From positions 47,350-111,349 of the forward strand of contig PFWU01000049.1 of assembly GCA_002791295.1 (NCBI GenBank): a stretch of 64,000 nt of DNA, in the 5' to 3' direction. Of this stretch, positions 1 through 64,000 are shown one piece after another. Source of the stretch: Candidatus Uhrbacteria bacterium CG_4_9_14_3_um_filter_50_9 (GTDB lineage: Bacteria > Patescibacteriota > Patescibacteriia > UBA9934 > GWF2-40-263). Within the stretch, counting starts at the first letter, position 1. The number at the start of each line of letters is the position of its first letter. The translations under genes were made by a program, and so were the position numbers. A model generated the notes under the pieces. It was not told where the DNA came from and made no database searches. It saw nothing but the letters and a program-made list of their open reading frames with translations.

Positions 1-229
1 CTCGAGGCGAACGGGAACGGCTACACCTCCAACACACAGCTCTAGTCGCAGCTCGAACTCACTGGATGACACCATGGGTGGATAACAACCATAGGTTAGG
101 TGAGACGTGCTGTGACACCGGATTCATTCACCAACCCCTCTGAGGTTCTGGATCGTAAATCCACGATGAACCCACTGGACGATCAGAGGACTAACGAGAG
201 AGAGGACTATGACCGGTTAGCACGAAACG

Positions 230-256
230 ACCCCGTTATTTCAACGGGGTTTTCTT
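230..256 (+). terminator. Rho-independent terminator hairpin
   Basis: Stem ccccgtt / aacgggg with loop atttc, followed by a T-run (tttcttatt). Confidence 0.5.
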
Positions 257-280
257 ATTGCTCATCCACAAGCGAAAAAA

Positions 281-299
281 CGTTGCGCTGTGCTATAAT
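281..299 (+). promoter_or_regulatory. Extended -10 promoter (TGcTATAAT) upstream of the VirB6-like gene
   Basis: tgcTATAAT at 291-299. It lies only ~11 nt before the annotated ATG at 311, so the mRNA is leaderless or the true start is further downstream. Confidence 0.35.
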
Positions 300-310
300 T
301 TGCGCAGTAT

Positions 311-3121
311 ATGCTGCAATTATTTATGCGATTGTGGGTCCTCCTTGAGCGGCTCCGAGATCGACTCCTGCAGTTGGCTGCACAACGAAAGACACGTGCC
401 GGTCGCGTTTTTATTACATCTCTCATTGGACTTCTTGCGGTGACCCGTCCGGTGTCTGCTGATAGTCACGATGAACCTGGTACGGCTGCCATTGATTGGA
501 TTTTTCAGAACATGGCGGATGTGGCGTACCAGCTTGCAGGTGTGCTCGCAAAAGGTGTGGTCTTGTTCATTGGTGTGATGACCAATGTGATGCTTTACAA
601 AGACTTTTCTACGAATAGGGTTGTGACGGCGGGTTGGTCTATTGTACGCGACACGGTCAACATGTTTTTCGTTGTGGTTCTTATTATCATTGCGTTCGGA
701 ACTATTTTTGGACATTCAAAATTTCAGTGGCAGCAGCAGGTTCCAAAGCTCATGATTTTTGCGCTCGTGATCAACTTTTCAAAAACGCTTTGTGGCCTCA
801 TGATCGATTTTGGTCAGGTGATCATGCTCACGTTCGCAAATGCCATTCGAGAGATCGTCGCTGGGAACTTCATCCAACTCCTTGGGCTTGGGGAGATCTA
901 CCAAGTGAGTACCTCCTCCACACCTATTTCTGAATCGAAAGGGTTTGCGGCGTTCGATTATTTTGCCGCAGGACTGATGTCTGTGGTGCTCATGATCTGG
1001 GTTTTTGCCACCGTGGTGATTTTGACGGTGATTTTGATCTATCGCGTGATTATGCTTTGGGTTCTTATTGTTGTCTCTCCACTCGCATGGTTTATGGGGG
1101 GAGCTGGAGGTCAGGGTGGAATTGTTTCTTCCAATGCCTATGCGCAGTGGTGGGATCGGTTTAAGTGTCTTGTCGCTGTCGGTCCTGTGCTCACGTTCTT
1201 CTTATGGTTGACGCTGGCTGTTGCTGGAGCGGGGAATGTGGCAGCAAGTACGGGGTTTAATCCAAGTGACGAAAATTCCGCTAATTTTATTGGAAAGATT
1301 TTTGAACTTGATCGGTTCATGAGTTTCTTGATTGGGATGGCCATGCTGTATGCAGGGTTTGATGCGGCGCAGCAATTTTGTTCATCCATGTCAGGAAGTT
1401 TTCTTGGGAGTACATTGAAGAAAGGACAGGGAGTTGGAGGTGCTATGGCAGGGGTTGGTATAAAAGCGACTGCAGCTGGAGCTCGAAAAGTCGGTGGTGG
1501 TCTTCGTGCAGCTCCAAAGTATCTTCCGGGTGGGGCGCAGCTTTCTGAGGCGCTGACAAATCTTCCTTTTAATCGTGAGAATCTTTATCGTGGCGTTGCT
1601 AATGTTGCTGGAGATGGAATGATTGGTAGAGCTGCGTCTTTGGGGGCTTCAAAGGCTGCTGCGGCAAAAGCCTCAAAGCGACGACAAGCTTACGACAAAG
1701 CCGGGGAAACATTTAAAGGGACGACTCGAGAAGACAAGGCAGCTTACGCACGTCGTTTTATGCAAAAGGGGGGTGCTTCTACAGCAGAAGGGCAGCGTGA
1801 ATTAGTGCACCTTTTAAAGGAGGCGATGGGAGATAAGGATTTGGCGAAGGAAATGAAGAAAGATGGCACACTCGGTAAGTTGCACGACAAGTATGGTGGT
1901 ATCGTTCAACGAGATTTTGGTGGGGATGACGATACACGAAAGAAAATGGATGCATTTAATCGTGATAATCTTGATTTATTAACGGGGCCAAAGCATGCCA
2001 AAGATCGTGAGAAAGCTATTGGAAGTATCCGTTCATGGGATGATGTAAAGGGAATGAGTGCGGAGTCCATGAATCAAAGTGATGTACGGGAACGATTGGA
2101 AAAAACTGAGACCAATTTTCGTGGAGAGAATGGTAAGGCACTTTCAGCTGCTGAGGCCCTGGCTGCTGGGTATGGTGGTTCAGAAAAAGCTGCTGCATTC
2201 CAACAGCGTACAGATTTCAGTGCTGTTCCAGCTAGCGCTGTGGCGCAACAGGTTGCCGGTGGCAACCAAGAGGCTGCTGCGGATGCCTTTAGTCGTGCAC
2301 TTGAGGCAGGGGATATGAGTAAGGCAACAGAGATTATTGAGGCGATGGCAGGGACACATGCGAATACGGATGCTCCAGAGGCTGGTGCGGAACGATTCAA
2401 TCTTTCAGTGGGTATGGATGGAATTGAAGGGAAGTTAAAAGCAGCTCTTTCTAGTGCTGAGATGGGTGGCGCAAGTGAGGCACAGGTGGGACAGCTTAAG
2501 AGTGTACTGGAAGTGTTCAATGCTCAACGTAAGAGTGCGGAAGCGTCTACGGCTTTTGCAGGGTCTTATGGAACTGTTCCAGATATTGCTGCGCAATCAG
2601 AGGCACAGGAAGACTTTAGTGGGGCAGCATTTGCTGAAGGGGCGTTTGGTGGGGCAAGCAACGAACGGCTTGCGGATGCGGCTGAGCAAATCGCTGAGCA
2701 AGTTAGAGGTCTTGAAAAAGCCGTTGCGGATGTCAAATTGAATGCTGGTGGAAGTGCTTCTTCGGGCGCAGAAGAACTTCTTTCAACGCGTATTGATTTT
2801 CTGACGCAGCAAATTAAAAATGATGTAGAGGCACGCATAAAGTCTAAGGTTGATGCGTCAAAGGGATTGAGCGTTCGTCTTGATACAGAACAAGATCTTG
2901 GAAAGCGACAAGAGCTTCAGGCGCAAAAGACACAAGTGGATGTTGAGATCAATAACGAAATCACTGCCGCTATGGACGGAAGTGAAGATTTGAAAAAGCT
3001 CAGGACACAGATGGATGGCATGAAGAAAGCCTTAGACGAAGCACGTGCTGCCTCAGATAAAGTCGCAGAATTAAAGGCTATTCGATCTGGAGGGGATGCT
3101 GCGGGAAGAGCAGCCACATAA
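311..3121 (+). CDS. VirB6/TrbL-like polytopic membrane protein (type IV secretion-like) with a ~600 aa Ala/Gly/Lys/Glu-rich low-complexity C-terminal extension
   Basis: The N-terminal ~330 aa contain a signal-peptide-like segment (RKTRAGRVFITSLIGLLAVTRPVSA) and 5-6 hydrophobic helices typical of TrbL/VirB6. It is encoded in the same cluster as a VirB4-like ATPase. The C-terminal two thirds are low-complexity and coiled-coil-like. The start codon is uncertain (311 or a later internal start). Confidence 0.5.
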   Translation: MLQLFMRLWVLLERLRDRLLQLAAQRKTRAGRVFITSLIGLLAVTRPVSADSHDEPGTAAIDWIFQNMADVAYQLAGVLAKGVVLFIGVMTNVMLYKDFSTNRVVTAGWSIVRDTVNMFFVVVLIIIAFGTIFGHSKFQWQQQVPKLMIFALVINFSKTLCGLMIDFGQVIMLTFANAIREIVAGNFIQLLGLGEIYQVSTSSTPISESKGFAAFDYFAAGLMSVVLMIWVFATVVILTVILIYRVIMLWVLIVVSPLAWFMGGAGGQGGIVSSNAYAQWWDRFKCLVAVGPVLTFFLWLTLAVAGAGNVAASTGFNPSDENSANFIGKIFELDRFMSFLIGMAMLYAGFDAAQQFCSSMSGSFLGSTLKKGQGVGGAMAGVGIKATAAGARKVGGGLRAAPKYLPGGAQLSEALTNLPFNRENLYRGVANVAGDGMIGRAASLGASKAAAAKASKRRQAYDKAGETFKGTTREDKAAYARRFMQKGGASTAEGQRELVHLLKEAMGDKDLAKEMKKDGTLGKLHDKYGGIVQRDFGGDDDTRKKMDAFNRDNLDLLTGPKHAKDREKAIGSIRSWDDVKGMSAESMNQSDVRERLEKTETNFRGENGKALSAAEALAAGYGGSEKAAAFQQRTDFSAVPASAVAQQVAGGNQEAAADAFSRALEAGDMSKATEIIEAMAGTHANTDAPEAGAERFNLSVGMDGIEGKLKAALSSAEMGGASEAQVGQLKSVLEVFNAQRKSAEASTAFAGSYGTVPDIAAQSEAQEDFSGAAFAEGAFGGASNERLADAAEQIAEQVRGLEKAVADVKLNAGGSASSGAEELLSTRIDFLTQQIKNDVEARIKSKVDASKGLSVRLDTEQDLGKRQELQAQKTQVDVEINNEITAAMDGSEDLKKLRTQMDGMKKALDEARAASDKVAELKAIRSGGDAAGRAAT

Positions 3122-3127
3122 ATTTGA

Positions 3128-4774
3128 ATGAACGATCAACCAAGCGTGAAACCTGTAACAGTGCGGGGGCTACCCACCGAGGTGCGGCAGCTACTTTTTG
3201 CTGAGAAGACATTTGAAACGTATTACAACTTGGTAGGGGCTGTCGGAGGAGATAAGAGTCAAATTCCAAAGCTTTTAGTCCTTTTTTCCGATGTGCTTAC
3301 CGGACGTGAGGATATTCATTTGTTTCCCACCAAGCTTTCTGAGCTGTTTTCCATTGATGAGACAAAAGGGTATTCCCTTGCTGTGCAACTCATGACAGGT
3401 GTGTTGATGCAGGTAGACGATCTCTTTCAAGACCTAGATTTTCAGGCGCTGACTCGTGAATGGAGTACAAAAGACGATCAAGAAGAAGAAAGTGCTGAGG
3501 AGTTTGCTCATACGTATGTTGAGCAGATGCCTGGAAAAAAAGATGAACGATCTTCACAGAGGCTCGAAGACGTGTTTACCGATTTGGCAGAGGGGGATCT
3601 TACGCATGACGAGGCTGCTTCTCGTCTGGCAAAGTCACCGAAAGTTGGTGGGCTTGGTATTGATCCAACTGTGGCAGAGAGCGTAGTGGATGTGTTTGAA
3701 ACAGAAATGAAAGGCAAGGTTTTTTTGGATGATGTTCCGGTGAATAGACCTCCATCCAAACCCAATCAGCCACAGAAACCCCAAATTGAAGCCTTTACAG
3801 AAGAAGACGAAAAAGAAATTGAGCAGATTAAGCAGGAAAAAGAAGCAGCTCTTACCCATGAGCCGATCACGTCTATTGAGGGTGTGGTGAAGCGTGTGTG
3901 TGAGGACAAGCGTTTTCAGTTTGATAATCCAGTGCTCACCGAGCGCTGTCAAAAAGTTGTTCACTCTCGTGTGCGAGGGGTGAGAGATGCTTTTGCCACA
4001 CGTCGTCAGCTTGAACGTTCTGTTGAGCAAGGCGGTGTGGGGGTGACGGGGCGGTCGCTTGCTGAGATGACGCAGCTCTTAGAGCAGGCTGTGGAGGAAT
4101 ACCATGCACATGCCGGAGCTCAGATCGAGCAAGAAAAGGAACAGGCACAGAAGGTAAAGGAGGCGGCTGCCAGTGCGGAAGAGCAGCGTCAGGTCACTGA
4201 GCAGAAGGTTATGGACAAGCGGTTTGTTGAACTCACAGGGAAGACACCCCGCACGTCTGTCTCACCAACCGGACCAAAGCGATCTCGTACGTCCGCCGCT
4301 GTCTCAGCACAAGTAGAAACACAGCAACGTGAGGGGAAGATTGATGTTGCACGTGTGAAAACAATCATCGAAGCGTCTCAGGCAGCAGCACCAAAATCAG
4401 CGCCACGCCCCAAGCCCAAGCGTGTGCAGGATGTCGTCTTTGAAAAGCGTCTCTCAGGTCCCGTAGAGGAATTAAAGCGATTAACCTTAACAGATTTCAG
4501 ACGTCTTTCATCAGATCCTGTGCAGGCCACCACCAAAATAAAGGACAAAGTGGATTTATTAGAAAATCTTGGTTACGAGCAAAAGGTTGAGGGAATCAAA
4601 GCTTGGAGATCATCGCCGCTCAACCGGCTGTACATCGAGCTCGCAGAGCAGGCCGTGTTATCTGGAACAACGATTCAAGCAGCGCTCGAATCACAGCAGG
4701 AGCGAGGGGTGGAGATGTTTAAGGATGAGGAATTAAAAGCCGTGATGAAGTTGAACGCAGACCTAAGGTTCTGA
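3128..4774 (+). CDS. Hypothetical acidic coiled-coil protein (T4SS-cluster associated)
   Basis: 548-aa ORF lying 7 nt after the previous gene on the same strand. The composition is charged and Glu/Lys-rich. No recognisable motif. Confidence 0.5.
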   Translation: MNDQPSVKPVTVRGLPTEVRQLLFAEKTFETYYNLVGAVGGDKSQIPKLLVLFSDVLTGREDIHLFPTKLSELFSIDETKGYSLAVQLMTGVLMQVDDLFQDLDFQALTREWSTKDDQEEESAEEFAHTYVEQMPGKKDERSSQRLEDVFTDLAEGDLTHDEAASRLAKSPKVGGLGIDPTVAESVVDVFETEMKGKVFLDDVPVNRPPSKPNQPQKPQIEAFTEEDEKEIEQIKQEKEAALTHEPITSIEGVVKRVCEDKRFQFDNPVLTERCQKVVHSRVRGVRDAFATRRQLERSVEQGGVGVTGRSLAEMTQLLEQAVEEYHAHAGAQIEQEKEQAQKVKEAAASAEEQRQVTEQKVMDKRFVELTGKTPRTSVSPTGPKRSRTSAAVSAQVETQQREGKIDVARVKTIIEASQAAAPKSAPRPKPKRVQDVVFEKRLSGPVEELKRLTLTDFRRLSSDPVQATTKIKDKVDLLENLGYEQKVEGIKAWRSSPLNRLYIELAEQAVLSGTTIQAALESQQERGVEMFKDEELKAVMKLNADLRF

Positions 4775-4777
4775 TCC

Positions 4778-4926
4778 TGCTATAATAGGACTGTCCCCGA
4801 ATGAGCGATCTTGCCACGTTCAGGCACCCAGACATCACTTCAACGTCCGTTTTAGGACGTCTTCAGTGATGCCAGCCCGAACGTGACAATCTCATCTCAT
4901 TAGGGAACAGTCCCTACAATAGGACT
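4778..4926 (+). promoter_or_regulatory. Promoter plus structured ~135-nt leader with nested inverted repeats, upstream of the PrgI-like gene
   Basis: An extended -10 (tgcTATAAT, 4778-4786) sits directly after the stop of the 548-aa gene. The 9-mer AATAGGACT is repeated at 4784-4792 and 4916-4924. Inverted repeats ggactgtcccc (4788-4798) and gggaacagtcc (4903-4913) enclose the central hairpin atcacttcaacgtcc-gtttt-aggacgtcttcagtgat (4843-4879). Confidence 0.45.
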
Positions 4927-5358
4927 ATGCCGGAACAATTCGTCGTTCCACAATTTATTGACTCGGAGGATAAAATTTTTGGCCCAATCACCGGCCGTCA
5001 ATTTATTATTTTGATGATCGTGGGTCTCATGGAATTCGTTTTGTTTAAGCTGCTGACATTCGTTTGGTTTCTTGTTGTTGGCATTCCGCTTATTGCCGTC
5101 GGTGGAATTTTAGCGTTTGCAAAAATTAATGGACAACCATTTCACTATTTTATTCTCAATGGCATTCAAACGTTTAAGAAACCTCGGTTGCGTGTGTGGG
5201 ACAAGCGGCACACTGATTCCGAGTTAAGGGAATACATGTTCGCAAAACCGGAGGTTCATAGTGCGGCATTTAAGCGTAAGATTTTTGCAAATACGTCCCA
5301 TCTGCAGGAAATTTCGCTCGTTGTTAATACAGGAGGGGTCTACCAGCCTGAGGAATAA
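4927..5358 (+). CDS. Small two-TM membrane protein, PrgI/VirB3-like (T4SS-associated)
   Basis: 143 aa with two adjacent hydrophobic helices (FIILMIVGLMEFVLFKLLTFVWFLVVGIPLIAVGGILAFA). It lies immediately upstream of the VirB4-like ATPase genes, the position and architecture typical of PrgI/VirB3. Confidence 0.4.
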   Translation: MPEQFVVPQFIDSEDKIFGPITGRQFIILMIVGLMEFVLFKLLTFVWFLVVGIPLIAVGGILAFAKINGQPFHYFILNGIQTFKKPRLRVWDKRHTDSELREYMFAKPEVHSAAFKRKIFANTSHLQEISLVVNTGGVYQPEE

Positions 5359-5360
5359 TT

Positions 5361-6062
5361 ATGCAGTCGAAGAAACTTGCAAAACCCAAGCCAGGAGCAT
5401 CTACCGTGAAATATCTGGATATTGCGGAGATTCGTGATGACATGGTGCTTCTTAAGGACGGGACCGTACGCGCTGTGCTCCTCGTTTCGAGTATTAACTT
5501 TGCCTTAAAGTCCTTTGATGAGCAGGAGGCTATTATTCAGGCGTACATCACCTTTCTGAACTCGCTTGAATACCCTGTACAGATCGTGATCCAATCACGT
5601 CGCATGAATATTGATGCGTACATTGATCAGCTCATTGCGCAGCAGAAGAAAACAGAGAACGACCTCTTGCGTACTCAGATCGCTGATTACCGCAACTTTG
5701 TTCTTGAGCTTGTCGAGCTTGGACAGATCATGCAAAAAATGTTTTACGTGGTGATTCCGTATGACCCCCTTTCTGATAAACGAAAAAACTTTTTTACCCG
5801 CTTGTCAGAAGCCATCTCTCCAGCCGCAGCCGCAAAACTCAACAAAAAGCAATTAGCCGATCGTATTGAGCAACTTTCAAGGAGAGTTGAGATTATTGGT
5901 GGCCAGCTCAACAGTATGGGGCTTGCCTCTTCTCGAATTGATACACAGGGGCTTATTGAAGTGTATTACAACGTCTATAACCCTGACTTGTTTGATACCG
6001 AAAAGCTAGCCGACATCAGCCAGATCCGTCAGGAGCCGGAACCTAACCGTGTCGAATCATAG
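5361..6062 (+). CDS. Hypothetical protein, T4SS-associated (resembles VirB4/TraC N-terminal region)
   Basis: 233-aa ORF starting 3 nt after the previous gene and overlapping the VirB4-like ATPase start by 14 nt (translationally coupled). Confidence 0.45.
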   Translation: MQSKKLAKPKPGASTVKYLDIAEIRDDMVLLKDGTVRAVLLVSSINFALKSFDEQEAIIQAYITFLNSLEYPVQIVIQSRRMNIDAYIDQLIAQQKKTENDLLRTQIADYRNFVLELVELGQIMQKMFYVVIPYDPLSDKRKNFFTRLSEAISPAAAAKLNKKQLADRIEQLSRRVEIIGGQLNSMGLASSRIDTQGLIEVYYNVYNPDLFDTEKLADISQIRQEPEPNRVES

Positions 6063-8244
6063 TATGCCTATTAATATTGAAAACATTAAGAAGGCGATGC
6101 CGGCTTCAGCACCAGAGAAAGTGAAGAAGGTGAAACCAGAGGAGCAACAGCTCCAAGAAGAACGACTGGTGCTTGAGGAAGAGCGTATTTTTCGCAAGGG
6201 AACGGTGACGGTAAAGGACATTATTTCTCCTGCAGCGTTTGAAGTGAAACCAACGTTCCTCCTTCTCTCAGGAGTGTATGTGCGGACGTTGTTTATTATC
6301 ACCTACCCTCGACACATTGGCATTGGATGGTCTTCGCCACTCATCAATCTCAACAAGACGTTTGATGTCGCCATGTATTTCTATCCGATCAAGGCGAGTA
6401 TTATTTTGAAACAGCTCCAGAAAAAAGTAGGTGTGTTCGAGGCAAAGATTTTTGCCGATGCAGAGAAAGGGGCTCCTCGTGATCCGATTGCGGAAACAGC
6501 CCTTCGGGACATTGAGGGATTGCGTGATGCCCTCACACAGGGGACTGAGCATTTTTTTCAATTTGCGTTTTATGTCTCAATCTACGCCAAAGACGAAACA
6601 GAGCTGGAAAAGTACACGCAGCAAGTTGAGTCGCTCTTTGGAAGCAAACTGATCTATACGAAGGCAGGTTTTTATCAGGCGGAGCAGGGATTCAATTCAA
6701 CCATTCCACTTGGGAATGATGAGTTGATGATTACCTACAACATGAATACGTCGCCGATTGCAGCCTCGTTTCCGTTTATCAGCTCTGACCTGACCTCGGA
6801 TAACGGCATTTTGTACGGCATCAACCGACACAACAATTCACTTATTCTCTTCGATCGCTTTAGTTTACAAAACGCTAATTCCGTTGTCTTTGCCACCTCC
6901 GGTGCTGGAAAATCGTACACGATCAAGCTTGAGATTTTACGATCCCTCATGATGGGAGTGGATGTGATCGTGATCGATCCAGAGTATGAGTATAAAGATT
7001 TATCTGATGCGGTTGGAGGGACGTTCATTAACGTGTCTCTTGCTTCCGAGGCGAAAGTGAATCCGTTTGATCTACCGCGTGGTGTGGGTGAGGGGACCAA
7101 GGTGGAGGACATTATTCGAAGTGCGGTTATTACGCTTAAGGGGCTTTTGCGCATCATGATTGGTCAGCCTGTGGGAGAAGCAGGAAAGATGGGATTTACT
7201 CCGTCGGAAGATTCGCTGCTTGACCGAGCATTGATCGAAACGTACGCAAAACAAGATATCACACCAGACCTCACCTCTCTTGCCGATATTGAACCTCCAG
7301 TCCTGACAGACTTTCAAGATGTACTTGAGGGTATGGAGGGGTCAGAAGAATTGGTTGCGCGCTTGAAAAAGTTTACAGAAGGAACGTTTGCAGGACTTTT
7401 GAACAACCCAACCAATGTGGTCATGAGTAACCAGTTGGTGGTGTATTCAGTGCGAGATCTTGAAGACGAGCTGCGTCCAACAGCGATCTATACCATTATC
7501 AACTACATCTGGAACGTGACGCGTTCTGAGCGAAAGAAGCGCATTTTAGTGGTGGATGAGGCGTGGTGGCTGATGCAGAATGAAGATTCTGCGAAATTCA
7601 TTTTTGCGCTTGTGAAACGCGCGCGAAAATACTTCATGGGGGTCACAACCATCACCCAGGACGTGAACGACTTCCTTCGTTCTGCATATGGGCAAGCGAT
7701 TGTGACGAACTCAGCCCTTCAGATTTTGATGAAACAGTCACCGTCTGCGATTGATCTTATTCAAAAAACATTTAGTCTCACCGACGGAGAAAAATACTTG
7801 CTTCTTGAGTCAGGGGTAGGTGAGGGTATTTTCTTTGCTGGGAACAAGCACGCCGCAATCAAAGTCGTTGCCTCCTATACAGAAGATCAAATTGTCACCA
7901 CGAATCCTCAGCAGCTGCTTGATATTGAGGAAGCCAAAAAGGAATTTGAGGCTGAACTCCAAAGGGAACAAGGAGAAGAAGGTGATGGAGGAACACCGGC
8001 GTCGAGAGAGGTTTCATCAGAACAAGCGCCTACAGAAGTCGCTTCAGAAGGAGCTCCGACAGAACCGCCACTAGACGCTACGGCCTCCAAGGAGGAAGTC
8101 TTTGATATCGAGAAAGAAGCTCAGGAGGCTTTAGCACAAGAACAAAAAGATCAACAGGCCGAGGACGCTGCAGCAGCCTTGCTTAAAGAAGAAGATGCTG
8201 GAAAGATTGAAGCTGATAAAATTCGTGAATCACTCTCCGTATGA
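6049..8244 (+). CDS. VirB4/TraC/TrbE-like type IV secretion ATPase
   Basis: Walker A (FATSGAGKSYT), Walker B (ILVVDEAWWLM), and a CagE/TrbE/VirB4-like N-terminal region. 731 aa with an acidic C-terminal tail. Confidence 0.8.
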   Translation: MSNHSMPINIENIKKAMPASAPEKVKKVKPEEQQLQEERLVLEEERIFRKGTVTVKDIISPAAFEVKPTFLLLSGVYVRTLFIITYPRHIGIGWSSPLINLNKTFDVAMYFYPIKASIILKQLQKKVGVFEAKIFADAEKGAPRDPIAETALRDIEGLRDALTQGTEHFFQFAFYVSIYAKDETELEKYTQQVESLFGSKLIYTKAGFYQAEQGFNSTIPLGNDELMITYNMNTSPIAASFPFISSDLTSDNGILYGINRHNNSLILFDRFSLQNANSVVFATSGAGKSYTIKLEILRSLMMGVDVIVIDPEYEYKDLSDAVGGTFINVSLASEAKVNPFDLPRGVGEGTKVEDIIRSAVITLKGLLRIMIGQPVGEAGKMGFTPSEDSLLDRALIETYAKQDITPDLTSLADIEPPVLTDFQDVLEGMEGSEELVARLKKFTEGTFAGLLNNPTNVVMSNQLVVYSVRDLEDELRPTAIYTIINYIWNVTRSERKKRILVVDEAWWLMQNEDSAKFIFALVKRARKYFMGVTTITQDVNDFLRSAYGQAIVTNSALQILMKQSPSAIDLIQKTFSLTDGEKYLLLESGVGEGIFFAGNKHAAIKVVASYTEDQIVTTNPQQLLDIEEAKKEFEAELQREQGEEGDGGTPASREVSSEQAPTEVASEGAPTEPPLDATASKEEVFDIEKEAQEALAQEQKDQQAEDAAAALLKEEDAGKIEADKIRESLSV

Positions 8245-8819
8245 TATCCCGACGAAAACGAACGATTTTCATTCTCCTTGCGCTCTTGGTTTTACTCCTT
8301 CTCCTGCTTTGGTTCCTCATGGCCTTTCTTTCACGTACGCCTGAAACAGAAAGCGGTCCGACTGAAACCACAACAGAAGAGGAAGTCGACGATGTTATTC
8401 CGAGCAACCCAACGATTTCTGAGGAAGCAGTGGAACGAGAACGAGAGACACGTAATGGCTCATCGGATGTTATCTCGCTTTCCAAAAGCTTTGTGGAACG
8501 TTATGGCAGTTATTCAAACGAAGCAGAGTTTGCCAACCTTGTAGATGTGCTTCCTCTCATGTCGGACAGCTTTGCCTCTGAGACAGAAGACTTTATTGAA
8601 TCCGCTGTGGCTCCAGAGGAATACTACGGGGTGAGCACACAGATTGTGACGGTCAGCGTTCTGAGTCAGTCAGAGAGCCAAGCAACAGTGCTGCTGACAA
8701 CACAGCGCGAGGAGGCAAATGGGTCTCCACAAAACACCTCTGTGTATTATCAAGATATTGAGCTCGTCTTTGTCAAAGAAGGTGGAGAGTGGCGCGTGAA
8801 TTCAGCAACTTGGCGTTAA
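8241..8819 (+). CDS. N-terminally membrane-anchored extracytoplasmic protein (possible VirB8-like component)
   Basis: Single N-terminal TM helix (IFILLALLVLLLLLLWFLMAF), then an acidic linker and a ~100-aa C-terminal domain. The start overlaps the VirB4 stop. The VirB8 assignment rests on architecture only. Confidence 0.35.
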   Translation: MISRRKRTIFILLALLVLLLLLLWFLMAFLSRTPETESGPTETTTEEEVDDVIPSNPTISEEAVERERETRNGSSDVISLSKSFVERYGSYSNEAEFANLVDVLPLMSDSFASETEDFIESAVAPEEYYGVSTQIVTVSVLSQSESQATVLLTTQREEANGSPQNTSVYYQDIELVFVKEGGEWRVNSATWR

Positions 8820-8826
8820 TGAAGAG

Positions 8827-8860
8827 GCTCCAGCTCACCCACGGGAGGCTGGAGTTTTTG
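8827..8860 (+). terminator. Rho-independent terminator
   Basis: Stem ctccagc / gctggag followed by ttttt. Confidence 0.55.
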
Positions 8861-8865
8861 TTTCT

Positions 8866-9564
8866 ATGCAGGACTTGTCAATAAAACATCAATTCCTTGA
8901 ATCGCTTTTTCCACGATTTTGTATTGGATGCAACCGTGAGGGCATGCATTGGTGTCACGGGTGTGCAAGCCGTTGGATGCCAGAGCCCCTTTCTGCTCGT
9001 TGTCCGTTTTGTCATCGCTTGGGAAGCGATCGTGTGTGCGGTGCATGTAGATCAGAAGTCTATCTTGATGGTGTGAGTGCGCTCGCACCTTACGGGAATC
9101 CTGTCGTGCGCAAGGCTCTTCAGACCTGGAAGTATGATGGAGATCGTGAAATTGAAAAGGTGTTACAGCAGTGGTTGACTGCGGGTGCTGCGCACATAAC
9201 GCCTCCGCTTGCGCCGTTTCATGCCTGTGCCGTTCCGCTTCACGAGGGGAAACAGCGCCAGAGAGGCTTTGATCAGGCAGACGTCGTTGCACAGTGGGCA
9301 AGTGGGTTGTATGGCATTCCACACACGTCACTTTTGGTGCGCAAGACAAAGACAGCTTCACAAGCCAAACGGGCTGGTGGATCAAGACAGGTGGGGGAGC
9401 TCGACGGTGTGTTTCACATCCGCCGAGATGTGGCTGTTCCAGAACACGTACTCCTCTGTGACGATGTGTTCACAAGCGGGGCAACCATCGATGCCGCCGC
9501 TCGTACGCTCAAAGAGGCCGGAGCCAAACAGGTCTGGGGTTGGGTGATTGCGAGGGGACGATAA
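8866..9564 (+). CDS. comFC: ComF-family protein (ComFC-like phosphoribosyltransferase-domain competence protein)
   Basis: N-terminal 4-Cys zinc finger (CIGC...CHGC / CPFC...CGAC) and a C-terminal PRTase motif VLLCDDVFTSGATI. Confidence 0.8.
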   Translation: MQDLSIKHQFLESLFPRFCIGCNREGMHWCHGCASRWMPEPLSARCPFCHRLGSDRVCGACRSEVYLDGVSALAPYGNPVVRKALQTWKYDGDREIEKVLQQWLTAGAAHITPPLAPFHACAVPLHEGKQRQRGFDQADVVAQWASGLYGIPHTSLLVRKTKTASQAKRAGGSRQVGELDGVFHIRRDVAVPEHVLLCDDVFTSGATIDAAARTLKEAGAKQVWGWVIARGR

Positions 9565-9582
9565 GCTCATTTCAGTAATACT

Positions 9583-10338
9583 ATGATGACAATAAAAAGA
9601 CATTCACACGAGGAGCGCATAAAGGTGGCTGAGGCACTCTTACCAAAAATTAAAGAACGGTTTGGCGAAAGCCTGGTGGCCATCGCCGTTCGTGGCTCCA
9701 CAGCAAAAAAGACTGACGGTCCATACTCTGATTTGGAGCTGTTTGCGTTTATTACATCCATGACCAACGGAGAACGTTATGGAAAGCTACGAAAGATTGT
9801 TGACGGATTATTGATTGAGATTATTTGGGTCACGCCGGAAAACTACATTCGTGAGGTCAAAGAAATTTCTCGAGCCTGGTTTGGAAGTGGTGCTGATTAT
9901 TTATTCCCTCTCTATAACAAAGAAAAAATAGACGAGTTGAATGCGTTTGTCCCCATAGATGCCGAGAAGAAGTGCCTCGATCAAGCCGCCGCTCTTTGGG
10001 ATCATGTGCAAGAAGCTGCAACAAAAGTACTCAATGCATCAGAGGCCAAAAATAGTTCCGGAATGCCTCTTGTTATGGGTGACCTGTTCAGTAATCTGCT
10101 GAAGATGGTTTCGTTTTTTAATGCCAAACCCTACACGACATTCGCTCAACTCATTGTCGAATCTAAACAGATGTCCTATCGCCCTGAGGGTTTTGATGAG
10201 CTTACGAATTTGGTTGTAGATGGTAAGTACACAGAATTTGTAAACATCTCGACTCTTGTCCTGAGCGTGATGACTGAATTTGAGGAACGTCTTCTTGGTC
10301 ATGGGTACACGTTGCAGCACTCCAGTTTTGAGTTTTAG
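9583..10338 (+). CDS. Aminoglycoside 4'-nucleotidyltransferase-like (kanamycin nucleotidyltransferase, ANT(4') family) protein
   Basis: 251 aa; the N-terminus HEERIKVAEALLPKIKERFGESLVAIAVRGSTAKKTDGPYSDLELFAF closely parallels the KNTase/ANT(4')-Ia nucleotidyltransferase domain (GS...DGPYSDIE), and a helical KNTase_C-like C-terminal half follows. Confidence 0.75.
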   Translation: MMTIKRHSHEERIKVAEALLPKIKERFGESLVAIAVRGSTAKKTDGPYSDLELFAFITSMTNGERYGKLRKIVDGLLIEIIWVTPENYIREVKEISRAWFGSGADYLFPLYNKEKIDELNAFVPIDAEKKCLDQAAALWDHVQEAATKVLNASEAKNSSGMPLVMGDLFSNLLKMVSFFNAKPYTTFAQLIVESKQMSYRPEGFDELTNLVVDGKYTEFVNISTLVLSVMTEFEERLLGHGYTLQHSSFEF

Positions 10339-10472
10339 ATCTAGATAATGCTTGAGTTGTTTGTTGAGAAATTTTCATTCTGACCCACTTTTTAAATAGA
10401 CATTTCTGGAAGGAAGATCCTCGTATCTGTTAGATGGTGATTTTGAGGCACATGGATCAAGATTTGTTTGAT

Positions 10473-11105
10473 TTACTGTCGCATTCCGCAGTTGGTGCAG
10501 AGCAATGCACGATTCATGTCGCTTCCTGTGAATAAGAGACGGTACATGCTTTTTCTCATTTCTAAAATGAAGAACAAAATGACCCAAATGCCGCCGACTA
10601 TAGTGGTGAGATAGAAAGAAATCGGTGAACTTATGACAAGCGAAATTACAAGAAATATAAGCGCGGCAACCGAAGAAACTGCCAGAAGTATAGAGATAAC
10701 CTTAACCCAAATTGGGTAACTCCACTTTCGGATAAATTTGTGCCCCTTACACTGTCGACAACTTTCTTTTAGCTCCTGAACCTCTTGAAGTTGCTGAGTG
10801 TGTCCACAAAGTTTACAGAGAAACGGTGTTTGGCTAAAAACCAGAATATTGATCAAAAAACTTAGCGCCAATCCAGCGGAAAATAATGGTACGAATCCAA
10901 AGGAGATATTTAATCCGGTTTGTGGTTCGATCACGAGATAAAACAATACTGTGACGACAATCCCCACAAAAAATGTCCACCGAAGAAATGGAATCCATGG
11001 ATCGGTCGGAATCATCAAGCTTTCTAACTGTGTGGCGTTTGGCTTTGTCTTAATCGGATTATTACCGCAATGTTCACATTTCATACGTTTACGAGTTAGG
11101 TTCAT
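10473..11105 (-). CDS. Membrane protein with N- and C-terminal zinc-ribbon CxxC pairs
   Basis: 210 aa; CEHCGN at the N-terminus, CKLCGH...CRQCKGH in the middle, CTNCGM at the C-terminus; 4-5 hydrophobic helices. Confidence 0.5.
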   Translation of the reverse strand: MNLTRKRMKCEHCGNNPIKTKPNATQLESLMIPTDPWIPFLRWTFFVGIVVTVLFYLVIEPQTGLNISFGFVPLFSAGLALSFLINILVFSQTPFLCKLCGHTQQLQEVQELKESCRQCKGHKFIRKWSYPIWVKVISILLAVSSVAALIFLVISLVISSPISFYLTTIVGGIWVILFFILEMRKSMYRLLFTGSDMNRALLCTNCGMRQ

Positions 11106-11148
11106 TGCATGTATTCTATCTTATCAAAACAACCCCGCGAAGGGTTGT

Positions 11149-11384
11149 TTACACGAAACGTTTGTTTCTAAATGCCTGTCCTGATCCCGATTTCAAGTAT
11201 TGTTCAAATCGACGAGCCTGGATTCTTGATGGAAACGCACAGTACCAAATAAGAGTGAGTGGGCGTAAGTCTTTTGTGTATTCAGATTTCCCGGATTCAT
11301 GTTCATCGACTCTTCGTTTCAAATCCGTGTACATCCCGTGTAAACAGAATCATTCGAGAGTTTTAAGAGGTAGACGTAGTACAT
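11149..11384 (-). pseudogene. GIY-YIG nuclease family small protein, interrupted by a -1 frameshift
   Basis: One frame gives the N-terminal MYYVYLLKLSNDSVYTGCT (GIY-YIG motif). The -1 frame continues TDLKRRVDEHESGKSEYTKDLRPLTLIWYCAFPSRIQARRFEQYLKS, matching the C-terminal half of small GIY-YIG proteins. The frames join at tgtacacggatt, where a single-nucleotide deletion is implied. Confidence 0.55.
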
Positions 11385-11503
11385 ACTTGACCAGAAGTTC
11401 ATTGAAGCTTCAGTTGGCTGTGGGATTGTTCTGTGTCTGGCCGCAGGCCACCCATAGCTTCAACAGGAAACGATACGTCACCCTACGCTAAAGCTTCGGG
11501 TGA

Positions 11504-11548
11504 CACCCGTCGCTTCAACAACTAACTATGCTGTTGAAGCGACGGGTG
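11504..11548 (-). terminator. 17-bp perfect hairpin immediately 3' of tRNA-Ser(GCT) (terminator or processing hairpin)
   Basis: cacccgtcgcttcaaca / tgttgaagcgacgggtg with a 11-nt loop. It overlaps the CCA end of the minus-strand tRNA and has no strong U-run. Confidence 0.4.
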
Positions 11549-11639
11549 GCGGAGAGGGAGGGATTCGAACCCTCGCGCCGGGTAAACCCGACCTACAGGA
11601 TTAGCAATCCCGCCCCTTCAGCCTCTTGGGTACCTCTCC
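11547..11639 (-). tRNA. tRNA-Ser (anticodon GCT), class II with long variable arm, CCA encoded
   Basis: The reverse complement reads GGAGAGGTACCCAAGAGGCTGAAGGGGCGGGATTGCTAATCCTGTAGGTCGGGTTTACCCGGCGCGAGGGTTCGAATCCCTCCCTCTCCGCCA. 7-bp acceptor stem, anticodon loop TTGCTAA, T-loop GTTCGAATC. Confidence 0.85.
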
Positions 11640-11642
11640 GTG

Positions 11643-11770
11643 GTAAACGATCCAGAATTGGTGATCTGCTTGTGCTTCGGCTGAACGTCGCCTCACGGTA
11701 GGATTTACCTACCGCTCGACGACGTTCAGCCTCCAGCACGGCGTAGCTCACTCAATTCTGAATCGTTTAC
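11643..11770 (-). ncRNA. Conserved structured RNA element (copy A, ~128 nt) directly 5' of tRNA-Ser(GCT); unclassified
   Basis: A 17-bp closing stem (gtaaacgattcagaatt / aattctggatcgtttac) encloses a second long stem and a hairpin with loop TAAAT. Three copies in the window maintain the helices by compensatory substitutions. Copy A ends 3 nt before the tRNA 5' end. Confidence 0.6.
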
Positions 11771-11785
11771 ATTCGATTTGTTTTT

Positions 11786-11877
<92 letters not shown>

Positions 11878-11881
11878 CTAG

Positions 11882-12010
11882 GTAAAACGTCCAGGATTAC
11901 ACCATCTGCTTGTGCTTCGGTTGAACGTCGCCTCACGGTAGGATTTACCTACCGCTCGACGACTTTCAGCCTCCAGCACAGCGCATCTGGCGCAATCCTG
12001 AACGTTTTAC
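11882..12010 (-). ncRNA. Conserved structured RNA element (copy B, ~129 nt) directly 5' of tRNA-Ser(TGA); unclassified
   Basis: Closing stem gtaaaacgtccaggatt / aatcctgaacgttttac. The interior is nearly identical to copy A. It ends 4 nt before the tRNA 5' end. The arrangement is elementB-tRNA-elementA-tRNA on the minus strand, so a polycistronic transcript is likely. Confidence 0.6.
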
Positions 12011-12150
12011 ATTCGATTTATATTCGCTTTGTGGATCCTATTTTCATTGGACGTGGGGTAGAATACTTTAAAACAGGGGAAAGTTCAAGAGGGCCCTAAG
12101 TGCTGTACACAGCTGTCTTTTGACAGAAAACATGATAAACTAGAGCCACT

Positions 12151-12648
12151 ATGGCAGAGGAACAGCTTCAAGTTGATATCGGCCGACCGGTCCTTGAGTG
12201 GGAGGTCGACGAATATCCAAAGCATGATCGATCAAAATATTGGTACATTATTGGAGCCGTGGTTGGTGTCTTCCTTGTCATCTACGCCATTTCCACAGCC
12301 AACTTTTTGTTTGCGGTCATTATTCTGATGTTGGGGATCGTGACGCTTCTTTCTACGTTTCTTCCACCGGATCGTATCGTTGTTATTGTCACGACCACCG
12401 GTGTTGTCGTGGGTGATATGTATTATGACTACGAGGCGATTCGTGACTTCTCCATTGCGTATGATCCTCCAGAGGTAAAGTACTTGTATCTTGAGTTCCA
12501 TTCTCCATGGCAGCCACTCATTTCCATTCCTCTCGAAGAAATGGATCCAAATGCCATTCGTGAGAATCTCCTTCCATTCTGTTTCGAAAACCTCGACCGT
12601 ACGGAGGAAAGCTTGACTGATGTCATGCGAAGGATGTATAAACTCTGA
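12151..12648 (+). CDS. Hypothetical membrane protein
   Basis: 165 aa with two hydrophobic helices (YWYIIGAVVGVFLVIYAI, LFAVIILMLGIVTLLSTFL). Confidence 0.5.
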   Translation: MAEEQLQVDIGRPVLEWEVDEYPKHDRSKYWYIIGAVVGVFLVIYAISTANFLFAVIILMLGIVTLLSTFLPPDRIVVIVTTTGVVVGDMYYDYEAIRDFSIAYDPPEVKYLYLEFHSPWQPLISIPLEEMDPNAIRENLLPFCFENLDRTEESLTDVMRRMYKL

Positions 12649-12655
12649 CGAACGA

Positions 12656-12720
12656 ACGTGCATGTAGCGAACGTACATGTAGCGAACGTACATGTAGCGA
12701 ACGTACATGTAGCGAACGTA
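12656..12720 (+). repeat. Tandem direct repeat, 15-nt unit acgtacatgtagcga x ~4.3
   Basis: Perfect head-to-tail copies starting immediately after the stop codon at 12646-12648. The last partial unit merges into the 5' arm of element copy C. Each unit contains the palindrome tacatgta. Confidence 0.8.
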
Positions 12721-12847
12721 AAACGTTCAGGATTGCGTCAGATGCGCCGCTCTGCAGGGAGGAAAGTTCGTGAGACGTGGGCAAATCCCACGTCGAGCGA
12801 ATTTCCGACCGAAGAGCAAGCAGATGGTGTAATCCTGGACGTTTTAC
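12718..12847 (+). ncRNA. Conserved structured RNA element (copy C, 130 nt) directly 5' of tRNA-Arg; unclassified
   Basis: Closing stem gtaaaacgttcaggatt / aatcctggacgttttac. The internal stem ggaaagttcg / cgaatttcc and the hairpin gacgtggg-CAAAT-cccacgtc differ in sequence from copies A and B but keep the same pairing (covariation). Conserved linkers are cagatgcgc and caagcagatggtgt. Confidence 0.6.
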
Positions 12848-12850
12848 TCT

Positions 12851-12927
12851 GTACCCGTAGCTCAGTTGGATAGAGCGTCAGCTTGCGGAGCTGAAGGTCG
12901 CAGGTTCGAGCCCCGCCGGGTACACCA
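12851..12927 (+). tRNA. tRNA-Arg (anticodon read as GCG), CCA encoded
   Basis: GTACCCGTAGCTCAGTTGGATAGAGCGTCAGCTTGCGGAGCTGAAGGTCGCAGGTTCGAGCCCCGCCGGGTACACCA. Anticodon stem TCAGC/GCTGA with loop TTGCGGA. The T-stem has one A-C mismatch. Confidence 0.75.
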
Positions 12928-12930
12928 CCA

Positions 12931-12958
12931 ATAAACACCAGCACGACTGGTGTTTTTT
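12931..12958 (+). terminator. Rho-independent terminator after tRNA-Arg
   Basis: aacaccag-cacgac-ctggtgtt followed by tttttt. Confidence 0.7.
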
Positions 12959-12960
12959 GG

Positions 12961-12989
12961 TTGACAAAGAGAGGTTAGGGTTGTAGTGT
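12961..12989 (+). promoter_or_regulatory. Sigma70-like promoter (TTGACA-17-TAGTGT) driving the high-GC ORF
   Basis: TTGACA at 12961-12966, a 17-nt spacer, then TAGTGT. An AGGAGG RBS lies 5 nt before the ATG at 13025. Confidence 0.4.
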
Positions 12990-13024
12990 CCTTGCTCATC
13001 TTCCATCTGCTACAGGAGGTCAGG

Positions 13025-13426
13025 ATGCACACCGGTGAGAAGATCAAGGCACTGTTCGGTCGGTTCAAGGGCCAGTTGCCCAGTCAGGAGGAGACAGGGT
13101 TCGTGTCCGTTCCATTCAGGGAAGAATACGCATTCCTCTGGATCTTCAAGAGAACACGGGTAAGCTGGCTCTGGATCATGGAGCTCGATGATCTCTGGCA
13201 CGTGGTCGTGGCACCAGCCCTTCCGCTCCAGCCGGTTTTCATGGGTGCCGTCATCAGTGTGGACTACAGCAAGATCGATGGGAGAGGGCAGAAAGCCTGG
13301 GACTCGGCCTACCAACGGTATCGTCTGTATGAGAGGTTGGAGGACGAAGTGATCAAGGCTTACGCAAGGAGTATCGACCTCGCTTACGATGAGCACATGC
13401 GTGTCGAAAGAGAGGTCAGCGCATAA
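13025..13426 (+). CDS. Hypothetical protein encoded in a high-GC (~62 %) single-gene island
   Basis: ATG at 13025 is preceded by AGGAGG. The ORF track begins at a GTG at 12986, which is probably an over-extension. The coding GC is far above flanking DNA. It is followed by an intrinsic terminator. The antisense ORF 13010..13507 is judged spurious. No recognisable family. Confidence 0.5.
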   Translation: MHTGEKIKALFGRFKGQLPSQEETGFVSVPFREEYAFLWIFKRTRVSWLWIMELDDLWHVVVAPALPLQPVFMGAVISVDYSKIDGRGQKAWDSAYQRYRLYERLEDEVIKAYARSIDLAYDEHMRVEREVSA

Positions 13427-13451
13427 CACCAGACGCATCTGGTGTTTTTCA
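13427..13451 (+). terminator. Rho-independent terminator, near-duplicate of the tRNA-Arg terminator
   Basis: acaccag-acgcat-ctggtgt followed by ttttt. Same stem as 12931-12958 with a different loop. Confidence 0.7.
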
Positions 13452-13495
13452 ATTGTCTGGGTTTTTTGATTTTCGAGTGTTAAGATGCCCCTACT

Positions 13496-15541
13496 ATGGC
13501 CATTCACTTAGGATCGTCCGTCTCTGAACTTCCTGGCATTGGAGGGAAAGCAGTTACAGACCTCAAAAACCTCGGGGTTACGTCTGTGCGGGATCTTTTG
13601 TGGTATGTGCCGTTTCGATATGATGATTTTTCGGTGATTCGTGGAGCCGGCGAGGTGCGAGCAGGGGAGACCGTGACTGTGATTGGGACCGTACAGTCGA
13701 TTCGTTCACGACCAGCGAAAAGTCGGAATCTTAAAATCATTGATGGAATTATTCAGGATGAAACAGGTGAGTTGAAAGTCACGTGGTTTAATCAGTCGTA
13801 TCTTGAGCAATCACTCCCACCTGGGACGAAGGTGTCCGTGGCAGGTGAGGTGAATAACAAGTACGGGTTGTCTATGACGAACCCTGTGATTGAGAAGCAT
13901 CAAGTAGGTGTACACACAGGGCGCATTGTGCCGGTGTATGGGCTCACAGGTTCACTCACAATGAAGCGTCTTCGTTCTGCCATGAACGTCGCGCTTCCAG
14001 CCGCAAGTGAGTTTCCTGATTGGATGCCAGGGGACATTGTGTCGACAGAGCGTCTGCCGTCCCTGCCACAGGCACTCAAAGCGATACACTTTCCTGATTC
14101 ACGAAAGGATCTTGAGACCGCTATTGAGCGACTTAAGTTTGATGAGTTGTTTTTGCACCAGCTCATGTTTGCACATGTTCGAAGCGAACGAGCGTTTAAG
14201 CGTGCGGCAGAGATTGAGCTCAATGAAGTTTTTTTGAAAGCGTTTGTCGGTGGGTTACCGTTTACGCTTACCAGCGCACAAAAGAAAGCCGTGTGGGAGA
14301 TTGTGCAGGACATGGCAAAACCACACCCAATGAACCGCTTACTTGAGGGGGATGTGGGGTCGGGTAAAACCGTCGTGTCTGCGGCAGCCGCAGCGAGTGT
14401 GCTTCGTGTGGGTCAGCGGGTTGTGTACCTGGCGCCGACGGAGATTCTCGCAACCCAGCAGCACCAGGCCTTTGTGAAGTTTTTGAATCAGCCCGTCGCA
14501 CTCTTGACGCGTTCACAACAGAAGTTGGGGGAGGAAGAAGTGTCCAAGAGTGATTTAATTGAACAGATTAACACTGGAAACGTTCAGTGCATCGTCGGGA
14601 CGCATGCGCTCTTGCAAGAAAAGGTTCAGCTTGGCGACATTGGCCTCATCATCATCGACGAGCAGCATCGTTTTGGCGTGGAGCAGCGACATGCGCTTTT
14701 AGATCACGACCCAGCACCACACCTCCTCTCTATGACGGCAACGCCGATTCCACGCTCACTGGCTCTCACGGTTTACGGAGATCTTGAACTTTCAATTCTG
14801 AACGAGATGCCAGCCGGACGAAAGCCGGTGGCAACAGCGGTTGTTCCGCATCATCAGCAAGAGGGGATGTGGAGTCATGTGCGTGCTCAGGTGAAGGAAG
14901 GCCGCCAGGTATTCGTCGTCTGCCCACTCATCGATCCGTCAGACAAGCTTGGAGCGAAGTCCGTGGCGGAAGTGGCAAAGGATCTGAAGAAAGGCCCTCT
15001 TAAGGACGTCACGATTGGGGTCTTGCACGGACGGCTCAAGTCAGACGAGAAAGAACAAGCCATCACAGACTTTCGTGATAACAAAATCGATGTGCTTGTT
15101 TCGACGACGGTCGTGGAGGTTGGAGTCGACATTCCAAATGCGAGCGTCATGGTTATCGTCGGAGCAGAACGTTTTGGCCTCGCGCAGCTTCACCAGCTGA
15201 GGGGACGTGTTGGGCGGTCGGATATTCAAAGCTATTGCTACTTGTTGCCAGGGGAGATGTTGACCGGAAACGGTGAGAGCCGGCTTAAGGCCATGGAAGA
15301 GACGGTAGATGGATTCAAACTAGCCGAAAAAGACCTCGAACTCCGCGGCCCAGGAAACGTCTTCGGAAACGCCCAATCAGGCTTCCCAGACTTCCAATTA
15401 GCGACACCAGCGGACGTCGACCTTATGAAGAAAGCAAGAGACTACACCGTGGAATTATTAGAACAAGATCCACATTTAGAGGGGCACCCATTAGTGGCGG
15501 AAAGAATCGAGAGAGAATTCGAAGCAGTTCATTTAGAGTGA
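13496..15541 (+). CDS. recG: ATP-dependent DNA helicase RecG
   Basis: 681 aa with an N-terminal wedge region, Walker A GDVGSGKT, DEQHRFGV (DEQH), and helicase C motifs (QLRGRVGR). Confidence 0.9.
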   Translation: MAIHLGSSVSELPGIGGKAVTDLKNLGVTSVRDLLWYVPFRYDDFSVIRGAGEVRAGETVTVIGTVQSIRSRPAKSRNLKIIDGIIQDETGELKVTWFNQSYLEQSLPPGTKVSVAGEVNNKYGLSMTNPVIEKHQVGVHTGRIVPVYGLTGSLTMKRLRSAMNVALPAASEFPDWMPGDIVSTERLPSLPQALKAIHFPDSRKDLETAIERLKFDELFLHQLMFAHVRSERAFKRAAEIELNEVFLKAFVGGLPFTLTSAQKKAVWEIVQDMAKPHPMNRLLEGDVGSGKTVVSAAAAASVLRVGQRVVYLAPTEILATQQHQAFVKFLNQPVALLTRSQQKLGEEEVSKSDLIEQINTGNVQCIVGTHALLQEKVQLGDIGLIIIDEQHRFGVEQRHALLDHDPAPHLLSMTATPIPRSLALTVYGDLELSILNEMPAGRKPVATAVVPHHQQEGMWSHVRAQVKEGRQVFVVCPLIDPSDKLGAKSVAEVAKDLKKGPLKDVTIGVLHGRLKSDEKEQAITDFRDNKIDVLVSTTVVEVGVDIPNASVMVIVGAERFGLAQLHQLRGRVGRSDIQSYCYLLPGEMLTGNGESRLKAMEETVDGFKLAEKDLELRGPGNVFGNAQSGFPDFQLATPADVDLMKKARDYTVELLEQDPHLEGHPLVAERIEREFEAVHLE

Positions 15542-15550
15542 TTTTCGGTA

Positions 15551-15579
15551 CCTTCCTAATCAGGAGGGTTTTTCTTTTT
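15551..15579 (+). terminator. Rho-independent terminator after recG
   Basis: ccttcct-aatc-aggaggg followed by tttttctttttg. Confidence 0.5.
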
Positions 15580-15623
15580 GTCACACATTGATCGATTCGT
15601 GCATAGTACTTGTATAGGCCTAT

Positions 15624-16136
15624 TTGATTATGAATGAACAGGAGAAGAAGCAACTGTTTTCGCGGGAATATTCGGAGCTTTTTGATTTTGTGTATCGCTA
15701 TGTTCGGTATCGTCTTCCGCAGAAGGAGGAGGCTGAGGATTTGGTGTCGGAGGTTTTTTTGCAGGCGTACCACAAGCTGTCGGAGTTTGATCCTATAAAA
15801 GGGGGATTGCGTCAGTGGATGACTGGGATCGCGAAGAACAAGTTGTTGATGCATTGGCGTCGACGGGTTGTGAAGGTTGATTTGGATTCTGTCGGAGAGA
15901 TTACAAATGAAGACGACAAGCAAGCACTTGCATTCCTAGATTCGAAATTACTTGTCGAGAAATTATTGAGTCATGTGTCAGACGACATGAAAGCGTTGTT
16001 AGCATTTCGATATGTAGATGGACTTACGTTTGATGAGATCGCTCAGGTGATCGGGAAGGAAGGAACGGCAGTGCGACAATGTTTCTCTCGGCTTCATAAA
16101 AAGCTTCAGGAGATTTACGAAGAAATTTATGCTTAA
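15624..16136 (+). CDS. RNA polymerase sigma factor, ECF (sigma-24) subfamily
   Basis: 170 aa. Region 2 (FDFVYRYVRYRLPQKEEAEDLVSEVFLQAYHKL) and a region 4 HTH (LTFDEIAQVIGKEGTAVRQCFSR). Confidence 0.8.
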   Translation: MIMNEQEKKQLFSREYSELFDFVYRYVRYRLPQKEEAEDLVSEVFLQAYHKLSEFDPIKGGLRQWMTGIAKNKLLMHWRRRVVKVDLDSVGEITNEDDKQALAFLDSKLLVEKLLSHVSDDMKALLAFRYVDGLTFDEIAQVIGKEGTAVRQCFSRLHKKLQEIYEEIYA

Positions 16137-18069
16137 TGAAAAATTCGACAATCAATACAAACGAGAGGTTGAGCAGATCGAAGTTAATCAGGATTTGAAA
16201 CAGAAGATCGCTTCTCAACTCAAAATTGAACCAGAAAAACCTATGGAAAAGAAGACGCCGTTGTTCGTGTTGTTCAGTCCGCTCTTGGGTGTGACAGCTG
16301 TCGCACTCGTTCTCTTCTTTGTCGTTTCTCCTGACGCAATCGAAAACATGACAGACCCCATTGTGTATGGAGATCAGATCGATGACTGGGTGTTTGATGG
16401 GGTTGATGAGGAAGAGGTTCTCAGTAAATCATATGGATCCACGACGGGTCTTGGGAGTAGCGGATTCGGATCATTGAGTGCATTAGGTTCATCTCCAAGT
16501 GTGATAAGCGACATGGCTATGGAGGAATCGATTGGATTCTCTGTCGGTGGATCAAAAGATGTTGATAGTTTCCGAACGAACATCGAAAACGGCTATCTTC
16601 CACTTATTGACTCTCTTACCTACGAGGGATTGTTCTACGAATACTTCTTCGACACAGGAGCAGAGGAAGTGTGTGCGGATCTTTTTTGTCCGTCGTATAC
16701 AAAAGCGGTTTCTCTTGACCCTCTCTCTGGGGAAGAAGAATTCTATCTTGCTGTTGGTCTAAATTCTGGAATGACAGAAGCGGATTTCGAGCGAAAGAAA
16801 TTGAACCTTGTTGTGGTTATGGATATTTCTGGATCTATGAACTCCTCGTTTGATCAGTATTATTACGATGGGTATGGCAACTACATGGAGGTTGAAGAGT
16901 ACTCATCAGATTCAAAGATGGAAGTAGCGAATGAGTCTGTTGTTGGCTTGTTGAGTCACTTGAATAACGATGACCGCATTGGAATCGTCTTGTTTGATGA
17001 CGAGGCTTATGAAGCAAAGCCGGTGCGACTTGTAGGAGAAACCGATATGAATGCCCTGGAAGAACATATCTTGGACATCACCCCTCAAGGGGGGACAGAC
17101 ATGTCTGAAGGGATGGATATGGCGACAAAACTTCTCTCAGAATTTGAGGGAGTGGATGCAGATGAATACGAGAATCGCATCATTTTTATTACGGATGCCA
17201 TGCCAAATACGGGAGACATTTCAAAAGGAGGGTTACTGGGAATGGTAGAGGACAATGCTGATAAGGGAGTCTATACAACCTTTATCGGTGTGGGAGTCGA
17301 CTTCCAGTCTGAGTTAATTGAGTCCATTACAAACGTTCGAGGAGCGAACTACTATTCTGTGCATTCATCTAAAGAATTCTCTGAACGCATGGATGAAGGA
17401 TTCGAGTACATGGTGACTCCGCTTGTATTCAACTTAGAACTTGTACTTGAGGCTGAGGGATATGACATCGAAGCGGTGTACGGATCGCCAGAAGCAAATC
17501 TTGCAACGGGTGAAATTCTGTATGTGAATACACTTTTCCCATCGAAGACTACTGGAGGAGAGACGCGTGGAGGTCTGATCTTGCTCAAACTGACAAAGAC
17601 GTCTGAAAATGCAGAAATGTCTTTGAGTGCTCAGTATGAAGATCGTACGGGCACAGTATTTTCAACAGATGAAGAGATTACGTTTGAGCATACCCAAGCA
17701 GGTTCATACGATACAACCGGCATCCGAAAGGGAATTCTTCTTTCACGATATGTCGATGTATTGAAAAACTGGATGATCGATGAGCGAGGGGCAATGGTGT
17801 ATGCACGTGACATAGAAGTTTCGCTGAACGATGAAGTGGGTATTACGGCTCCAGACAGTATCCCTACAGGAAGTCTGTGGGAGCAGACGTCTGTTCCACT
17901 TACCGTGGCACAAGCGTATCAAGAGTTGTTTGTGCAGTTCTTAGAACACTTTAAGTCTGAGATGAAAGAGCTTGATGACGCAGAGCTTGAGCAAGAGATT
18001 GAGATTCTGGAAACCCTTGTGGGGGCACCGAGAGGGTTGCTGGAAGGATTCATGGAAGATTTTTTTTGA
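16129..18069 (+). CDS. Membrane protein with von Willebrand factor A domain; putative anti-sigma factor partner
   Basis: The start overlaps the sigma gene stop by 8 nt. A ~45-aa cytoplasmic N-terminus precedes one TM helix (LFVLFSPLLGVTAVALVLFFVV). The vWA domain has a DxSxS MIDAS motif (VVMDISGSMN). Confidence 0.6.
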   Translation: MLNEKFDNQYKREVEQIEVNQDLKQKIASQLKIEPEKPMEKKTPLFVLFSPLLGVTAVALVLFFVVSPDAIENMTDPIVYGDQIDDWVFDGVDEEEVLSKSYGSTTGLGSSGFGSLSALGSSPSVISDMAMEESIGFSVGGSKDVDSFRTNIENGYLPLIDSLTYEGLFYEYFFDTGAEEVCADLFCPSYTKAVSLDPLSGEEEFYLAVGLNSGMTEADFERKKLNLVVVMDISGSMNSSFDQYYYDGYGNYMEVEEYSSDSKMEVANESVVGLLSHLNNDDRIGIVLFDDEAYEAKPVRLVGETDMNALEEHILDITPQGGTDMSEGMDMATKLLSEFEGVDADEYENRIIFITDAMPNTGDISKGGLLGMVEDNADKGVYTTFIGVGVDFQSELIESITNVRGANYYSVHSSKEFSERMDEGFEYMVTPLVFNLELVLEAEGYDIEAVYGSPEANLATGEILYVNTLFPSKTTGGETRGGLILLKLTKTSENAEMSLSAQYEDRTGTVFSTDEEITFEHTQAGSYDTTGIRKGILLSRYVDVLKNWMIDERGAMVYARDIEVSLNDEVGITAPDSIPTGSLWEQTSVPLTVAQAYQELFVQFLEHFKSEMKELDDAELEQEIEILETLVGAPRGLLEGFMEDFF

Positions 18070-18253
18070 TCATTGCCAGCGAGGAATATGTGTCATTTGT
18101 TGCGCGGTTGTCATGAGTCGAGGAGATACATTGCCTGAGGTGATTCGTGCGCTTGGAGCAAAATCTGCAACAGCCAAGGATGTAAAGAAAAAGGCCTAGG
18201 AAACGTTTACTCTCCTTGGAGTCGTGGCGAAATGATGTTATTCTGTCTTTACT

Positions 18254-18502
18254 ATGAGCGATCAAGTTTCAACCAATGAAATCATGGAGTTCCTCAAGGA
18301 GAACATGGTTATGAGGGAGGAAATCGAGTCCATTGTCGACTCAAGGGTTCTGGCATCTGAATCCAGAGTTATCGAGCATGTGGATCGTTTCGCGAAGCTT
18401 CATGAGACTCTCGATCAAGAGCTCATCATGTTGCGCAGCAAGTATGATCGACTCGAGGAACGCCTTGACCTTGTTGAAGCAAAACTTGGAATGACTGTCT
18501 GA
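18254..18502 (+). CDS. Small coiled-coil hypothetical protein
   Basis: 82 aa, heptad-like Glu/Leu-rich sequence. Followed by a terminator. Confidence 0.4.
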   Translation: MSDQVSTNEIMEFLKENMVMREEIESIVDSRVLASESRVIEHVDRFAKLHETLDQELIMLRSKYDRLEERLDLVEAKLGMTV

Positions 18503-18506
18503 ACAC

Positions 18507-18536
18507 AAACACCCTCCATCACGGAGGGTGTTTGTT
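18507..18536. terminator. Bidirectional rho-independent terminator between convergent genes
   Basis: acaccctcc-atca-cggagggtgt, flanked by an A-run on one side and a T-run on the other. Confidence 0.65.
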
Positions 18537-18541
18537 TAGAC

Positions 18542-19192
18542 TCAAGCGTTTTTGTTGATACTTGTTTTGATTCGGATCAGTCCGTAAACAATTAGGAGAC
18601 TTCCAACGAGGGTGTTTAGTGTTTGAATGACGGGTACTGGCACGGATTCTTTTAGGAGTGAAAAAAGTATCACTGCTGTTCCCATGAAAAGAAATGTTGC
18701 CAGACCTACAGAGAGTCCAAAAATGAGCAGTTGGTGTTTTGTATAATGGTACTCTACGGCTTTTGCAGAAAAGAGGCCGGTGAAGAAGAGGATTGTCATT
18801 GGATTTGTGATGGTGAGCACGAAGACAGAGAGAAAGCTCGAGAATAGGGTTGGTGTCTCTGACAGGGTGGATGTGGGGGCGGAGATCGTGCTTGCTCCGT
18901 AGATAAAAAGGACGCCAAATGCAATGAGGATGACGGAGCTTATGATGCCGAATGATTTACGAACATGTTTCTTTTCTAAAAGTTTTCCAACACCTAAAAT
19001 CGCAAGAGTAATATAGAGATAGTCGACGGCTGTGACCGCAAATACTCCAACCACGCCATCAAGAAATGATTTTTGTAGGGTTAGATTCGCGATAAATAGA
19101 AAGACAGGACCGATCGCCAGCTGAAGGGTGAGTCCCGTAACTAAACCCGTCACAAATATTTTAACTGGAGAAGTACGCACACTCTTAAGCAA
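18542..19192 (-). CDS. LysE/RhtB-family amino-acid exporter-like membrane protein
   Basis: 216 aa, six hydrophobic helices, and a GPV motif in the first helix as in LysE-type translocators. Confidence 0.55.
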   Translation of the reverse strand: MLKSVRTSPVKIFVTGLVTGLTLQLAIGPVFLFIANLTLQKSFLDGVVGVFAVTAVDYLYITLAILGVGKLLEKKHVRKSFGIISSVILIAFGVLFIYGASTISAPTSTLSETPTLFSSFLSVFVLTITNPMTILFFTGLFSAKAVEYHYTKHQLLIFGLSVGLATFLFMGTAVILFSLLKESVPVPVIQTLNTLVGSLLIVYGLIRIKTSINKNA

Positions 19193-19198
19193 GGGTCT

Positions 19199-20509
19199 TT
19201 ATAGCTCTTTAATGTTACTCACTCGTTTAACTTCGATCTTTTCTGTTTTTATATCTGCTTTCGTTGGGATGGCGGCGCACTCAATGCCGAGTCGGCTGGC
19301 TTCAGTGAGTCGTTTCTGGGTGAGGGGAGCGCTGCGGACTTCGCCACCGAGACCGACTTCGCCGATGTAGACGGTGGGGGTGGTGTTGGCTTGGTTTGTG
19401 AAGGCGCTTTTGATTGCCGCGCAGATGGCTAGGTCCACGGCGGGTTCTTTGAGCTTCATTCCGCCGATCACGTTCACGTAGACATCTTTATCGCCGAGTT
19501 TCAGGCCGGCGCGTTTACTCAAAATGGCGACGAGCATCTGGAGCCGGTTTTGATCAAACCCAGACGCACGACGCACGGGGGTGCCGTAAAAGCTGTTTTC
19601 AACCAGCGCCTGAACTTCTACCAGAAAGACGCGTGACCCTTCGATCGTTGCGGCGATCACGGAGCCAGGCGTATTCGCGCGTTCTTCTAGGAACCTGGCA
19701 GATGGATTCTCAACAGCGATCAGGCCTTTCTCGGTCATCTCAAACACGCCGATTTCGTCCGTGGCTCCGAAACGATTTTTGTTTGCGCGAAGCATACGGT
19801 AGGCGTGGACCGGGTCACCCTCGATTTCGATTACGACGTCGACGAGGTGTTCGAGCGTCTTCGGTCCTGCGATGGATCCGTCTTTGGTGACTTGTCCAAC
19901 AAGAAGAATAGAAACGCCTGTACGTTTAGCTGTTTCAAGAAGAAGGGCTGTGGCGTAACGCACGAGGGCAGGGGAGCCGGTGGTACTGTCGAGTTCGTCA
20001 GACGTGAGGGTCTGCACAGAATCGATGATGACGAGCGCAGGTTTTTCTTTTTCAATGGTTTGGGCGAGTAACTCTACGGGGAGTGGATCGAGGATACGCA
20101 CATGGTCCGTAGGTTTTTCGATGCGGTGAAAACGTGCGGCGAGCTGGCCTGGGGATTCTTCACCTGAGATGTAGAGCACCGTGTCCCGTATCGAACCGGC
20201 GATCGCAGCGACGATCGTTGACTTTCCAATACCTGGCTCGCCTGAGATGAGGACCAGCGATCCTTTTACGATTCCACCCCCGAGCACACGGTTGATTTCC
20301 GGGTCGCCAGTTGGAAGACGTTCGTGTTCATTTTGTTTTGCGACATCCTTGAGCGGTTGGCTCGCTGTTGTTTTTACAGGAGTCGAAGAAGACGAGCGTT
20401 TTTTGCTCGTCCCTCCTTGTTCTTCTGTGAGGGTTCCCCACTTGGCACATTCCGTGCATCGCCCAGCCCACTTGGGGAATTGCGAGTCACAATTGCTACA
20501 GATAAACAT
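19199..20509 (-). CDS. radA: DNA repair protein RadA/Sms
   Basis: N-terminal C4 zinc finger (CSNCDSQFPKWAGRCTECAKW), Walker A GEPGIGKST, KNRFG motif, and a Lon-protease-like C-terminal domain. The start was moved to the internal ATG (MFICSNC); the upstream part of the ORF-track call overlaps the next gene. Confidence 0.9.
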   Translation of the reverse strand: MFICSNCDSQFPKWAGRCTECAKWGTLTEEQGGTSKKRSSSSTPVKTTASQPLKDVAKQNEHERLPTGDPEINRVLGGGIVKGSLVLISGEPGIGKSTIVAAIAGSIRDTVLYISGEESPGQLAARFHRIEKPTDHVRILDPLPVELLAQTIEKEKPALVIIDSVQTLTSDELDSTTGSPALVRYATALLLETAKRTGVSILLVGQVTKDGSIAGPKTLEHLVDVVIEIEGDPVHAYRMLRANKNRFGATDEIGVFEMTEKGLIAVENPSARFLEERANTPGSVIAATIEGSRVFLVEVQALVENSFYGTPVRRASGFDQNRLQMLVAILSKRAGLKLGDKDVYVNVIGGMKLKEPAVDLAICAAIKSAFTNQANTTPTVYIGEVGLGGEVRSAPLTQKRLTEASRLGIECAAIPTKADIKTEKIEVKRVSNIKEL

Positions 20510-20510
20510 A

Positions 20511-21728
20511 CTAGTTACAGGTTGATGACATTTTTGGTTTTTCAAAGTGCCAAGGCTCAGACCGAAGGTTGCAGAAACCCTCAGCACGCATCGCATCAAT
20601 GAGTGTTCCCTGACAATCATCTTCTCTACAAGCATCTCGATCAGCAAGACATTCGTCTTGAGAAAGACATTGTGCTCCACCCTTGGTTCCCCAGATATCG
20701 AGTGCACGGCCTGTTGTATGCGGACAATTGGCTGGATCGTTGTTGCGCAGAATACAGGTGGTTGGTCTCCCTGGTTTTGGATTGCAGGTGGCTGACCCTG
20801 CTGGATTTTGACAGTTTTTTGCAATGAGTGCTTTTTGTTTTTCCACACTTCGATAACTTGAGGAAATGGCAATACCATATCCCTTATCAGCCATGGTCGC
20901 AGCAGCCGCTTCAATATCTGTGACAAGTTCATCTGGAATGCTCGAAACACCTCCGCCGGTAATATTTGAACCACTGGCTGTGCTCAGGCTTGTGGCCACA
21001 GTTCCTGTGACAGAATCATCCTCACTTTCTTCTCCATCAATCGCTTCAAACTTAATGTTTGTAAGAGTTGGGGTTTCAAGTGAGACGAGCTGTGGGTTTA
21101 CAAGATACAAAATTGAGTAGGTGCTTAACAAAAGGACTAATCCTATGACCGCATTTTTGATGCGTTCTTTCGCCTTTCCCACATCCCCATGACCACCTGC
21201 AAAGGCATACTGAAGGCCACCAATCATGATCATGATAATGGCAATAAGAATTGAGATGCCAATCAGATAGACATAGATTGCAGAAACATAGAGTTCAAAA
21301 AAGTTGAAATCAAGGACACTGTCACCACCCGCTGTGACACTTTTTGTGACGGAAAAATTACCCACGTTTAATCCAGGAATATCAACATTCAAGGTTGGGG
21401 TAATCGTCTTGGCTGTATTTGAAGTCGTAGACGTTGAGGTGGCGGTTGGGTCGGTATTTGACAGACCTGCGCCAGAGCAGGTGGTCGTGCACTCAATAGA
21501 GGCCGAGGTGGTTGTGCAGGTACAGAATCCATCATCTCCAACGCTCTGAAGTGTCTCTCCAAACGAGGCACAGGCGGCGGTGCACTCGTCCTCGGAATTT
21601 TCTGAGGAACCGACACCATTTTCATCGTAGCAGGAGCAGTCAGCAAGGACGGGGGTTGCGGAAAAAAGGAGTCCTGCCAAAACAACAGAAAAAAGGAGTG
21701 TACCGATAGTGAACTGTTGTCGTTTCAT
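20511..21728 (-). CDS. Secreted Cys-rich protein with a VirB2/TrbC-like two-helix membrane hairpin, fused to a peptidase M15 (VanY/LAS-type) peptidoglycan hydrolase-like domain
   Basis: Signal peptide MKRQQFTIGTLLFSVVLAGLLFSATPVLA. A 9-Cys region (CSCYDENG...CTTTCSGAG). The hairpin YVYLIGISILIAIIMIMIGGLQYAFAGG-KAKERIKN-AVIGLVLLLSTYSILYLV. The C-terminal SSYRS...HTTGRALDIWG is typical of LAS/M15 zinc peptidases. Confidence 0.55.
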   Translation of the reverse strand: MKRQQFTIGTLLFSVVLAGLLFSATPVLADCSCYDENGVGSSENSEDECTAACASFGETLQSVGDDGFCTCTTTSASIECTTTCSGAGLSNTDPTATSTSTTSNTAKTITPTLNVDIPGLNVGNFSVTKSVTAGGDSVLDFNFFELYVSAIYVYLIGISILIAIIMIMIGGLQYAFAGGHGDVGKAKERIKNAVIGLVLLLSTYSILYLVNPQLVSLETPTLTNIKFEAIDGEESEDDSVTGTVATSLSTASGSNITGGGVSSIPDELVTDIEAAAATMADKGYGIAISSSYRSVEKQKALIAKNCQNPAGSATCNPKPGRPTTCILRNNDPANCPHTTGRALDIWGTKGGAQCLSQDECLADRDACREDDCQGTLIDAMRAEGFCNLRSEPWHFEKPKMSSTCN

Positions 21729-21729
21729 A

Positions 21730-23025
21730 TTAGTAGTCTAAACATGTCAGTAAATCTCCTCCACGCTCCCAAGTCATATGTACGTGTGGACCTGAGGTGT
21801 TTCCTGCTTGTTGATAATCTTGGCAGCTGCAAGATTGTGCAGCGTAAGGGTCTGTACAGGCTGTTCCACCTACATTACACCAACCGTATTTTGCAGAGTA
21901 CCAATTAGCCGGTGGGTTCTGGTCGTCACAACAGTTCCCCCCAATGTGACCAATGGTGGCTCCCTGTTCTACCGTGACGCCATCTAATACCTTTCCGCTG
22001 TCATTAATAAAGTCCTTCATGTGACAGATAACCAAGCTTGCTCCAGCTGCGTCTCCTGTCCCTGTGATGGTCACACGGTTTCCGCAACGGTTCTTATCAT
22101 CCGTTTGTTTTTCATACGTGAGTGTTCCACTGATTGGTGCTTTAATTTCAAGTCCCCATCCAGCGGCAAAGTCCAAGTTGTTGATTTTTTTGTAATCTCC
22201 GTTTGCCCCATCATCAAACCAGTGGTGGTTTCCACAGTTAGGCTGCCCACCGGTGGGGGAGATCACGGTTTGTGAGATGTCGCAGGTTCCGTCATCCTTA
22301 GCTGTTGCGACGATTGCGTCGCATGTGGAGCGACTTATGTTTGAGGGGACTCCTTCATCTCCAGATGCAGCTAAGTCTAATTTGATCTCGTTTACCTCAA
22401 GTAATTTGAGCGCATCAAAGAAGACAAGGTTTGGGTTTACGAGAAAGAGAATCATGAACACGCTTAGTAAGAGAGAGAATCCAATGATGGCGTTGTTGAT
22501 GCGCTTCTTGGCCTTTGCCGTATCTCCACCACCTGCAGCAAAGGTGTACTGGAGGCCACCAATCATGACCATAATAATCGCAAGAAAGGCACCTATTCCG
22601 ACTAAGTATTGGTAGACACTGGAGACGTAGTCACCCAACCAGCTAATCTCAAGGTTGCCTTTTTTTGAAATAACGTCTGTAAACGAAAAACCAGGAATAT
22701 CAACGTTGAGGTTTGGTTCAACGTAGTCTTTCGTGTCCGTGACGGTGGGTGGTTCATGGGAGTAGCCTGCTGCAGCACAAGTGGTTTCGCAGGTAATGGT
22801 TGCAGATGTATTACTTTCTGGACAATCACAGACACCATCTTCCTCTGTCGCTCCTCCTTCACCACAGGCGGTCACACATTCCGCTGTTCCATCCAGAGAT
22901 GAGCTTAAGCCACCATCTTCGTAACAGGTGCAAGCGAAGGCAGTATTCGCACTCCCGAGCAACATGAAACCAACCATCAAGAATGTTGCGAGGATGTGTT
23001 TAAGAAAAAAAGACATGATCCACAT
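21730..23025 (-). CDS. Paralogous secreted Cys-rich protein with VirB2/TrbC-like hairpin fused to a peptidase M23 (LytM-type) domain
   Basis: Same architecture as 20511..21728: signal peptide, a 9-Cys region, and the hairpin YQYLVGIGAFLAIIMVMIGGLQYTFAAGG-TAKAKKRINN-AIIGFSLLLSVFMILFLV. The C-terminus carries an M23 signature (...GATIGHIGG...SGPHVHMTWE). Confidence 0.6.
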   Translation of the reverse strand: MWIMSFFLKHILATFLMVGFMLLGSANTAFACTCYEDGGLSSSLDGTAECVTACGEGGATEEDGVCDCPESNTSATITCETTCAAAGYSHEPPTVTDTKDYVEPNLNVDIPGFSFTDVISKKGNLEISWLGDYVSSVYQYLVGIGAFLAIIMVMIGGLQYTFAAGGGDTAKAKKRINNAIIGFSLLLSVFMILFLVNPNLVFFDALKLLEVNEIKLDLAASGDEGVPSNISRSTCDAIVATAKDDGTCDISQTVISPTGGQPNCGNHHWFDDGANGDYKKINNLDFAAGWGLEIKAPISGTLTYEKQTDDKNRCGNRVTITGTGDAAGASLVICHMKDFINDSGKVLDGVTVEQGATIGHIGGNCCDDQNPPANWYSAKYGWCNVGGTACTDPYAAQSCSCQDYQQAGNTSGPHVHMTWERGGDLLTCLDY

Positions 23026-23678
23026 TAAGGAGTGTTTGCAAGCAGATCCTCGATCATCTCGATGAGTTGCTCAGAGCTCACGGCACCTACGAGGATTTCA
23101 TCTCCGATAAAGAGGGTGGGGGTGGAAGTGAGTCCAAGGCCAAGAGCTTCTTCGTAGTCTTTTTTTACGATTGGAAGGGTCTCTCGGTCGTCGTAGCAGG
23201 ATTGGAATTTTTCCACATCGAGCCCAAGCGTTGTTGCGATTTGTAAAAACTGACTTTCAGAAAGATAACTCTGTCGCACAAAGAGTTCATCATGGTACCC
23301 CCAAAATGTTCCTTGTCGATCGGCACAGTGTGCGGCAATGGCTGCGGGGGTTGATAATTCGTGTAGCGATTCATTTGGAAGATCTTTCCACACCACTTGT
23401 ACGTCGTCTGGATAGCTGCTGAGAATGGTTTGAAGCGTGCTGCTAAGGGTCTTGCAGGGACCGCACTCAAAATCACCATACTCAATGATGGTCACCGTTG
23501 GTTCTTCAGCCCCCTTTGCTGGATTCACAAACGTGACGGTGGGTTCGCTCACCTCTTGGATGTCATCTGTGTACGCATCGTAGTTTATTTCAACAGGTCG
23601 CACGCGCAGCCAAAAGAAGATAAATACAAGTGCTGAGAGCATGCCGAAGGTGAACAATGTTAAATAACGGTGTTGCAT
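23025..23678 (-). CDS. Membrane-anchored thioredoxin-fold thiol:disulfide oxidoreductase (DsbA/BdbD-like)
   Basis: N-terminal TM helix and a CGPC active-site motif (DFECGPCKTL) in a ~170-aa thioredoxin-like domain. The start overlaps the upstream gene. Confidence 0.65.
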   Translation of the reverse strand: MQHRYLTLFTFGMLSALVFIFFWLRVRPVEINYDAYTDDIQEVSEPTVTFVNPAKGAEEPTVTIIEYGDFECGPCKTLSSTLQTILSSYPDDVQVVWKDLPNESLHELSTPAAIAAHCADRQGTFWGYHDELFVRQSYLSESQFLQIATTLGLDVEKFQSCYDDRETLPIVKKDYEEALGLGLTSTPTLFIGDEILVGAVSSEQLIEMIEDLLANTP

Positions 23679-23679
23679 A

Positions 23680-24894
23680 TTATCGCAGGTACATCAGTTG
23701 AAGTTGACCGTTATCGTTTGTGAAATAAAGTTTGGTGCCGTCGTCGCTGACCCAGAGACCACTGATCACTGTGTCATCCTCAGGAATTGCGAGAAGACTT
23801 GCGCGACCGGTCTTCACATCAATGTAGTAAATGACATCCGGTCCAACATCAGAGAGGGATCGTTGTAAGCCAGCACTTGATTTAAGGGCTGTGGGGACGG
23901 CGCAGTAGACTTCAGAGCTTGAGTGCCATGTACATTTGTCTGCCCACGTGTTGAGTCCGAGGCTATGACGATCATTTCCCATGGTGTTTGACGTTGCCTC
24001 TACCAACCAGATGAGAGGCTTGAAATCACTATATTCACCCGCAACGGAATAAAGAAGTTGTTTTCCGTTTGGAGACCAGAGGGAAATAAAATCAAGTCCC
24101 TCAACCGTGAGGCCTTTGAAGTTTTCTTCGTTTTTTCCAACAGGAATTATGAAGCGTCGATCAAAGCCACCTTCGCGTGATTCAACGGTGTCTGCGAACG
24201 CGACCACCTGGTCATTTGGGGACCAGTTGACGTCCACCTTGCTTTCGTTTTGACCAAGAGCGGCGATGCTTTCTGTTTGTGAACCATCATCACTTGCAAT
24301 GACGAGCCATCGGTTATTCGGATCAAGTCCAATGCTTTTGGCAATGATTTCGTCTGTGACGGGCGAGAAGTCAAAGTCTTCCCAATGGTCAGGGAGGGTG
24401 ACCTGATCTTCTGTTTCAAAATCGTAGATAATGTTCGATCCGTCTGGAAATTCAAGTAAGGCTTTTTCTGAGTCCTTGTTCCATACGACTGTTTCTACTT
24501 CTGGGAATTGGGTTGAGCTCATGGCAACGACTTCACCGTCTTCGTTGATGGTATAGAAGCGTCCATCTGTTGGATCGTAGTAGTTGACATCGTTTCCGTT
24601 GATGACCGTGTCCGTCACTTCTGAAGTGGTGAGAGTTGTGGTGGCTGTCACGCCTCCACGCGCAACGGTGTCTGCCTCGGTAAGACCAACACCTTCGCCT
24701 GTTGTGTCATCGTCTCCCCTCACACCACCTTCTCCAGAAGACGGAAGCACTCCCGTGAGTTCTTCTTCCGTATCTTCAACGGTTGCTTCAGGAGGGGCAC
24801 TGCGGAAAAAAAGAGCATAGAGGATGAAGGCAAAGGCAAAGACGGAGAGAACGAATCCGATGATGAGAAGAATGCGTTTAAGTCGTTGGCTCAT
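23680..24894 (-). CDS. Membrane-anchored protein with PD40/TolB-like beta-propeller repeats
   Basis: N-terminal TM anchor. Repeated W-S-P-N/D-G motifs (VNWSPNDQVVAF, LWSPNGKQLLYS, WVSDDGTKLYF). Confidence 0.5.
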   Translation of the reverse strand: MSQRLKRILLIIGFVLSVFAFAFILYALFFRSAPPEATVEDTEEELTGVLPSSGEGGVRGDDDTTGEGVGLTEADTVARGGVTATTTLTTSEVTDTVINGNDVNYYDPTDGRFYTINEDGEVVAMSSTQFPEVETVVWNKDSEKALLEFPDGSNIIYDFETEDQVTLPDHWEDFDFSPVTDEIIAKSIGLDPNNRWLVIASDDGSQTESIAALGQNESKVDVNWSPNDQVVAFADTVESREGGFDRRFIIPVGKNEENFKGLTVEGLDFISLWSPNGKQLLYSVAGEYSDFKPLIWLVEATSNTMGNDRHSLGLNTWADKCTWHSSSEVYCAVPTALKSSAGLQRSLSDVGPDVIYYIDVKTGRASLLAIPEDDTVISGLWVSDDGTKLYFTNDNGQLQLMYLR

Positions 24895-24903
24895 AGAAAA
24901 AGG

Positions 24904-25887
24904 TTAGAAGCTCCCAATCATTATAGCAGCAACACAGGAACTTCCTGGAGTTGAAATAACAGAGAGGGCAAAATTGAGGGGATTTTGCATGAAGGCGGCG
25001 TAATCGTACATCAGACAAAATCCAAGAAAGAAGAGACAGAAGCCTAGGATGACGATCGCAATATCTGCGGCGATGACCAGCCCATCGAGGATGACCGCGT
25101 TTGGATCGACTGGCATTGGGATCGGATCCCAGGAGAGAGGAGAGATAAATGGATCTTTTCCTTTTCGGAATTTTTTTCCATAAAAAAGTTCAAGGTTGAG
25201 CCATCCAAACGTAAACGTGTAGATCAGGATGTCTACAATCATTGAGACACCAACGGTTCCGATATCAAATGAAGCTGCAATGAGGTCAATAACCCAAATG
25301 ACTCCGCGTTTGAATGCCGCTTTTGCTCGTTTTTTTATTGCACTTCTGAGTCGTGCCATTTGTTCATCTTTGAGCTTCTCCAGTTCATCTTTTGCAGATT
25401 GGTTCTTCGTTCGCGCCATCTGTAACTTGAGGTTGGAAAGTTGGGCTCTGAGTTGGTCGACCGGGGTTGGGTCGACTTCCTGTGTGCCTCTTGGTCGATT
25501 GGATTCTGGCGTTTCATCTTGTCGGCGACGCTCTGCGGCCTGCGCTTCTGGGGTTTGAAGGTCTGGACGTGGACCAAAGGCTGGAGCCTGAGGATCCAAC
25601 CCTCGGCGGGATCCGAAGGAGTTGCTGACGCTGTTCGCAAGTTGAGTCGCTTTGTTTTTGCTTCGGCGTGCATCCGTCGTTGAACGATTTCTTGATCCGG
25701 CCGCACGATCACGTTGGTTTAAAAGAAGTTCTCTTGATGATCCACCCGGAGTTGTCCCACGCATTTCACGATTTCGTTGTGCTGCTCTTGGTGATGAGGT
25801 TTTTGCTCTGCGTGAAGCAACGCGAGCTCGTGTGAGTTGCTCGCGTTTGCTTGGGATTGCTGCTGCGGTACCTCCTGCCGGTGCCAT
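24904..25887 (-). CDS. Hypothetical protein with basic disordered N-terminal half and 4-TM C-terminal half
   Basis: 327 aa. The N-terminal ~190 aa are Arg/Ser/Thr-rich. The C-terminus has four hydrophobic helices. First gene of the minus-strand operon. Confidence 0.45.
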   Translation of the reverse strand: MAPAGGTAAAIPSKREQLTRARVASRRAKTSSPRAAQRNREMRGTTPGGSSRELLLNQRDRAAGSRNRSTTDARRSKNKATQLANSVSNSFGSRRGLDPQAPAFGPRPDLQTPEAQAAERRRQDETPESNRPRGTQEVDPTPVDQLRAQLSNLKLQMARTKNQSAKDELEKLKDEQMARLRSAIKKRAKAAFKRGVIWVIDLIAASFDIGTVGVSMIVDILIYTFTFGWLNLELFYGKKFRKGKDPFISPLSWDPIPMPVDPNAVILDGLVIAADIAIVILGFCLFFLGFCLMYDYAAFMQNPLNFALSVISTPGSSCVAAIMIGSF

Positions 25888-25890
25888 AGA

Positions 25891-28377
25891 TTAGGTCTTG
25901 GCCTTGGTTACGGTGATCACGTTTCCTTTGAGTCGAATATTCAGTGACTGTGGGCTATCGTTCTTTGTGAGTCGTTCTGCAATCTTGTGTTCAATATGCT
26001 GCTGGATATGCTGACGGATATTGCGTGCGCCGTACTGTGTGTCCGCCATACCTGAAAGGTGGGGGACAAGGGCCTTGTGAATGTTGATGTGAAGCCCCTG
26101 TTCTTTCAGTCGATGGATGAGTTCATCAAGTTGTTTTTGGGTGATTTGGTGCAGGACATCTTTTGAAAGTGGCTGGAACACGCAGGTGTGGTCGATGCGG
26201 TTCACAAGCTCAGGGCGGAAGCGTTCCTCAAGTTCCTTGCGGAGATCTTGGTTGAGGACAATGGTTCGATCCTCTTCCGTACCCATGAATCCAATTCCAT
26301 CCTTGGTAAAGCGCTCAAGACCTACATTAGACGTCATGACCACAATCGTGTTGCGGAAGTTCACCTTGCGCCCCGTAGCGTCTGTCAGCTCACCTTCCTC
26401 AAGAATTTGAAGGAGTAAGTTTTGAACATCACGATGAGCTTTTTCAATCTCATCGAAAAGGACGACCGAGTACGGACGCTGCTTCACCCGATCGGTCAGG
26501 TTCGCAGATTCTCGGTACCCCACGTATCCAGCTGGAGCGCCGATGAGTTTTGACATGGTAAATCCTTCTGAATATTCAGACATGTCGAGTCGGATGAGGT
26601 TTTTGCGGTTATGAAAGAGATTGTCTGAGATCGATTTTGCAAGTTCTGTTTTTCCCACACCAGAGGGACCCAAAAAGAGGAATGACGCCAATGGGCGATG
26701 TGGGTGGGCAACACCCGTCTTGGCACGTTTAATCGCACCCGTCACGATATGTAGCACGGCCTCTTGTCCAAGCACACGTTCAGAGAGAAAGCCCAGAAGG
26801 TTACTGAGTTTATTTGCGTTTTCAAGCAAAATATCTTCAACAGGAATTCCTGTGATTCTTGAAACCACTCCAGCGACTTGGTCTGCTTGGATGATGGGGA
26901 CGCATTCTTGTTCCGCTGGGAGGTCGCCCTTGGCCATGGCGGCATGGGTTCGTGCTTCTTGCTCTTTGAGACGGATGGCATCGATGAATCGTTCTTCGAC
27001 CACGGCTTGGCGCTTTGAGTTTCGGATCGATGAAAGTTCTTGTTCAAGATGACGTTGTTTGTACTGCGGTGTTGGGTCCGTGCTTTTTACGCGAACAGAT
27101 GCGGCTGCTTCGTCAATGAGGTCGATTGCTTTGTCGGGGAGTTGCTTGTCTTGAATGTATCGGTCTGACATGTGGACTGCTTGTTCGAGGGCTTCTGGGC
27201 TGATACGGACACGGTGGAAGGTTTCGTAGTAGGGGGCAATACCCTGAAGGATTTCTAACGCCTTTTCTTTTGAAGGTTCTTCTACGTACACACTTTGGAA
27301 GCGTCGTTCTAACGCACTGTCAGATTCGATATTCTTTTTAAACTCTGTTGGGGTGGTGGCACCAATGCAGCGTATCTCACCGCGCGCAAGCGCAGGCTTT
27401 AAAATATTTGCGGCATCCATAGAACCAGAGGCAGCCCCTGCGCCAACAATGGTGTGGATTTCATCGATGAACAAGAGGATGTCGTCATTGCTCTTCACTT
27501 CGTCAACAATTTGCTTCAGGCGCCCCTCAAACTCCCCGCGGTACATGGTTCCAGCAATGAGCATGGCCATGTCCACAGCGAAGATGCGCTTGTGCGCAAG
27601 CGCAGGTGGGACCGTTCCCTCCACGATCATCTTGGCGAGACCCTCCACAATGGCGGTTTTTCCAACGCCCGGTTCCCCAAGGAGCAGGGGATTGTTTTTT
27701 GTACGTCGACAGAGAATTTCCATGACCCGTTCGATTTCGGCTTCGCGTCCAATCACCGGATCAATTTCTTTTTGTGCCTCAAGGGTTGTCAGTTCTCGGC
27801 CAAAGTACTCAAGCGCTTGCAGTGTTTTTTCCTCCTGGATCTCTGTGGCCTGTCTGTCTGTTTCTTGCATCATGAGTCCTTTGCCGTCCTGAGTCATCGT
27901 GCTTGCAAGGTCAGGAAATTTCGACGTACTTTTTAGCACAATGGAAAGCTGTGAGCGGATTTCTTTGAGGTCTGTTTTCGTTTGTTCAAAAAACGTCGTG
28001 AGGACAGGTGTGTTCGTTTGCAGCATGCCTGAGAGCAAGTGCTCAGTTCCCACATAGCGATGGCCGTAGATATTCGCTGTGAGAACAGCTTTCTCCACAA
28101 TGCGTTTCGCATCATCTGAAAGGTGAAGGGTCAGATCGGAAGGTGTGTTGTTCGCACTGACCTGAGCTTTTGCTCCGATGAGTTTTCTTAAGGCCGTTGC
28201 CTTCACTCCTGTTTTTTTCAAGATTTCTGCCGCAATGCAGCCTTTCTGTGTCCCAAGCGCCCAGAGGAGATGCTCAGGTTGAATCGTCTGTTCATTTGTC
28301 TCAACAACGAAACAGAGCGCCCGTGTGAGGACGTCCTTTAAGTGGCTGGAAAATTTGTCGACGATGTCATAGCTCAT
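25891..28377 (-). CDS. Clp/Hsp100 AAA+ chaperone ATPase (ClpC/ClpB family, short middle domain, ClpC-like)
   Basis: Clp_N repeats; NBD1 Walker A GEPGVGKTAIVEGLA; NBD2 Walker A GPSGVGKTELAKS; sensor and arginine-finger regions. The start was moved to the internal MSYDIV, which overlaps the htpX stop in an ATGA arrangement. Confidence 0.85.
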   Translation of the reverse strand: MSYDIVDKFSSHLKDVLTRALCFVVETNEQTIQPEHLLWALGTQKGCIAAEILKKTGVKATALRKLIGAKAQVSANNTPSDLTLHLSDDAKRIVEKAVLTANIYGHRYVGTEHLLSGMLQTNTPVLTTFFEQTKTDLKEIRSQLSIVLKSTSKFPDLASTMTQDGKGLMMQETDRQATEIQEEKTLQALEYFGRELTTLEAQKEIDPVIGREAEIERVMEILCRRTKNNPLLLGEPGVGKTAIVEGLAKMIVEGTVPPALAHKRIFAVDMAMLIAGTMYRGEFEGRLKQIVDEVKSNDDILLFIDEIHTIVGAGAASGSMDAANILKPALARGEIRCIGATTPTEFKKNIESDSALERRFQSVYVEEPSKEKALEILQGIAPYYETFHRVRISPEALEQAVHMSDRYIQDKQLPDKAIDLIDEAAASVRVKSTDPTPQYKQRHLEQELSSIRNSKRQAVVEERFIDAIRLKEQEARTHAAMAKGDLPAEQECVPIIQADQVAGVVSRITGIPVEDILLENANKLSNLLGFLSERVLGQEAVLHIVTGAIKRAKTGVAHPHRPLASFLFLGPSGVGKTELAKSISDNLFHNRKNLIRLDMSEYSEGFTMSKLIGAPAGYVGYRESANLTDRVKQRPYSVVLFDEIEKAHRDVQNLLLQILEEGELTDATGRKVNFRNTIVVMTSNVGLERFTKDGIGFMGTEEDRTIVLNQDLRKELEERFRPELVNRIDHTCVFQPLSKDVLHQITQKQLDELIHRLKEQGLHINIHKALVPHLSGMADTQYGARNIRQHIQQHIEHKIAERLTKNDSPQSLNIRLKGNVITVTKAKT

Positions 28378-29255
28378 AGCATGCCTCTCAGTTTTGCGAT
28401 ACGTTCTTCGATGGGTGGGTGGGTTGAGAACCAACCTTCAAATTTTTTGGCAACATGCGGATCAAAGGGGTTCGCAAGAAACATGTGTGCAGTTGCGTGA
28501 TTTGCTTTTTTCATTGGCGCATCATGCTTGGCAATTTTTTCAAGCGCAGAGGCAAGGCCTTCTGGATACCGTGTCAGTAGTGATGCAGAGGCATCCGCGA
28601 GATACTCACGTGAACGGGAGACAGCAAGTTTGATGAGTTCTGCAAAGAAGGGGGAAAGAATGGCAAGGATAATTCCCAGAATGAGCAAGGGAAGGGCTCC
28701 TTTGTTGTCGCGGCCCCGGCTGCCATAGAGGAAGGTACGCATGAGTACATCGGAAAGGAGGAGTACGACACCGACAAGGACGACCACGATGGTCATCACG
28801 CGAATATCGTAGTTTTTTACATGGGACATTTCGTGTGCGAGCACTCCTTCAAGTTCCTGATCTGTCATGATGTTCATGAGACCGGTGGTGACCGCAATGG
28901 CTGCGTGTTCAGGATCTCGACCTGCGGCAAAGGCGTTGGCTGATGCGTCCTGGATGACATACACCTTTGGTGTTGGCACGCCCGCCGTGATCGCAAGGTT
29001 CTCGACCATGCGATACAGCCTTGGGTTGTCAGCTTTTTGAATCTCCTTTGCCCCCGCAGTTGCTAGTGCGACTTTGTCGCCTTTGAAATACGCAACAAGG
29101 TTCATGATGGTCGCGATCATGACAGCGAGAATGATGCCGGCATTGCCTGAGCCGCCGTATTCTCCAAGGACCCAACCGAGTAAGCAGATCACGATCGTAA
29201 AGATTGCGATCAAAAACCAGGTCTTGCGTTTATTTGCGTCGATTTGTGTGTACAT
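28374..29255 (-). CDS. htpX: Zinc metalloprotease HtpX (peptidase M48)
   Basis: HEMSHV (HExxH) and N-terminal TM helices, 293 aa. Confidence 0.85.
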   Translation of the reverse strand: MYTQIDANKRKTWFLIAIFTIVICLLGWVLGEYGGSGNAGIILAVMIATIMNLVAYFKGDKVALATAGAKEIQKADNPRLYRMVENLAITAGVPTPKVYVIQDASANAFAAGRDPEHAAIAVTTGLMNIMTDQELEGVLAHEMSHVKNYDIRVMTIVVVLVGVVLLLSDVLMRTFLYGSRGRDNKGALPLLILGIILAILSPFFAELIKLAVSRSREYLADASASLLTRYPEGLASALEKIAKHDAPMKKANHATAHMFLANPFDPHVAKKFEGWFSTHPPIEERIAKLRGML

Positions 29256-29257
29256 GT

Positions 29258-29809
29258 TTAGAAGCTCACCTGAGGTGCTTCATTCACTTCGTCTGGGGCG
29301 TCAAAGAAGTCTCGGTCTTTGAATCCAAACATGCCAGCGATCAAGTTGGTTGGGAAAACTTGAAGCTTGGTGTTGAAGTCACGGACGTTTCCGTTATAAA
29401 AGCGGCGTGAAGCTTGAATCTTGTCTTCTGCGTCTGTGAGCTCGTGCTGCAGGTGAAGAAAGTTTTCTGATGCACGGAGCTGTGGGTAGTTTTCAGAAAC
29501 AGCAAAAAGAGATTTCAATGCTCCTGTCAGCATGTTCTCTGATGCGGCGTGTTCTTCCATTGAGGTTGCCCCCATGGCAGCTGTTCGCGCTTCTGTTACT
29601 TTTGTGAAGACTCCTTCCTCGTGCTTCGCATACCCCTTCACGGAATTCACAAGGTTTGGGATGAGGTCATAGCGACGCTTCATCTGCACTTCGATATCAG
29701 ACCAAGCTTCGTCTGTGCGGTTACGAGATTGGATAAGGCCGTTGTATGTTAGAATAAGCCACACAGCCGCAACGCCGAGGACGATCACGAGTATCCAAAT
29801 GAGTTCCAT
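29258..29809 (-). CDS. lemA: LemA family protein
   Basis: N-terminal TM helix plus conserved LemA sequence (LTYNGLIQSRNRTDEAWSDIEVQMKRRYDLIPNLV). Adjacent to htpX, as is common. Confidence 0.8.
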   Translation of the reverse strand: MELIWILVIVLGVAAVWLILTYNGLIQSRNRTDEAWSDIEVQMKRRYDLIPNLVNSVKGYAKHEEGVFTKVTEARTAAMGATSMEEHAASENMLTGALKSLFAVSENYPQLRASENFLHLQHELTDAEDKIQASRRFYNGNVRDFNTKLQVFPTNLIAGMFGFKDRDFFDAPDEVNEAPQVSF

Positions 29810-29875
29810 ACTTGTCGAAAATTAAGGCTAATTTACACACGAATTTTACGAAATTTAGGGCATTACGTCAAAGAT

Positions 29876-31249
29876 ATGGATTTTCCAAGAAAGATCTTTA
29901 AAGCCTATGATATCCGCGGGCTTGTGGAGGAGGAAATAACCAACGAATTAGCGGAAAAAATAGGTCAGGCCTATGCCACTCTTCGTCAGGGTGAGGTTGG
30001 GGCAGACAAGAGACATACGGTGGCTGTTGGGCGTGACATGCGTGACAGCTCACCAATTTACCAACAGCATCTCATGAACGGATTAATGCGCATGGGGGTG
30101 GACGTGGTTGATATTGGCCTTGTTTCCACACCAGCATTTTATTTTGGAGTCGGTCATCTGGGAGCAGATGGGGGAATCATGGTTTCCGCCTCTCACAACC
30201 CAGCTGAATACAACGGATTCAAACTCACACGCGAACAGGCCATTCCTGTAAGTGGTGACACGGGGATTGAAACGATCGCCGACCTTATTGAACAGAATAC
30301 GTTTGTCGATGCACCTCAGAAGGGACGTGTGCGGGTCGCAGAAGGGATTCCTCAAGCAGCGGCTCAGGCGGAGCGTTTGTTTGCAGGGGGTGATCCTGTG
30401 AAAACGTTTAAGATTGTTGCAGATACAGGAAACGGAATGGGAGCACAGTTTTTGGATGAACTGTTTGGTTTTTTGGATACGGATGTCACACGGATGTATT
30501 GGGAACTCGATGGTACGTTTCCGAATCACGAGTCTAATCCATTCAAGCCAGAGAATATCGTTGATCTTCAAAAGACGGTTGTTGAACTTGGAGCGGATGT
30601 TGGGATTGCGACGGATGGGGATGGGGATCGCATTTTTTTTGTTGACGATAAAGGGCAGCTTGTGACTCCAGCTGTGCTGCGTGGACTCCTCGCACAGATC
30701 GCATTGCGTGATCATCCGGGTGCCACGATTTGTTACGACATTCGTCCGGGAAAGATTACTGAGGATATGATTGTCGAGGCAGGAGGGAAACCATCTGTCA
30801 CACGCGTGGGTCACTCACTCATTAAAGAGCAGATGCGAAAAGAAGGTGCTGTGTTTGGGGGGGAGTCTTCTGGTCACTTCTTTTATGCGTTTGAAACAGG
30901 TGTGTACGAGGGGCCTGTGACGGTGGCTATGCAGATGCTCCAAGAGATGACACGACAAGGGAAACCTCTTTCAGAAATCGTTGAGCCGCTCGAGCGTTAT
31001 GTGCACTCTGGTGAAATCAACTTTACGGTGGAAGACAAGGAAGGGATGATGAACAAAATTAAACAGCATTTTAGAGAGGGGACGCTCAGTGAGCTCGATG
31101 GCATCACCCTGACGTATCAGGACTTCTGGTTCAATGTGCGTCCATCAAACACAGAATCCACCCTCCGCCTAAATCTCGAAGCCGTTGATCGAGCAACCAT
31201 GGAAGCCAAGCGAGATGAGGTGATTGCGCTCATTAAGGCTGGGGTTTAG
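29876..31249 (+). CDS. Phosphoglucomutase/phosphomannomutase family protein (PMM/PGM or GlmM-like)
   Basis: Active-site phosphoserine loop GIMVSASHNPAEYNGFK. Metal-binding DGDGDR. 457 aa. Confidence 0.8.
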   Translation: MDFPRKIFKAYDIRGLVEEEITNELAEKIGQAYATLRQGEVGADKRHTVAVGRDMRDSSPIYQQHLMNGLMRMGVDVVDIGLVSTPAFYFGVGHLGADGGIMVSASHNPAEYNGFKLTREQAIPVSGDTGIETIADLIEQNTFVDAPQKGRVRVAEGIPQAAAQAERLFAGGDPVKTFKIVADTGNGMGAQFLDELFGFLDTDVTRMYWELDGTFPNHESNPFKPENIVDLQKTVVELGADVGIATDGDGDRIFFVDDKGQLVTPAVLRGLLAQIALRDHPGATICYDIRPGKITEDMIVEAGGKPSVTRVGHSLIKEQMRKEGAVFGGESSGHFFYAFETGVYEGPVTVAMQMLQEMTRQGKPLSEIVEPLERYVHSGEINFTVEDKEGMMNKIKQHFREGTLSELDGITLTYQDFWFNVRPSNTESTLRLNLEAVDRATMEAKRDEVIALIKAGV

Positions 31250-31305
31250 GGGCAGAACCAACGCAAAACAAAAAACCGCTCTGTGGGACAGACCCCGGTG
31301 GCGGG

Positions 31306-31584
31306 TTAGTCAAATAGATTAGAATGTGAGCCTGTGGCGATCAGTTGAAGAATAAGAATATCATTATCGATTCTATAAATCAGGAGCCAGTCTGGCTCAA
31401 CATGACATTCTCGAAACATATTTAATGACCCTTTCAACTGATGGTCACGATGTGACACGTCAAGCTCTTTTTTGGCAGCGAGTCTATCGACAACAGATAA
31501 CAATTTTTTGAATAAAACCTCATCCGATCGCCTTAATTTTTTCAACTGACGTTTACATCGCTTTGTTGGAACAATTCGATACAT
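31306..31584 (-). CDS. yafQ: Type II toxin YafQ (RelE/ParE superfamily mRNA interferase)
   Basis: 92 aa. DHQLKGSLNMFRECHVEPDWLLIYRIDND...ATGSHSNLF closely parallels E. coli YafQ. Confidence 0.8.
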   Translation of the reverse strand: MYRIVPTKRCKRQLKKLRRSDEVLFKKLLSVVDRLAAKKELDVSHRDHQLKGSLNMFRECHVEPDWLLIYRIDNDILILQLIATGSHSNLFD

Positions 31585-31586
31585 AT

Positions 31587-31922
31587 CTAGATGGTCAAAT
31601 CCTTGAGCAGTTCCTTTGTTGATGTGTATCCTTTGAGTTTTCCTGTTTTATACGCCTCAAGTGCCTGATTCGACTCGTCAATGAGCGCTTGTTCCTGTAG
31701 AGGGGTCATGTCGTTTTCCGTTGTGAGCGGAAACGGAATACCTTTGCGTAATGAAATCTGACGCAAATAAAGCTTTACCGCCATGCTCATATCCATCCCT
31801 AATTGATCAAGGACCTTTTTGGCGTCGTTCTTTGTTTTGTCATCAATACGAATTTGAATATGACCCATATGCTTATAGGATATCTGATCTGTCATGACAA
31901 TGTCAATACATCCACAACACAT
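31587..31922 (-). CDS. dinJ: Antitoxin DinJ/RelB family
   Basis: 111 aa. Ribbon-helix-helix N-terminus IRIDDKTKNDAKKVLDQLGMDMSMAVKLYLRQI. Lies 3 nt upstream of the toxin gene. Confidence 0.75.
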   Translation of the reverse strand: MCCGCIDIVMTDQISYKHMGHIQIRIDDKTKNDAKKVLDQLGMDMSMAVKLYLRQISLRKGIPFPLTTENDMTPLQEQALIDESNQALEAYKTGKLKGYTSTKELLKDLTI

Positions 31923-32064
31923 CTATTGAAAAAATTCAATCTTTGTGCCTAAATAGGCCCTTCTCTCACAACCCCTGCTGGGACGCAGCGGTGCGGGTGC
32001 CCATGGTGGGTACACCAAACTTAAGCGACTGGATCAGGGAGTTCGCGGAGAAGAGGAGAGAGTC

Positions 32065-33219
32065 ATGAGTCGAGTGGAAGCAGAGGACATCTACGCCCTC
32101 ATGGAAGCACTGCGTGCGCGCAGGGGCTACATCAGTGCCGAGGACCTCCGTGCGCTCATCGAACGCCGCGGCGGCCCGATCATCCCGGAGCTTCAAGGCC
32201 ACACGGTGGTCGAGATGAAACGGTTGCCCAAGGGGACGAACACGACAGGAGACGGTCGACCCTACACCAACAACCGTGCGATCAGTCAGCTTCAGGTTGA
32301 CCCCGCAGGACATCCGGCGTGGGTCAACAAAGAGTCGGGCAAAACAGTCGTGCGCCACGACAAGTGTGTGCACGCAAGCCCGAATCCTGACGGCTGGAGC
32401 GGGCTCAATGTGGAACTCATCGACTTCCTCCCGAATCCTGATGGATCGTGGACGCCCCGTTGGAGCCGGGGTCCAATGAGAACGATTCATGGTGAGCGGC
32501 TGGAGATCTACCATGGTGGCCGACAGCAGCCCGAACGCGACGGACTCATTGACTTCTACCCGCAGCCGGACGGCAGGATCGTGCGTGTGTACAAGATGCC
32601 CAAGGACAGTGGCATCGGATACCGCATCATGCTCGACGCAGATGTCCTGCACGACAGTCACCCCGCTGCTTCCGAGTGCAGAAACATCGTCCAGGCTCCC
32701 GACGGAACTTGGTACGCCCTGCACGGCACCTACGTGAGGAACGGTTTCATCGCTCGTCCACTTGTGGAGGACAGTGACAGGGTCACCGACATCGCCGCGG
32801 TCGATCTCGCCCTACACAGCGGCACCCTCTACCTCATCGCAGACCACACGAAGGTGCCTGACAACACCACTCAGCCCGAGTTCCGCGCTGCCGTGCACAA
32901 ACGACTGGGTACGGGTGTCACCGTCATCTCTCTTACCAAGATTCCCTACAAGCGCTGGTTCACGCCCGATGTTGCGCAGGGTGGCTACGAGGAGGAGCCG
33001 ACTTACCTAGGCGAGACCTACGTCGGCCAGGTCGGTGACGGAAACGCACGGTTCGAAACCTGGATCGCCCAGAACTTCTACCCCGACACCCCGCCGCTCC
33101 TCGTCGGCCCCAACTGGGACCACGTGAGCCAGACCTTTCAGGATCCCGAGTACGGCCTGTGCTACTGGGCCGTGGCCGGAATGCACCTCTACAAGGTGGC
33201 CTTCAGCCCCTACGGCTAG
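32065..33219 (+). CDS. Hypothetical protein encoded in a high-GC (~63 %) single-gene island; contains repeated F/Y-x-P-N/Q-PDG-S/R motifs
   Basis: 384-aa ORF with RBS gagaagaggag before the ATG. A GC-rich leader runs from ~31966. An intrinsic terminator follows directly after the stop. The antisense ORF 31966..32724 is judged spurious. Confidence 0.55.
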   Translation: MSRVEAEDIYALMEALRARRGYISAEDLRALIERRGGPIIPELQGHTVVEMKRLPKGTNTTGDGRPYTNNRAISQLQVDPAGHPAWVNKESGKTVVRHDKCVHASPNPDGWSGLNVELIDFLPNPDGSWTPRWSRGPMRTIHGERLEIYHGGRQQPERDGLIDFYPQPDGRIVRVYKMPKDSGIGYRIMLDADVLHDSHPAASECRNIVQAPDGTWYALHGTYVRNGFIARPLVEDSDRVTDIAAVDLALHSGTLYLIADHTKVPDNTTQPEFRAAVHKRLGTGVTVISLTKIPYKRWFTPDVAQGGYEEEPTYLGETYVGQVGDGNARFETWIAQNFYPDTPPLLVGPNWDHVSQTFQDPEYGLCYWAVAGMHLYKVAFSPYG

Positions 33220-33226
33220 TCCAACG

Positions 33227-33258
33227 TCCGATCTCCCCGAGAGGTCGGATTTCTTTTT
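33227..33258 (+). terminator. Rho-independent terminator after the island ORF
   Basis: tccgatctc-cccga-gaggtcgga followed by tttcttttt. Confidence 0.65.
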
Positions 33259-33299
33259 AATGGATTCTCCATTGACAAAACAAGCCAAACTTGATAAAG

Positions 33300-33436
33300 A
33301 AGGGGCATCTTGTGTGTGGAATATGGTGTGAATCCGTAACTGTCTCTCTGCAACTGTGAGGTTACCCAACCCAACCGAGTCAGATCTTCACTCAAGTGCA
33401 CCCCAAGTACTGCCTCAGAGAGGGCAGTATTTTTAT
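33300..33436 (+). ncRNA. Candidate small RNA or cis-acting leader (~135 nt) between a TTGACA promoter and an intrinsic terminator, upstream of rseP
   Basis: -35 TTGACA at 33272-33277, a 17-nt spacer, and a TAAAGA -10-like hexamer. Terminator actgcct-cagaga-gggcagt plus atttttattt at 33409-33436. No convincing ORF. Confidence 0.4.
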
Positions 33437-33494
33437 TTCGTTATTCAATGTTTGTTTGATCAACTGCACGTAAACAGGTATCCTTTACTAACTT

Positions 33495-34610
33495 ATGGGA
33501 ACAATACTACTTTTCATCATCGTTCTTTCTTTGCTCGTTTTCGTCCATGAATTGGGGCATTTTTTAATGGCCAAAAAGATGGGGATGCGCGTTGATGAGT
33601 TCGGATTCGGTTTTCCTCCTCGTTTGTTTGCGATTCGAAGGGGCGGAACGGATTATTCGATCAACTGGATCCCGCTCGGGGGTTTTGTAAAAATCAAAGG
33701 GGAGTCTGGTGCGCACAAGTTTGAGACAGACAGTTTTTCTTCTAAAAAAGCGTGGCAGCGGTTCCTTGTTTTGATTGCGGGTGTCGCCATGAATATTTTC
33801 TTGGCCGCTATTCTTTTTTCAATCGGGTTCATGGTTGGTTTGCCAAGCCAAATCGATGACACCCTCCCAGCCGGCGCACGTGTGGTCGATCAGGAAGTGC
33901 TCATCATGCAAGTCTTAGAGTCTTCTCCAGCAAGTGGGGCGGGGATCCTTCCAGGCGATGTTCTTGTTTCTGTTGATGGACGTTTTTTTGAGACGGATGC
34001 AGAAGCCCGTGCGTATATTCAGGAGCGTGGAGAAGAACCTCTTTCCGTTATTGTTGAAGGGGAGGATGGAACAGATCGAACGTATGTGCTTTCGGCAACG
34101 TACCTAGAAGAGGTGGATGCCACAGCATTGGGGATCGGATTTATTACCACAGGGACCGTCTCTTATCCGTTTTTTACCGCCTTGGTGCAAGGGGTCGGTA
34201 CGACGTTTTCTCTAACCTGGGAAGTCCTGAAGGCTTTTGTGGATTTGATTCGCAATTTGGTTTCAGGTCAGGGAGTCGGTGTGGAGCTCTCTGGTCCAGT
34301 TGGGATTGCAGTGATGACTGGGGAGGTTGCGGCACTTGGTCTTATCTATCTTCTTCAGTTCACGGCGATTCTTTCGATTAACCTTGCGATCATCAACGTT
34401 CTTCCATTTCCAGCACTCGATGGAGGTCGCATTCTCTTCTTAATCATCGAGAAACTACGCAGTAAGCCGGTTGACGAGCGTGTGGAGGCCGTGGTGCACA
34501 ACTTAGGATTTTTGTTTCTCATGGTTCTTGTTGTTCTCGTAACGTATCGTGATGTTGTGACATTCGGGGATGAAATCATTGGAGCGATTAAAGGAATGGT
34601 AGGGGTTTAA
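33495..34610 (+). CDS. rseP: RIP metalloprotease RseP/RasP (site-2 protease, peptidase M50)
   Basis: HELGHF (HExxH) in the first TM, a PDZ domain, and NVLPFPALDGGRILF (LDG motif). Confidence 0.85.
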   Translation: MGTILLFIIVLSLLVFVHELGHFLMAKKMGMRVDEFGFGFPPRLFAIRRGGTDYSINWIPLGGFVKIKGESGAHKFETDSFSSKKAWQRFLVLIAGVAMNIFLAAILFSIGFMVGLPSQIDDTLPAGARVVDQEVLIMQVLESSPASGAGILPGDVLVSVDGRFFETDAEARAYIQERGEEPLSVIVEGEDGTDRTYVLSATYLEEVDATALGIGFITTGTVSYPFFTALVQGVGTTFSLTWEVLKAFVDLIRNLVSGQGVGVELSGPVGIAVMTGEVAALGLIYLLQFTAILSINLAIINVLPFPALDGGRILFLIIEKLRSKPVDERVEAVVHNLGFLFLMVLVVLVTYRDVVTFGDEIIGAIKGMVGV

Positions 34611-34611
34611 T

Positions 34612-35667
34612 ATGAAAGAGCAGTTAGAACAAATTAGAAGAGATTTTTTAACGCTGGTTAAGGAGGTGCGAGATCGCACACAGCTTGAAGAGTTGAAGAA
34701 TGAATTCTTAGGTCGAAAAGGACGTCTGAAGGGAGCCATGAAAGAAATGGCTTCTTTGGCTGAGGAAGAGCGAAAGTTAATCGGGGCATTTGCGAATGAA
34801 ATAAAAGAAGCGATTGAACACGTGTACGGTGAAGAGGAGAAGAAGATTGAGCGAGAAGAAGAAGCAACACGCGCTGAGCGTGAGTGGATTGATATTACAG
34901 AGCCAGGGTCTTTTCAGAAGACTGGGCATCTCCATCCCGTCAGTCAGACGATCGCTGAGATCACGGATATTTTTGCACGTATCGGATTTACACGTGTACC
35001 TGTTCCCGAAGTGGATTGGGATTACTATGCGTTTGAAGCCCTGAACATGCCAAAAGATCATCCTGCGCGTGATGACTGGGAGACGTTTTTTATTGATGCT
35101 CCGGAGGGGAAGAAGGGGAAGATTGTGGCAATACCTCACATCTCAAATGTGCAGGTACGTGCCATGGAGGAGTTAAAGACCCCGTTCCGCGCACTTTACA
35201 TCGGTCGCGCCTATCGACGACAAAGTGACACATCTCATTTGCCCATTCATCATCAGTTTGAAGTGTTGATGGTTGATAAGGGGGTGACTCTTTGTGATCT
35301 CAAAGGAGTCATTGAACATTTTGTACACTCCTACTTTGGCAAAGATCGCACGGTGCGTTTACGACCACATCATTTTCGCTTTACCGAACCAAGTTTTGAA
35401 ATCGATATTAGCTGCGACGTTTGCAAGGGGTCGGGAGAGAACAACGGAGCCTCATGCCGACTCTGTAAAGAAGGATGGCTTGAGCTTGCCGGGGCTGGAA
35501 TGACACATCCGAATGTGTTGAAGGCTGGTGGAATCGATCCAAATACATACACAGCGCTCGCCTTCGCCTTCGGAATTGAGCGTACACTCATGATGCGCGA
35601 GGGGATTAATCTCGATGATATCCGCTTGCTCTATAAGAATGATCTCCGATTCGTCAATCAGTTTTAG
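34612..35667 (+). CDS. pheS: Phenylalanine--tRNA ligase alpha subunit
   Basis: Class II aaRS motifs (HPARDDWETFFI, FRFTEPSFEIDI), 351 aa. Confidence 0.9.
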   Translation: MKEQLEQIRRDFLTLVKEVRDRTQLEELKNEFLGRKGRLKGAMKEMASLAEEERKLIGAFANEIKEAIEHVYGEEEKKIEREEEATRAEREWIDITEPGSFQKTGHLHPVSQTIAEITDIFARIGFTRVPVPEVDWDYYAFEALNMPKDHPARDDWETFFIDAPEGKKGKIVAIPHISNVQVRAMEELKTPFRALYIGRAYRRQSDTSHLPIHHQFEVLMVDKGVTLCDLKGVIEHFVHSYFGKDRTVRLRPHHFRFTEPSFEIDISCDVCKGSGENNGASCRLCKEGWLELAGAGMTHPNVLKAGGIDPNTYTALAFAFGIERTLMMREGINLDDIRLLYKNDLRFVNQF

Positions 35668-35668
35668 T

Positions 35669-38047
35669 ATGCAAATTCTCGCTTCATACAATTGGATTAA
35701 GGAATATCTCGACACAAATCTTTCGCCGGAGGAGTTTGCAACGCTCACAACAGATGTGGGGAATTCAGTGGAGGTGATGGATCGTGTTGCTGACCGTTTC
35801 GATCAGATGGTCGTTGGAGATGTGCTTCAGGTAGAGCCGCATCCACATGCAGATAAGTTACACATTGTTTTGACTGACATTGGCAAGAAGAAGGTGGAAA
35901 TTGTTTGTGGTGGAGCGAATCTTGCAGTTGGTCAGAAGGTTGTCGTAGGTCTTCCAGGCGCCAAGGTGCGTTGGCATGGCGAAGGAGAGTTGGTTGAGCT
36001 CAAAGAAACTGAGATCCGTGGGGTCACGAGCCACGGCATGATTTGTGCCGTAGAAGAGATCGGGTTTGAGAAGCTCAAACAACATGATGGCGATATTTGG
36101 GATATCACTGCGCTGACGAACACAAAAGCTGGGACATCTGTGAGCGAGGCACTTGATCTGGATGATGTTCTTTTTGATATCGAAGTGACCAGCAATCGTC
36201 CTGATTGCAAAAGCATCATCGGCCAAGCACGGGAGGGGGCTGCTGCAACAGAGACGATGTTTACGTGGGTGCCAGGCGTGCCGGAGGGGGTAAGTGGTGA
36301 TGCAGGGTTTTCTGTTGAGGTGAAAGATTCAGATCTTTGTCCACGCTATACGGCTGTTGTGATTGATGGAATTACGGTGGGGCCGTCGCCGTGGTGGCTT
36401 CAGAAGAAGCTTCTCTTGTCTGGATTCAAGCCGATTAACAATCTTGTTGATATCACCAATTTCGTGTTGCACGAATATGGTCAGCCGCTTCACACGTTTG
36501 ATGCCGACAAACTTGAAGGTCAAAAGATTGTGGTGCGCAAAGCAAAAAAAGGAGAGCAGTTCGTCGCACTCGATGAACAAGCATACGAACTTTCGAGTGA
36601 CATGCTCGTCGTCGCTGACGGGGAACGTCCTGTGGCGGTGGCAGGGGTGATGGGGGGTCTTGCAACAGGTACAACAGAATCCACAACAAAAGTCGTGATT
36701 GAGTGTGCCGCATTTGAGCCGGTTTCTGTACGCCGCACAGCACGAACCCTGAATCTTTATTCTGACTCCCAGCTCTTGTTCGAAAAAGGTCTCTCAACCG
36801 AGGCACTTGGGCCGGCCCTTGCTCGTGCCATTGAACTCATCAAGGAATTAGCTGGTGGAGAGGTCGTTTCAAAAATTTTTGATGAACGTCGTGGGGTCTA
36901 CGAACCGCTTCGCTTTCCATATGATGCTGCGGCCGTAAACCGCTTGTTGGGGATTCAGATAGAAGAAAAAGATCAGGTGGCCATCCTTCATCGACTTGGG
37001 TTTGATGTGAAAGGAGGTCAAGCTGTTGTGCCGTACTGGCGAGATCATGATATTGAGGAGAGCGTGGATTTGGTTGAAGAGATTGCACGTGTGTATGGCT
37101 ACAATAATTTTCCGTCACGACTTCCATCAGGAGAGCTCCCACGAGCCACAGAGCACCCTGGCCTTGTTTGGCAGCGTCGTGTGAAGGAGTTTCTCGCGGG
37201 TATTGGATTTTCAGAGGCCTATAGCTACTCATTTGTTTCAAAAGATCAGCTCGAACATTACGGCATCAATGAAGAGACGGCTGTGAAGGTGCGTAATCCT
37301 CTCAGTGTTGAGCATGAGTATCTTCGCACTAGTCTGGTGCCAAGTCTTATGACGACCGTGGAAGAGAATCAGGCGCGTGTGACCAGTGCGGATATTTTTG
37401 AGCTTGCACCGATTTATACAGCAAAGAAACACGACATCCCAGATCAAGAATTTCGTCTTGTGATGGGAACCTATGGAAAGGATGGAGCTGCATTGTTCGT
37501 ACGCTTGAAGGGGGCATTAGAGCAACTCTTTAAGCATGTCGGGATTCGTGACTGGTCCCTTGCGCGTGGGACGGATGGATCTCGTTGGCATCTTGGTCGG
37601 TCCGCACGTATTTTGGTGAATGGACAAGAGGTTGGTGTGATCGGTCAAGTGAGTCGTTCTGTGGAACAGGCATTTGGAGTCGATGTCGCAACCGTTGTGA
37701 TTGATCTTGATTTTGAATCCTTAATTCCTCAGTTGACCAAGGCAAAGGTATTCATACCCGTACCGCAATTTCCAGCCGTGAAGCGTGATCTCGCGTTCTT
37801 AGTTGATGAACGCATCGAGTATGGAATGATTGAGGAAAAGATTCTCGGAGCCAGTCACTTAGTACAATGCGTCGAGCTCTTTGATGTGTATCGCGGGAAG
37901 GGAATTGGTGAACAGCAAAAATCACTTGGTGTACATCTTGACTTCCGTTCAGATGAGAAGACTCTCGAGGCAGAAGAGGTGGACGAGCAGCTATCCACTA
38001 TTCGAAAGATGCTTGAAAAGGAGTTTGATGCTATACTGCGTTCATAA
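35669..38047 (+). CDS. pheT: Phenylalanine--tRNA ligase beta subunit
   Basis: The start was moved to ATG MQILASYNWIKEYLD, 1 nt after the pheS stop. B3/B4 and B5 domains (FDIEVTSNRPDC); 793 aa. Confidence 0.9.
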   Translation: MQILASYNWIKEYLDTNLSPEEFATLTTDVGNSVEVMDRVADRFDQMVVGDVLQVEPHPHADKLHIVLTDIGKKKVEIVCGGANLAVGQKVVVGLPGAKVRWHGEGELVELKETEIRGVTSHGMICAVEEIGFEKLKQHDGDIWDITALTNTKAGTSVSEALDLDDVLFDIEVTSNRPDCKSIIGQAREGAAATETMFTWVPGVPEGVSGDAGFSVEVKDSDLCPRYTAVVIDGITVGPSPWWLQKKLLLSGFKPINNLVDITNFVLHEYGQPLHTFDADKLEGQKIVVRKAKKGEQFVALDEQAYELSSDMLVVADGERPVAVAGVMGGLATGTTESTTKVVIECAAFEPVSVRRTARTLNLYSDSQLLFEKGLSTEALGPALARAIELIKELAGGEVVSKIFDERRGVYEPLRFPYDAAAVNRLLGIQIEEKDQVAILHRLGFDVKGGQAVVPYWRDHDIEESVDLVEEIARVYGYNNFPSRLPSGELPRATEHPGLVWQRRVKEFLAGIGFSEAYSYSFVSKDQLEHYGINEETAVKVRNPLSVEHEYLRTSLVPSLMTTVEENQARVTSADIFELAPIYTAKKHDIPDQEFRLVMGTYGKDGAALFVRLKGALEQLFKHVGIRDWSLARGTDGSRWHLGRSARILVNGQEVGVIGQVSRSVEQAFGVDVATVVIDLDFESLIPQLTKAKVFIPVPQFPAVKRDLAFLVDERIEYGMIEEKILGASHLVQCVELFDVYRGKGIGEQQKSLGVHLDFRSDEKTLEAEEVDEQLSTIRKMLEKEFDAILRS

Positions 38048-38059
38048 TCATAGGAGGAT

Positions 38060-38389
38060 ATGTTCTCACCACTTGAAGTGCTTTACATCGTCTTAGCGTT
38101 CTGTGCACTCTGGTTCACCGCCGGAATCTTTTGGATCATTTGGCAAATCGCCACGGTGATTCGTACGGTTAACATGGCTGTTGGGCAAGTGCAAGAAACG
38201 ATGAGCAAGATGGAGGAAGCGATTACGGGCATTCGATCTAAATTTGACAACACTTCCGCATCGCTTGGAGCGGTGGTGCACACAGCGACAAAGGCCGTCG
38301 AGTACATCATGGAAAAGAAACTGAATAAGGCAGCGAAACGTGCCACAGCAAAGAAGTCGACAAGCAGAAAAAAGAAAATGGATAGCTAA
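38060..38389 (+). CDS. Small membrane protein, hypothetical
   Basis: 109 aa with one TM helix (VLYIVLAFCALWFTAGIFWIIWQI) and a basic C-terminus. Confidence 0.45.
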   Translation: MFSPLEVLYIVLAFCALWFTAGIFWIIWQIATVIRTVNMAVGQVQETMSKMEEAITGIRSKFDNTSASLGAVVHTATKAVEYIMEKKLNKAAKRATAKKSTSRKKKMDS

Positions 38390-38414
38390 ATTTAGGCCTC
38401 AAAACAGCTTGTTG

Positions 38415-38445
38415 ACCCGCCATAGCCTCAGCGACGGCGGGTTTT
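38415..38445 (+). terminator. Rho-independent terminator upstream of dnaE
   Basis: cccgcc-atagcctcagcgac-ggcggg followed by tttt. Confidence 0.55.
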
Positions 38446-38482
38446 GAAATTGCGTAAAGAGGTGGTAAGCTCGAGGACGAAT

Positions 38483-41400
38483 ATGTCCAAATTTGTTCAC
38501 CTCCACACCCATTCGCACTACTCCCTTCTTGAAGCTCTTCCAAAGGTGAAGGACCTGTTGAAACATATAAAGGGAATGGGAATGGATGCGGTTGCCATGA
38601 CGGACAACGGCACCCTGTACGGCATCATTGAGTTTTACCAGAAGGCCATGGACGCCGAGGTGAAACCGATTATTGGTTGCGATATGTATGTGGCGCGTGA
38701 GAGTCGGCACATGAAACGTGCGCACATTGATACGCGACCACACAGGCTTGTCTTACTTGCTGAGAATAATGAGGGGTACGCCAATCTTCTGAAACTTTCA
38801 TCGATTGGGTTTCTGGAAGGATTTTATTACAAGCCACGTATCGATAAGGAACTTCTTCGTGAATACCGTAAAGGACTGATCGCACTTTCAGGTGGGTATC
38901 TTGGGGAGATTGATGAGTATCTCAAACTTGATAAGCAGGAGGAGGCCGAGACGGCCATCAAAGAGTACGTGGATCTTTTTGGAGAAGAAAATTTCTTTTT
39001 GGAGCTTGTTGATCGTCCTGAGATTGCCGAGCAGGAGGCGACTAACGCAAAACTGATCACACTTGGAAAAAAACTTGGGGTGCCTGTTGTGGCGACAAAG
39101 AACACCTTTTATTTAAAGCCACAGGATGTGGAGGCTTGGAAGATTTTAAATTGCATCAAGGGAGGAAAGACCCTTGAGCATTTCGATCGCATTAATCAGT
39201 TTGAGTATGACGCATCCATGGTGAGTGGTGAGTACATGGAGGAACGATTTAAGGATGTTCCGGAGGCGATTGAAAACACACGCAAGATTGCTGATCGCTG
39301 CCACGTTGAGTTAACACTCGGAGCGTGGAATTTCCCGAAGTTTGTGATTCCAGAAGGGAAGTCATTTTTGGAAGTTCTGACAGAGCAGGCGTTTGCTAAA
39401 CTTCAGGAACTGCGCGCGGGTCGAGAGCTGACTCAAGAAGAAGTTGACCGTCTCAATTACGAACTCGATATCATTGAGCAAAAGGGATTCTGTCCATACT
39501 TTCTTATCGTGGCTGATTTTATTTCGTGGGCACGCACAAACGGAGTCATGACCACCACACGTGGTTCAGCGGCAGGGTCTCTTGTGGGGTTTTCCATTGG
39601 CATTTCAACGATTGATCCGCTGTTATACGAGTTGCCGTTTGAACGCTTTTTAAATCCACAGCGTCCGTCAGCCCCGGATGTGGATGCCGATTTTGCGGAT
39701 AACCGCCGTGACGAGGTGTTGGATTATGTGCGTGAAAAGTACGGTCACGAACAGGTGGCACAGATTTGTACCTTTGGAACCATGCTTGCGAGAGGGTCTG
39801 TACGCGATGTGGGGCGTGCGCTCGGATTTGAATACGGCATGATCGACGAGATCGCCAAGCTCGTGCCAATGGGAAGTCAGGGATTTCCTATGACCCTTGA
39901 ACGTGCTCTTGAGGAAGCCCCAGACTTGAGGCGTAAGTACGACACAGATGCGAACGTGCGGCGCGTGATTGATCTTGCGCAGCGCATTGAAGGCTGTGGT
40001 CGACATGTCTCCATCCATGCGGCAGGAACAGTGATTTCACCGACGGCTCTGACAGACTTTACGCCACTGCAGATTGATACTCGTGAGGGTAAGGTGATTA
40101 CTCAGTACGAGATGAAGTCCGTGGAATCTGCTGGGCTTGTGAAGATGGATTTTCTCGGGATTCGCAACCTCTCCATTCTTGGAGATGCCGTTCATCTTGT
40201 AAAGAAGACAAAAGATGTTGATATTGTCGTCGAAGAGATTCCTGTTGGAGACGAGAAGACGTTTAAGCTCTTAGCCGCGGGTCATACCATGGGAGTCTTC
40301 CAACTTTCAGGAGATGGCATGACGAAGTATTTAATGGACCTGAGGCCTGAGCGTGTTGAGGATATTATGGCCATGGTGGCACTCTATCGTCCGGGGCCAA
40401 TGGAAGTGATTCCAGAGTATATCGATCGCAAGGATCATCCGGAGAAGGTGAAGTATCTTGATCCCCGTATGAAGGAGTTTTTGCAGAAATCTTACGGGCT
40501 TTTGGTGTATCAAGATGACGTGATGCTTACCGCGATTTACCTCGCAGGATACTCCTGGCTTGAAGCGGATAAACTTCGAAAGGCCATGGGAAAGAAAATT
40601 CCCGAGGAAATGGCAAAGCAGAAAATTAAGCTGCTTGACGGCTTTGTGGAGCATGGTTTGAGTGAAAAGATGGCGCAGAAACTTTGGAAGCTCATCGAGC
40701 CATTTGCGGCGTACGGATTTAACAAAGCGCATGCAGCGAGTTACGGCATGGTGGCCTATCAGACGGCCTACATGAAGGCGAATTTTCCAGCCGAGTACAT
40801 GACGGCACTCATGACGGCTGAATCTGCCGACCTTGAGAAGATTGCGGAGGCCGTGAGTGAGTGCGAGCGCATGGGGATCGAAGTCCTGTCACCAGACATT
40901 AACGAGTCACTCAAGGATTTTACCTACATCAACGATACACAGATTCGTTTTGGACTGCTTGTGATCAAGAACTTGGGGGAGGAGGTGATTGAGTCGATTA
41001 TTCAGGAGAGAAAAGCGCAGGGTGTGTTTAAGGATTTAGCTGATTTTGCTGGACGCGTGTCCCATAGGGCCTTTAACAAAAAATCACTTGAGGCACTCAT
41101 CAAGGTTGGGGCATTGGATCGGTTTGGAGAACGCAAGCAGCTCCTTGTGAATTTAGACCGGCTTTTGATGTACAACAAGAATAGTCAGAAAGAGAAATCA
41201 TCAAATCAACAAAACCTCTTTGCTAGGGCTCCCCAAGTGATGGACAAAGCCATTTCACTTCGCCCTACTGAGAAAGCAAGCACACAGGAACTTTTGAGTT
41301 GGGAGAAGGAGCTCTTAGGGCTGTATGTGTCTGCACATCCGTTTGATGAAGTGGTGCCTGTGCTTGGGGAGTATCTGGTGTCGTGTGTCGATGTTCCTAG

Positions 41401-41998
41401 TCTTCCAGAGGGGAAGTTTGTGCGCTGTGGAGGAGTGGTGACGTTTTTGAAAGAGATTATCACCAAGAAGGGAGATCCAATGGCGTTTTTGGGGATTGAA
41501 GATGACACAGGAAAGCAGGAAGTGATTGTGTTTCCACGCGTCTATGTGCAAGCAAAGGAATATCTTGAGGAAGGGAAGGTGGTGTTGGTTTCTGCGAAAG
41601 TCTCTAAGAGAGAGGGAGAAGAGGCGAAGCTGCTCGCAAATAGTTTTATTGTGATTGGAGAGGGTGAGTTGCCCGATATTACCGGGATGCTTAGAGAGGG
41701 ACATTGGATTGCGCAGGAAGATCGACATTACAAGCCGATACATGAGGCTGTGGAAGAACCAAAGATCACTCCTCGGGGAGGGCTTTCTATTGCACTCAAA
41801 GGCAAGCCGACTCCAGAGATGGTTGAACAACTACGTGCTATTCTTCGATCAGCTCCAGGACCCAAGCCTGTTTGTCTCATGGTTGAGTCTGGTGGAAGGA
41901 TGCGGCGAATTGAAACCGATTACTCCGTCAATGCGTCAGAGGCAATGGTCGATGCTATTGCACAGCTTGTGGGTCGACAGAATGTCGTTTTAGAGTAA
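38483..41998 (+). CDS. dnaE: DNA polymerase III alpha subunit DnaE
   Basis: PHP domain (FVHLHTHSHYSLLEA), polymerase core (DFLGIRNLS), and an OB-fold C-terminus. The start was set at ATG MSKFVH; the ORF-track TTG start lies inside the upstream terminator T-run. Confidence 0.9.
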   Translation: MSKFVHLHTHSHYSLLEALPKVKDLLKHIKGMGMDAVAMTDNGTLYGIIEFYQKAMDAEVKPIIGCDMYVARESRHMKRAHIDTRPHRLVLLAENNEGYANLLKLSSIGFLEGFYYKPRIDKELLREYRKGLIALSGGYLGEIDEYLKLDKQEEAETAIKEYVDLFGEENFFLELVDRPEIAEQEATNAKLITLGKKLGVPVVATKNTFYLKPQDVEAWKILNCIKGGKTLEHFDRINQFEYDASMVSGEYMEERFKDVPEAIENTRKIADRCHVELTLGAWNFPKFVIPEGKSFLEVLTEQAFAKLQELRAGRELTQEEVDRLNYELDIIEQKGFCPYFLIVADFISWARTNGVMTTTRGSAAGSLVGFSIGISTIDPLLYELPFERFLNPQRPSAPDVDADFADNRRDEVLDYVREKYGHEQVAQICTFGTMLARGSVRDVGRALGFEYGMIDEIAKLVPMGSQGFPMTLERALEEAPDLRRKYDTDANVRRVIDLAQRIEGCGRHVSIHAAGTVISPTALTDFTPLQIDTREGKVITQYEMKSVESAGLVKMDFLGIRNLSILGDAVHLVKKTKDVDIVVEEIPVGDEKTFKLLAAGHTMGVFQLSGDGMTKYLMDLRPERVEDIMAMVALYRPGPMEVIPEYIDRKDHPEKVKYLDPRMKEFLQKSYGLLVYQDDVMLTAIYLAGYSWLEADKLRKAMGKKIPEEMAKQKIKLLDGFVEHGLSEKMAQKLWKLIEPFAAYGFNKAHAASYGMVAYQTAYMKANFPAEYMTALMTAESADLEKIAEAVSECERMGIEVLSPDINESLKDFTYINDTQIRFGLLVIKNLGEEVIESIIQERKAQGVFKDLADFAGRVSHRAFNKKSLEALIKVGALDRFGERKQLLVNLDRLLMYNKNSQKEKSSNQQNLFARAPQVMDKAISLRPTEKASTQELLSWEKELLGLYVSAHPFDEVVPVLGEYLVSCVDVPSLPEGKFVRCGGVVTFLKEIITKKGDPMAFLGIEDDTGKQEVIVFPRVYVQAKEYLEEGKVVLVSAKVSKREGEEAKLLANSFIVIGEGELPDITGMLREGHWIAQEDRHYKPIHEAVEEPKITPRGGLSIALKGKPTPEMVEQLRAILRSAPGPKPVCLMVESGGRMRRIETDYSVNASEAMVDAIAQLVGRQNVVLE

Positions 41999-42033
41999 GT
42001 TTTGGTGTATACTGGAATTAATTAGGAGGAACT

Positions 42034-43269
42034 ATGCCCACACCAAAGAAAAAAACAACCACCAAAAAACGCGTGGCGGTAAAAAAGTCATCCGCTTCGA
42101 TTAAAAAGGTGCCGGTGAACAAGCAAGTGGTTGAAGCACCCGAGTATCAATCATCAGCCGTACCACTTGTGATGTATAAGCGTATTGCGCTTACCTTTGT
42201 GGTGATTGTGGCGTTTGCGCTTATCAGTGTGTTGTACCTCGCGACCATGCAGGCTGTGATTTATGTGGATGCCACTCAGACAGAGCACGCAGCTGAATTT
42301 ATTGTGACAGCGGTTGAAACGCCAACAAGTGAGACACAGATTCCAGCAGAACTTGTTTCTGGAACTCTTGGCAAAACGAAGACGTTTGAAGCGTCTGGTG
42401 AAGGAGCTATTGAACAGGTGGGTGTGGCAACAGGAACTGTGACGCTCCATAACAACATGAGCACGTCTCAGCCTCTTGTTGAGACCACACGACTTCTTAC
42501 CCCTGAGGGGGTGTTGTTCCGTCTCGCAGAGCAGGTCACGGTGCCAGCAAGTGGAACAGTGACCGCAAGTGTGTATGCGGATGAAGAAGGATCGAGTGGG
42601 GATATTGGTCCATCCACATTCACGATTCCTGGTTTGTCTTCTGCGAAACAGGAGCTTATTTATGCGGAAAGCTCGGAAGCGTTTACAGGGGGAGTCGTCA
42701 TGGTGTCGGTTGTAACACAGGAAGAATTAGATGCAGCGGTGACGGAGCTTACGAATGAGCTGCTTGAAGACGCAAAAGTGATGCTGCGTGATGAAGCTGC
42801 CGGTGAATACGGTGGAGAGATTTTTAAGACAAACGTGAGTGAGCGCGCATTCAGCATTGAACCCAATACCCAAGCTGATGCGTTTGAGGTTACGGTCAGT
42901 GTTGAGACATTGGCTGTGTTTTATAACAGTGGATCCCTCGAACAGCTCGCTCTCATCAAACTCTATGAGGGACTTGGGCAAGGTCAGGAGTTTACGCATA
43001 TTGCGACCGATGAACTTCAAGTAACCCTAGAGGCGTTTAATGAGGAAACCGGGCAAGCGTCTTTACGTGCCACACTGACAGGACGAGCCATTACATCTCG
43101 TGCGAGTGATCGTTTAGATGTTGGGCGCTTTGTTGGGATGACCGGAGAGGAGGTCAAGACGCTTTTGCTGGGGGAAGGAGTCGCTGAGGCTGTGCGTGTC
43201 GAGTTCTTTCCGTTCTGGGTCAGAACTGTACCGCAATTGAAGGATCATATTTATATCGAAATTGAATAA
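42034..43269 (+). CDS. Hypothetical membrane-anchored protein
   Basis: 411 aa. Lys-rich N-terminus, one TM helix (IALTFVVIVAFALISVLYLATM), and a large extracytoplasmic domain. Preceded by an AGGAGG RBS. Confidence 0.5.
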   Translation: MPTPKKKTTTKKRVAVKKSSASIKKVPVNKQVVEAPEYQSSAVPLVMYKRIALTFVVIVAFALISVLYLATMQAVIYVDATQTEHAAEFIVTAVETPTSETQIPAELVSGTLGKTKTFEASGEGAIEQVGVATGTVTLHNNMSTSQPLVETTRLLTPEGVLFRLAEQVTVPASGTVTASVYADEEGSSGDIGPSTFTIPGLSSAKQELIYAESSEAFTGGVVMVSVVTQEELDAAVTELTNELLEDAKVMLRDEAAGEYGGEIFKTNVSERAFSIEPNTQADAFEVTVSVETLAVFYNSGSLEQLALIKLYEGLGQGQEFTHIATDELQVTLEAFNEETGQASLRATLTGRAITSRASDRLDVGRFVGMTGEEVKTLLLGEGVAEAVRVEFFPFWVRTVPQLKDHIYIEIE

Positions 43270-43273
43270 CTTG

Positions 43274-43300
43274 ACGCCCCGTGAAAGCGGGGCTATTGTT
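43274..43300 (+). terminator. Rho-independent terminator
   Basis: cgccccg-tgaaag-cggggc followed by tattgtttt. Confidence 0.55.
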
Positions 43301-43571
43301 TTACTATCGCAGTGAAGAAAGACATGTGTGCCTGTGGTGCCGTACAGAGACAGGGGTCGTGGCTGAGAGCCCCTGCGGATCGATCAGATACATACCACTT
43401 TTTGAGCGACCAGGCCCTGGAGGGCATTAATTGAGTGGCCAGGTGGGCGAGACAGCTTACTGGCAATTCGGGTGGAAACGTCCGCTGAGCTTTTAAAAGC
43501 GAAGTGGATCCCGAGACTTCACGTGTTCGTGAGGTTTTTTGTTTAATGGGAACAGTCCCCTAACTAACAGT
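43301..43571 (+). promoter_or_regulatory. Long structured thrS leader with a terminator-like hairpin immediately before the start codon (attenuation-type control; weak T-box-like sequence)
   Basis: A ~270-nt untranslated leader contains AGAGA, and AATTCGGGTGGAAACGTCCG, which is only a partial match (13/18) to the T-box consensus AATTAGGGTGGTACCGCG. A hairpin plus T7 run (cttcacgtgttcgtgagg-tttttt, 43517-43540) ends 30 nt before the ATG. Confidence 0.3.
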
Positions 43572-45368
43572 ATGGATCAAGACAAATTGCATGCCATGAG
43601 GCATACGGCCGCACACGTGCTCGCCGCAGCTGCTGAGCGTCTTTACCCGGGAGTTAAGCTAGGTGTTGGACCAGTTATTGATAACGGGTTCTTTTACGAC
43701 ATGCTCTTTCCAGAGCCTATTTCTGATGAGGTACTGAGAAAGCTTGAAAAAGAGATGCACAAGATCGTTAAGGAGGGGCACCAGATGGAGCGCGAGGAGA
43801 TGAAGATTGATGACGCTATTCAATTCTTTCGTGACAAAGGGCAGGAGTTCAAAGTTGAGCTTCTAAGTGATCTAAAAGAAAAAGGCACTACGAAGATCAA
43901 CCCAGAGGAAGCGCAGGATATTGATGTGGAGAATCGAGACATTGCCTCAATCTATAAGACGGGGGATTTTGTCGATCTTTGTCGGGGGCCACACGTTGCT
44001 AATGTGAGAGAGGTTGGAGCGTTTAAACTTTGGAAGCTTGCGGGGGCGTACTGGCGGGGGAGTGAGGAGAATGCGCAGCTTCAACGTGTCTATGGGCTGT
44101 GTTTCGAAACCCAAGACGAGCTCGATCAACATCTTGTCATGTTGGAAGAAGCAAAGAAGCGTGACCATCGTAAGCTTGGTAAAGAATTGGATCTCTTTGT
44201 GTTTTCTGATCTTGTGGGGCCAGGGCTCCCGCTGTGGACCCCAAAGGGGACGGTGCTCCGTAACAAGCTTGATGAGTTTGTTTGGAAGTTGCGTGAAGCA
44301 CGGGGGTATCAAAAAGTTGAGATTCCGCATATCACAAAGAAAGAGCTGTACGAAACCAGCGGGCACTGGGAGAAGTTTAAGGATGATTTGTTTAAGATTG
44401 AGACGCGTGAAGGACATGTGTTTGCCATGAAGCCAATGAATTGTCCGCACCACACACAGATTTTTGATCGCAAGCAACATAGTTACCGTGAGATGCCACA
44501 GCGATTTGCGAATACCACCATGGTGTATCGTGACGAGCAAACAGGAGAACTCCATGGACTCTCACGTGTGCGTTCAATTACACAGGATGATGCGCATGTT
44601 TTTTGCCGTCATGCACAGGTGAAAGAGGAGATGCTGAAGATTTGGGATATTATTGAGATCTTTTACAAAGGGTGCGGATTCCCGGAGTTGCGTGTACGCC
44701 TATCGCTCCATGATCCAAAACATCCGGAGAATTATCTTGGAACCCCAGAGATTTGGCAGGACGCAGAGAATGCGCTTCGTGAACTCGTGAACGCGCGGGG
44801 GGTGGAGGCAAAGGAAGAATTGGGCGAGGCAGCATTTTACGGGCCAAAGATTGATTTTGTGACACAGGATTCCATAGGTCGAGAGTGGCAGGTAGCGACC
44901 ATTCAACTCGACATGAACATGCCAGAGCGGTTTAATCTGTTTTGTATCAACGAAGATGGGGAGCAAGAGCGCATTGTGATGATTCATGCGGCCATCATGG
45001 GGGCCATCGAACGGTTCCTCTCAAACTTGATTGAACACACGGCTGGCGTCTTTCCATTTTGGATGGCGCCCGTACAGATTCGTTTAGCAACTGTGAGTCA
45101 GGATTTTGTTCCGTTTGCTGAGGGGCTCAGCGTACAGCTTGCTCAGGCGGGGATCCGTGTGGAGCTTGATCGTTCAGACGAGAAGGTTGGGAAGAAGATT
45201 CGTGAGGCAGCCACGCAGAAGATTCCATGGATCATTGTCATCGGGAGTCAGGAAGCTGAGGGAGGGGATTATAAAGTGAATGTGTTTGGCCAGGAAGAGG
45301 ATCTTGTCATTCCTGCGGCTGAGCTTATACAGATGGTTCAGGACATGTCAGAACTTCCTCTTGAATAG
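43572..45368 (+). CDS. thrS: Threonine--tRNA ligase, lacking the N-terminal TGS domain
   Basis: HAMRHTAAHVLAAA (N2 editing domain), DHRKLGKELDLF, class II catalytic core FAMKPMNCPHH, and an anticodon-binding C-terminus. ATG 43572 was chosen; the ORF-track TTG start at 43539 falls inside the attenuator T-run. Confidence 0.85.
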   Translation: MDQDKLHAMRHTAAHVLAAAAERLYPGVKLGVGPVIDNGFFYDMLFPEPISDEVLRKLEKEMHKIVKEGHQMEREEMKIDDAIQFFRDKGQEFKVELLSDLKEKGTTKINPEEAQDIDVENRDIASIYKTGDFVDLCRGPHVANVREVGAFKLWKLAGAYWRGSEENAQLQRVYGLCFETQDELDQHLVMLEEAKKRDHRKLGKELDLFVFSDLVGPGLPLWTPKGTVLRNKLDEFVWKLREARGYQKVEIPHITKKELYETSGHWEKFKDDLFKIETREGHVFAMKPMNCPHHTQIFDRKQHSYREMPQRFANTTMVYRDEQTGELHGLSRVRSITQDDAHVFCRHAQVKEEMLKIWDIIEIFYKGCGFPELRVRLSLHDPKHPENYLGTPEIWQDAENALRELVNARGVEAKEELGEAAFYGPKIDFVTQDSIGREWQVATIQLDMNMPERFNLFCINEDGEQERIVMIHAAIMGAIERFLSNLIEHTAGVFPFWMAPVQIRLATVSQDFVPFAEGLSVQLAQAGIRVELDRSDEKVGKKIREAATQKIPWIIVIGSQEAEGGDYKVNVFGQEEDLVIPAAELIQMVQDMSELPLE

Positions 45369-45385
45369 CGAGAGAAACAAAAAAA

Positions 45386-45414
45386 CACACCCCTTGCGGG
45401 GCGTGTTTTTTTGT
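45386..45414. terminator. Bidirectional rho-independent terminator between convergent genes
   Basis: An A7 run, then cacacccc-ttgc-ggggcgtg, then a T7 run. Confidence 0.65.
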
Positions 45415-45417
45415 TTC

Positions 45418-47334
45418 CTATAAGTTTCCAGCCATCTTTACGCTAATTCCAGATTTCTGGATTTTTTCCCGTTGTTCCTGGAGTCGTTGTTTCATACGCT
45501 CAGGGACGGCAACACTGCCAGCCACCTTTTGCATGTAGGCCTCTTCGAGAGCCTTCATTCCTTTTTTCATTTCTGACTTTCCGCCAAACATACGCTTGAA
45601 GAATCCGCTTTCTGAGCTCTTCTTCTGAGCAACGAATGTGGTCCAGCTATTTGGAAGACCATAGGTATCCATCTGTTGACCTTCGGCTTTGATCACACCC
45701 TTTACGGTTTCGTAGACGAGTTTCATCTTAGCAAAATCGGAGGCTTCCATTCCAACTTCAGCTGCGGCAGCTGCCATTTCAGCGGAATTAGCTGGAGACT
45801 CTTCGATAAAGAATTCTTCATCGAGAGATTCAATGTTTTCTTCCGGAATTTCTCCGAGGACTGGTTCGCCACCGATGACTGTAGCCTCGCCCTCTTCGTT
45901 CGTTTCAATAAGCTCAGAATATTCAACTTTTCCAGTTTCAATATCCTTGCTCAGGGCTTCAAATGCTTTCTTTGCAAGATCGCTTGGACCAACTTCTGCC
46001 ATGCGTCCAAACATGTTCATCATGCTCTCTGCACGCTTCTTTAATCCAAGGGATTGGTACATTCCACGAAACTTCTTATAAAGTGCTGTTGTTCGTGGGT
46101 CAAAATCCTTTACAGCTTCACGTGGAGCAACACCTGCTGCTTCCATGCCGCTACGGATCTCTTCGAGTTCTGCTTTTTCTTCTTCGAGAAGTTTGTATTC
46201 AGCTTGTGCTTCACTACCCCCCTTACGTTCATCGATTTCACGCATGCGTGCTTCGATTTCCTTGAGACGTGCGGTGTCCTTCATCCAAGGGAGAACAGCG
46301 GCAAGCTTGTTGCGTGCGGCTTCAAGGACGCTCCATTTTACTGTTGGTTCATCCTCGGTAGACATCAGTTCCTGACGCTCAGCATTGAGCTTGGCGTAGT
46401 TTGCTTCTGCTGTCTTACCACCTTTTCCTGCGTCAATATCACGCATCTGAGTCTCGATTTCTTTAATGCGTCCCATGCGCTCAGCACTTGCTTCAGAAGA
46501 AAGAGCATCCATCTGCTCCTGCAAGGAAGCAACTTCAGCCTCCATGTCTCCCAAACTCTTGTTTGAAGTTTCAATACCAACCATTCCCTGAACACGTTCA
46601 GCAATTGCTTCAGCCGTTGCTGTTGGATCCATGGATTTATGCAGCTCAGTCATCTGAGCTTCAACACCGTACACTTCTGCAACAGCGTCATTGTACGCTT
46701 TAATGTTTGCTGCCGATTCGTTCTTTTTCACAGCGGCATAGGCTGCTTCTGCAGTCATCTTCGTGTCTCGGTGTTTTGTTCCTAAATCTGCTAAGTCTTG
46801 GCGTTCTTTGTCGGTAACACCTGACTCTGCCTTAAGAGCCGTCACAAGGGCTGCTTCTGGGCTTTCTTCACCCATGGCAGCAGCAACCATGTCGATCTTG
46901 CGATCACTCATGGATGCGAGCCAAGCATCACGTTCAGCTCCATCAAGGCCTTTTACTTCTGCAACGGATTTAAGAGCCTCATCATAAACATCAAGCATCC
47001 GGTCCATGGCGTCAGCGGCTTTTTCACGCGCTGGCATTTCAAGTTCTGGCATCACAATAGCAACAGGGCCTTCTTCACCCTTTGCATAGGTTGCCTGTTG
47101 GTCAAGGCCTGCAATTTCGACCTTACCAGCTCCATGGAGCTCCATTTTGCCTCCACCAGGGAGACGGAGTTCAAAGACCTCACCACGGGACATTCCTTCA
47201 GCTTGTGCTTCAGGAGCCTCCTGCGCACCCATGTCTGGGCGCTCGACCTGCGATTCAGCCCCTTCTGGTGTTGAACGCTTTTCAGCGGCATTTGATCGTG
47301 CCATAGAAATTGTACTGTTATTAGATGAATTCAC
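45418..47334 (-). CDS. Hypothetical acidic coiled-coil protein
   Basis: 638 aa, Glu/Ala/Lys-rich with repeated MxxxDxxKG segments. No recognised catalytic motif. Confidence 0.5.
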   Translation of the reverse strand: MNSSNNSTISMARSNAAEKRSTPEGAESQVERPDMGAQEAPEAQAEGMSRGEVFELRLPGGGKMELHGAGKVEIAGLDQQATYAKGEEGPVAIVMPELEMPAREKAADAMDRMLDVYDEALKSVAEVKGLDGAERDAWLASMSDRKIDMVAAAMGEESPEAALVTALKAESGVTDKERQDLADLGTKHRDTKMTAEAAYAAVKKNESAANIKAYNDAVAEVYGVEAQMTELHKSMDPTATAEAIAERVQGMVGIETSNKSLGDMEAEVASLQEQMDALSSEASAERMGRIKEIETQMRDIDAGKGGKTAEANYAKLNAERQELMSTEDEPTVKWSVLEAARNKLAAVLPWMKDTARLKEIEARMREIDERKGGSEAQAEYKLLEEEKAELEEIRSGMEAAGVAPREAVKDFDPRTTALYKKFRGMYQSLGLKKRAESMMNMFGRMAEVGPSDLAKKAFEALSKDIETGKVEYSELIETNEEGEATVIGGEPVLGEIPEENIESLDEEFFIEESPANSAEMAAAAAEVGMEASDFAKMKLVYETVKGVIKAEGQQMDTYGLPNSWTTFVAQKKSSESGFFKRMFGGKSEMKKGMKALEEAYMQKVAGSVAVPERMKQRLQEQREKIQKSGISVKMAGNL

Positions 47335-47376
47335 ACGAAATTTTAGCAGAAAAATTGTGATTTGTCAATTCACACC

Positions 47377-47405
47377 TTGACAAAAACCCTTATTTTACTT
47401 ACTGT
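47377..47405 (+). promoter_or_regulatory. Sigma70-like promoter (TTGACA-17-TACTGT) driving the high-GC ORF
   Basis: TTGACA at 47377-47382, a 17-nt spacer, then TACTGT. An AAGGAGG RBS lies 5 nt before the ATG at 47429. The architecture nearly duplicates the promoter at 12961. Confidence 0.4.
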
Positions 47406-47428
47406 TTTTTGTCCACAAGGAGGATCGA

Positions 47429-47836
47429 ATGGCTATCATCAGCCTTTCCGCCCGAGACGGGCGTATCGGTGAGGTCTGTCGACAGGCCCTGCCCAGAACC
47501 CCGCGAGTTGCCGAGTACCTCACCCGGCGCCTTGAGGCACTGGGTGGAAGTGAACGTGTGGCCAATCTGATCTTGGCCCGCCTCCCGACAGGTGCCCACG
47601 TCGACAGCGAGGTGATCACTCGCTTGTGTGTCGACAATGACCTCGACGCAATGAAGCGGCTCATGGACTGGTATGGGGACACCCTCGATACCTCCATGAC
47701 GGCCCTCAGCCTTCAGCTCCATGCGAGCCTGGGGGGCGTGGCGAGCGATCGGATCACCGAGTTCATCCGCGTGTACGTCTGCACGCGAAGCATGCTCAGC
47801 GGGGTCGAGTTCGACCCGCGGGCGATCGCGGCCTGA
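47429..47836 (+). CDS. Hypothetical protein encoded in a high-GC (~63 %) single-gene island
   Basis: 135-aa ORF with a strong RBS, a coding-confined GC anomaly, and a perfect intrinsic terminator directly after the stop. The antisense ORF 47399..47995 is judged spurious. Confidence 0.5.
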   Translation: MAIISLSARDGRIGEVCRQALPRTPRVAEYLTRRLEALGGSERVANLILARLPTGAHVDSEVITRLCVDNDLDAMKRLMDWYGDTLDTSMTALSLQLHASLGGVASDRITEFIRVYVCTRSMLSGVEFDPRAIAA

Positions 47837-47850
47837 CGACGGTACAACAA

Positions 47851-47874
47851 ACCGACTCATACGGAGTCGGTTTT
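47851..47874 (+). terminator. Rho-independent terminator
   Basis: ccgactc-atacg-gagtcgg followed by tttt. Confidence 0.7.
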
Positions 47875-48017
47875 CGAATTTCATAAAGGGGAAAGCTTCG
47901 GTAAACGAACTTATGAGATCGGCTGGATTCTCATTGAGCCGACTCAACGTTGTTTGCCTCAGTTTCCTGACTCTCGTTATTGAGCTTCTCATCATTTCCT
48001 GTTACGCTCTGCCCGTT

Positions 48018-49403
48018 ATGAAATCCAGATATCACATTATTACCTTCGGCTGCCAGATGAACAAAAGTGATTCTGAGCGCATGGAGACTCTCTTAAAGGG
48101 GGTGGGGTTGGAGTCGACCGATGATCAGGAAGAGGCGGATGTGATCTTGGTGAACACCTGTTCGGTTCGTCAGAGCGCAGAGGATCGGGTGTATGGATTG
48201 GTCAAGGGATTTAAGAAACTCAAGAAGAAAAAACCTGAGTTGATCATTGGCGTCACAGGATGCCTGCCTGGTCGAGATCGTGATGGAGCACTGAAACGCA
48301 CACTCGAGATTGTCGACCTTTATTTTCCCACAAAAGAAATGGGGCAGTTACCACGTTGGATTGGAGAGATCCGGCCAGAGCTTGTGAACAGTACGGATGC
48401 TGTTGAGGATTATTTGAAAATTAAGCCTGAGTATCACACCAAGCGTCAGGCGTTCGTTTCCATTCAAACAGGCTGCAATAAGTTTTGCACCTATTGTGTT
48501 GTTCCGTTTGCTCGAGGCCTTGAAAAGAATCGACCTGTCGCTGACATCATGGAGGAGATTCAGGATTTGGCTGCTCATGGATGTGTGGAAGTTACTTTAC
48601 TTGGGCAGACCGTAAACAGCTATCAAGCACCAGACGCAGAGAACTTTTCAGAAGGGAACCCGTATGAGGATCATTTTGCCAAGCTTCTATGGGAAGTGAA
48701 TCAGGTGGAGGGGATTAATCGTCTGCACTTTACTGCGCCACATCCGCTGCACATGACCGATGAGGTCATCGACGCCATGACCCTTCCGGCTCACCTAAAC
48801 TTTATCCATTTGCCCGTTCAGGCGGGATCAGATGATGTGCTTAGACGCATGAATCGCCGGTATACCTCCAAACAGTTTTTAGATGTTGTGAAGCGGCTTA
48901 AGGCCAAGATCCCAGAGTTAGCCATTGGAACAGATATTGTTGTTGGGTTCTGTGGGGAGTCGCCCGAGCAGTTTGATGAGACTGTGGAATTGTTTAAAGA
49001 AGTTGATTTTGATATCTCGTATACCGCACGCTACTCCACACGCTCGGGCACCGCTGCTTGGCGGGCGTTTAACGATGATGTGAGCCACGAGGAGAAGAAG
49101 CGTCGGTGGGAGGTGTTGCAGAAGCTGATGGAAGAGTCCGTGTATAAAAAGAATCAGAAGTTTGTTGGAGAGGTAGTAAGCGTGCTTGTTGATCGTCATG
49201 AGCCACCCAAGGTTACTGATGAGATGCTCACAATGCCAGAAAAGATTCAGGAACTCATGGCGCAGCAACCCGGTACTTGTTATGGTCAATCAAGAGAAAT
49301 GAAACTCACACGGTTTGCAGGTGGAGAAGAATATGTGGGTGAGATCGTAGAGGTGCGTGTCACACGTGCGGACAAGTGGATTTTGGAAGGGGAGATCGTA
49401 TGA
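48018..49403 (+). CDS. miaB: tRNA-2-methylthio-N6-dimethylallyladenosine synthase MiaB (radical SAM methylthiotransferase)
   Basis: MTTase N-domain (YHIITFGCQMNKSDSE), radical SAM CNKFCTYCVVP, and a TRAM domain. The start was moved to the internal ATG at 48018; the ORF-track N-terminal 99 aa read through the high-GC island and are spurious. Confidence 0.85.
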   Translation: MKSRYHIITFGCQMNKSDSERMETLLKGVGLESTDDQEEADVILVNTCSVRQSAEDRVYGLVKGFKKLKKKKPELIIGVTGCLPGRDRDGALKRTLEIVDLYFPTKEMGQLPRWIGEIRPELVNSTDAVEDYLKIKPEYHTKRQAFVSIQTGCNKFCTYCVVPFARGLEKNRPVADIMEEIQDLAAHGCVEVTLLGQTVNSYQAPDAENFSEGNPYEDHFAKLLWEVNQVEGINRLHFTAPHPLHMTDEVIDAMTLPAHLNFIHLPVQAGSDDVLRRMNRRYTSKQFLDVVKRLKAKIPELAIGTDIVVGFCGESPEQFDETVELFKEVDFDISYTARYSTRSGTAAWRAFNDDVSHEEKKRRWEVLQKLMEESVYKKNQKFVGEVVSVLVDRHEPPKVTDEMLTMPEKIQELMAQQPGTCYGQSREMKLTRFAGGEEYVGEIVEVRVTRADKWILEGEIV

Positions 49404-50356
49404 AGCCAAAGGTGATTGCCATCTTAGGGCCAACAGCCTCAGGGAAGACTTCCCTAGGAATTGCTATTGCAAAACAATTTAATGGAGAAGTGGTCTCCGT
49501 CGATTCGAGACAAGTTTATCGTGAGATGAATATCGGGACGGCGAAACCAGAAGGTGTGTGGGTGGAACATGAGATTGAGAAGGGGGGAAGCATCAATCAG
49601 CTTTTTGGTGCGCGCAAGATGTTTGTTGTAGATGAGGTTGTTCACTGGGGAATTGACCTTGTTGATCCAGATGAAGATTACAGTGTCGCTCAGTTTAAGC
49701 AGTACGCTGAGCAGAAAATTAAAGAGATTGTTCAGCGAGGGAAGTTACCGATTCTGGTTGGTGGAACAGGGCTTTGGCTTCAGGCGGTAATTGATAACTT
49801 AGATCTTGCAGCGACTCCTGCTGACGCTGATGTACGTGCGGAACTTGAATCACGACCACTCGGAGATTTATTTGCCGAATATAAACGGCTTGATCCGGCT
49901 GGAGCAGAATTTATTGATCGAGAAAATAAGCGTCGTGTGGTCCGTGCGCTCGAGGTGACGAAGCTCACAGGCAAGCCGTTTTCTGAGCAGCGTTCCGCAG
50001 GGGAGCCGAAGTACGACGTGTTGCAAATCGGTCTCGATGTCCCACGCGAGGAGTTGTATGAGCGCATTAATCAGCGTGTTGAGGAAATGGTGGCCATGGG
50101 CCTTGTCGATGAGGTGCGAAGACTGAAGGGCAAGTATGGCTGCGAGATTGATGCGATGACGGGGATTGGATACAGGCAGATTTGCGAGTTTTTAAACGGA
50201 AATGAAAGCTTGGCGGAAGCGATACAGGCAACAAAACAAGCAACCCGTCGCTACGCCAAAAGACAGATGACATGGTTTAAACGCGATGAGCGGATTAAGT
50301 GGATTACGCCAGGGGAGTCCGTCGACGAGCTCATCAAGACATTCCTAAAAAAATAA
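49400..50356 (+). CDS. miaA: tRNA dimethylallyltransferase MiaA
   Basis: P-loop GPTASGKT and DSRQVYREMNIGTAKP. The ATG overlaps the miaB stop (ATGA). Confidence 0.85.
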   Translation: MKPKVIAILGPTASGKTSLGIAIAKQFNGEVVSVDSRQVYREMNIGTAKPEGVWVEHEIEKGGSINQLFGARKMFVVDEVVHWGIDLVDPDEDYSVAQFKQYAEQKIKEIVQRGKLPILVGGTGLWLQAVIDNLDLAATPADADVRAELESRPLGDLFAEYKRLDPAGAEFIDRENKRRVVRALEVTKLTGKPFSEQRSAGEPKYDVLQIGLDVPREELYERINQRVEEMVAMGLVDEVRRLKGKYGCEIDAMTGIGYRQICEFLNGNESLAEAIQATKQATRRYAKRQMTWFKRDERIKWITPGESVDELIKTFLKK

Positions 50357-50393
50357 AAAACTTCTCATGTTGAGAGGTTTTTTATGAATGATG

Positions 50394-50864
50394 CTATTTA
50401 CTCAACTGTGTCAGTATCTCTAGTGGATACCCTGCTCCTGAGAAGTAACTTTCAAATCTTGCGGTGGTGGTTTCTGAGCGGTGTTCTTTTTTTCGGTTCA
50501 TGATTTCTTCCCGCGTGAGCCAGAGGGTTTCAATAATTTCTGGTGCCTCGATAGGATACTGTTTTTCATCGACAAGTTCACAGCGGAAGAGGAAATAGAT
50601 TCCCATGTAGTCCCGAGAGGAGAGGGTGGCTTGGTGGACACCTACAAGTTCAACAGATTTTACCTTGTACCCTGTTTCTTCCATGACTTCTCGGACGACG
50701 GCATCTGTCAGGAGCTCGTTCTTCTCGACATGTCCTGCGGGTTGGTTCATGACGGAGGCATGGTCTTCCGGGAGGTCTGCTGGTCGTTCTCGGATGACCA
50801 GAAGTTTGCCATCACGTTCAATAAAACCAGCCACGATGACGCGTGCGGTGTGTCGTTCTGACAT
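50394..50864 (-). CDS. NUDIX hydrolase
   Basis: Nudix box GHVEKNELLTDAVVREVMEETGY, 156 aa. Confidence 0.8.
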   Translation of the reverse strand: MSERHTARVIVAGFIERDGKLLVIRERPADLPEDHASVMNQPAGHVEKNELLTDAVVREVMEETGYKVKSVELVGVHQATLSSRDYMGIYFLFRCELVDEKQYPIEAPEIIETLWLTREEIMNRKKEHRSETTTARFESYFSGAGYPLEILTQLSK

Positions 50865-50865
50865 A

Positions 50866-50967
50866 GGAGATTAGCGAGATTAGCTAGATTAGCGGGATTA
50901 GGCTGATTGTTGCGCATGAGTTACTCCTAATCTAGCCAATCCAGCTAATCTCGCTCGTCCAGCTAGT
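50866..50967. repeat. Imperfect ~100-nt palindrome built from 4-5 direct GATTAGC repeats and 3 inverted GCTAATC repeats
   Basis: The left arm reads gagATTAGCgagATTAGCtagATTAGCgggATTAGGctgATTG. The right arm reads CCTAATCtaGCCAATCcaGCTAATCtcgc. It lies in the gatB-NUDIX intergenic region. Confidence 0.7.
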
Positions 50968-50970
50968 ACT

Positions 50971-52518
50971 CTAATTATCAATTTCTGGTTCAAGGAGTAC
51001 GAGCAGGAGGTTCTGGGCCATGGCTGCGTCGGCGGTTCCTTCAGAGGCCTTCATCACCATTCCGATCAGGAACTTGAGAAGCTGCTTTTCTCCTGCCCTG
51101 TAGCGTGCGACTTCCGCTGGATATTCTTCGACGACACGACTCACAATTTCGCTCAGAGCTCCTTCGTCGTCCATTCTTCCGAGTTGCTGGTCTTCCATGA
51201 TGTGTGATGGGTCAGAGCCATCGTCGAGCATGGCGCTGAGCACCTTGAGTCCGCCAGCATTGTTGAGTTTGTGTGTTGCGATAAGGGTGATGAATTCCGC
51301 AAAGTTTTCCGGGGTGATCTTCATGATACGGATATCAATACTACGCTCAGAGAGAAGTCCGCCGAGCTTTGAGAGGAGCCACCCGGACACTGTGCGTGCG
51401 AGTTTGGCCTGTTCTTTTTCGAGTGCCTCCCCAGCCAGCTCATCCATTTCTGGGAGCGCATTCATCCATGCATGGAGCTCTGAAAAGACGTGTTCAACAA
51501 AATCAGCGAGCGCAGGATCTTCGCAAATTTGTTTTGCGTCAGACGGTTTCAATTTGTATTCACTCGCAAAGCGGGCACGACGAGCTGCTGGCAGTTCTGG
51601 AATTTGCGAGCGCAGTTCGTCCGCTAGGTCTTTGAGTTTGAGAGGGGGAATATCTGGTTCAGGGAAGTAGCGGTAGTCGGCGGCATCCTCCTTTGAACGC
51701 TGATCCTCAGTCACACCCTTTGCATCATTCCATCCACGGGTTGTAGAGGTGAGTGGAGGAGTATCTGCTTCCCAGAGTTTGGTTTGGCGCTGAATTTCGT
51801 GTTCGAGCGCACGTTCAACGTGTTTAAAGGAGTTGAGGTTTTTGACTTCTGTTTTTGGATTGAAATGTGGGCCAACAAGGTTTCCCTTATCGTCATACCG
51901 CCGCAGCGAAATGTTGGCGTCGCAGCGCAGGTGGCCTTTTTCCATGTCTGCATCTGACACACCAAGATAGCGTGCGATCAAACGGAGTTCATGTAAGAAG
52001 ATGTTTGCCTCACGAGGGGAGCGGAAGTCTGGCTCGGTCACAATCTCGACGAGGGGCGTGCCCCCACGATTGAAGTCGACAAAGGTGTTTCCATCTTCAT
52101 GGTGGAACGATTTTGCTGCATCTTCTTCAAGGTGGGCACGCGTAATGCCGATACGTGCTGCCTCTCGTTCACCTCCTGGGATTTCAATATCGAGATGCCC
52201 TTTCTCCGCAATCGGAAGATCGAATTGAGAAATTTGATAGGCTTTTGGAAGGTCTGGGTAAAAGTAATTTTTGCGATCGAATTTTGAGTGATTGGCAATC
52301 TGACAATTGAGCGCCAAGCCCACCAAGACGCCATAACGGATGGCTTGCTCGTTTGGGACGGGGAGTACTCCTGGGTGCCCGAGACAGATGGGGCAGACAT
52401 GTGTGTTTGGAGAGATCGCAGAATCATGGGCTCTGCACCCACAAAACATTTTTGATTTGGTTTTGAGCTGAATGTGGATTTCGAGTCCAATCACGGGTTC
52501 ATACATCATACGTGCCAC
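50971..52518 (-). CDS. gatB: Aspartyl/glutamyl-tRNA(Asn/Gln) amidotransferase subunit B
   Basis: YEPVIGLEIHIQLKTKSKMFCGC...CPICLGHPGVLP plus a YqeY-like C-terminal domain. 515 aa. Confidence 0.85.
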   Translation of the reverse strand: MARMMYEPVIGLEIHIQLKTKSKMFCGCRAHDSAISPNTHVCPICLGHPGVLPVPNEQAIRYGVLVGLALNCQIANHSKFDRKNYFYPDLPKAYQISQFDLPIAEKGHLDIEIPGGEREAARIGITRAHLEEDAAKSFHHEDGNTFVDFNRGGTPLVEIVTEPDFRSPREANIFLHELRLIARYLGVSDADMEKGHLRCDANISLRRYDDKGNLVGPHFNPKTEVKNLNSFKHVERALEHEIQRQTKLWEADTPPLTSTTRGWNDAKGVTEDQRSKEDAADYRYFPEPDIPPLKLKDLADELRSQIPELPAARRARFASEYKLKPSDAKQICEDPALADFVEHVFSELHAWMNALPEMDELAGEALEKEQAKLARTVSGWLLSKLGGLLSERSIDIRIMKITPENFAEFITLIATHKLNNAGGLKVLSAMLDDGSDPSHIMEDQQLGRMDDEGALSEIVSRVVEEYPAEVARYRAGEKQLLKFLIGMVMKASEGTADAAMAQNLLLVLLEPEIDN

Positions 52519-52521
52519 AGC

Positions 52522-53280
52522 TTACGCTACCTGTTTGTCGTTTTCAACCGGGGGAGTAACAGGGTGATTTTTGAGTTCAATATAGAGAAGGGTGAAGTAC
52601 ATTAACATCATCGGCGTGACAAACATGTCTGCAATGCTCTCAAGGATTCCTACCCACAGTGGTGCCCCTTCTTCGAAGAGCGGTTCAATTTGAGCACCGG
52701 TAGCAAGACCGATGGTTGTGATGAGAGCCACAAGAATAGACGTGTAGATGAACGTGATAATGATGGGGCCTGAAACAAGTTTCCATGTAACGATCCAAAA
52801 TCTTCCCTGCACGAGTTGCTTACTTTGACTCAGACTTTGTAGGCCTCGAGTCCCATCGAGGATGAGGGCGAACTGCGCAAAGGCGTACCACACAAGAAAG
52901 ATGAGGCCAGGGATAATGAAGAGCAGAGCTCCACCTGTAACAATGATGGTTTGCAAGAAGGTGACGGCAAGCAACGGAGTGATGAGCATCCAGGAAGCGT
53001 GTTGGAGTGTTTTTAGGTCGAGGGTTTTGCCATCGATGATGACCGCACAGAGTTTTGTCAGGATGATGGTCAGCCAGAGACCTAGGAAGATGACAGATGT
53101 TGCCACAAGGAGCACGACAGGGATGAACCACACGGCGTCTTGATAGGTTTCTCGACTAAACTCAAGAGCCAAAAACGCCGCTGATGGCAGAAGAAGCCAG
53201 GCGGCGTATCCAAGGAGCGTCCAAACATGTTTACGATACAGTCGGTATGAGCGTAGAAGGAGTTCCGTAACAGTGAGCAT
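52522..53280 (-). CDS. Hypothetical polytopic membrane protein (paralog of 53284..54168)
   Basis: 252 aa, 6 predicted TM helices. Confidence 0.5.
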   Translation of the reverse strand: MLTVTELLLRSYRLYRKHVWTLLGYAAWLLLPSAAFLALEFSRETYQDAVWFIPVVLLVATSVIFLGLWLTIILTKLCAVIIDGKTLDLKTLQHASWMLITPLLAVTFLQTIIVTGGALLFIIPGLIFLVWYAFAQFALILDGTRGLQSLSQSKQLVQGRFWIVTWKLVSGPIIITFIYTSILVALITTIGLATGAQIEPLFEEGAPLWVGILESIADMFVTPMMLMYFTLLYIELKNHPVTPPVENDKQVA

Positions 53281-53283
53281 AGA

Positions 53284-54168
53284 TTAACTTCGGTTGTCTT
53301 TGAGAGATTGGTACAAAAGGACATCCGAGATAATGATGAGCGGGTTGATAAGGACAACGATCATAATTGGAATGATCGTGTTGGTCATGGTAGTGAGGCG
53401 CAACTGCAGATCAAGATTCAGGCCACCACTTGCATCAACAAAGAAGGTTGCCACATACGAGAACATGGTCATAGCAAAGACACCGAAACTGAGAAAGACG
53501 AGCTTAGGCACAATGATACGTGCCAGCACCTCCCAAAATTTACCAGCCACTAAGCGACGGCTTGCCTCAAGAGCTTGTCGTCCTTTTAAGTTGTCATTAA
53601 TCGTTGCGATCGGAGCAAAGAAGTAGTACACCATCCACTGAACAGAAAGGTAGAGCGCAAGAAAGAGTCCAAAGATAAGTAAGAGATTCCCAACAAAGAT
53701 GAGACCACTCACAGAAAACCAGGCACCGATCCCTGCAATGATGGCTGGTGGGCCGAATCCGATCACGATGGCCAGCACAAGCATGAGAAGCACCATGATG
53801 GTTGTAATGAGGGCAGGGATAAATGCTTGACGTCCTTCTTTGATCGCAGACGCATGATCCACACTTCGGCGCGCAAGATGGGCACGGACCATGCGTGTGA
53901 GAGAGATATAGACCCAGAAGGTAATAATTGGGGAGATGATAAAGGTGTTGAGGGCAAAGAGGATCACACCAATAAATTCCATGTTCGACAAATCGCCTCC
54001 AAGCCCCAGTTTGGTTGCGGAAGGATAGAAGGAGAGGGCAATCGCGTAAAGAATGGCTGTGACAAGAACCCAACCTGAGACACTGAGAAGTTCTACAAGT
54101 CGCCCGCGGAAAATATCCCAGGATTGGTCAATGAGTTGTCCGACGGAAATGAGCGGTTTGGAAGGCAT
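53284..54168 (-). CDS. Hypothetical polytopic membrane protein (paralog of 52522..53280)
   Basis: 294 aa. The N-terminus resembles that of the neighbour (LIDQSWDIFRGRLVELLSVSGWVLV vs LLLRSYRLYRKHVWTLLGYAAWLLL). Confidence 0.5.
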   Translation of the reverse strand: MPSKPLISVGQLIDQSWDIFRGRLVELLSVSGWVLVTAILYAIALSFYPSATKLGLGGDLSNMEFIGVILFALNTFIISPIITFWVYISLTRMVRAHLARRSVDHASAIKEGRQAFIPALITTIMVLLMLVLAIVIGFGPPAIIAGIGAWFSVSGLIFVGNLLLIFGLFLALYLSVQWMVYYFFAPIATINDNLKGRQALEASRRLVAGKFWEVLARIIVPKLVFLSFGVFAMTMFSYVATFFVDASGGLNLDLQLRLTTMTNTIIPIMIVVLINPLIIISDVLLYQSLKDNRS

Positions 54169-54178
54169 AGCCTTGTGG

Positions 54179-54892
54179 TTATGTGGTGAGAATAGATTGA
54201 ATGAGTTGAGTGGCCTGTGTGTTGGTTTCTTCGAGGGTGCCGGATGTGTCTAGTGTGTGGAGGGTTGTTCCTCGCGTTTCGAACAATTCTTTCAGCCAGG
54301 GTTCCTGGAATCGCTCTTCAAGTTGTTTCAGGAAGTCGAGTTGTGCAAAGACACCTTTTGCTTCGTCAGTGCGTGCGTGGATGCGGGCGTGAGCTAGTTC
54401 TGCGGGGATGCGCGTTAGGATGAGTGCGTCAGGAGCATACGCAAGCGCAAGCTGATTTCCCGGAAGATTCATGACCTCTTCAAGGGGAACGGATTGAGGC
54501 ATGATGGGTTGGTAGACAAGAGAACTTGAGACACCTCGATCTTGAATCACGATTTTGCCCGCTTCAAGTGCTGGGATGATCAACCGTCGATACATGATTT
54601 GTCGGTCCAGTGCGAATGCGTCGGCAAGTTCTGTGCCCCCATAGGGGTGATCCTCTCTTGAAAGTTCATAGCGTATCGCACCACCGACCCAGTTCCGTGT
54701 GGGTTCGTAGGTGAAGTAGAGATCGTAGTCTGATACGTCTTCGTAGCGAGGTGGGGCTGGTTCATTCCAATCAATCAATCGAAATATGCGGTGATCGCTT
54801 TCCTGCGCCCATGTGTGTACCGACTTAAGCACAGTGGATTTGCCGCTGCCGGCAATTCCATCCACCATGATAAAGCGTCCGTTTGTCTTCAT
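54179..54892 (-). CDS. P-loop nucleoside/nucleotide kinase, thymidylate kinase-like
   Basis: Walker A VDGIAGSGKST and DRGVSSSLVYQ (cf. the Tmk DRY...AYQ region). It sits next to the divergently oriented thyA / DHFR-family pair at 55008-56365. Confidence 0.55.
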   Translation of the reverse strand: MKTNGRFIMVDGIAGSGKSTVLKSVHTWAQESDHRIFRLIDWNEPAPPRYEDVSDYDLYFTYEPTRNWVGGAIRYELSREDHPYGGTELADAFALDRQIMYRRLIIPALEAGKIVIQDRGVSSSLVYQPIMPQSVPLEEVMNLPGNQLALAYAPDALILTRIPAELAHARIHARTDEAKGVFAQLDFLKQLEERFQEPWLKELFETRGTTLHTLDTSGTLEETNTQATQLIQSILTT

Positions 54893-55007
54893 AAGTATAC
54901 CAAATTCGCCATGATTACTTAAGCGGTTTTGGTGGACAAAAGATGTCCACAGGCGATCGAGCTTCGGACGTATTTTAGCGGAAAATGTTTGGTGGTGGAA
55001 ACGAAAG

Positions 55008-55865
55008 GTGGGTGGTAAAGTGAACCTTGCTATGACACAGTTTGATCACATTTTTCGTGAAGCGATTGGCCGCGTGTACAACGAAGGGGCTGACGTCTTT
55101 AGTGAACGTACAGGCTATTCAACCAAGGCGCTCCCAGGGCTGACGTATGAGATTGAACCGGCACAGGGATTCCCGCTCTTAACGCTTCGAAAAATTCCCG
55201 TGAAATTGTTTTGTGCAGAGGTTGTGTGGATGGTGACTGGCCACAAGCATCTAGATTTCATCAGACAGTTTACAAAGATTTGGGATGATTTTGCTGAAGA
55301 GGATGGCACGATGGAAACAGCCTATGGCTATCGCTGGCGTCATCACTTCGGCCGCGATCAGCTTTTGGAACTTATTGAGCATTTGCGGCAAGAACCGTCT
55401 TCACGCCAGGGGGTGGTGCTTATGTGGGATCCTGCAAGTGATGGGCTTACAGCTCCTAAAAAGAAGAATGTCCCATGCCCGTTCACGTGGACGGCAAATA
55501 TTATCGCTGACAAGTTGAATCTTCATCTCATCATCCGATCAAATGACATGATGCTGGGGAATCCTCACGACACCGCTGGATTCGCGCTCCTGCAGGCCAT
55601 GCTTGCGCAGGAGCTCGGGGTCCATGTCGGAAAGCTCACCGTATCGATTTCTCACGCACACATTTACGAAAATCATTACGAGCAAGTTGAAGAGATGCTT
55701 GCGCGTGAGGATCACACGCATGATGAAATCTTCTGTCGATTACCAGAGCATAGTTTTCAACGTGCACTGAGTGAAGACGCAGAACTCGTGAACGAACTCT
55801 TCCAAATGTTTAAGTCTCAGTACCAGCCAGCCCCGCCGGTTAAGACGATGCAGATTGCGCTATGA
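55008..55865 (+). CDS. thyA: Thymidylate synthase family protein (ThyA-like; active-site Cys in a PCP rather than PCH context)
   Basis: ThyA-like GFPLLTLRKIPVKL, YGYRWRHH, VPCPFTW (catalytic Cys), and IIRSNDMMLGNP (RSxD). The start is possibly at the internal MTQFDHIF. Confidence 0.7.
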   Translation: MGGKVNLAMTQFDHIFREAIGRVYNEGADVFSERTGYSTKALPGLTYEIEPAQGFPLLTLRKIPVKLFCAEVVWMVTGHKHLDFIRQFTKIWDDFAEEDGTMETAYGYRWRHHFGRDQLLELIEHLRQEPSSRQGVVLMWDPASDGLTAPKKKNVPCPFTWTANIIADKLNLHLIIRSNDMMLGNPHDTAGFALLQAMLAQELGVHVGKLTVSISHAHIYENHYEQVEEMLAREDHTHDEIFCRLPEHSFQRALSEDAELVNELFQMFKSQYQPAPPVKTMQIAL

Positions 55866-56365
55866 AGGTCATTCTTGTTGCGGCCATGTCGGCTGATGGA
55901 AAAATTGCAGAGTCCCCCGAGCAGAATTCGCTCGATTGGACGAGTAAGGAAGACACGGCTTTTTTTGTGAAAAAGACGAAGGAAGCAGGTCTGGTGATTA
56001 TGGGGCAGACAACGTTTCAGACGATAGGAAAGCCGCTCAAAGATCGTCGTCTCATTGTGCTCACACGCGAACCAGAACAGTATCCTTCTCAAGAGGGGAT
56101 CGAGTTTGTGAATGTGCCTGTTCAAACCATTTTAGACACCTTAACGCAGGAGGGGGTCGAACAAGTCGTGATTGCTGGCGGCTCATCTGTCTACAGCCAA
56201 TTCCTGCAAGGCGGACATGTGACAGACATTTTTCTCACTGTAGAGCCACTCTTATTCGGCGAGGGGATCCCACTCGCCTCAGGATTTGATCGGGTACATA
56301 TGGAGCTCGTAGAGGTGGGGCGCATAGGGGAGCATGGTGTGTTGATCCATTATCGAGTGAAATAA
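55862..56365 (+). CDS. Dihydrofolate reductase family protein (RibD C-terminal domain type)
   Basis: MKVILVAAMSADGKIA...VIAGGSSVYSQFL...DIFLTVEPLLFGEGIPL. The start overlaps the thyA stop (ATGA). Confidence 0.6.
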   Translation: MKVILVAAMSADGKIAESPEQNSLDWTSKEDTAFFVKKTKEAGLVIMGQTTFQTIGKPLKDRRLIVLTREPEQYPSQEGIEFVNVPVQTILDTLTQEGVEQVVIAGGSSVYSQFLQGGHVTDIFLTVEPLLFGEGIPLASGFDRVHMELVEVGRIGEHGVLIHYRVK

Positions 56366-56522
56366 TACCATCTCCAACTAACCATTCCACACTATCCCGT
56401 ACAAAATTGGGCTGCGACTTTGGGAAAAGTTTTCATCATATCTACGGATATGTTTCAAACTTTTCCCTTCGTCTCGCCACAATTTTGAACGGGCTATGCG
56501 GAAGCGTTAATTGGAGATGGTA
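56366..56522 (+). repeat. 12-bp perfect inverted repeat (taccatctccaa / ttggagatggta) flanking a 133-nt AT-rich segment with nested inner inverted repeats
   Basis: Outer inverted repeat at 56366-56377 and 56511-56522. Inner inverted repeat caaaattg / caattttg with a central gaaaagttttc palindrome. No convincing ORF. Confidence 0.5.
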
Positions 56523-56530
56523 TAAAAAAC

Positions 56531-56566
56531 AAAGCCGTAGGACAGCCCCTACGGCTTTGTTTTTTC
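56531..56566. terminator. Bidirectional rho-independent terminator
   Basis: An A6 run, then aaagccgtagg-acagcc-cctacggcttt, then a T7 run. It abuts the stop of the minus-strand 1058-aa gene. Confidence 0.75.
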
Positions 56567-59500
56567 TTATCCTCTTTGCTCGCGGGTCGCATCGATGCCG
56601 ATGCGTCCGAGCTCTCCAGCAATGATCTTGTTTTCGTCAGCGATTTTTTCGGCGAGCATTCTGAATTCTGGTGTTCCAGAATAACCCTCCTGGCCCATCT
56701 CTTGAAGGAGACCGGTGAAGCCTTCTAATCGTGCCATGCGTCTGACGAGGCTGTCTGTGGCGTTGTTTGGTTCCTGATTATAACGAACCCCACGAGCGAA
56801 CTGATCTGTGGTCATGGGCGCATCAGGGGCTGGATGAACGATAGGTGTTCCTTCCCCAAGGAATCCCTGATTGATTTGTTCTTCGGTGAGACCCCAGTTC
56901 TCTAGGGCTTGATCATTAAATTTTGCTTCACTGAATCCAGGGAGGAAGGCATCCCATACTTCTTTATTCCCCGCTTCATTCTTGTGGTATTGGAAACGGA
57001 TTTTCGCATCTTCACCTTTGAAGGTTTTGAGAGGCTCTCCATCGGATGGGACTTCTGGTGCGTTCTCTGTGTCTTCTGTGGCCCATACATCGGCTGTGCC
57101 CTCTGCCCCACGGGCAATACTTGGAACATCGATCTTCGAAGCGGAAGTAATGACTCCATCTTCATAACGTACTTCTTCAATGATTCCGTTTTGATCGATC
57201 ATGTTTAGAATCAAGGTGTCTCCATCAGTCCCAACAAGGATTTCAGCAGGTTTGGAGACGAGATCACCGTTTGCATCGACGATCTGACTCATGAAGCTCA
57301 GAGAGGTATCTGGTTTCCCTGAGAAAATTCCCTGACCATTAAGCTCTAGTCCTTGTTTTGCTAAGAGGGCTTGCACATCTCCTCCAACAACTTCAACACG
57401 AGGGGGTGTGTCGATGTCCGTGTAGTGATATTCGCCACTGATAACTTTCTCGTAAATTCCCCGGATGTAGGGATCACTTTGTCTTAATACTTCTGAGCGT
57501 TCCGTGATAGCTGCGTCGCTGCCCCGCTCAGCAGCCCCCTCAGGTGACTCCGTAGCTGCTCCACCTTCCGTTTCAGTTGTGCCTGTTTCCGCATCAGTTT
57601 CAGGAACTTCACGAGAGACGTCCGCACCTTCCGGTGCCGATGGGGCTTCACTCTCAAGCAAAGATTCATTCAATGATCCATGGACATAGGTGAGTCCAGC
57701 GTCTGGATCGAGCAGTTGATCGGTTGGGATGATGTCGTTTGTTTGTGTGTCAAAGAATTCAATCACAACACCTCCCTCACCATCTGGAGAGGCAAGGACG
57801 GCGAGTCGATCAATCGCATTCGTTCCAAGTCGGAGGTCACCACCACTTTGAACGATTCCAGCTTGCTGGGTGGCTTCGAGAGCCTGCTGCTGCGCCCAGG
57901 CATCCACTCCAGATGGGTCGCCCGTGTACCCAAAGTCTGCTGAGTTGGCTTTGAGCTGGTTTACGAGAAGGGCTGTGATGCTGTTGTGTTTGTTGTCAGC
58001 TTTGACGACTGCTTGTTCCACGAGCTCTGGTGACAGTTCATGCGCTGTTTCCGGTGTTGCATCGAGAGCGGCTTCAACAGGGATACTTTCTGGGTACTGT
58101 CCTGACGTATCGGCTTCTGTCATGATGCCAGGTTCTGCAGCCTGTTCCGCCATCATGGCTTGCATGGCACTTGTTTCAGTGGCTTCTGCTGTTGCTTCTG
58201 TGATGTCTGGTTCACCTTCTGAACTGGTAAACAACGAAGAGGCACTGTCCCACATGGGTTTGTACTGATCCTGAAGATTGGAACCCGCGTAATCCATGAG
58301 ACCATCAGACTCAGACCATTTTTCAGAAAGTTTTTCCATGAGACCAGAAAATCCTTGACCCCCTTCAAAGTCACCTTGGGCAATTCCCGCTACCGTGAAG
58401 GCACGCATGAGCACTCCAGCGGCTTGCATGCGATTGAGATTACGTCCCGTGCGGGTTTCCGCGCCACCACCACCGAGTTTGCTGATGGTTTCGGTGACTC
58501 CTTGAACCACATAGCGATTCAAGTAGTCTTTGGCTCCTGTCGTCTCTTCTTTTTTACGTTCCTTTGATACTTTTTGGTGTCGTTCGTACATCGCAACAGC
58601 TGTGTATCCAAGTGTACGTAGTGAAGCAATGCCTGTTGCGACCATGGCGGTGTTGAGCCCCTCTTTTAAGACCGTTGTGCCTTTGACGCGCGCTTGGATG
58701 GCTTCATCTAACAGTTGAGCAATCTTTTCGTTTCGTTCCTGTTCTTTTGATTCAAGATCCGAGTTATAGGTTTCTACAACAAGGTTTATTTGTTCAGTGA
58801 GTTTTGTTTTTTGTTCAGGAGTGAGAAATTTGGATGCCTTGATGCGCTCAGCAATGGCTGTTTGTTTGTGTTCAACCAGTTTGTTACTTGCAATCGGTGC
58901 CTCTCGATTAAAGGCAGCGTCTGCATCCTCGACCGCCTTCAAGAGACGTTCTCGTTCTTTCCCTGTGTAGTATTTTTGTGTGAACCAACGAGGAAGATCT
59001 GCAGCGATTTTGGTGCCGGTGTAGGTCATGGCCATACTGACGAAACCAGTAGCAACCATGCGTGCATAGTCTTTCTTTGAATATTCGCCCGTCAGTTCCT
59101 CTTCTTGCTTTTCACCACGAAGATCCCGCATGAAGCGGCTGTCTTTGAATTTATCGTAGGCGTTCGCAAATGCATCAATGGCACGGTTGCGTAGTTCGGT
59201 TGGGCTTTGTGGTGTTTCTTCCTCTGTCTGCTCTGTTCCTACCTCAGGGCCTTTTTCCGTTGCCTCAGCTGGTGCTGTGGATGCTTCTGGTGGTTCGGCT
59301 GTGCCAGTCGTTCCTGGTTCTGGTGTGGAAGCAGGTGGTTCTGTGGCTGGGGGAGCAGTGCCGGATTCTGGTGCAGAGGCTTCGGGAATCTTTCGGTATG
59401 TATTAAGGGTCGTGTTAATTTTTGTGCGAAGTTCAGTCTTCTTTTCCCCTGTCTGTCCGTCAGCACCCAACGCATTCCATTCCGATTGAATTTTGTGAAG

Positions 59501-59743
59501 TTCTGTGATGAGCGAATTAAGCTGTTCTTTTGGGACATCCTCACGAATGCGCGTCATTTTTCTTCGAACAGCAAAAATCATTCGAACGTCCTTGTCCAAC
59601 GCTCGCAGGATTTGTTCCGCATCCTTTACGAGTTTTTCGGTGCGTTCAGCCTCAGAATCAATGTTTTGAGATGCTTCACTTCCAGTGTTTTTTGGAGGTT
59701 CCTCCTCTCCAGGACCTGGACTTTTTGGTGCTTCTTTGCTCAT
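56567..59743 (-). CDS. Large hypothetical protein (1058 aa) with Pro/Thr/Glu-rich low-complexity N-terminal segments
   Basis: Longest ORF in the region; no signal peptide or catalytic motif recognised. The start overlaps the downstream small gene by 4 nt. Confidence 0.5.
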   Translation of the reverse strand: MSKEAPKSPGPGEEEPPKNTGSEASQNIDSEAERTEKLVKDAEQILRALDKDVRMIFAVRRKMTRIREDVPKEQLNSLITELHKIQSEWNALGADGQTGEKKTELRTKINTTLNTYRKIPEASAPESGTAPPATEPPASTPEPGTTGTAEPPEASTAPAEATEKGPEVGTEQTEEETPQSPTELRNRAIDAFANAYDKFKDSRFMRDLRGEKQEEELTGEYSKKDYARMVATGFVSMAMTYTGTKIAADLPRWFTQKYYTGKERERLLKAVEDADAAFNREAPIASNKLVEHKQTAIAERIKASKFLTPEQKTKLTEQINLVVETYNSDLESKEQERNEKIAQLLDEAIQARVKGTTVLKEGLNTAMVATGIASLRTLGYTAVAMYERHQKVSKERKKEETTGAKDYLNRYVVQGVTETISKLGGGGAETRTGRNLNRMQAAGVLMRAFTVAGIAQGDFEGGQGFSGLMEKLSEKWSESDGLMDYAGSNLQDQYKPMWDSASSLFTSSEGEPDITEATAEATETSAMQAMMAEQAAEPGIMTEADTSGQYPESIPVEAALDATPETAHELSPELVEQAVVKADNKHNSITALLVNQLKANSADFGYTGDPSGVDAWAQQQALEATQQAGIVQSGGDLRLGTNAIDRLAVLASPDGEGGVVIEFFDTQTNDIIPTDQLLDPDAGLTYVHGSLNESLLESEAPSAPEGADVSREVPETDAETGTTETEGGAATESPEGAAERGSDAAITERSEVLRQSDPYIRGIYEKVISGEYHYTDIDTPPRVEVVGGDVQALLAKQGLELNGQGIFSGKPDTSLSFMSQIVDANGDLVSKPAEILVGTDGDTLILNMIDQNGIIEEVRYEDGVITSASKIDVPSIARGAEGTADVWATEDTENAPEVPSDGEPLKTFKGEDAKIRFQYHKNEAGNKEVWDAFLPGFSEAKFNDQALENWGLTEEQINQGFLGEGTPIVHPAPDAPMTTDQFARGVRYNQEPNNATDSLVRRMARLEGFTGLLQEMGQEGYSGTPEFRMLAEKIADENKIIAGELGRIGIDATREQRG

Positions 59744-60063
59744 AAGGTTTCGATTTCATCACGAATTTGTTTGATACGTTGTTCACGCCCGACCTCATCG
59801 GCGAGCTTGAGTGTTTGTTTTGCGGCTTCTGTCTCGGCGGTGGCTTTGCCCTCCTCGTAGCTTCCCTGCACGTTATCGAAGTTGTCTATGAGGGCATCAA
59901 CAATGGCTGTATCAGCCGCATGCCATTTAAAAACAAGCTCAGAGATTTGTTCCTCCAGTTCAGGTTCGCTATTAAGCGAGAGGAGATCAATAATCATGAG
60001 CTTCGTCTCTCGGTCTAACGAGCTATGTTTGAGAATGTCGGTGAGCTTGTCCCAGTCGGGCAT
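59740..60063 (-). CDS. Small acidic hypothetical protein (107 aa)
   Basis: Same length and composition as the adjacent 60066..60389 product. Likely helical and paralogous. Confidence 0.45.
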   Translation of the reverse strand: MPDWDKLTDILKHSSLDRETKLMIIDLLSLNSEPELEEQISELVFKWHAADTAIVDALIDNFDNVQGSYEEGKATAETEAAKQTLKLADEVGREQRIKQIRDEIETL

Positions 60064-60065
60064 AC

Positions 60066-60389
60066 TTAAGATTCAGCCTGATCGAGGAGACGTTCAATTT
60101 CCTTGAGATCATTTATGGCCTTTTCCTGGAGCGCTTGTGCTTCTGTTTGATGTCTTTCCTCAATCACCTTAATGTTTGCCACAAATTCCTTGGCCTCGAC
60201 TTCGGCTGTTCCTGCGATGTTTTGTTCGAGCATGTGTGTGAGTGCGTCCATTTGCTCTGGAGTCATTTCAGGGAGCATGACAATGATGGCTTCCTTGACG
60301 TCTTCAGGAAGGGAAGAGGATGCAAGTAAAAACCCGAGGCGTTCACCTAACTGTTTTGCCTGTGTTTCAAGGTCTTGTTGTTCACTCAT
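60066..60389 (-). CDS. Small acidic hypothetical protein (107 aa)
   Basis: Glu/Leu/Ala-rich helical protein, head-to-tail with the 59740..60063 paralog. Confidence 0.45.
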   Translation of the reverse strand: MSEQQDLETQAKQLGERLGFLLASSSLPEDVKEAIIVMLPEMTPEQMDALTHMLEQNIAGTAEVEAKEFVANIKVIEERHQTEAQALQEKAINDLKEIERLLDQAES

Positions 60390-60431
60390 AGGGGGTATGC
60401 TAATTTTAGGTAGTATAACACTTCACCCCCT

Positions 60432-61343
60432 ATGCTAGATATAAGTTATCCCTACATGCCAGAAGGCCGATTGTTAACGTATGTTTCGGCGGATCACCCG
60501 TTGATGCAGGAAGCGGCAAAAGCGCGTGCTGAGTGTGCGGGCGATCCGCTGTATCCCGTTGGAGGTGTGCTCGTCAAAGATGGGCGTGTGATTGCGCGTG
60601 CTGGGAATGGCTACAACCGAGGCCCTGGAACCGTGCATGTGTGTCCTCGGATTGTGCTTGATTGTCCAAGTGGAACAGGGTATGACCTGTGTGATCTCCA
60701 TGATGCCCCAGGGCACGCTGAACAGATGACTATCAAAGCCGCTCGTGAGGCAGGAGAAGACCCTACCGGTGCAGATTTTTACATGTATGGGCATTGGTGG
60801 GCTTGTGAGCCGTGTTGGAATGCACTGATTGAGGCAGGGGTGCGTGACGTGTATGTTACAGACGATGCACATGAACGTTTTAGTCGAGACCGGGTGTATG
60901 GGGAAACACTTAAGTCGAGCGTAAAGAGTGCGTACATTGCAGGGCCCATAACGAACGTGGAAGATTTTGCATCGCAGGCAGCGTTTTACGAGTCGATTGG
61001 TGCTGTCTGTGAGGAAATGGGGTGTAAGGCGCGCATTCCGCATCGTGATAACACACTCAATGAAGATCGCGATCAGGGAAACTCCCGTGGGGTGTTTGAG
61101 TGGGCAGCAAATGAATCTCGGGTGAATGATGTGGTGGTGGCTGAGGTGAGTGATCCGTCACTTGGAACCGGTGGGGAACTCGTTGAGGCTCATAACCACG
61201 GAACACCCATTGTTCTTCTTTCACGAAAAGGCGCACGGGTCTCGAGATTTGTGTTAGGGAATCCGTCTGTGGTTTATCATATCGAGTACGAAACCCAAGA
61301 AGATGCTCTCAAACAGATTAGGAATGTTCTCAAACAGTTATAG
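60432..61343 (+). CDS. Fusion protein: N-terminal dCMP/cytidine deaminase zinc-binding domain plus C-terminal nucleoside 2-deoxyribosyltransferase-like domain
   Basis: HAEQMTIKAA...WACEPCWNAL (the H-A/C-E...PC..C deaminase signature). The C-terminal AYIAGPITNVEDF...TGGELVEAHNHGTPIV resembles the NDT/PF05014 fold. Confidence 0.6.
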   Translation: MLDISYPYMPEGRLLTYVSADHPLMQEAAKARAECAGDPLYPVGGVLVKDGRVIARAGNGYNRGPGTVHVCPRIVLDCPSGTGYDLCDLHDAPGHAEQMTIKAAREAGEDPTGADFYMYGHWWACEPCWNALIEAGVRDVYVTDDAHERFSRDRVYGETLKSSVKSAYIAGPITNVEDFASQAAFYESIGAVCEEMGCKARIPHRDNTLNEDRDQGNSRGVFEWAANESRVNDVVVAEVSDPSLGTGGELVEAHNHGTPIVLLSRKGARVSRFVLGNPSVVYHIEYETQEDALKQIRNVLKQL

Positions 61344-61457
61344 TTCGTGTTATCCACATTGCGAGTTTTATACAACTCACTCAAAATGAAATTAACGTTC
61401 AATTCAATTTGAACCAGGAGGCACCCATGAGGTGTCTCCTTCTCTTTTTATTAAGTC

Positions 61458-62498
61458 ATGAAGCCAAACACTATGTCTCACACCATTGCCGAGTACATTT
61501 GGATCGACGGGCATGAGCCGACCAAGGGTCTTCGTTCAAAAGCAAAGATCATCACAGGTCCGGTGAATCGACTGGAGGATTTGCCCGATTGGGGCTTCGA
61601 TGGTTCAAGTACTGAGCAGGCAGAGGGACATGCGAGTGATTGCAGACTTAAGCCGGTTCGGTTTGTGCGCGATCCTTTTCGTGGAGGTGATCATGTGCTC
61701 GTGATGTGTGAGGTGTTTACAGAAGATGGGCGAGTGCATCCGTCGAATACCCGTGCACGTCTTCGTGAGGTGTCGAGTGCCTATGCCGATCACGAACCGT
61801 GGTTTGGGATTGAGCAGGAGTACACGCTTTTTCAAGATGGTCGGCCGCTTGGGTGGCCAGAGCACGGATATCCAGGGCCACAGGGTCCGTACTACTGTGC
61901 CGTGGGAGCGAGGAATATTTATGGACGTGAACTTGTTGAAGCACATCTGCAAGCGTGTCTTGATGCAGGTCTACGGATCGCTGGCATTAACGCCGAAGTC
62001 ATGCCATCTCAGTGGGAGTTTCAGGTTGGACCTCTTGGACCATTGGATGCAGGGGATGAGCTCTGGCTTGCTCGATGGATGTTGCACCGATTGGGAGAGG
62101 AACTTGATATCGAGGTGTCGCTCAGTCCTAAGCCGGTGAAAGGGGACTGGAATGGGGCAGGAGCACACACAAACTTTTCTACAAAGGCCATGCGTGCACC
62201 TGGCGGGATTCGCGTGATTGAGGAAGCCTGCCAAAAACTTGGTCGTACTCATGAGGCGCACATCAAGGCGTATGGGTATCGGAATGGCGATCGGCTTACG
62301 GGGAAGCATGAAACGTGTGACATCCACACCTTCCGATATGGGGCAAGCGACCGTGGGGCCTCTATTCGCATTCCAATCGCAACCACGGATGCTCAAGCTG
62401 GATACCTTGAAGACCGTCGGCCAGCAGCAAACATGGATCCGTACTTGGTTGCCCGTGCCATCATTGAAACAACGTGCGGGAACGGGTTTATTGCTTAA
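61458..62498 (+). CDS. Glutamine synthetase type II (eukaryote-like GSII)
   Basis: 346 aa. EYIWIDG, GIEQEYTLF, NAEVMPSQWEFQVGP, and KPVKGDWNGAGAHTNFS, all typical of GSII. Confidence 0.8.
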   Translation: MKPNTMSHTIAEYIWIDGHEPTKGLRSKAKIITGPVNRLEDLPDWGFDGSSTEQAEGHASDCRLKPVRFVRDPFRGGDHVLVMCEVFTEDGRVHPSNTRARLREVSSAYADHEPWFGIEQEYTLFQDGRPLGWPEHGYPGPQGPYYCAVGARNIYGRELVEAHLQACLDAGLRIAGINAEVMPSQWEFQVGPLGPLDAGDELWLARWMLHRLGEELDIEVSLSPKPVKGDWNGAGAHTNFSTKAMRAPGGIRVIEEACQKLGRTHEAHIKAYGYRNGDRLTGKHETCDIHTFRYGASDRGASIRIPIATTDAQAGYLEDRRPAANMDPYLVARAIIETTCGNGFIA

Positions 62499-62503
62499 TT
62501 TGA

Positions 62504-62551
62504 AAAGGCTCCCGACTTCCAACCCTGAGTGGGAAGGAAGCGGGAGCCTTT
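62504..62551. terminator. Long terminator-like hairpin between convergent genes
   Basis: aaaggctcccg ... cgggagccttt (11-bp stem) with an inner cttcc/ggaag helix. Weak U-run. Confidence 0.4.
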
Positions 62552-62592
62552 GCGTTGTCCTGAGTCTGTCAGGACGCTTGGGACGGCTGAGT

Positions 62593-63906
62593 TCAGGTCA
62601 TCTCGACGAAGCCGAGGGGGTCGATGATCGCACGGATCGTCTCCATGATCTCGGGTTCGATGCCGTCGATCTCGGGGAAGAATCCACCCACGGCGCCGAT
62701 GGGGGTCTGGCGCAGGATCTGGTTGGGCCAGATCATCAGGCGGTAGAGTGCAGGTTCGCGCCTCGGGTCCACCGTGATCTGGCGGTGCACGGCGATGAAG
62801 CCGGCCCAGTACTGGCCATTCCCCTCACCACCCCGAGACCAGAAGCTGGTCGCAATGGTCAGTCGACCATCGAAGAGCCTCAGGATGCGGAAGTCGTCGT
62901 GGTAGACGAAGCTGCCGGTGTCGTTGAGCTCCTGTGCCGGAGCCCAGTCGTCGTGACCGGTCAGGGTCTCGACCCAGCACTCGAAGGCGGATCTGGCTCG
63001 ATCCATTTGATACCGACCACGGCGGTCCATCCGCTCATGGATTTCGATCCGCTTCTCTCGGCCTAGGCTCTGGTTCACCAGGCTGACCCACTCTCCCGGT
63101 GTCCGCTCGCTCGGGATGAAACCTCGCAGTTCCCGGATCTCGTCGATTGGCTTGACTGGCAGAAGCCCGTAGCAGGTGTAGGGCTCGGGCTGCTGGGTGC
63201 GAATCTCGAATGAGGGTGTCGGCGTTTCTTGTTCACCCGGGATGAACCCGAAGCGGGAGAGGATAAGGATGTCGCGGGCCCAGGCCATGGGGATGAAGAT
63301 CTTATCTATTGGCCACTTCTTGAGGTCTATGTTCCTCTGGAGCACCTTCCAGTCGGTCGTATCATAGCCCCACTGAGTTGCACCCGAGCAGTCGCCGTCC
63401 TTGGGAACGGTTTCGTAGATGCGGAAGCGGCCGGCCGCCGACCAGATGGCGGCGTTGGGCTCGTAGTAGCTGGACGGGGAGACCGGCGCAAAGGCACGCA
63501 GACACTTGATCGGTTCCATGACGATGGCCGTTGCGACGTCCGTCAGGCGGACGTAGCGGACCGGCTTCTCGCCAATCTTGAGGTTGGTCTCGATACTCTC
63601 GAGATCGACCGGATTGAACGTGCGGAACAGTTCGTCATTGAGTGCCTGTTGGGCGACCCGTACGCAGTCGCGCCGGTAGCCGCTTTGGCTTGGGTACTGC
63701 TGGTCGTCGGCGATGCAGATAGCTGCGAAGGGCTTGTCGCATACGAGCAGGAGGTCGACTGTGTTGGACCAGGCGTGCGACTCCCGCCTGTGCATGTCGC
63801 TGATCTGGTGGACCATCACCTCTTCCTGGGTGACACCTAGTACACGGATGAATCGCGTCACGACCTGGGTGTGTGGGCGCAGTCGTACGTCCGAGTGACC
63901 CTCCAT
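62593..63906 (-). CDS. Hypothetical protein encoded in a high-GC (~63 %) segment running to the window end
   Basis: 437-aa ORF. The GC-rich region continues past 63990, so the island and possibly further genes extend beyond the window. The start is uncertain. The plus-strand ORFs 63229..63840 and 63713..63898 are judged spurious. Confidence 0.45.
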   Translation of the reverse strand: MEGHSDVRLRPHTQVVTRFIRVLGVTQEEVMVHQISDMHRRESHAWSNTVDLLLVCDKPFAAICIADDQQYPSQSGYRRDCVRVAQQALNDELFRTFNPVDLESIETNLKIGEKPVRYVRLTDVATAIVMEPIKCLRAFAPVSPSSYYEPNAAIWSAAGRFRIYETVPKDGDCSGATQWGYDTTDWKVLQRNIDLKKWPIDKIFIPMAWARDILILSRFGFIPGEQETPTPSFEIRTQQPEPYTCYGLLPVKPIDEIRELRGFIPSERTPGEWVSLVNQSLGREKRIEIHERMDRRGRYQMDRARSAFECWVETLTGHDDWAPAQELNDTGSFVYHDDFRILRLFDGRLTIATSFWSRGGEGNGQYWAGFIAVHRQITVDPRREPALYRLMIWPNQILRQTPIGAVGGFFPEIDGIEPEIMETIRAIIDPLGFVEMT

Positions 63907-64000
63907 GTTGACCCCGACGCGCTTGTCCTCGGGGTGGGTGGTGAGGGAGGCTCAGAGCCCACTTGCCGTCCTCGACGACAATGTTGACTATCTTCCACCC

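What the first reader, a model, noticed from the sequence alone, without database searches (positions are those of the whole stretch)
31966..33258. Second high-GC island (384-aa orphan ORF with [FY]xP[NQ]PDG repeats) next to a yafQ-dinJ toxin-antitoxin module
Seen in sequence. Between 31966 and 33220 the GC rises to about 63 %, and the boundaries are abrupt: AT-rich dinJ upstream, and a host-style terminator plus a TTGACA promoter downstream. The single ORF shows internal repeats FLPNPDGSW / FYPQPDGRI / QAPDGTW (possibly propeller or lectin-like blades). No catalytic motif was recognised.

TA modules commonly stabilise or flank horizontally acquired DNA (established knowledge). The donor lineage would be a high-GC organism. 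If the organism is a Saccharibacteria-like episymbiont of Actinobacteria (inference), host-to-symbiont gene transfer is a natural hypothesis.
Basis: partly seen in the sequence, partly recalled or inferred. Interest (0 to 1): 0.55.

Follow-up and report, generated by a model that had tools for sequence, protein, structure and literature searches.

The report
GC-rich orphan gene with structured leader
The GC-rich island is a real, self-contained 1.3-kb single-gene unit in a Candidatus Uhrbacteria genome; it encodes a protein found only in that lineage, preceded by an undescribed 95-nt folded leader RNA, and nothing shows it was captured from a high-GC host such as Actinobacteria.

Summary
Window 31,960-33,240 is 61.5 % GC against 49 % for the window. 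The 384-aa ORF (32065-33219, +) has GC3 0.76, against 0.40-0.57 for 41 other ORFs. A YafQ/DinJ pair lies divergently upstream.

The organism is Candidatus Uhrbacteria CG_4_9_14_3_um_filter_50_9, not a Saccharibacteria-like symbiont. Searches of 5.8 and 1.84 billion proteins found four other clusters, all on 46-52 % GC Uhrbacteria-type contigs. None was actinobacterial, viral or plasmid-borne. The homologues sit at other chromosomal sites and are also GC3-enriched. Two more orphan ORFs in the window share the same foreign codon usage.

The new result is a ~95-nt 5' leader (31960-32055), conserved ahead of every family member. It folds into a three-helix hairpin: 99 % of cells paired, and 16 of 32 pairs with compensatory changes against 3-4 in slid controls. 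It has no Rfam match.

The protein is under purifying selection at both ends (dN/dS about 0.15) and diverges fast in the middle. It is cytoplasmic and beta-rich, with weak propeller-like fold matches. Its function is unknown.

Best reading: a leader-equipped accessory gene unit exchanged within Uhrbacteria.

The parts
31926..31955 (+). Putative promoter of the unit: -35 TTGAAA (31926-31931) and -10 CTAAAT/TAAATA (31949-31955), preceded by TG
   Evidence: Inferred from the sequence. It is weakly conserved in position with L001/L007: ATTGA...CTGTGCYTA. The consensus scanner did not call it.
31960..32055 (+). Structured 5' leader RNA: three co-axial helices with internal loops, an invariant AU bulge and a GGAUC motif
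   Evidence: RNAalifold on five leaders gives 32 pairs, 16 with compensatory changes. 99.4 % of cells are paired, against 33-51 % when slid, and 0 of 500 shuffles reach the observed value. The covariance model R1 scores 88.9 bits here and matches nothing else in the window. An untrained, truncated copy is found upstream of P0004 in L013. No Rfam family matches.
32054..32062 (+). Shine-Dalgarno sequence AGGAGAGAG, 6 nt before the ATG
   Evidence: Read from the sequence. It is identical in L001 and L007.
32065..33219 (+). CDS of 384 aa (PJA45148.1, hypothetical protein CO174_04930); cytoplasmic and beta-rich
32065..32229 (+). Conserved N-terminal module (aa 1-55), predicted to hold two helices
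   Evidence: 72-74 % aa identity to P0002/P0003. It is also recognisable in P0004, P0005 and the L016 paralogue.
32380..32706 (+). Variable central region carrying the P[NQ]PDG / APDG turn motifs (aa 106-110, 123-127, 166-170, 212-214). P0002/P0003 lack about 75 aa here
32932..33216 (+). Conserved C-terminal module (aa 290-384): YKRW, ETW, W[DQ][HY]VS..F, CYWA, LYKVAF
   Evidence: 75-82 % aa identity to P0002/P0003 with dN/dS 0.14-0.16. This is the only part matched by the remote hits P0004 and P0005 in the profile search.
33226..33258 (+). Intrinsic terminator. Its 3' half, GGTCGGATTTCTTTTT, is shared with the terminator of the L001/L007 homologues
31587..31922 (-). dinJ/relB antitoxin. The likely start is at 31868, giving 93 aa
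   Evidence: Pfam RelB at E 7.8e-13, with the match starting at residue 19 of the long ORF. Public gene calls give 93 or 102 aa.
31306..31584 (-). yafQ toxin, 92 aa. It is AT-rich: GC 37 %, GC3 0.33
   Evidence: Pfam YafQ_toxin at 96.2 bits against a cut-off of 30. Composition.
31877..31906 (-). Promoter-like site for dinJ-yafQ (TTGACA-18-TATCCT), back to back with the promoter of the GC-rich unit
   Evidence: a consensus match only.

Best explanation
The island is a complete accessory transcription unit of about 1.3 kb. It has an inferred promoter, then a ~95-nt leader RNA that folds into an irregular three-helix hairpin right at the 5' end of the transcript. A strong Shine-Dalgarno sequence, a 384-aa gene and its own terminator follow.

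The protein is cytoplasmic and beta-rich. It is probably built of PDG-turn beta-hairpin blades, propeller-like. Its N- and C-terminal modules are conserved, while the central blades are indel-prone and diverge rapidly.

The unit belongs to a very small family seen only in Candidatus Uhrbacteria-type genomes. It occupies different chromosomal sites in different lineages, once as a tandem pair. Everywhere it keeps a higher GC3 than its host. It shares its codon usage with at least two other orphan genes of the same genome.

I therefore read it as a member of an accessory gene pool specific to this lineage, with its own base composition and exchanged among Uhrbacteria. I do not read it as a gene captured from a high-GC host.

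Mechanism (inferred). The leader acts after transcription, either as a 5'-terminal hairpin that stabilises the mRNA or as a binding platform, possibly for the encoded protein itself. The protein is most likely a non-enzymatic binding scaffold whose variable blades recognise a variable partner. That pattern, together with the TA neighbours at two of four sites, points to a conflict-related role involving phage, host or competitor.

Shown: the composition, the boundaries, the restricted distribution, the different insertion sites, the purifying selection and the RNA structure. Inferred: the promoter, the mode of mobility, the role of the leader and the function of the protein.
For: Composition and codon usage: GC3 0.758, z = 6.6. 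Codon usage correlates at r = 0.66-0.79 with the two other GC-rich ORFs and at about 0 with host genes.

Distribution: only P0001-P0005 among 5.8e9 and 1.84e9 proteins. The named sources are Candidatus Uhrbacteria or Patescibacteria.

Sites: dinJ|rseP here, DUF433-Fic|S1-ftsH in L001-L009, after ftsA-ftsZ in L010/L016, and after a PEGA protein in L013.

GC3 of homologues against their neighbours: 0.79 against 0.48-0.64; 0.75 against 0.48-0.62; 0.70 against 0.51-0.73; 0.55 and 0.50 against 0.37-0.44.

Unit boundaries: DNA similarity to L001/L007 starts abruptly at about 31958 and stops after the stop codon and terminator.

Leader: 16 of 32 pairs covary, 99.4 % of cells are paired, slid controls give 33-51 %, and 0 of 500 shuffles reach the observed value. 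Invariant G-U pairs place the structure on the sense strand. The leader is 76 % identical to L001, while synonymous sites are only about 45-54 % identical. The model finds the leader only ahead of family genes, including the untrained L013 copy.

Coding: dN/dS is 0.14-0.20 at the ends and about 0.5 in the middle.

Background: published work on 125 aquifer Patescibacteria genomes reports that most single-gene transfers occur between Patescibacteria (PMC12455944).
Against: No recombinase, tRNA or flanking repeat marks the unit in this window. No empty site was found, because all population contigs carry the island. Mobility is therefore inferred from the differing sites alone.

Only six leader copies from four lineages exist, so the covariation rests on few independent events.

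The consensus structure does not sequester the Shine-Dalgarno sequence and has no terminator, so no expression platform is evident. The single-sequence folding z-score is only -1.1.

No donor with matching composition was identified.

High GC3 persists across dS of about 0.7-1.4. That could reflect selection or biased gene conversion in place rather than a foreign pool.
Confidence: 0.55

Rival explanations
1. One reading: a recent transfer from a high-GC organism, for example an actinobacterial host of an episymbiont, with the neighbouring TA module stabilising the acquired DNA.
For: GC3 is 0.76 in a genome with GC3 of 0.48. The boundaries are abrupt. A TA pair is adjacent. Donors may be unsampled, a limitation that PMC12455944 also notes.
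Against: The organism is Uhrbacteria. No homologue exists outside Uhrbacteria-type contigs among 1.84e9 representative proteins, and none of the contigs carrying the family is GC-rich. Copies that differ by dS of about 1 all keep a high GC3. A single recent import followed by amelioration would not produce that. Two unrelated orphan genes in the window show the same codon usage, and the one searched is equally lineage-restricted.
Confidence: 0.06
2. A vertically inherited, lineage-specific Uhrbacteria gene. On this view its high GC3 is maintained in place, either by selection (for example for mRNA stability or structure) or by GC-biased gene conversion at a recombination-prone locus, and not by foreign origin.
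For: The family is restricted to one candidate phylum. GC3 is elevated in every copy despite synonymous divergence near saturation. The pattern of conserved ends and a variable middle suits recombination anchored in the ends. The Saanich Inlet copies lie much closer to host composition, at +0.1.
Against: There are four different chromosomal contexts and no shared synteny. The family is extremely patchy: one hit among 185,579 GTDB species representatives. The leader and terminator are conserved as a block with sharp edges. Three unrelated genes share one foreign codon usage.
Confidence: 0.2
3. A phage- or plasmid-derived moron or defence gene. On this view the unit is cargo of a mobile element of Uhrbacteria, and together with the TA pair it forms a small defence or conflict islet.
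For: TA-like pairs lie divergently adjacent at two of four sites. The central region diverges quickly. The unit is self-contained, with its own promoter and terminator. An ~80-nt direct repeat flanks the gene in L001/L007.
Against: No relative and no leader match was found in IMG/VR. None was found in GenBank phages or in PLSDB plasmids. There is no PADLOC or PHROG hit. No phage or integrase gene lies within 5 kb.
Confidence: 0.15
4. An artefact: a chimeric assembly, or a spurious ORF of the kind that GC-rich DNA produces in several frames.
For: GC-rich DNA does give long ORFs in other frames, for example the 252-aa antisense ORF at 31966-32724.
Against: The same junctions occur in at least ten independent assemblies. 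Homologues of 306-375 aa are conserved, with dN/dS well below 1 in the + frame.
Confidence: 0.01

Closest known systems
Structured 5'-UTR cis-regulatory RNAs (riboswitches, ribosomal-protein leaders, 5'-terminal stabiliser hairpins such as the ompA 5' UTR)
   Same: A sense-strand element that begins at the inferred transcript 5' end. Its secondary structure is conserved with many compensatory changes. It has invariant unpaired nucleotides (an AU bulge, a CAA loop, GGAUC). It always precedes the same gene family.
   Different: It matches none of the 4227 Rfam families. No terminator or SD-sequestering helix appears in the consensus. The ligand or binding protein is unknown. Only six copies are known.
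PD40 / TolB-type WD40-like beta-propeller repeats (Pfam PF07676) and the propellers of S9 peptidases
Compositionally atypical genomic islets next to type II TA modules (YafQ-DinJ)
   Same: The base composition is atypical, the edges are sharp, the island sits among housekeeping genes (pgm, rseP, pheST), and a bona fide YafQ/DinJ pair is adjacent.
   Different: It is a single gene with no integrase, tRNA or repeats in this window. The TA pair itself deviates in the opposite direction, at 37-43 % GC, so it is not part of the same import. The gene pool is lineage-specific rather than cross-phylum.
Integron gene cassettes with attC hairpins
   Same: A single-gene unit associated with an imperfect hairpin whose structure is conserved more than its sequence. 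In L001/L007 the gene lies between repeated hairpin-containing elements.
   Different: The hairpin is 5' of the ORF. It contains conserved G-U pairs, which point to RNA rather than DNA. The AAC/GTT core is not conserved. No integrase is nearby.

Membership tests
Type II toxin-antitoxin YafQ-DinJ (the neighbour, not the ORF) | The toxin matches the YafQ_toxin HMM above Pfam's gathering score | tested here: met
   96.2 bits against a cut-off of 30, E 1.5e-27
Type II toxin-antitoxin YafQ-DinJ (the neighbour, not the ORF) | A RelB/DinJ antitoxin lies immediately upstream on the same strand | tested here: met
   RelB at 48.6 bits against a cut-off of 22.4. The antitoxin ends at 31587 and the toxin starts at 31584
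Island acquired from a high-GC donor lineage | Composition differs from that of the host genome | tested here: met
   GC 61.6 % against 49.1 %. GC3 z = 6.6. Codon-usage correlation with the host is r = 0.11
Island acquired from a high-GC donor lineage | Closest homologues are in the proposed donor lineage (Actinobacteria or another high-GC taxon) | tested here: not met
   Only Uhrbacteria/Patescibacteria-type relatives were found, on 46-52 % GC contigs
Island acquired from a high-GC donor lineage | Mobility signatures at the borders (integrase, tRNA, direct repeats) | tested here: not met
   None in the window. An ~80-nt direct repeat flanks the homologue in L001/L007 only
Island acquired from a high-GC donor lineage | Patchy distribution and different insertion sites | tested here: met
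   Four different contexts. One hit among 185,579 GTDB species representatives
Cis-regulatory leader RNA / riboswitch | Conserved secondary structure supported by covariation | tested here: met
   16 of 32 pairs have compensatory changes. 99.4 % of cells are paired, against 33-51 % in slid controls, and 0 of 500 shuffles reach the observed value
Cis-regulatory leader RNA / riboswitch | Constant position in the 5' UTR of one gene family, on the sense strand | tested here: met
   Model R1 matches only directly upstream of family genes in six of six copies. The L013 copy is truncated, at 19.3 bits. G-U pairs are invariant at three positions
Cis-regulatory leader RNA / riboswitch | Membership of a described RNA family | tested here: not met
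   No relevant Rfam 15 match at E up to 10
Cis-regulatory leader RNA / riboswitch | An expression platform (terminator or SD-sequestering alternative helix) | tested here: inconclusive
   No U-run follows the hairpin. In the window, L001 and L007 the 5' CUCUC can alternatively pair with the SD GAGAG, but this is not possible in L016
Cis-regulatory leader RNA / riboswitch | Binding of a ligand or protein | not testable with these tools
   Needs in-line probing or EMSA
PD40 / WD40-like beta-propeller | Significant match to a propeller repeat HMM | tested here: not met
   No propeller family at E up to 10 in any of five members, apart from Reg_prop at E 0.2 in one
PD40 / WD40-like beta-propeller | A confident model with four-stranded blades in a closed ring | tested here: inconclusive
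Integron cassette (attC) | An intI integrase and conserved R''/R' cores (RYYYAAC/GTTRRRY), with the hairpin 3' of the ORF | tested here: not met
   No integrase within 5 kb. AAC/GUU is replaced by GGU/ACC and GGC/GUC in L016. The hairpin is 5' of the ORF
Diversity-generating retroelement target | A reverse transcriptase and a template repeat matching the variable region | tested here: not met
   No second copy of any part of the island exists in the 64-kb window. No RT is among the called neighbours

The most novel reading that the evidence does not exclude
The leader may be a new class of ligand- or protein-responsive regulatory RNA. The unrelated 437-aa GC-rich family carries its own conserved leader. 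Taken together, the two could mark an unrecognised system in Candidatus Uhrbacteria: a pool of GC3-rich single-gene cassettes, each with its own promoter, leader and terminator. On this reading the cassettes move between chromosomal sites and lineages by a mechanism that needs no recombinase in the cassette itself. Their products would be fast-evolving binding proteins used in symbiont-host or phage conflict.
Probability: 0.2. Interest if true: 0.7.

Novelty: new member of a known kind. Interest (0 to 1): 0.5.

Why it matters
CPR/Patescibacteria genomes are small and full of unannotated genes, and how they acquire and regulate accessory functions is poorly known.

This locus gives a concrete and testable example. 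It is a lineage-restricted gene that keeps a foreign synonymous composition across deep divergence and sits at different sites. It carries a leader RNA with unusually clean covariation that is absent from Rfam.

If the leader binds a ligand or its own protein, it would be one of very few regulatory RNAs defined in this radiation.

If GC3-rich, leader-equipped orphan units are general in Uhrbacteria (three lie in this 64-kb window), they point to one of two things. One is an unsampled mobile gene pool. The other is a local force, such as biased gene conversion or selection, acting on accessory genes.

The result also corrects the tempting idea of gene capture from an actinobacterial host.

Tried and rejected
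Family and homology searches all gave nothing useful. This covers Pfam, PHROGs and PADLOC. It also covers PDB sequence profiles of the whole protein and of the N- and C-terminal modules.

tblastn against phages and plasmids found nothing. IMG/VR scans with protein patterns and with a leader pattern also found nothing.

AF2 with three and then five sequences gave low-confidence models. The BFVD Foldseek hits have TM of 0.24 or less and are meaningless. The afdb50 library was unavailable.

I looked for an island-free empty site among population contigs that carry the same yafQ. All carry the island at 99.9-100 % identity.

Shared synteny between the window and the homologue loci: none.

Paralogy between the 384-aa ORF and the 437-aa GC-rich ORF: none.

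YafQ-resistance idea (avoidance of AAA codons): rejected. The ORF has 4 AAA codons, some followed by a purine.

uORF in the leader (the ATGA overlap at 32065): rejected. The reading frame is not conserved in L001/L007.

attC and DGR readings: rejected.

The ~80-nt flanking repeat of L001/L007 as a genome-wide REP element: rejected within the DNA held. It occurs only on the two sides of the gene.

Full report

In 150-nt windows, GC jumps from 0.35-0.37 at 31,750-31,970 to 0.59-0.65 from about 31,975 to 33,249. It then falls to 0.38-0.49. The island 31966-33240 is 61.5 % GC, against 49.1 % for the window.

The excess lies at synonymous sites. The 384-aa ORF (32065-33219, +) has GC1, GC2 and GC3 of 0.64, 0.45 and 0.76. 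Forty-one other ORFs have a mean GC3 of 0.485 (sd 0.041, maximum 0.566), so z = 6.6.

Upstream on the minus strand lie a YafQ toxin (E 1.5e-27) and a RelB/DinJ antitoxin (E 7.8e-13). Downstream are an intrinsic terminator (33226-33250 plus a T-run) and a TTGACA box (33273-33278).

The repeat claim is partly confirmed. LIDFLPNPDG and LIDFYPQPDG form a genuine internal repeat, reached by only 1 of 100 shuffles. A 15-nt DNA repeat underlies it. The other PDG motifs are weak.

The segment is not a misassembly. Independent JGI and ENA assemblies carry the same junctions at 99.9-100 % identity.

2. WHOSE GENOME, AND HOW WIDE THE FAMILY IS

Exact look-ups identify the window as Candidatus Uhrbacteria bacterium CG_4_9_14_3_um_filter_50_9. 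The ORF is PJA45148.1, annotated as a hypothetical protein. The organism is therefore a member of the CPR, but it is not Saccharibacteria.

A word-indexed search of 5.8 billion protein sequences found three hits:
- the protein itself;
- P0002 (306 aa, 45 % identity, Patescibacteria MAG);
- P0003 (314 aa, 43 % identity, Candidatus Uhrbacteria GW2011_GWA2_52_8d).

A full HMM search of 1.84 billion representatives added two remote, full-length relatives, P0004 and P0005.

A scan of one genome per GTDB species returned a single locus, in Candidatus Uhrbacteria SI072_bin28. There the gene is followed by a tandem paralogue.

The following searches added nothing:
- JGI metagenomes;
- IMG/VR;
- GenBank phages;
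- PLSDB plasmids.

No member matches Pfam, PHROGs, PADLOC or PDB sequences.

3. THE HIGH GC TRAVELS WITH THE GENE

All contigs that carry the family are 46-52 % GC overall, yet the gene is GC-enriched in each.

| Copy | GC3 of the gene | GC3 of its neighbours |
|---|---|---|
| P0002 | 0.79 | 0.48-0.64 |
| P0003 | 0.75 | 0.48-0.62 |
| P0004 | 0.70 | 0.51-0.73 |
| SI072_bin28, two copies | 0.55 and 0.50 | 0.37-0.44 |

The chromosomal contexts all differ:
- here, between dinJ and rseP;
- in L001-L009, between a DUF433 + Fic/Doc pair and S1-ftsH;
- in L010/L016, after ftsA-ftsZ;
- in L013, after a PEGA-domain gene.

No other gene is shared between the window and these loci.

Against P0002, dS is 0.7-1.0 at the conserved ends and about 1.4 in the middle. 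The copies are therefore old relative to synonymous turnover, yet all remain GC3-rich. One recent import from a high-GC host followed by amelioration would not look like this.

The window also holds two further orphan ORFs of the same kind. One is 62593-63906 (-), 437 aa, GC3 0.80. The other is 47429-47836 (+), 135 aa, GC3 0.77. The three share a codon usage (r = 0.66-0.79) that is uncorrelated with host genes (r about 0).

The 437-aa protein is unrelated to the 384-aa ORF. It behaves the same way, however. It has nine clusters, all named ones from Uhrbacteria or Patescibacteria. Its homologues are GC3-rich at yet other sites: 0.69 against about 0.38-0.46 in L030, and 0.88 against about 0.45 in L032.

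The best relatives are in low-to-mid-GC kin, and such genes recur in the genome.

MAG names show that Uhrbacteria span 36-58 % GC, and a 58 % GC genome comes from the same aquifer. A study of 125 aquifer Patescibacteria reports that most single-gene transfers occur within the group (PMC12455944). Both facts fit an intra-lineage gene pool.

4. THE EDGES OF THE UNIT

Aligned to L001/L007, nucleotide similarity begins abruptly at about 31958 (CTTCTCTCACAACCCCTGCTGGGACGC), roughly 105 nt before the ATG. Weaker similarity covers a promoter-like TTGA...TGTGCYTA region just upstream.

Similarity continues through the stop codon. The 3' half of the terminator, GGTCGGATTTCTTTTT, is also shared. That motif occurs nowhere else in the window or in the loci.

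The unit is therefore promoter, leader, CDS and terminator, spanning about 31926-33258.

In L001/L007 an ~80-nt element (terminator, small hairpin, TTGACG) is duplicated on both sides of the gene at 90-99 % identity. There is no such repeat here. This may be a relic of a tandem array like the one in L016, or of the insertion event itself. I could not decide between these.

5. THE LEADER IS A STRUCTURED RNA

This is the main new result.

Upstream regions align even for the 25 %-identical homologues. RNAalifold on five leaders, aligned by MAFFT and not fitted to any structure, predicts a 32-pair hairpin of three co-axial helices. Sixteen of those pairs show compensatory double changes.

Counting pairs on that alignment gives the following:
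- 99.4 % of cells form standard pairs, against 33-51 % when the 3' partners are slid by 1-3 columns;
- 16 pairs covary, against 3-4 in the slid controls;
- 0 of 500 column shuffles reach the observed values.

Three G-U pairs are invariant, so the fold belongs to the sense-strand RNA and not to DNA or an antisense transcript.

The leader is 76 % identical between the window and L001. Synonymous sites in the same genes are only about 45-54 % identical. The leader is therefore under constraint.

A covariance model built from the five leaders matches only directly upstream of family genes, at 86-102 bits. With filters off, its best hit in 40 kb of other DNA is a shortened version at L013 3222-3297. 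That lies immediately before P0004 and was not in the training set (19.3 bits, E 0.007).

Rfam 15 has no matching family.

The hairpin starts at the inferred transcript 5' end and stops just before the SD (AGGAGAGAG, 32054-32062). The consensus neither sequesters the SD nor contains a terminator. In the three groundwater copies the 5' CUCUC could alternatively pair with the SD, but this is not conserved in L016.

I therefore favour a 5'-terminal stabiliser or protein-binding operator over a classical riboswitch. This is inference.

6. THE PROTEIN

The + frame is truly coding. dN/dS is 0.14-0.20 in the N-terminal 58 and C-terminal 95 codons and about 0.5 in the centre. P0002/P0003 lack about 75 residues there, and P0003 carries a fresh 7-aa tandem duplication.

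There is no transmembrane segment or signal-like N-terminus. The maximum Kyte-Doolittle score over 19 residues is 1.26.

AF2 gave pLDDT 36.5 with three sequences and 48.6 with five. The model has two N-terminal helices followed by about 24 beta strands in hairpins. The PDG, DG and SG motifs sit at the turns.

No invariant set of catalytic-looking residues is evident.

The protein has conserved ends and a variable, indel-prone centre. At two of four sites it lies next to a TA-like pair. From these two facts I infer a binding scaffold with a variable recognition surface, possibly used in conflict with phage, host or competitors. Confidence in this last step is low, at about 0.2.

7. ALTERNATIVES CONSIDERED

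- Host-to-symbiont transfer from Actinobacteria. There is no homologue, the organism is different, and the high GC3 is persistent. About 0.06.
- Vertical gene with GC3 maintained by selection or biased gene conversion. This is not excluded and fits the deep persistence of GC3. It fits poorly with four unrelated sites, extreme patchiness and the block-like edges. About 0.2.
- Phage or plasmid cargo, or a defence islet. This is attractive, but no viral, plasmid or defence-database support exists. About 0.15.
- Artefact. Excluded.
- attC cassette and DGR target. Tested and not met.

8. VERDICT

The finding is a genuine compositional island, but its proposed origin is not supported.

What is there is a self-contained accessory gene unit restricted to Uhrbacteria. 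It carries a previously undescribed leader RNA with strong covariation support, and it encodes a probable repeat-blade binding protein of unknown function. It is one of at least three GC3-rich orphan units in this 64-kb window.

It is a new member of known kinds: the cis-regulatory leader RNA and the accessory islet. Interest is moderate.

Noticed in passing
window 33289-33437 (+): A match to the AdoCbl (B12) riboswitch aptamer RF01482 at 44.6 bits, below the gathering score of 50, with E 2.6e-7. It lies between a TTGACA box (33273-33278) and rseP (33495). Its last hairpin (33405-33432) is followed by a T-run, like a terminator-type expression platform. A B12 riboswitch ahead of rseP-pheS-pheT would be unusual.
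   Followed up: partly
window 62593-63906 (-), with loci L030, L032, L033 and L034: A second GC-rich orphan ORF (437 aa, GC3 0.80, PJA45172.1). Its family of nine clusters is seen only in Uhrbacteria/Patescibacteria. The homologues are also GC3-rich at other sites. They carry a different conserved leader, GGGAGGGTGGCGATAGCTTTCCC...TATCGC. L034 shows compensatory changes (CCAGCGAA/TTCGCCTGG), which suggests a hairpin and a possible pseudoknot.
   Followed up: partly
window 47429-47836 (+): A third GC-rich patch holds a 135-aa orphan ORF (GC 0.64, GC3 0.77) with no Pfam hit. It lies between a 638-aa gene and a miaB-like gene. Its codon usage matches that of the other two GC-rich ORFs.
   Followed up: partly
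L001 9768-9847 and 10931-11024; L007 9771-9850 and 10953-11046: An ~80-nt direct repeat (terminator, second hairpin, TTGACG) flanks the homologous gene on both sides. The two copies are 90 % identical in L001 and 99 % in L007. It occurs nowhere else in those loci. It could be a target duplication, a relic of a tandem array, or a recombination site.
   Followed up: partly
L016 8795-9922 and 10143-11117 (Candidatus Uhrbacteria SI072_bin28): Two tandem paralogues of the family lie directly after ftsA-ftsZ, each with its own copy of the leader. Their GC3 is only about 0.1 above the host's.
   Followed up: yes
L013 4414-4671: The stop codon of P0004 overlaps the start (ATGA) of a further GC-rich ORF (86 aa or more, GC3 0.70) that runs off the contig. 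This may be a two-gene version of the unit.
   Followed up: no
L007 10343-10384: A perfect 21-nt tandem duplication lies inside P0003 (YAYRVLY twice). It shows ongoing indel turnover in the variable central region.
   Followed up: no
window 31306-31584 (-): yafQ is an AT-rich outlier (GC 37 %, GC3 0.33) and sits directly beside the GC-rich outlier. Two neighbouring accessory pieces with opposite compositional bias suggest an insertion hotspot between pgm and rseP.
   Followed up: no
L032 2315-2752 and 14543-15781: Further GC3-rich genes without Pfam hits (GC3 0.73 and 0.76) lie scattered on a groundwater contig that carries the second family. This suggests that GC3-rich orphans are common in this lineage.
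   Followed up: no
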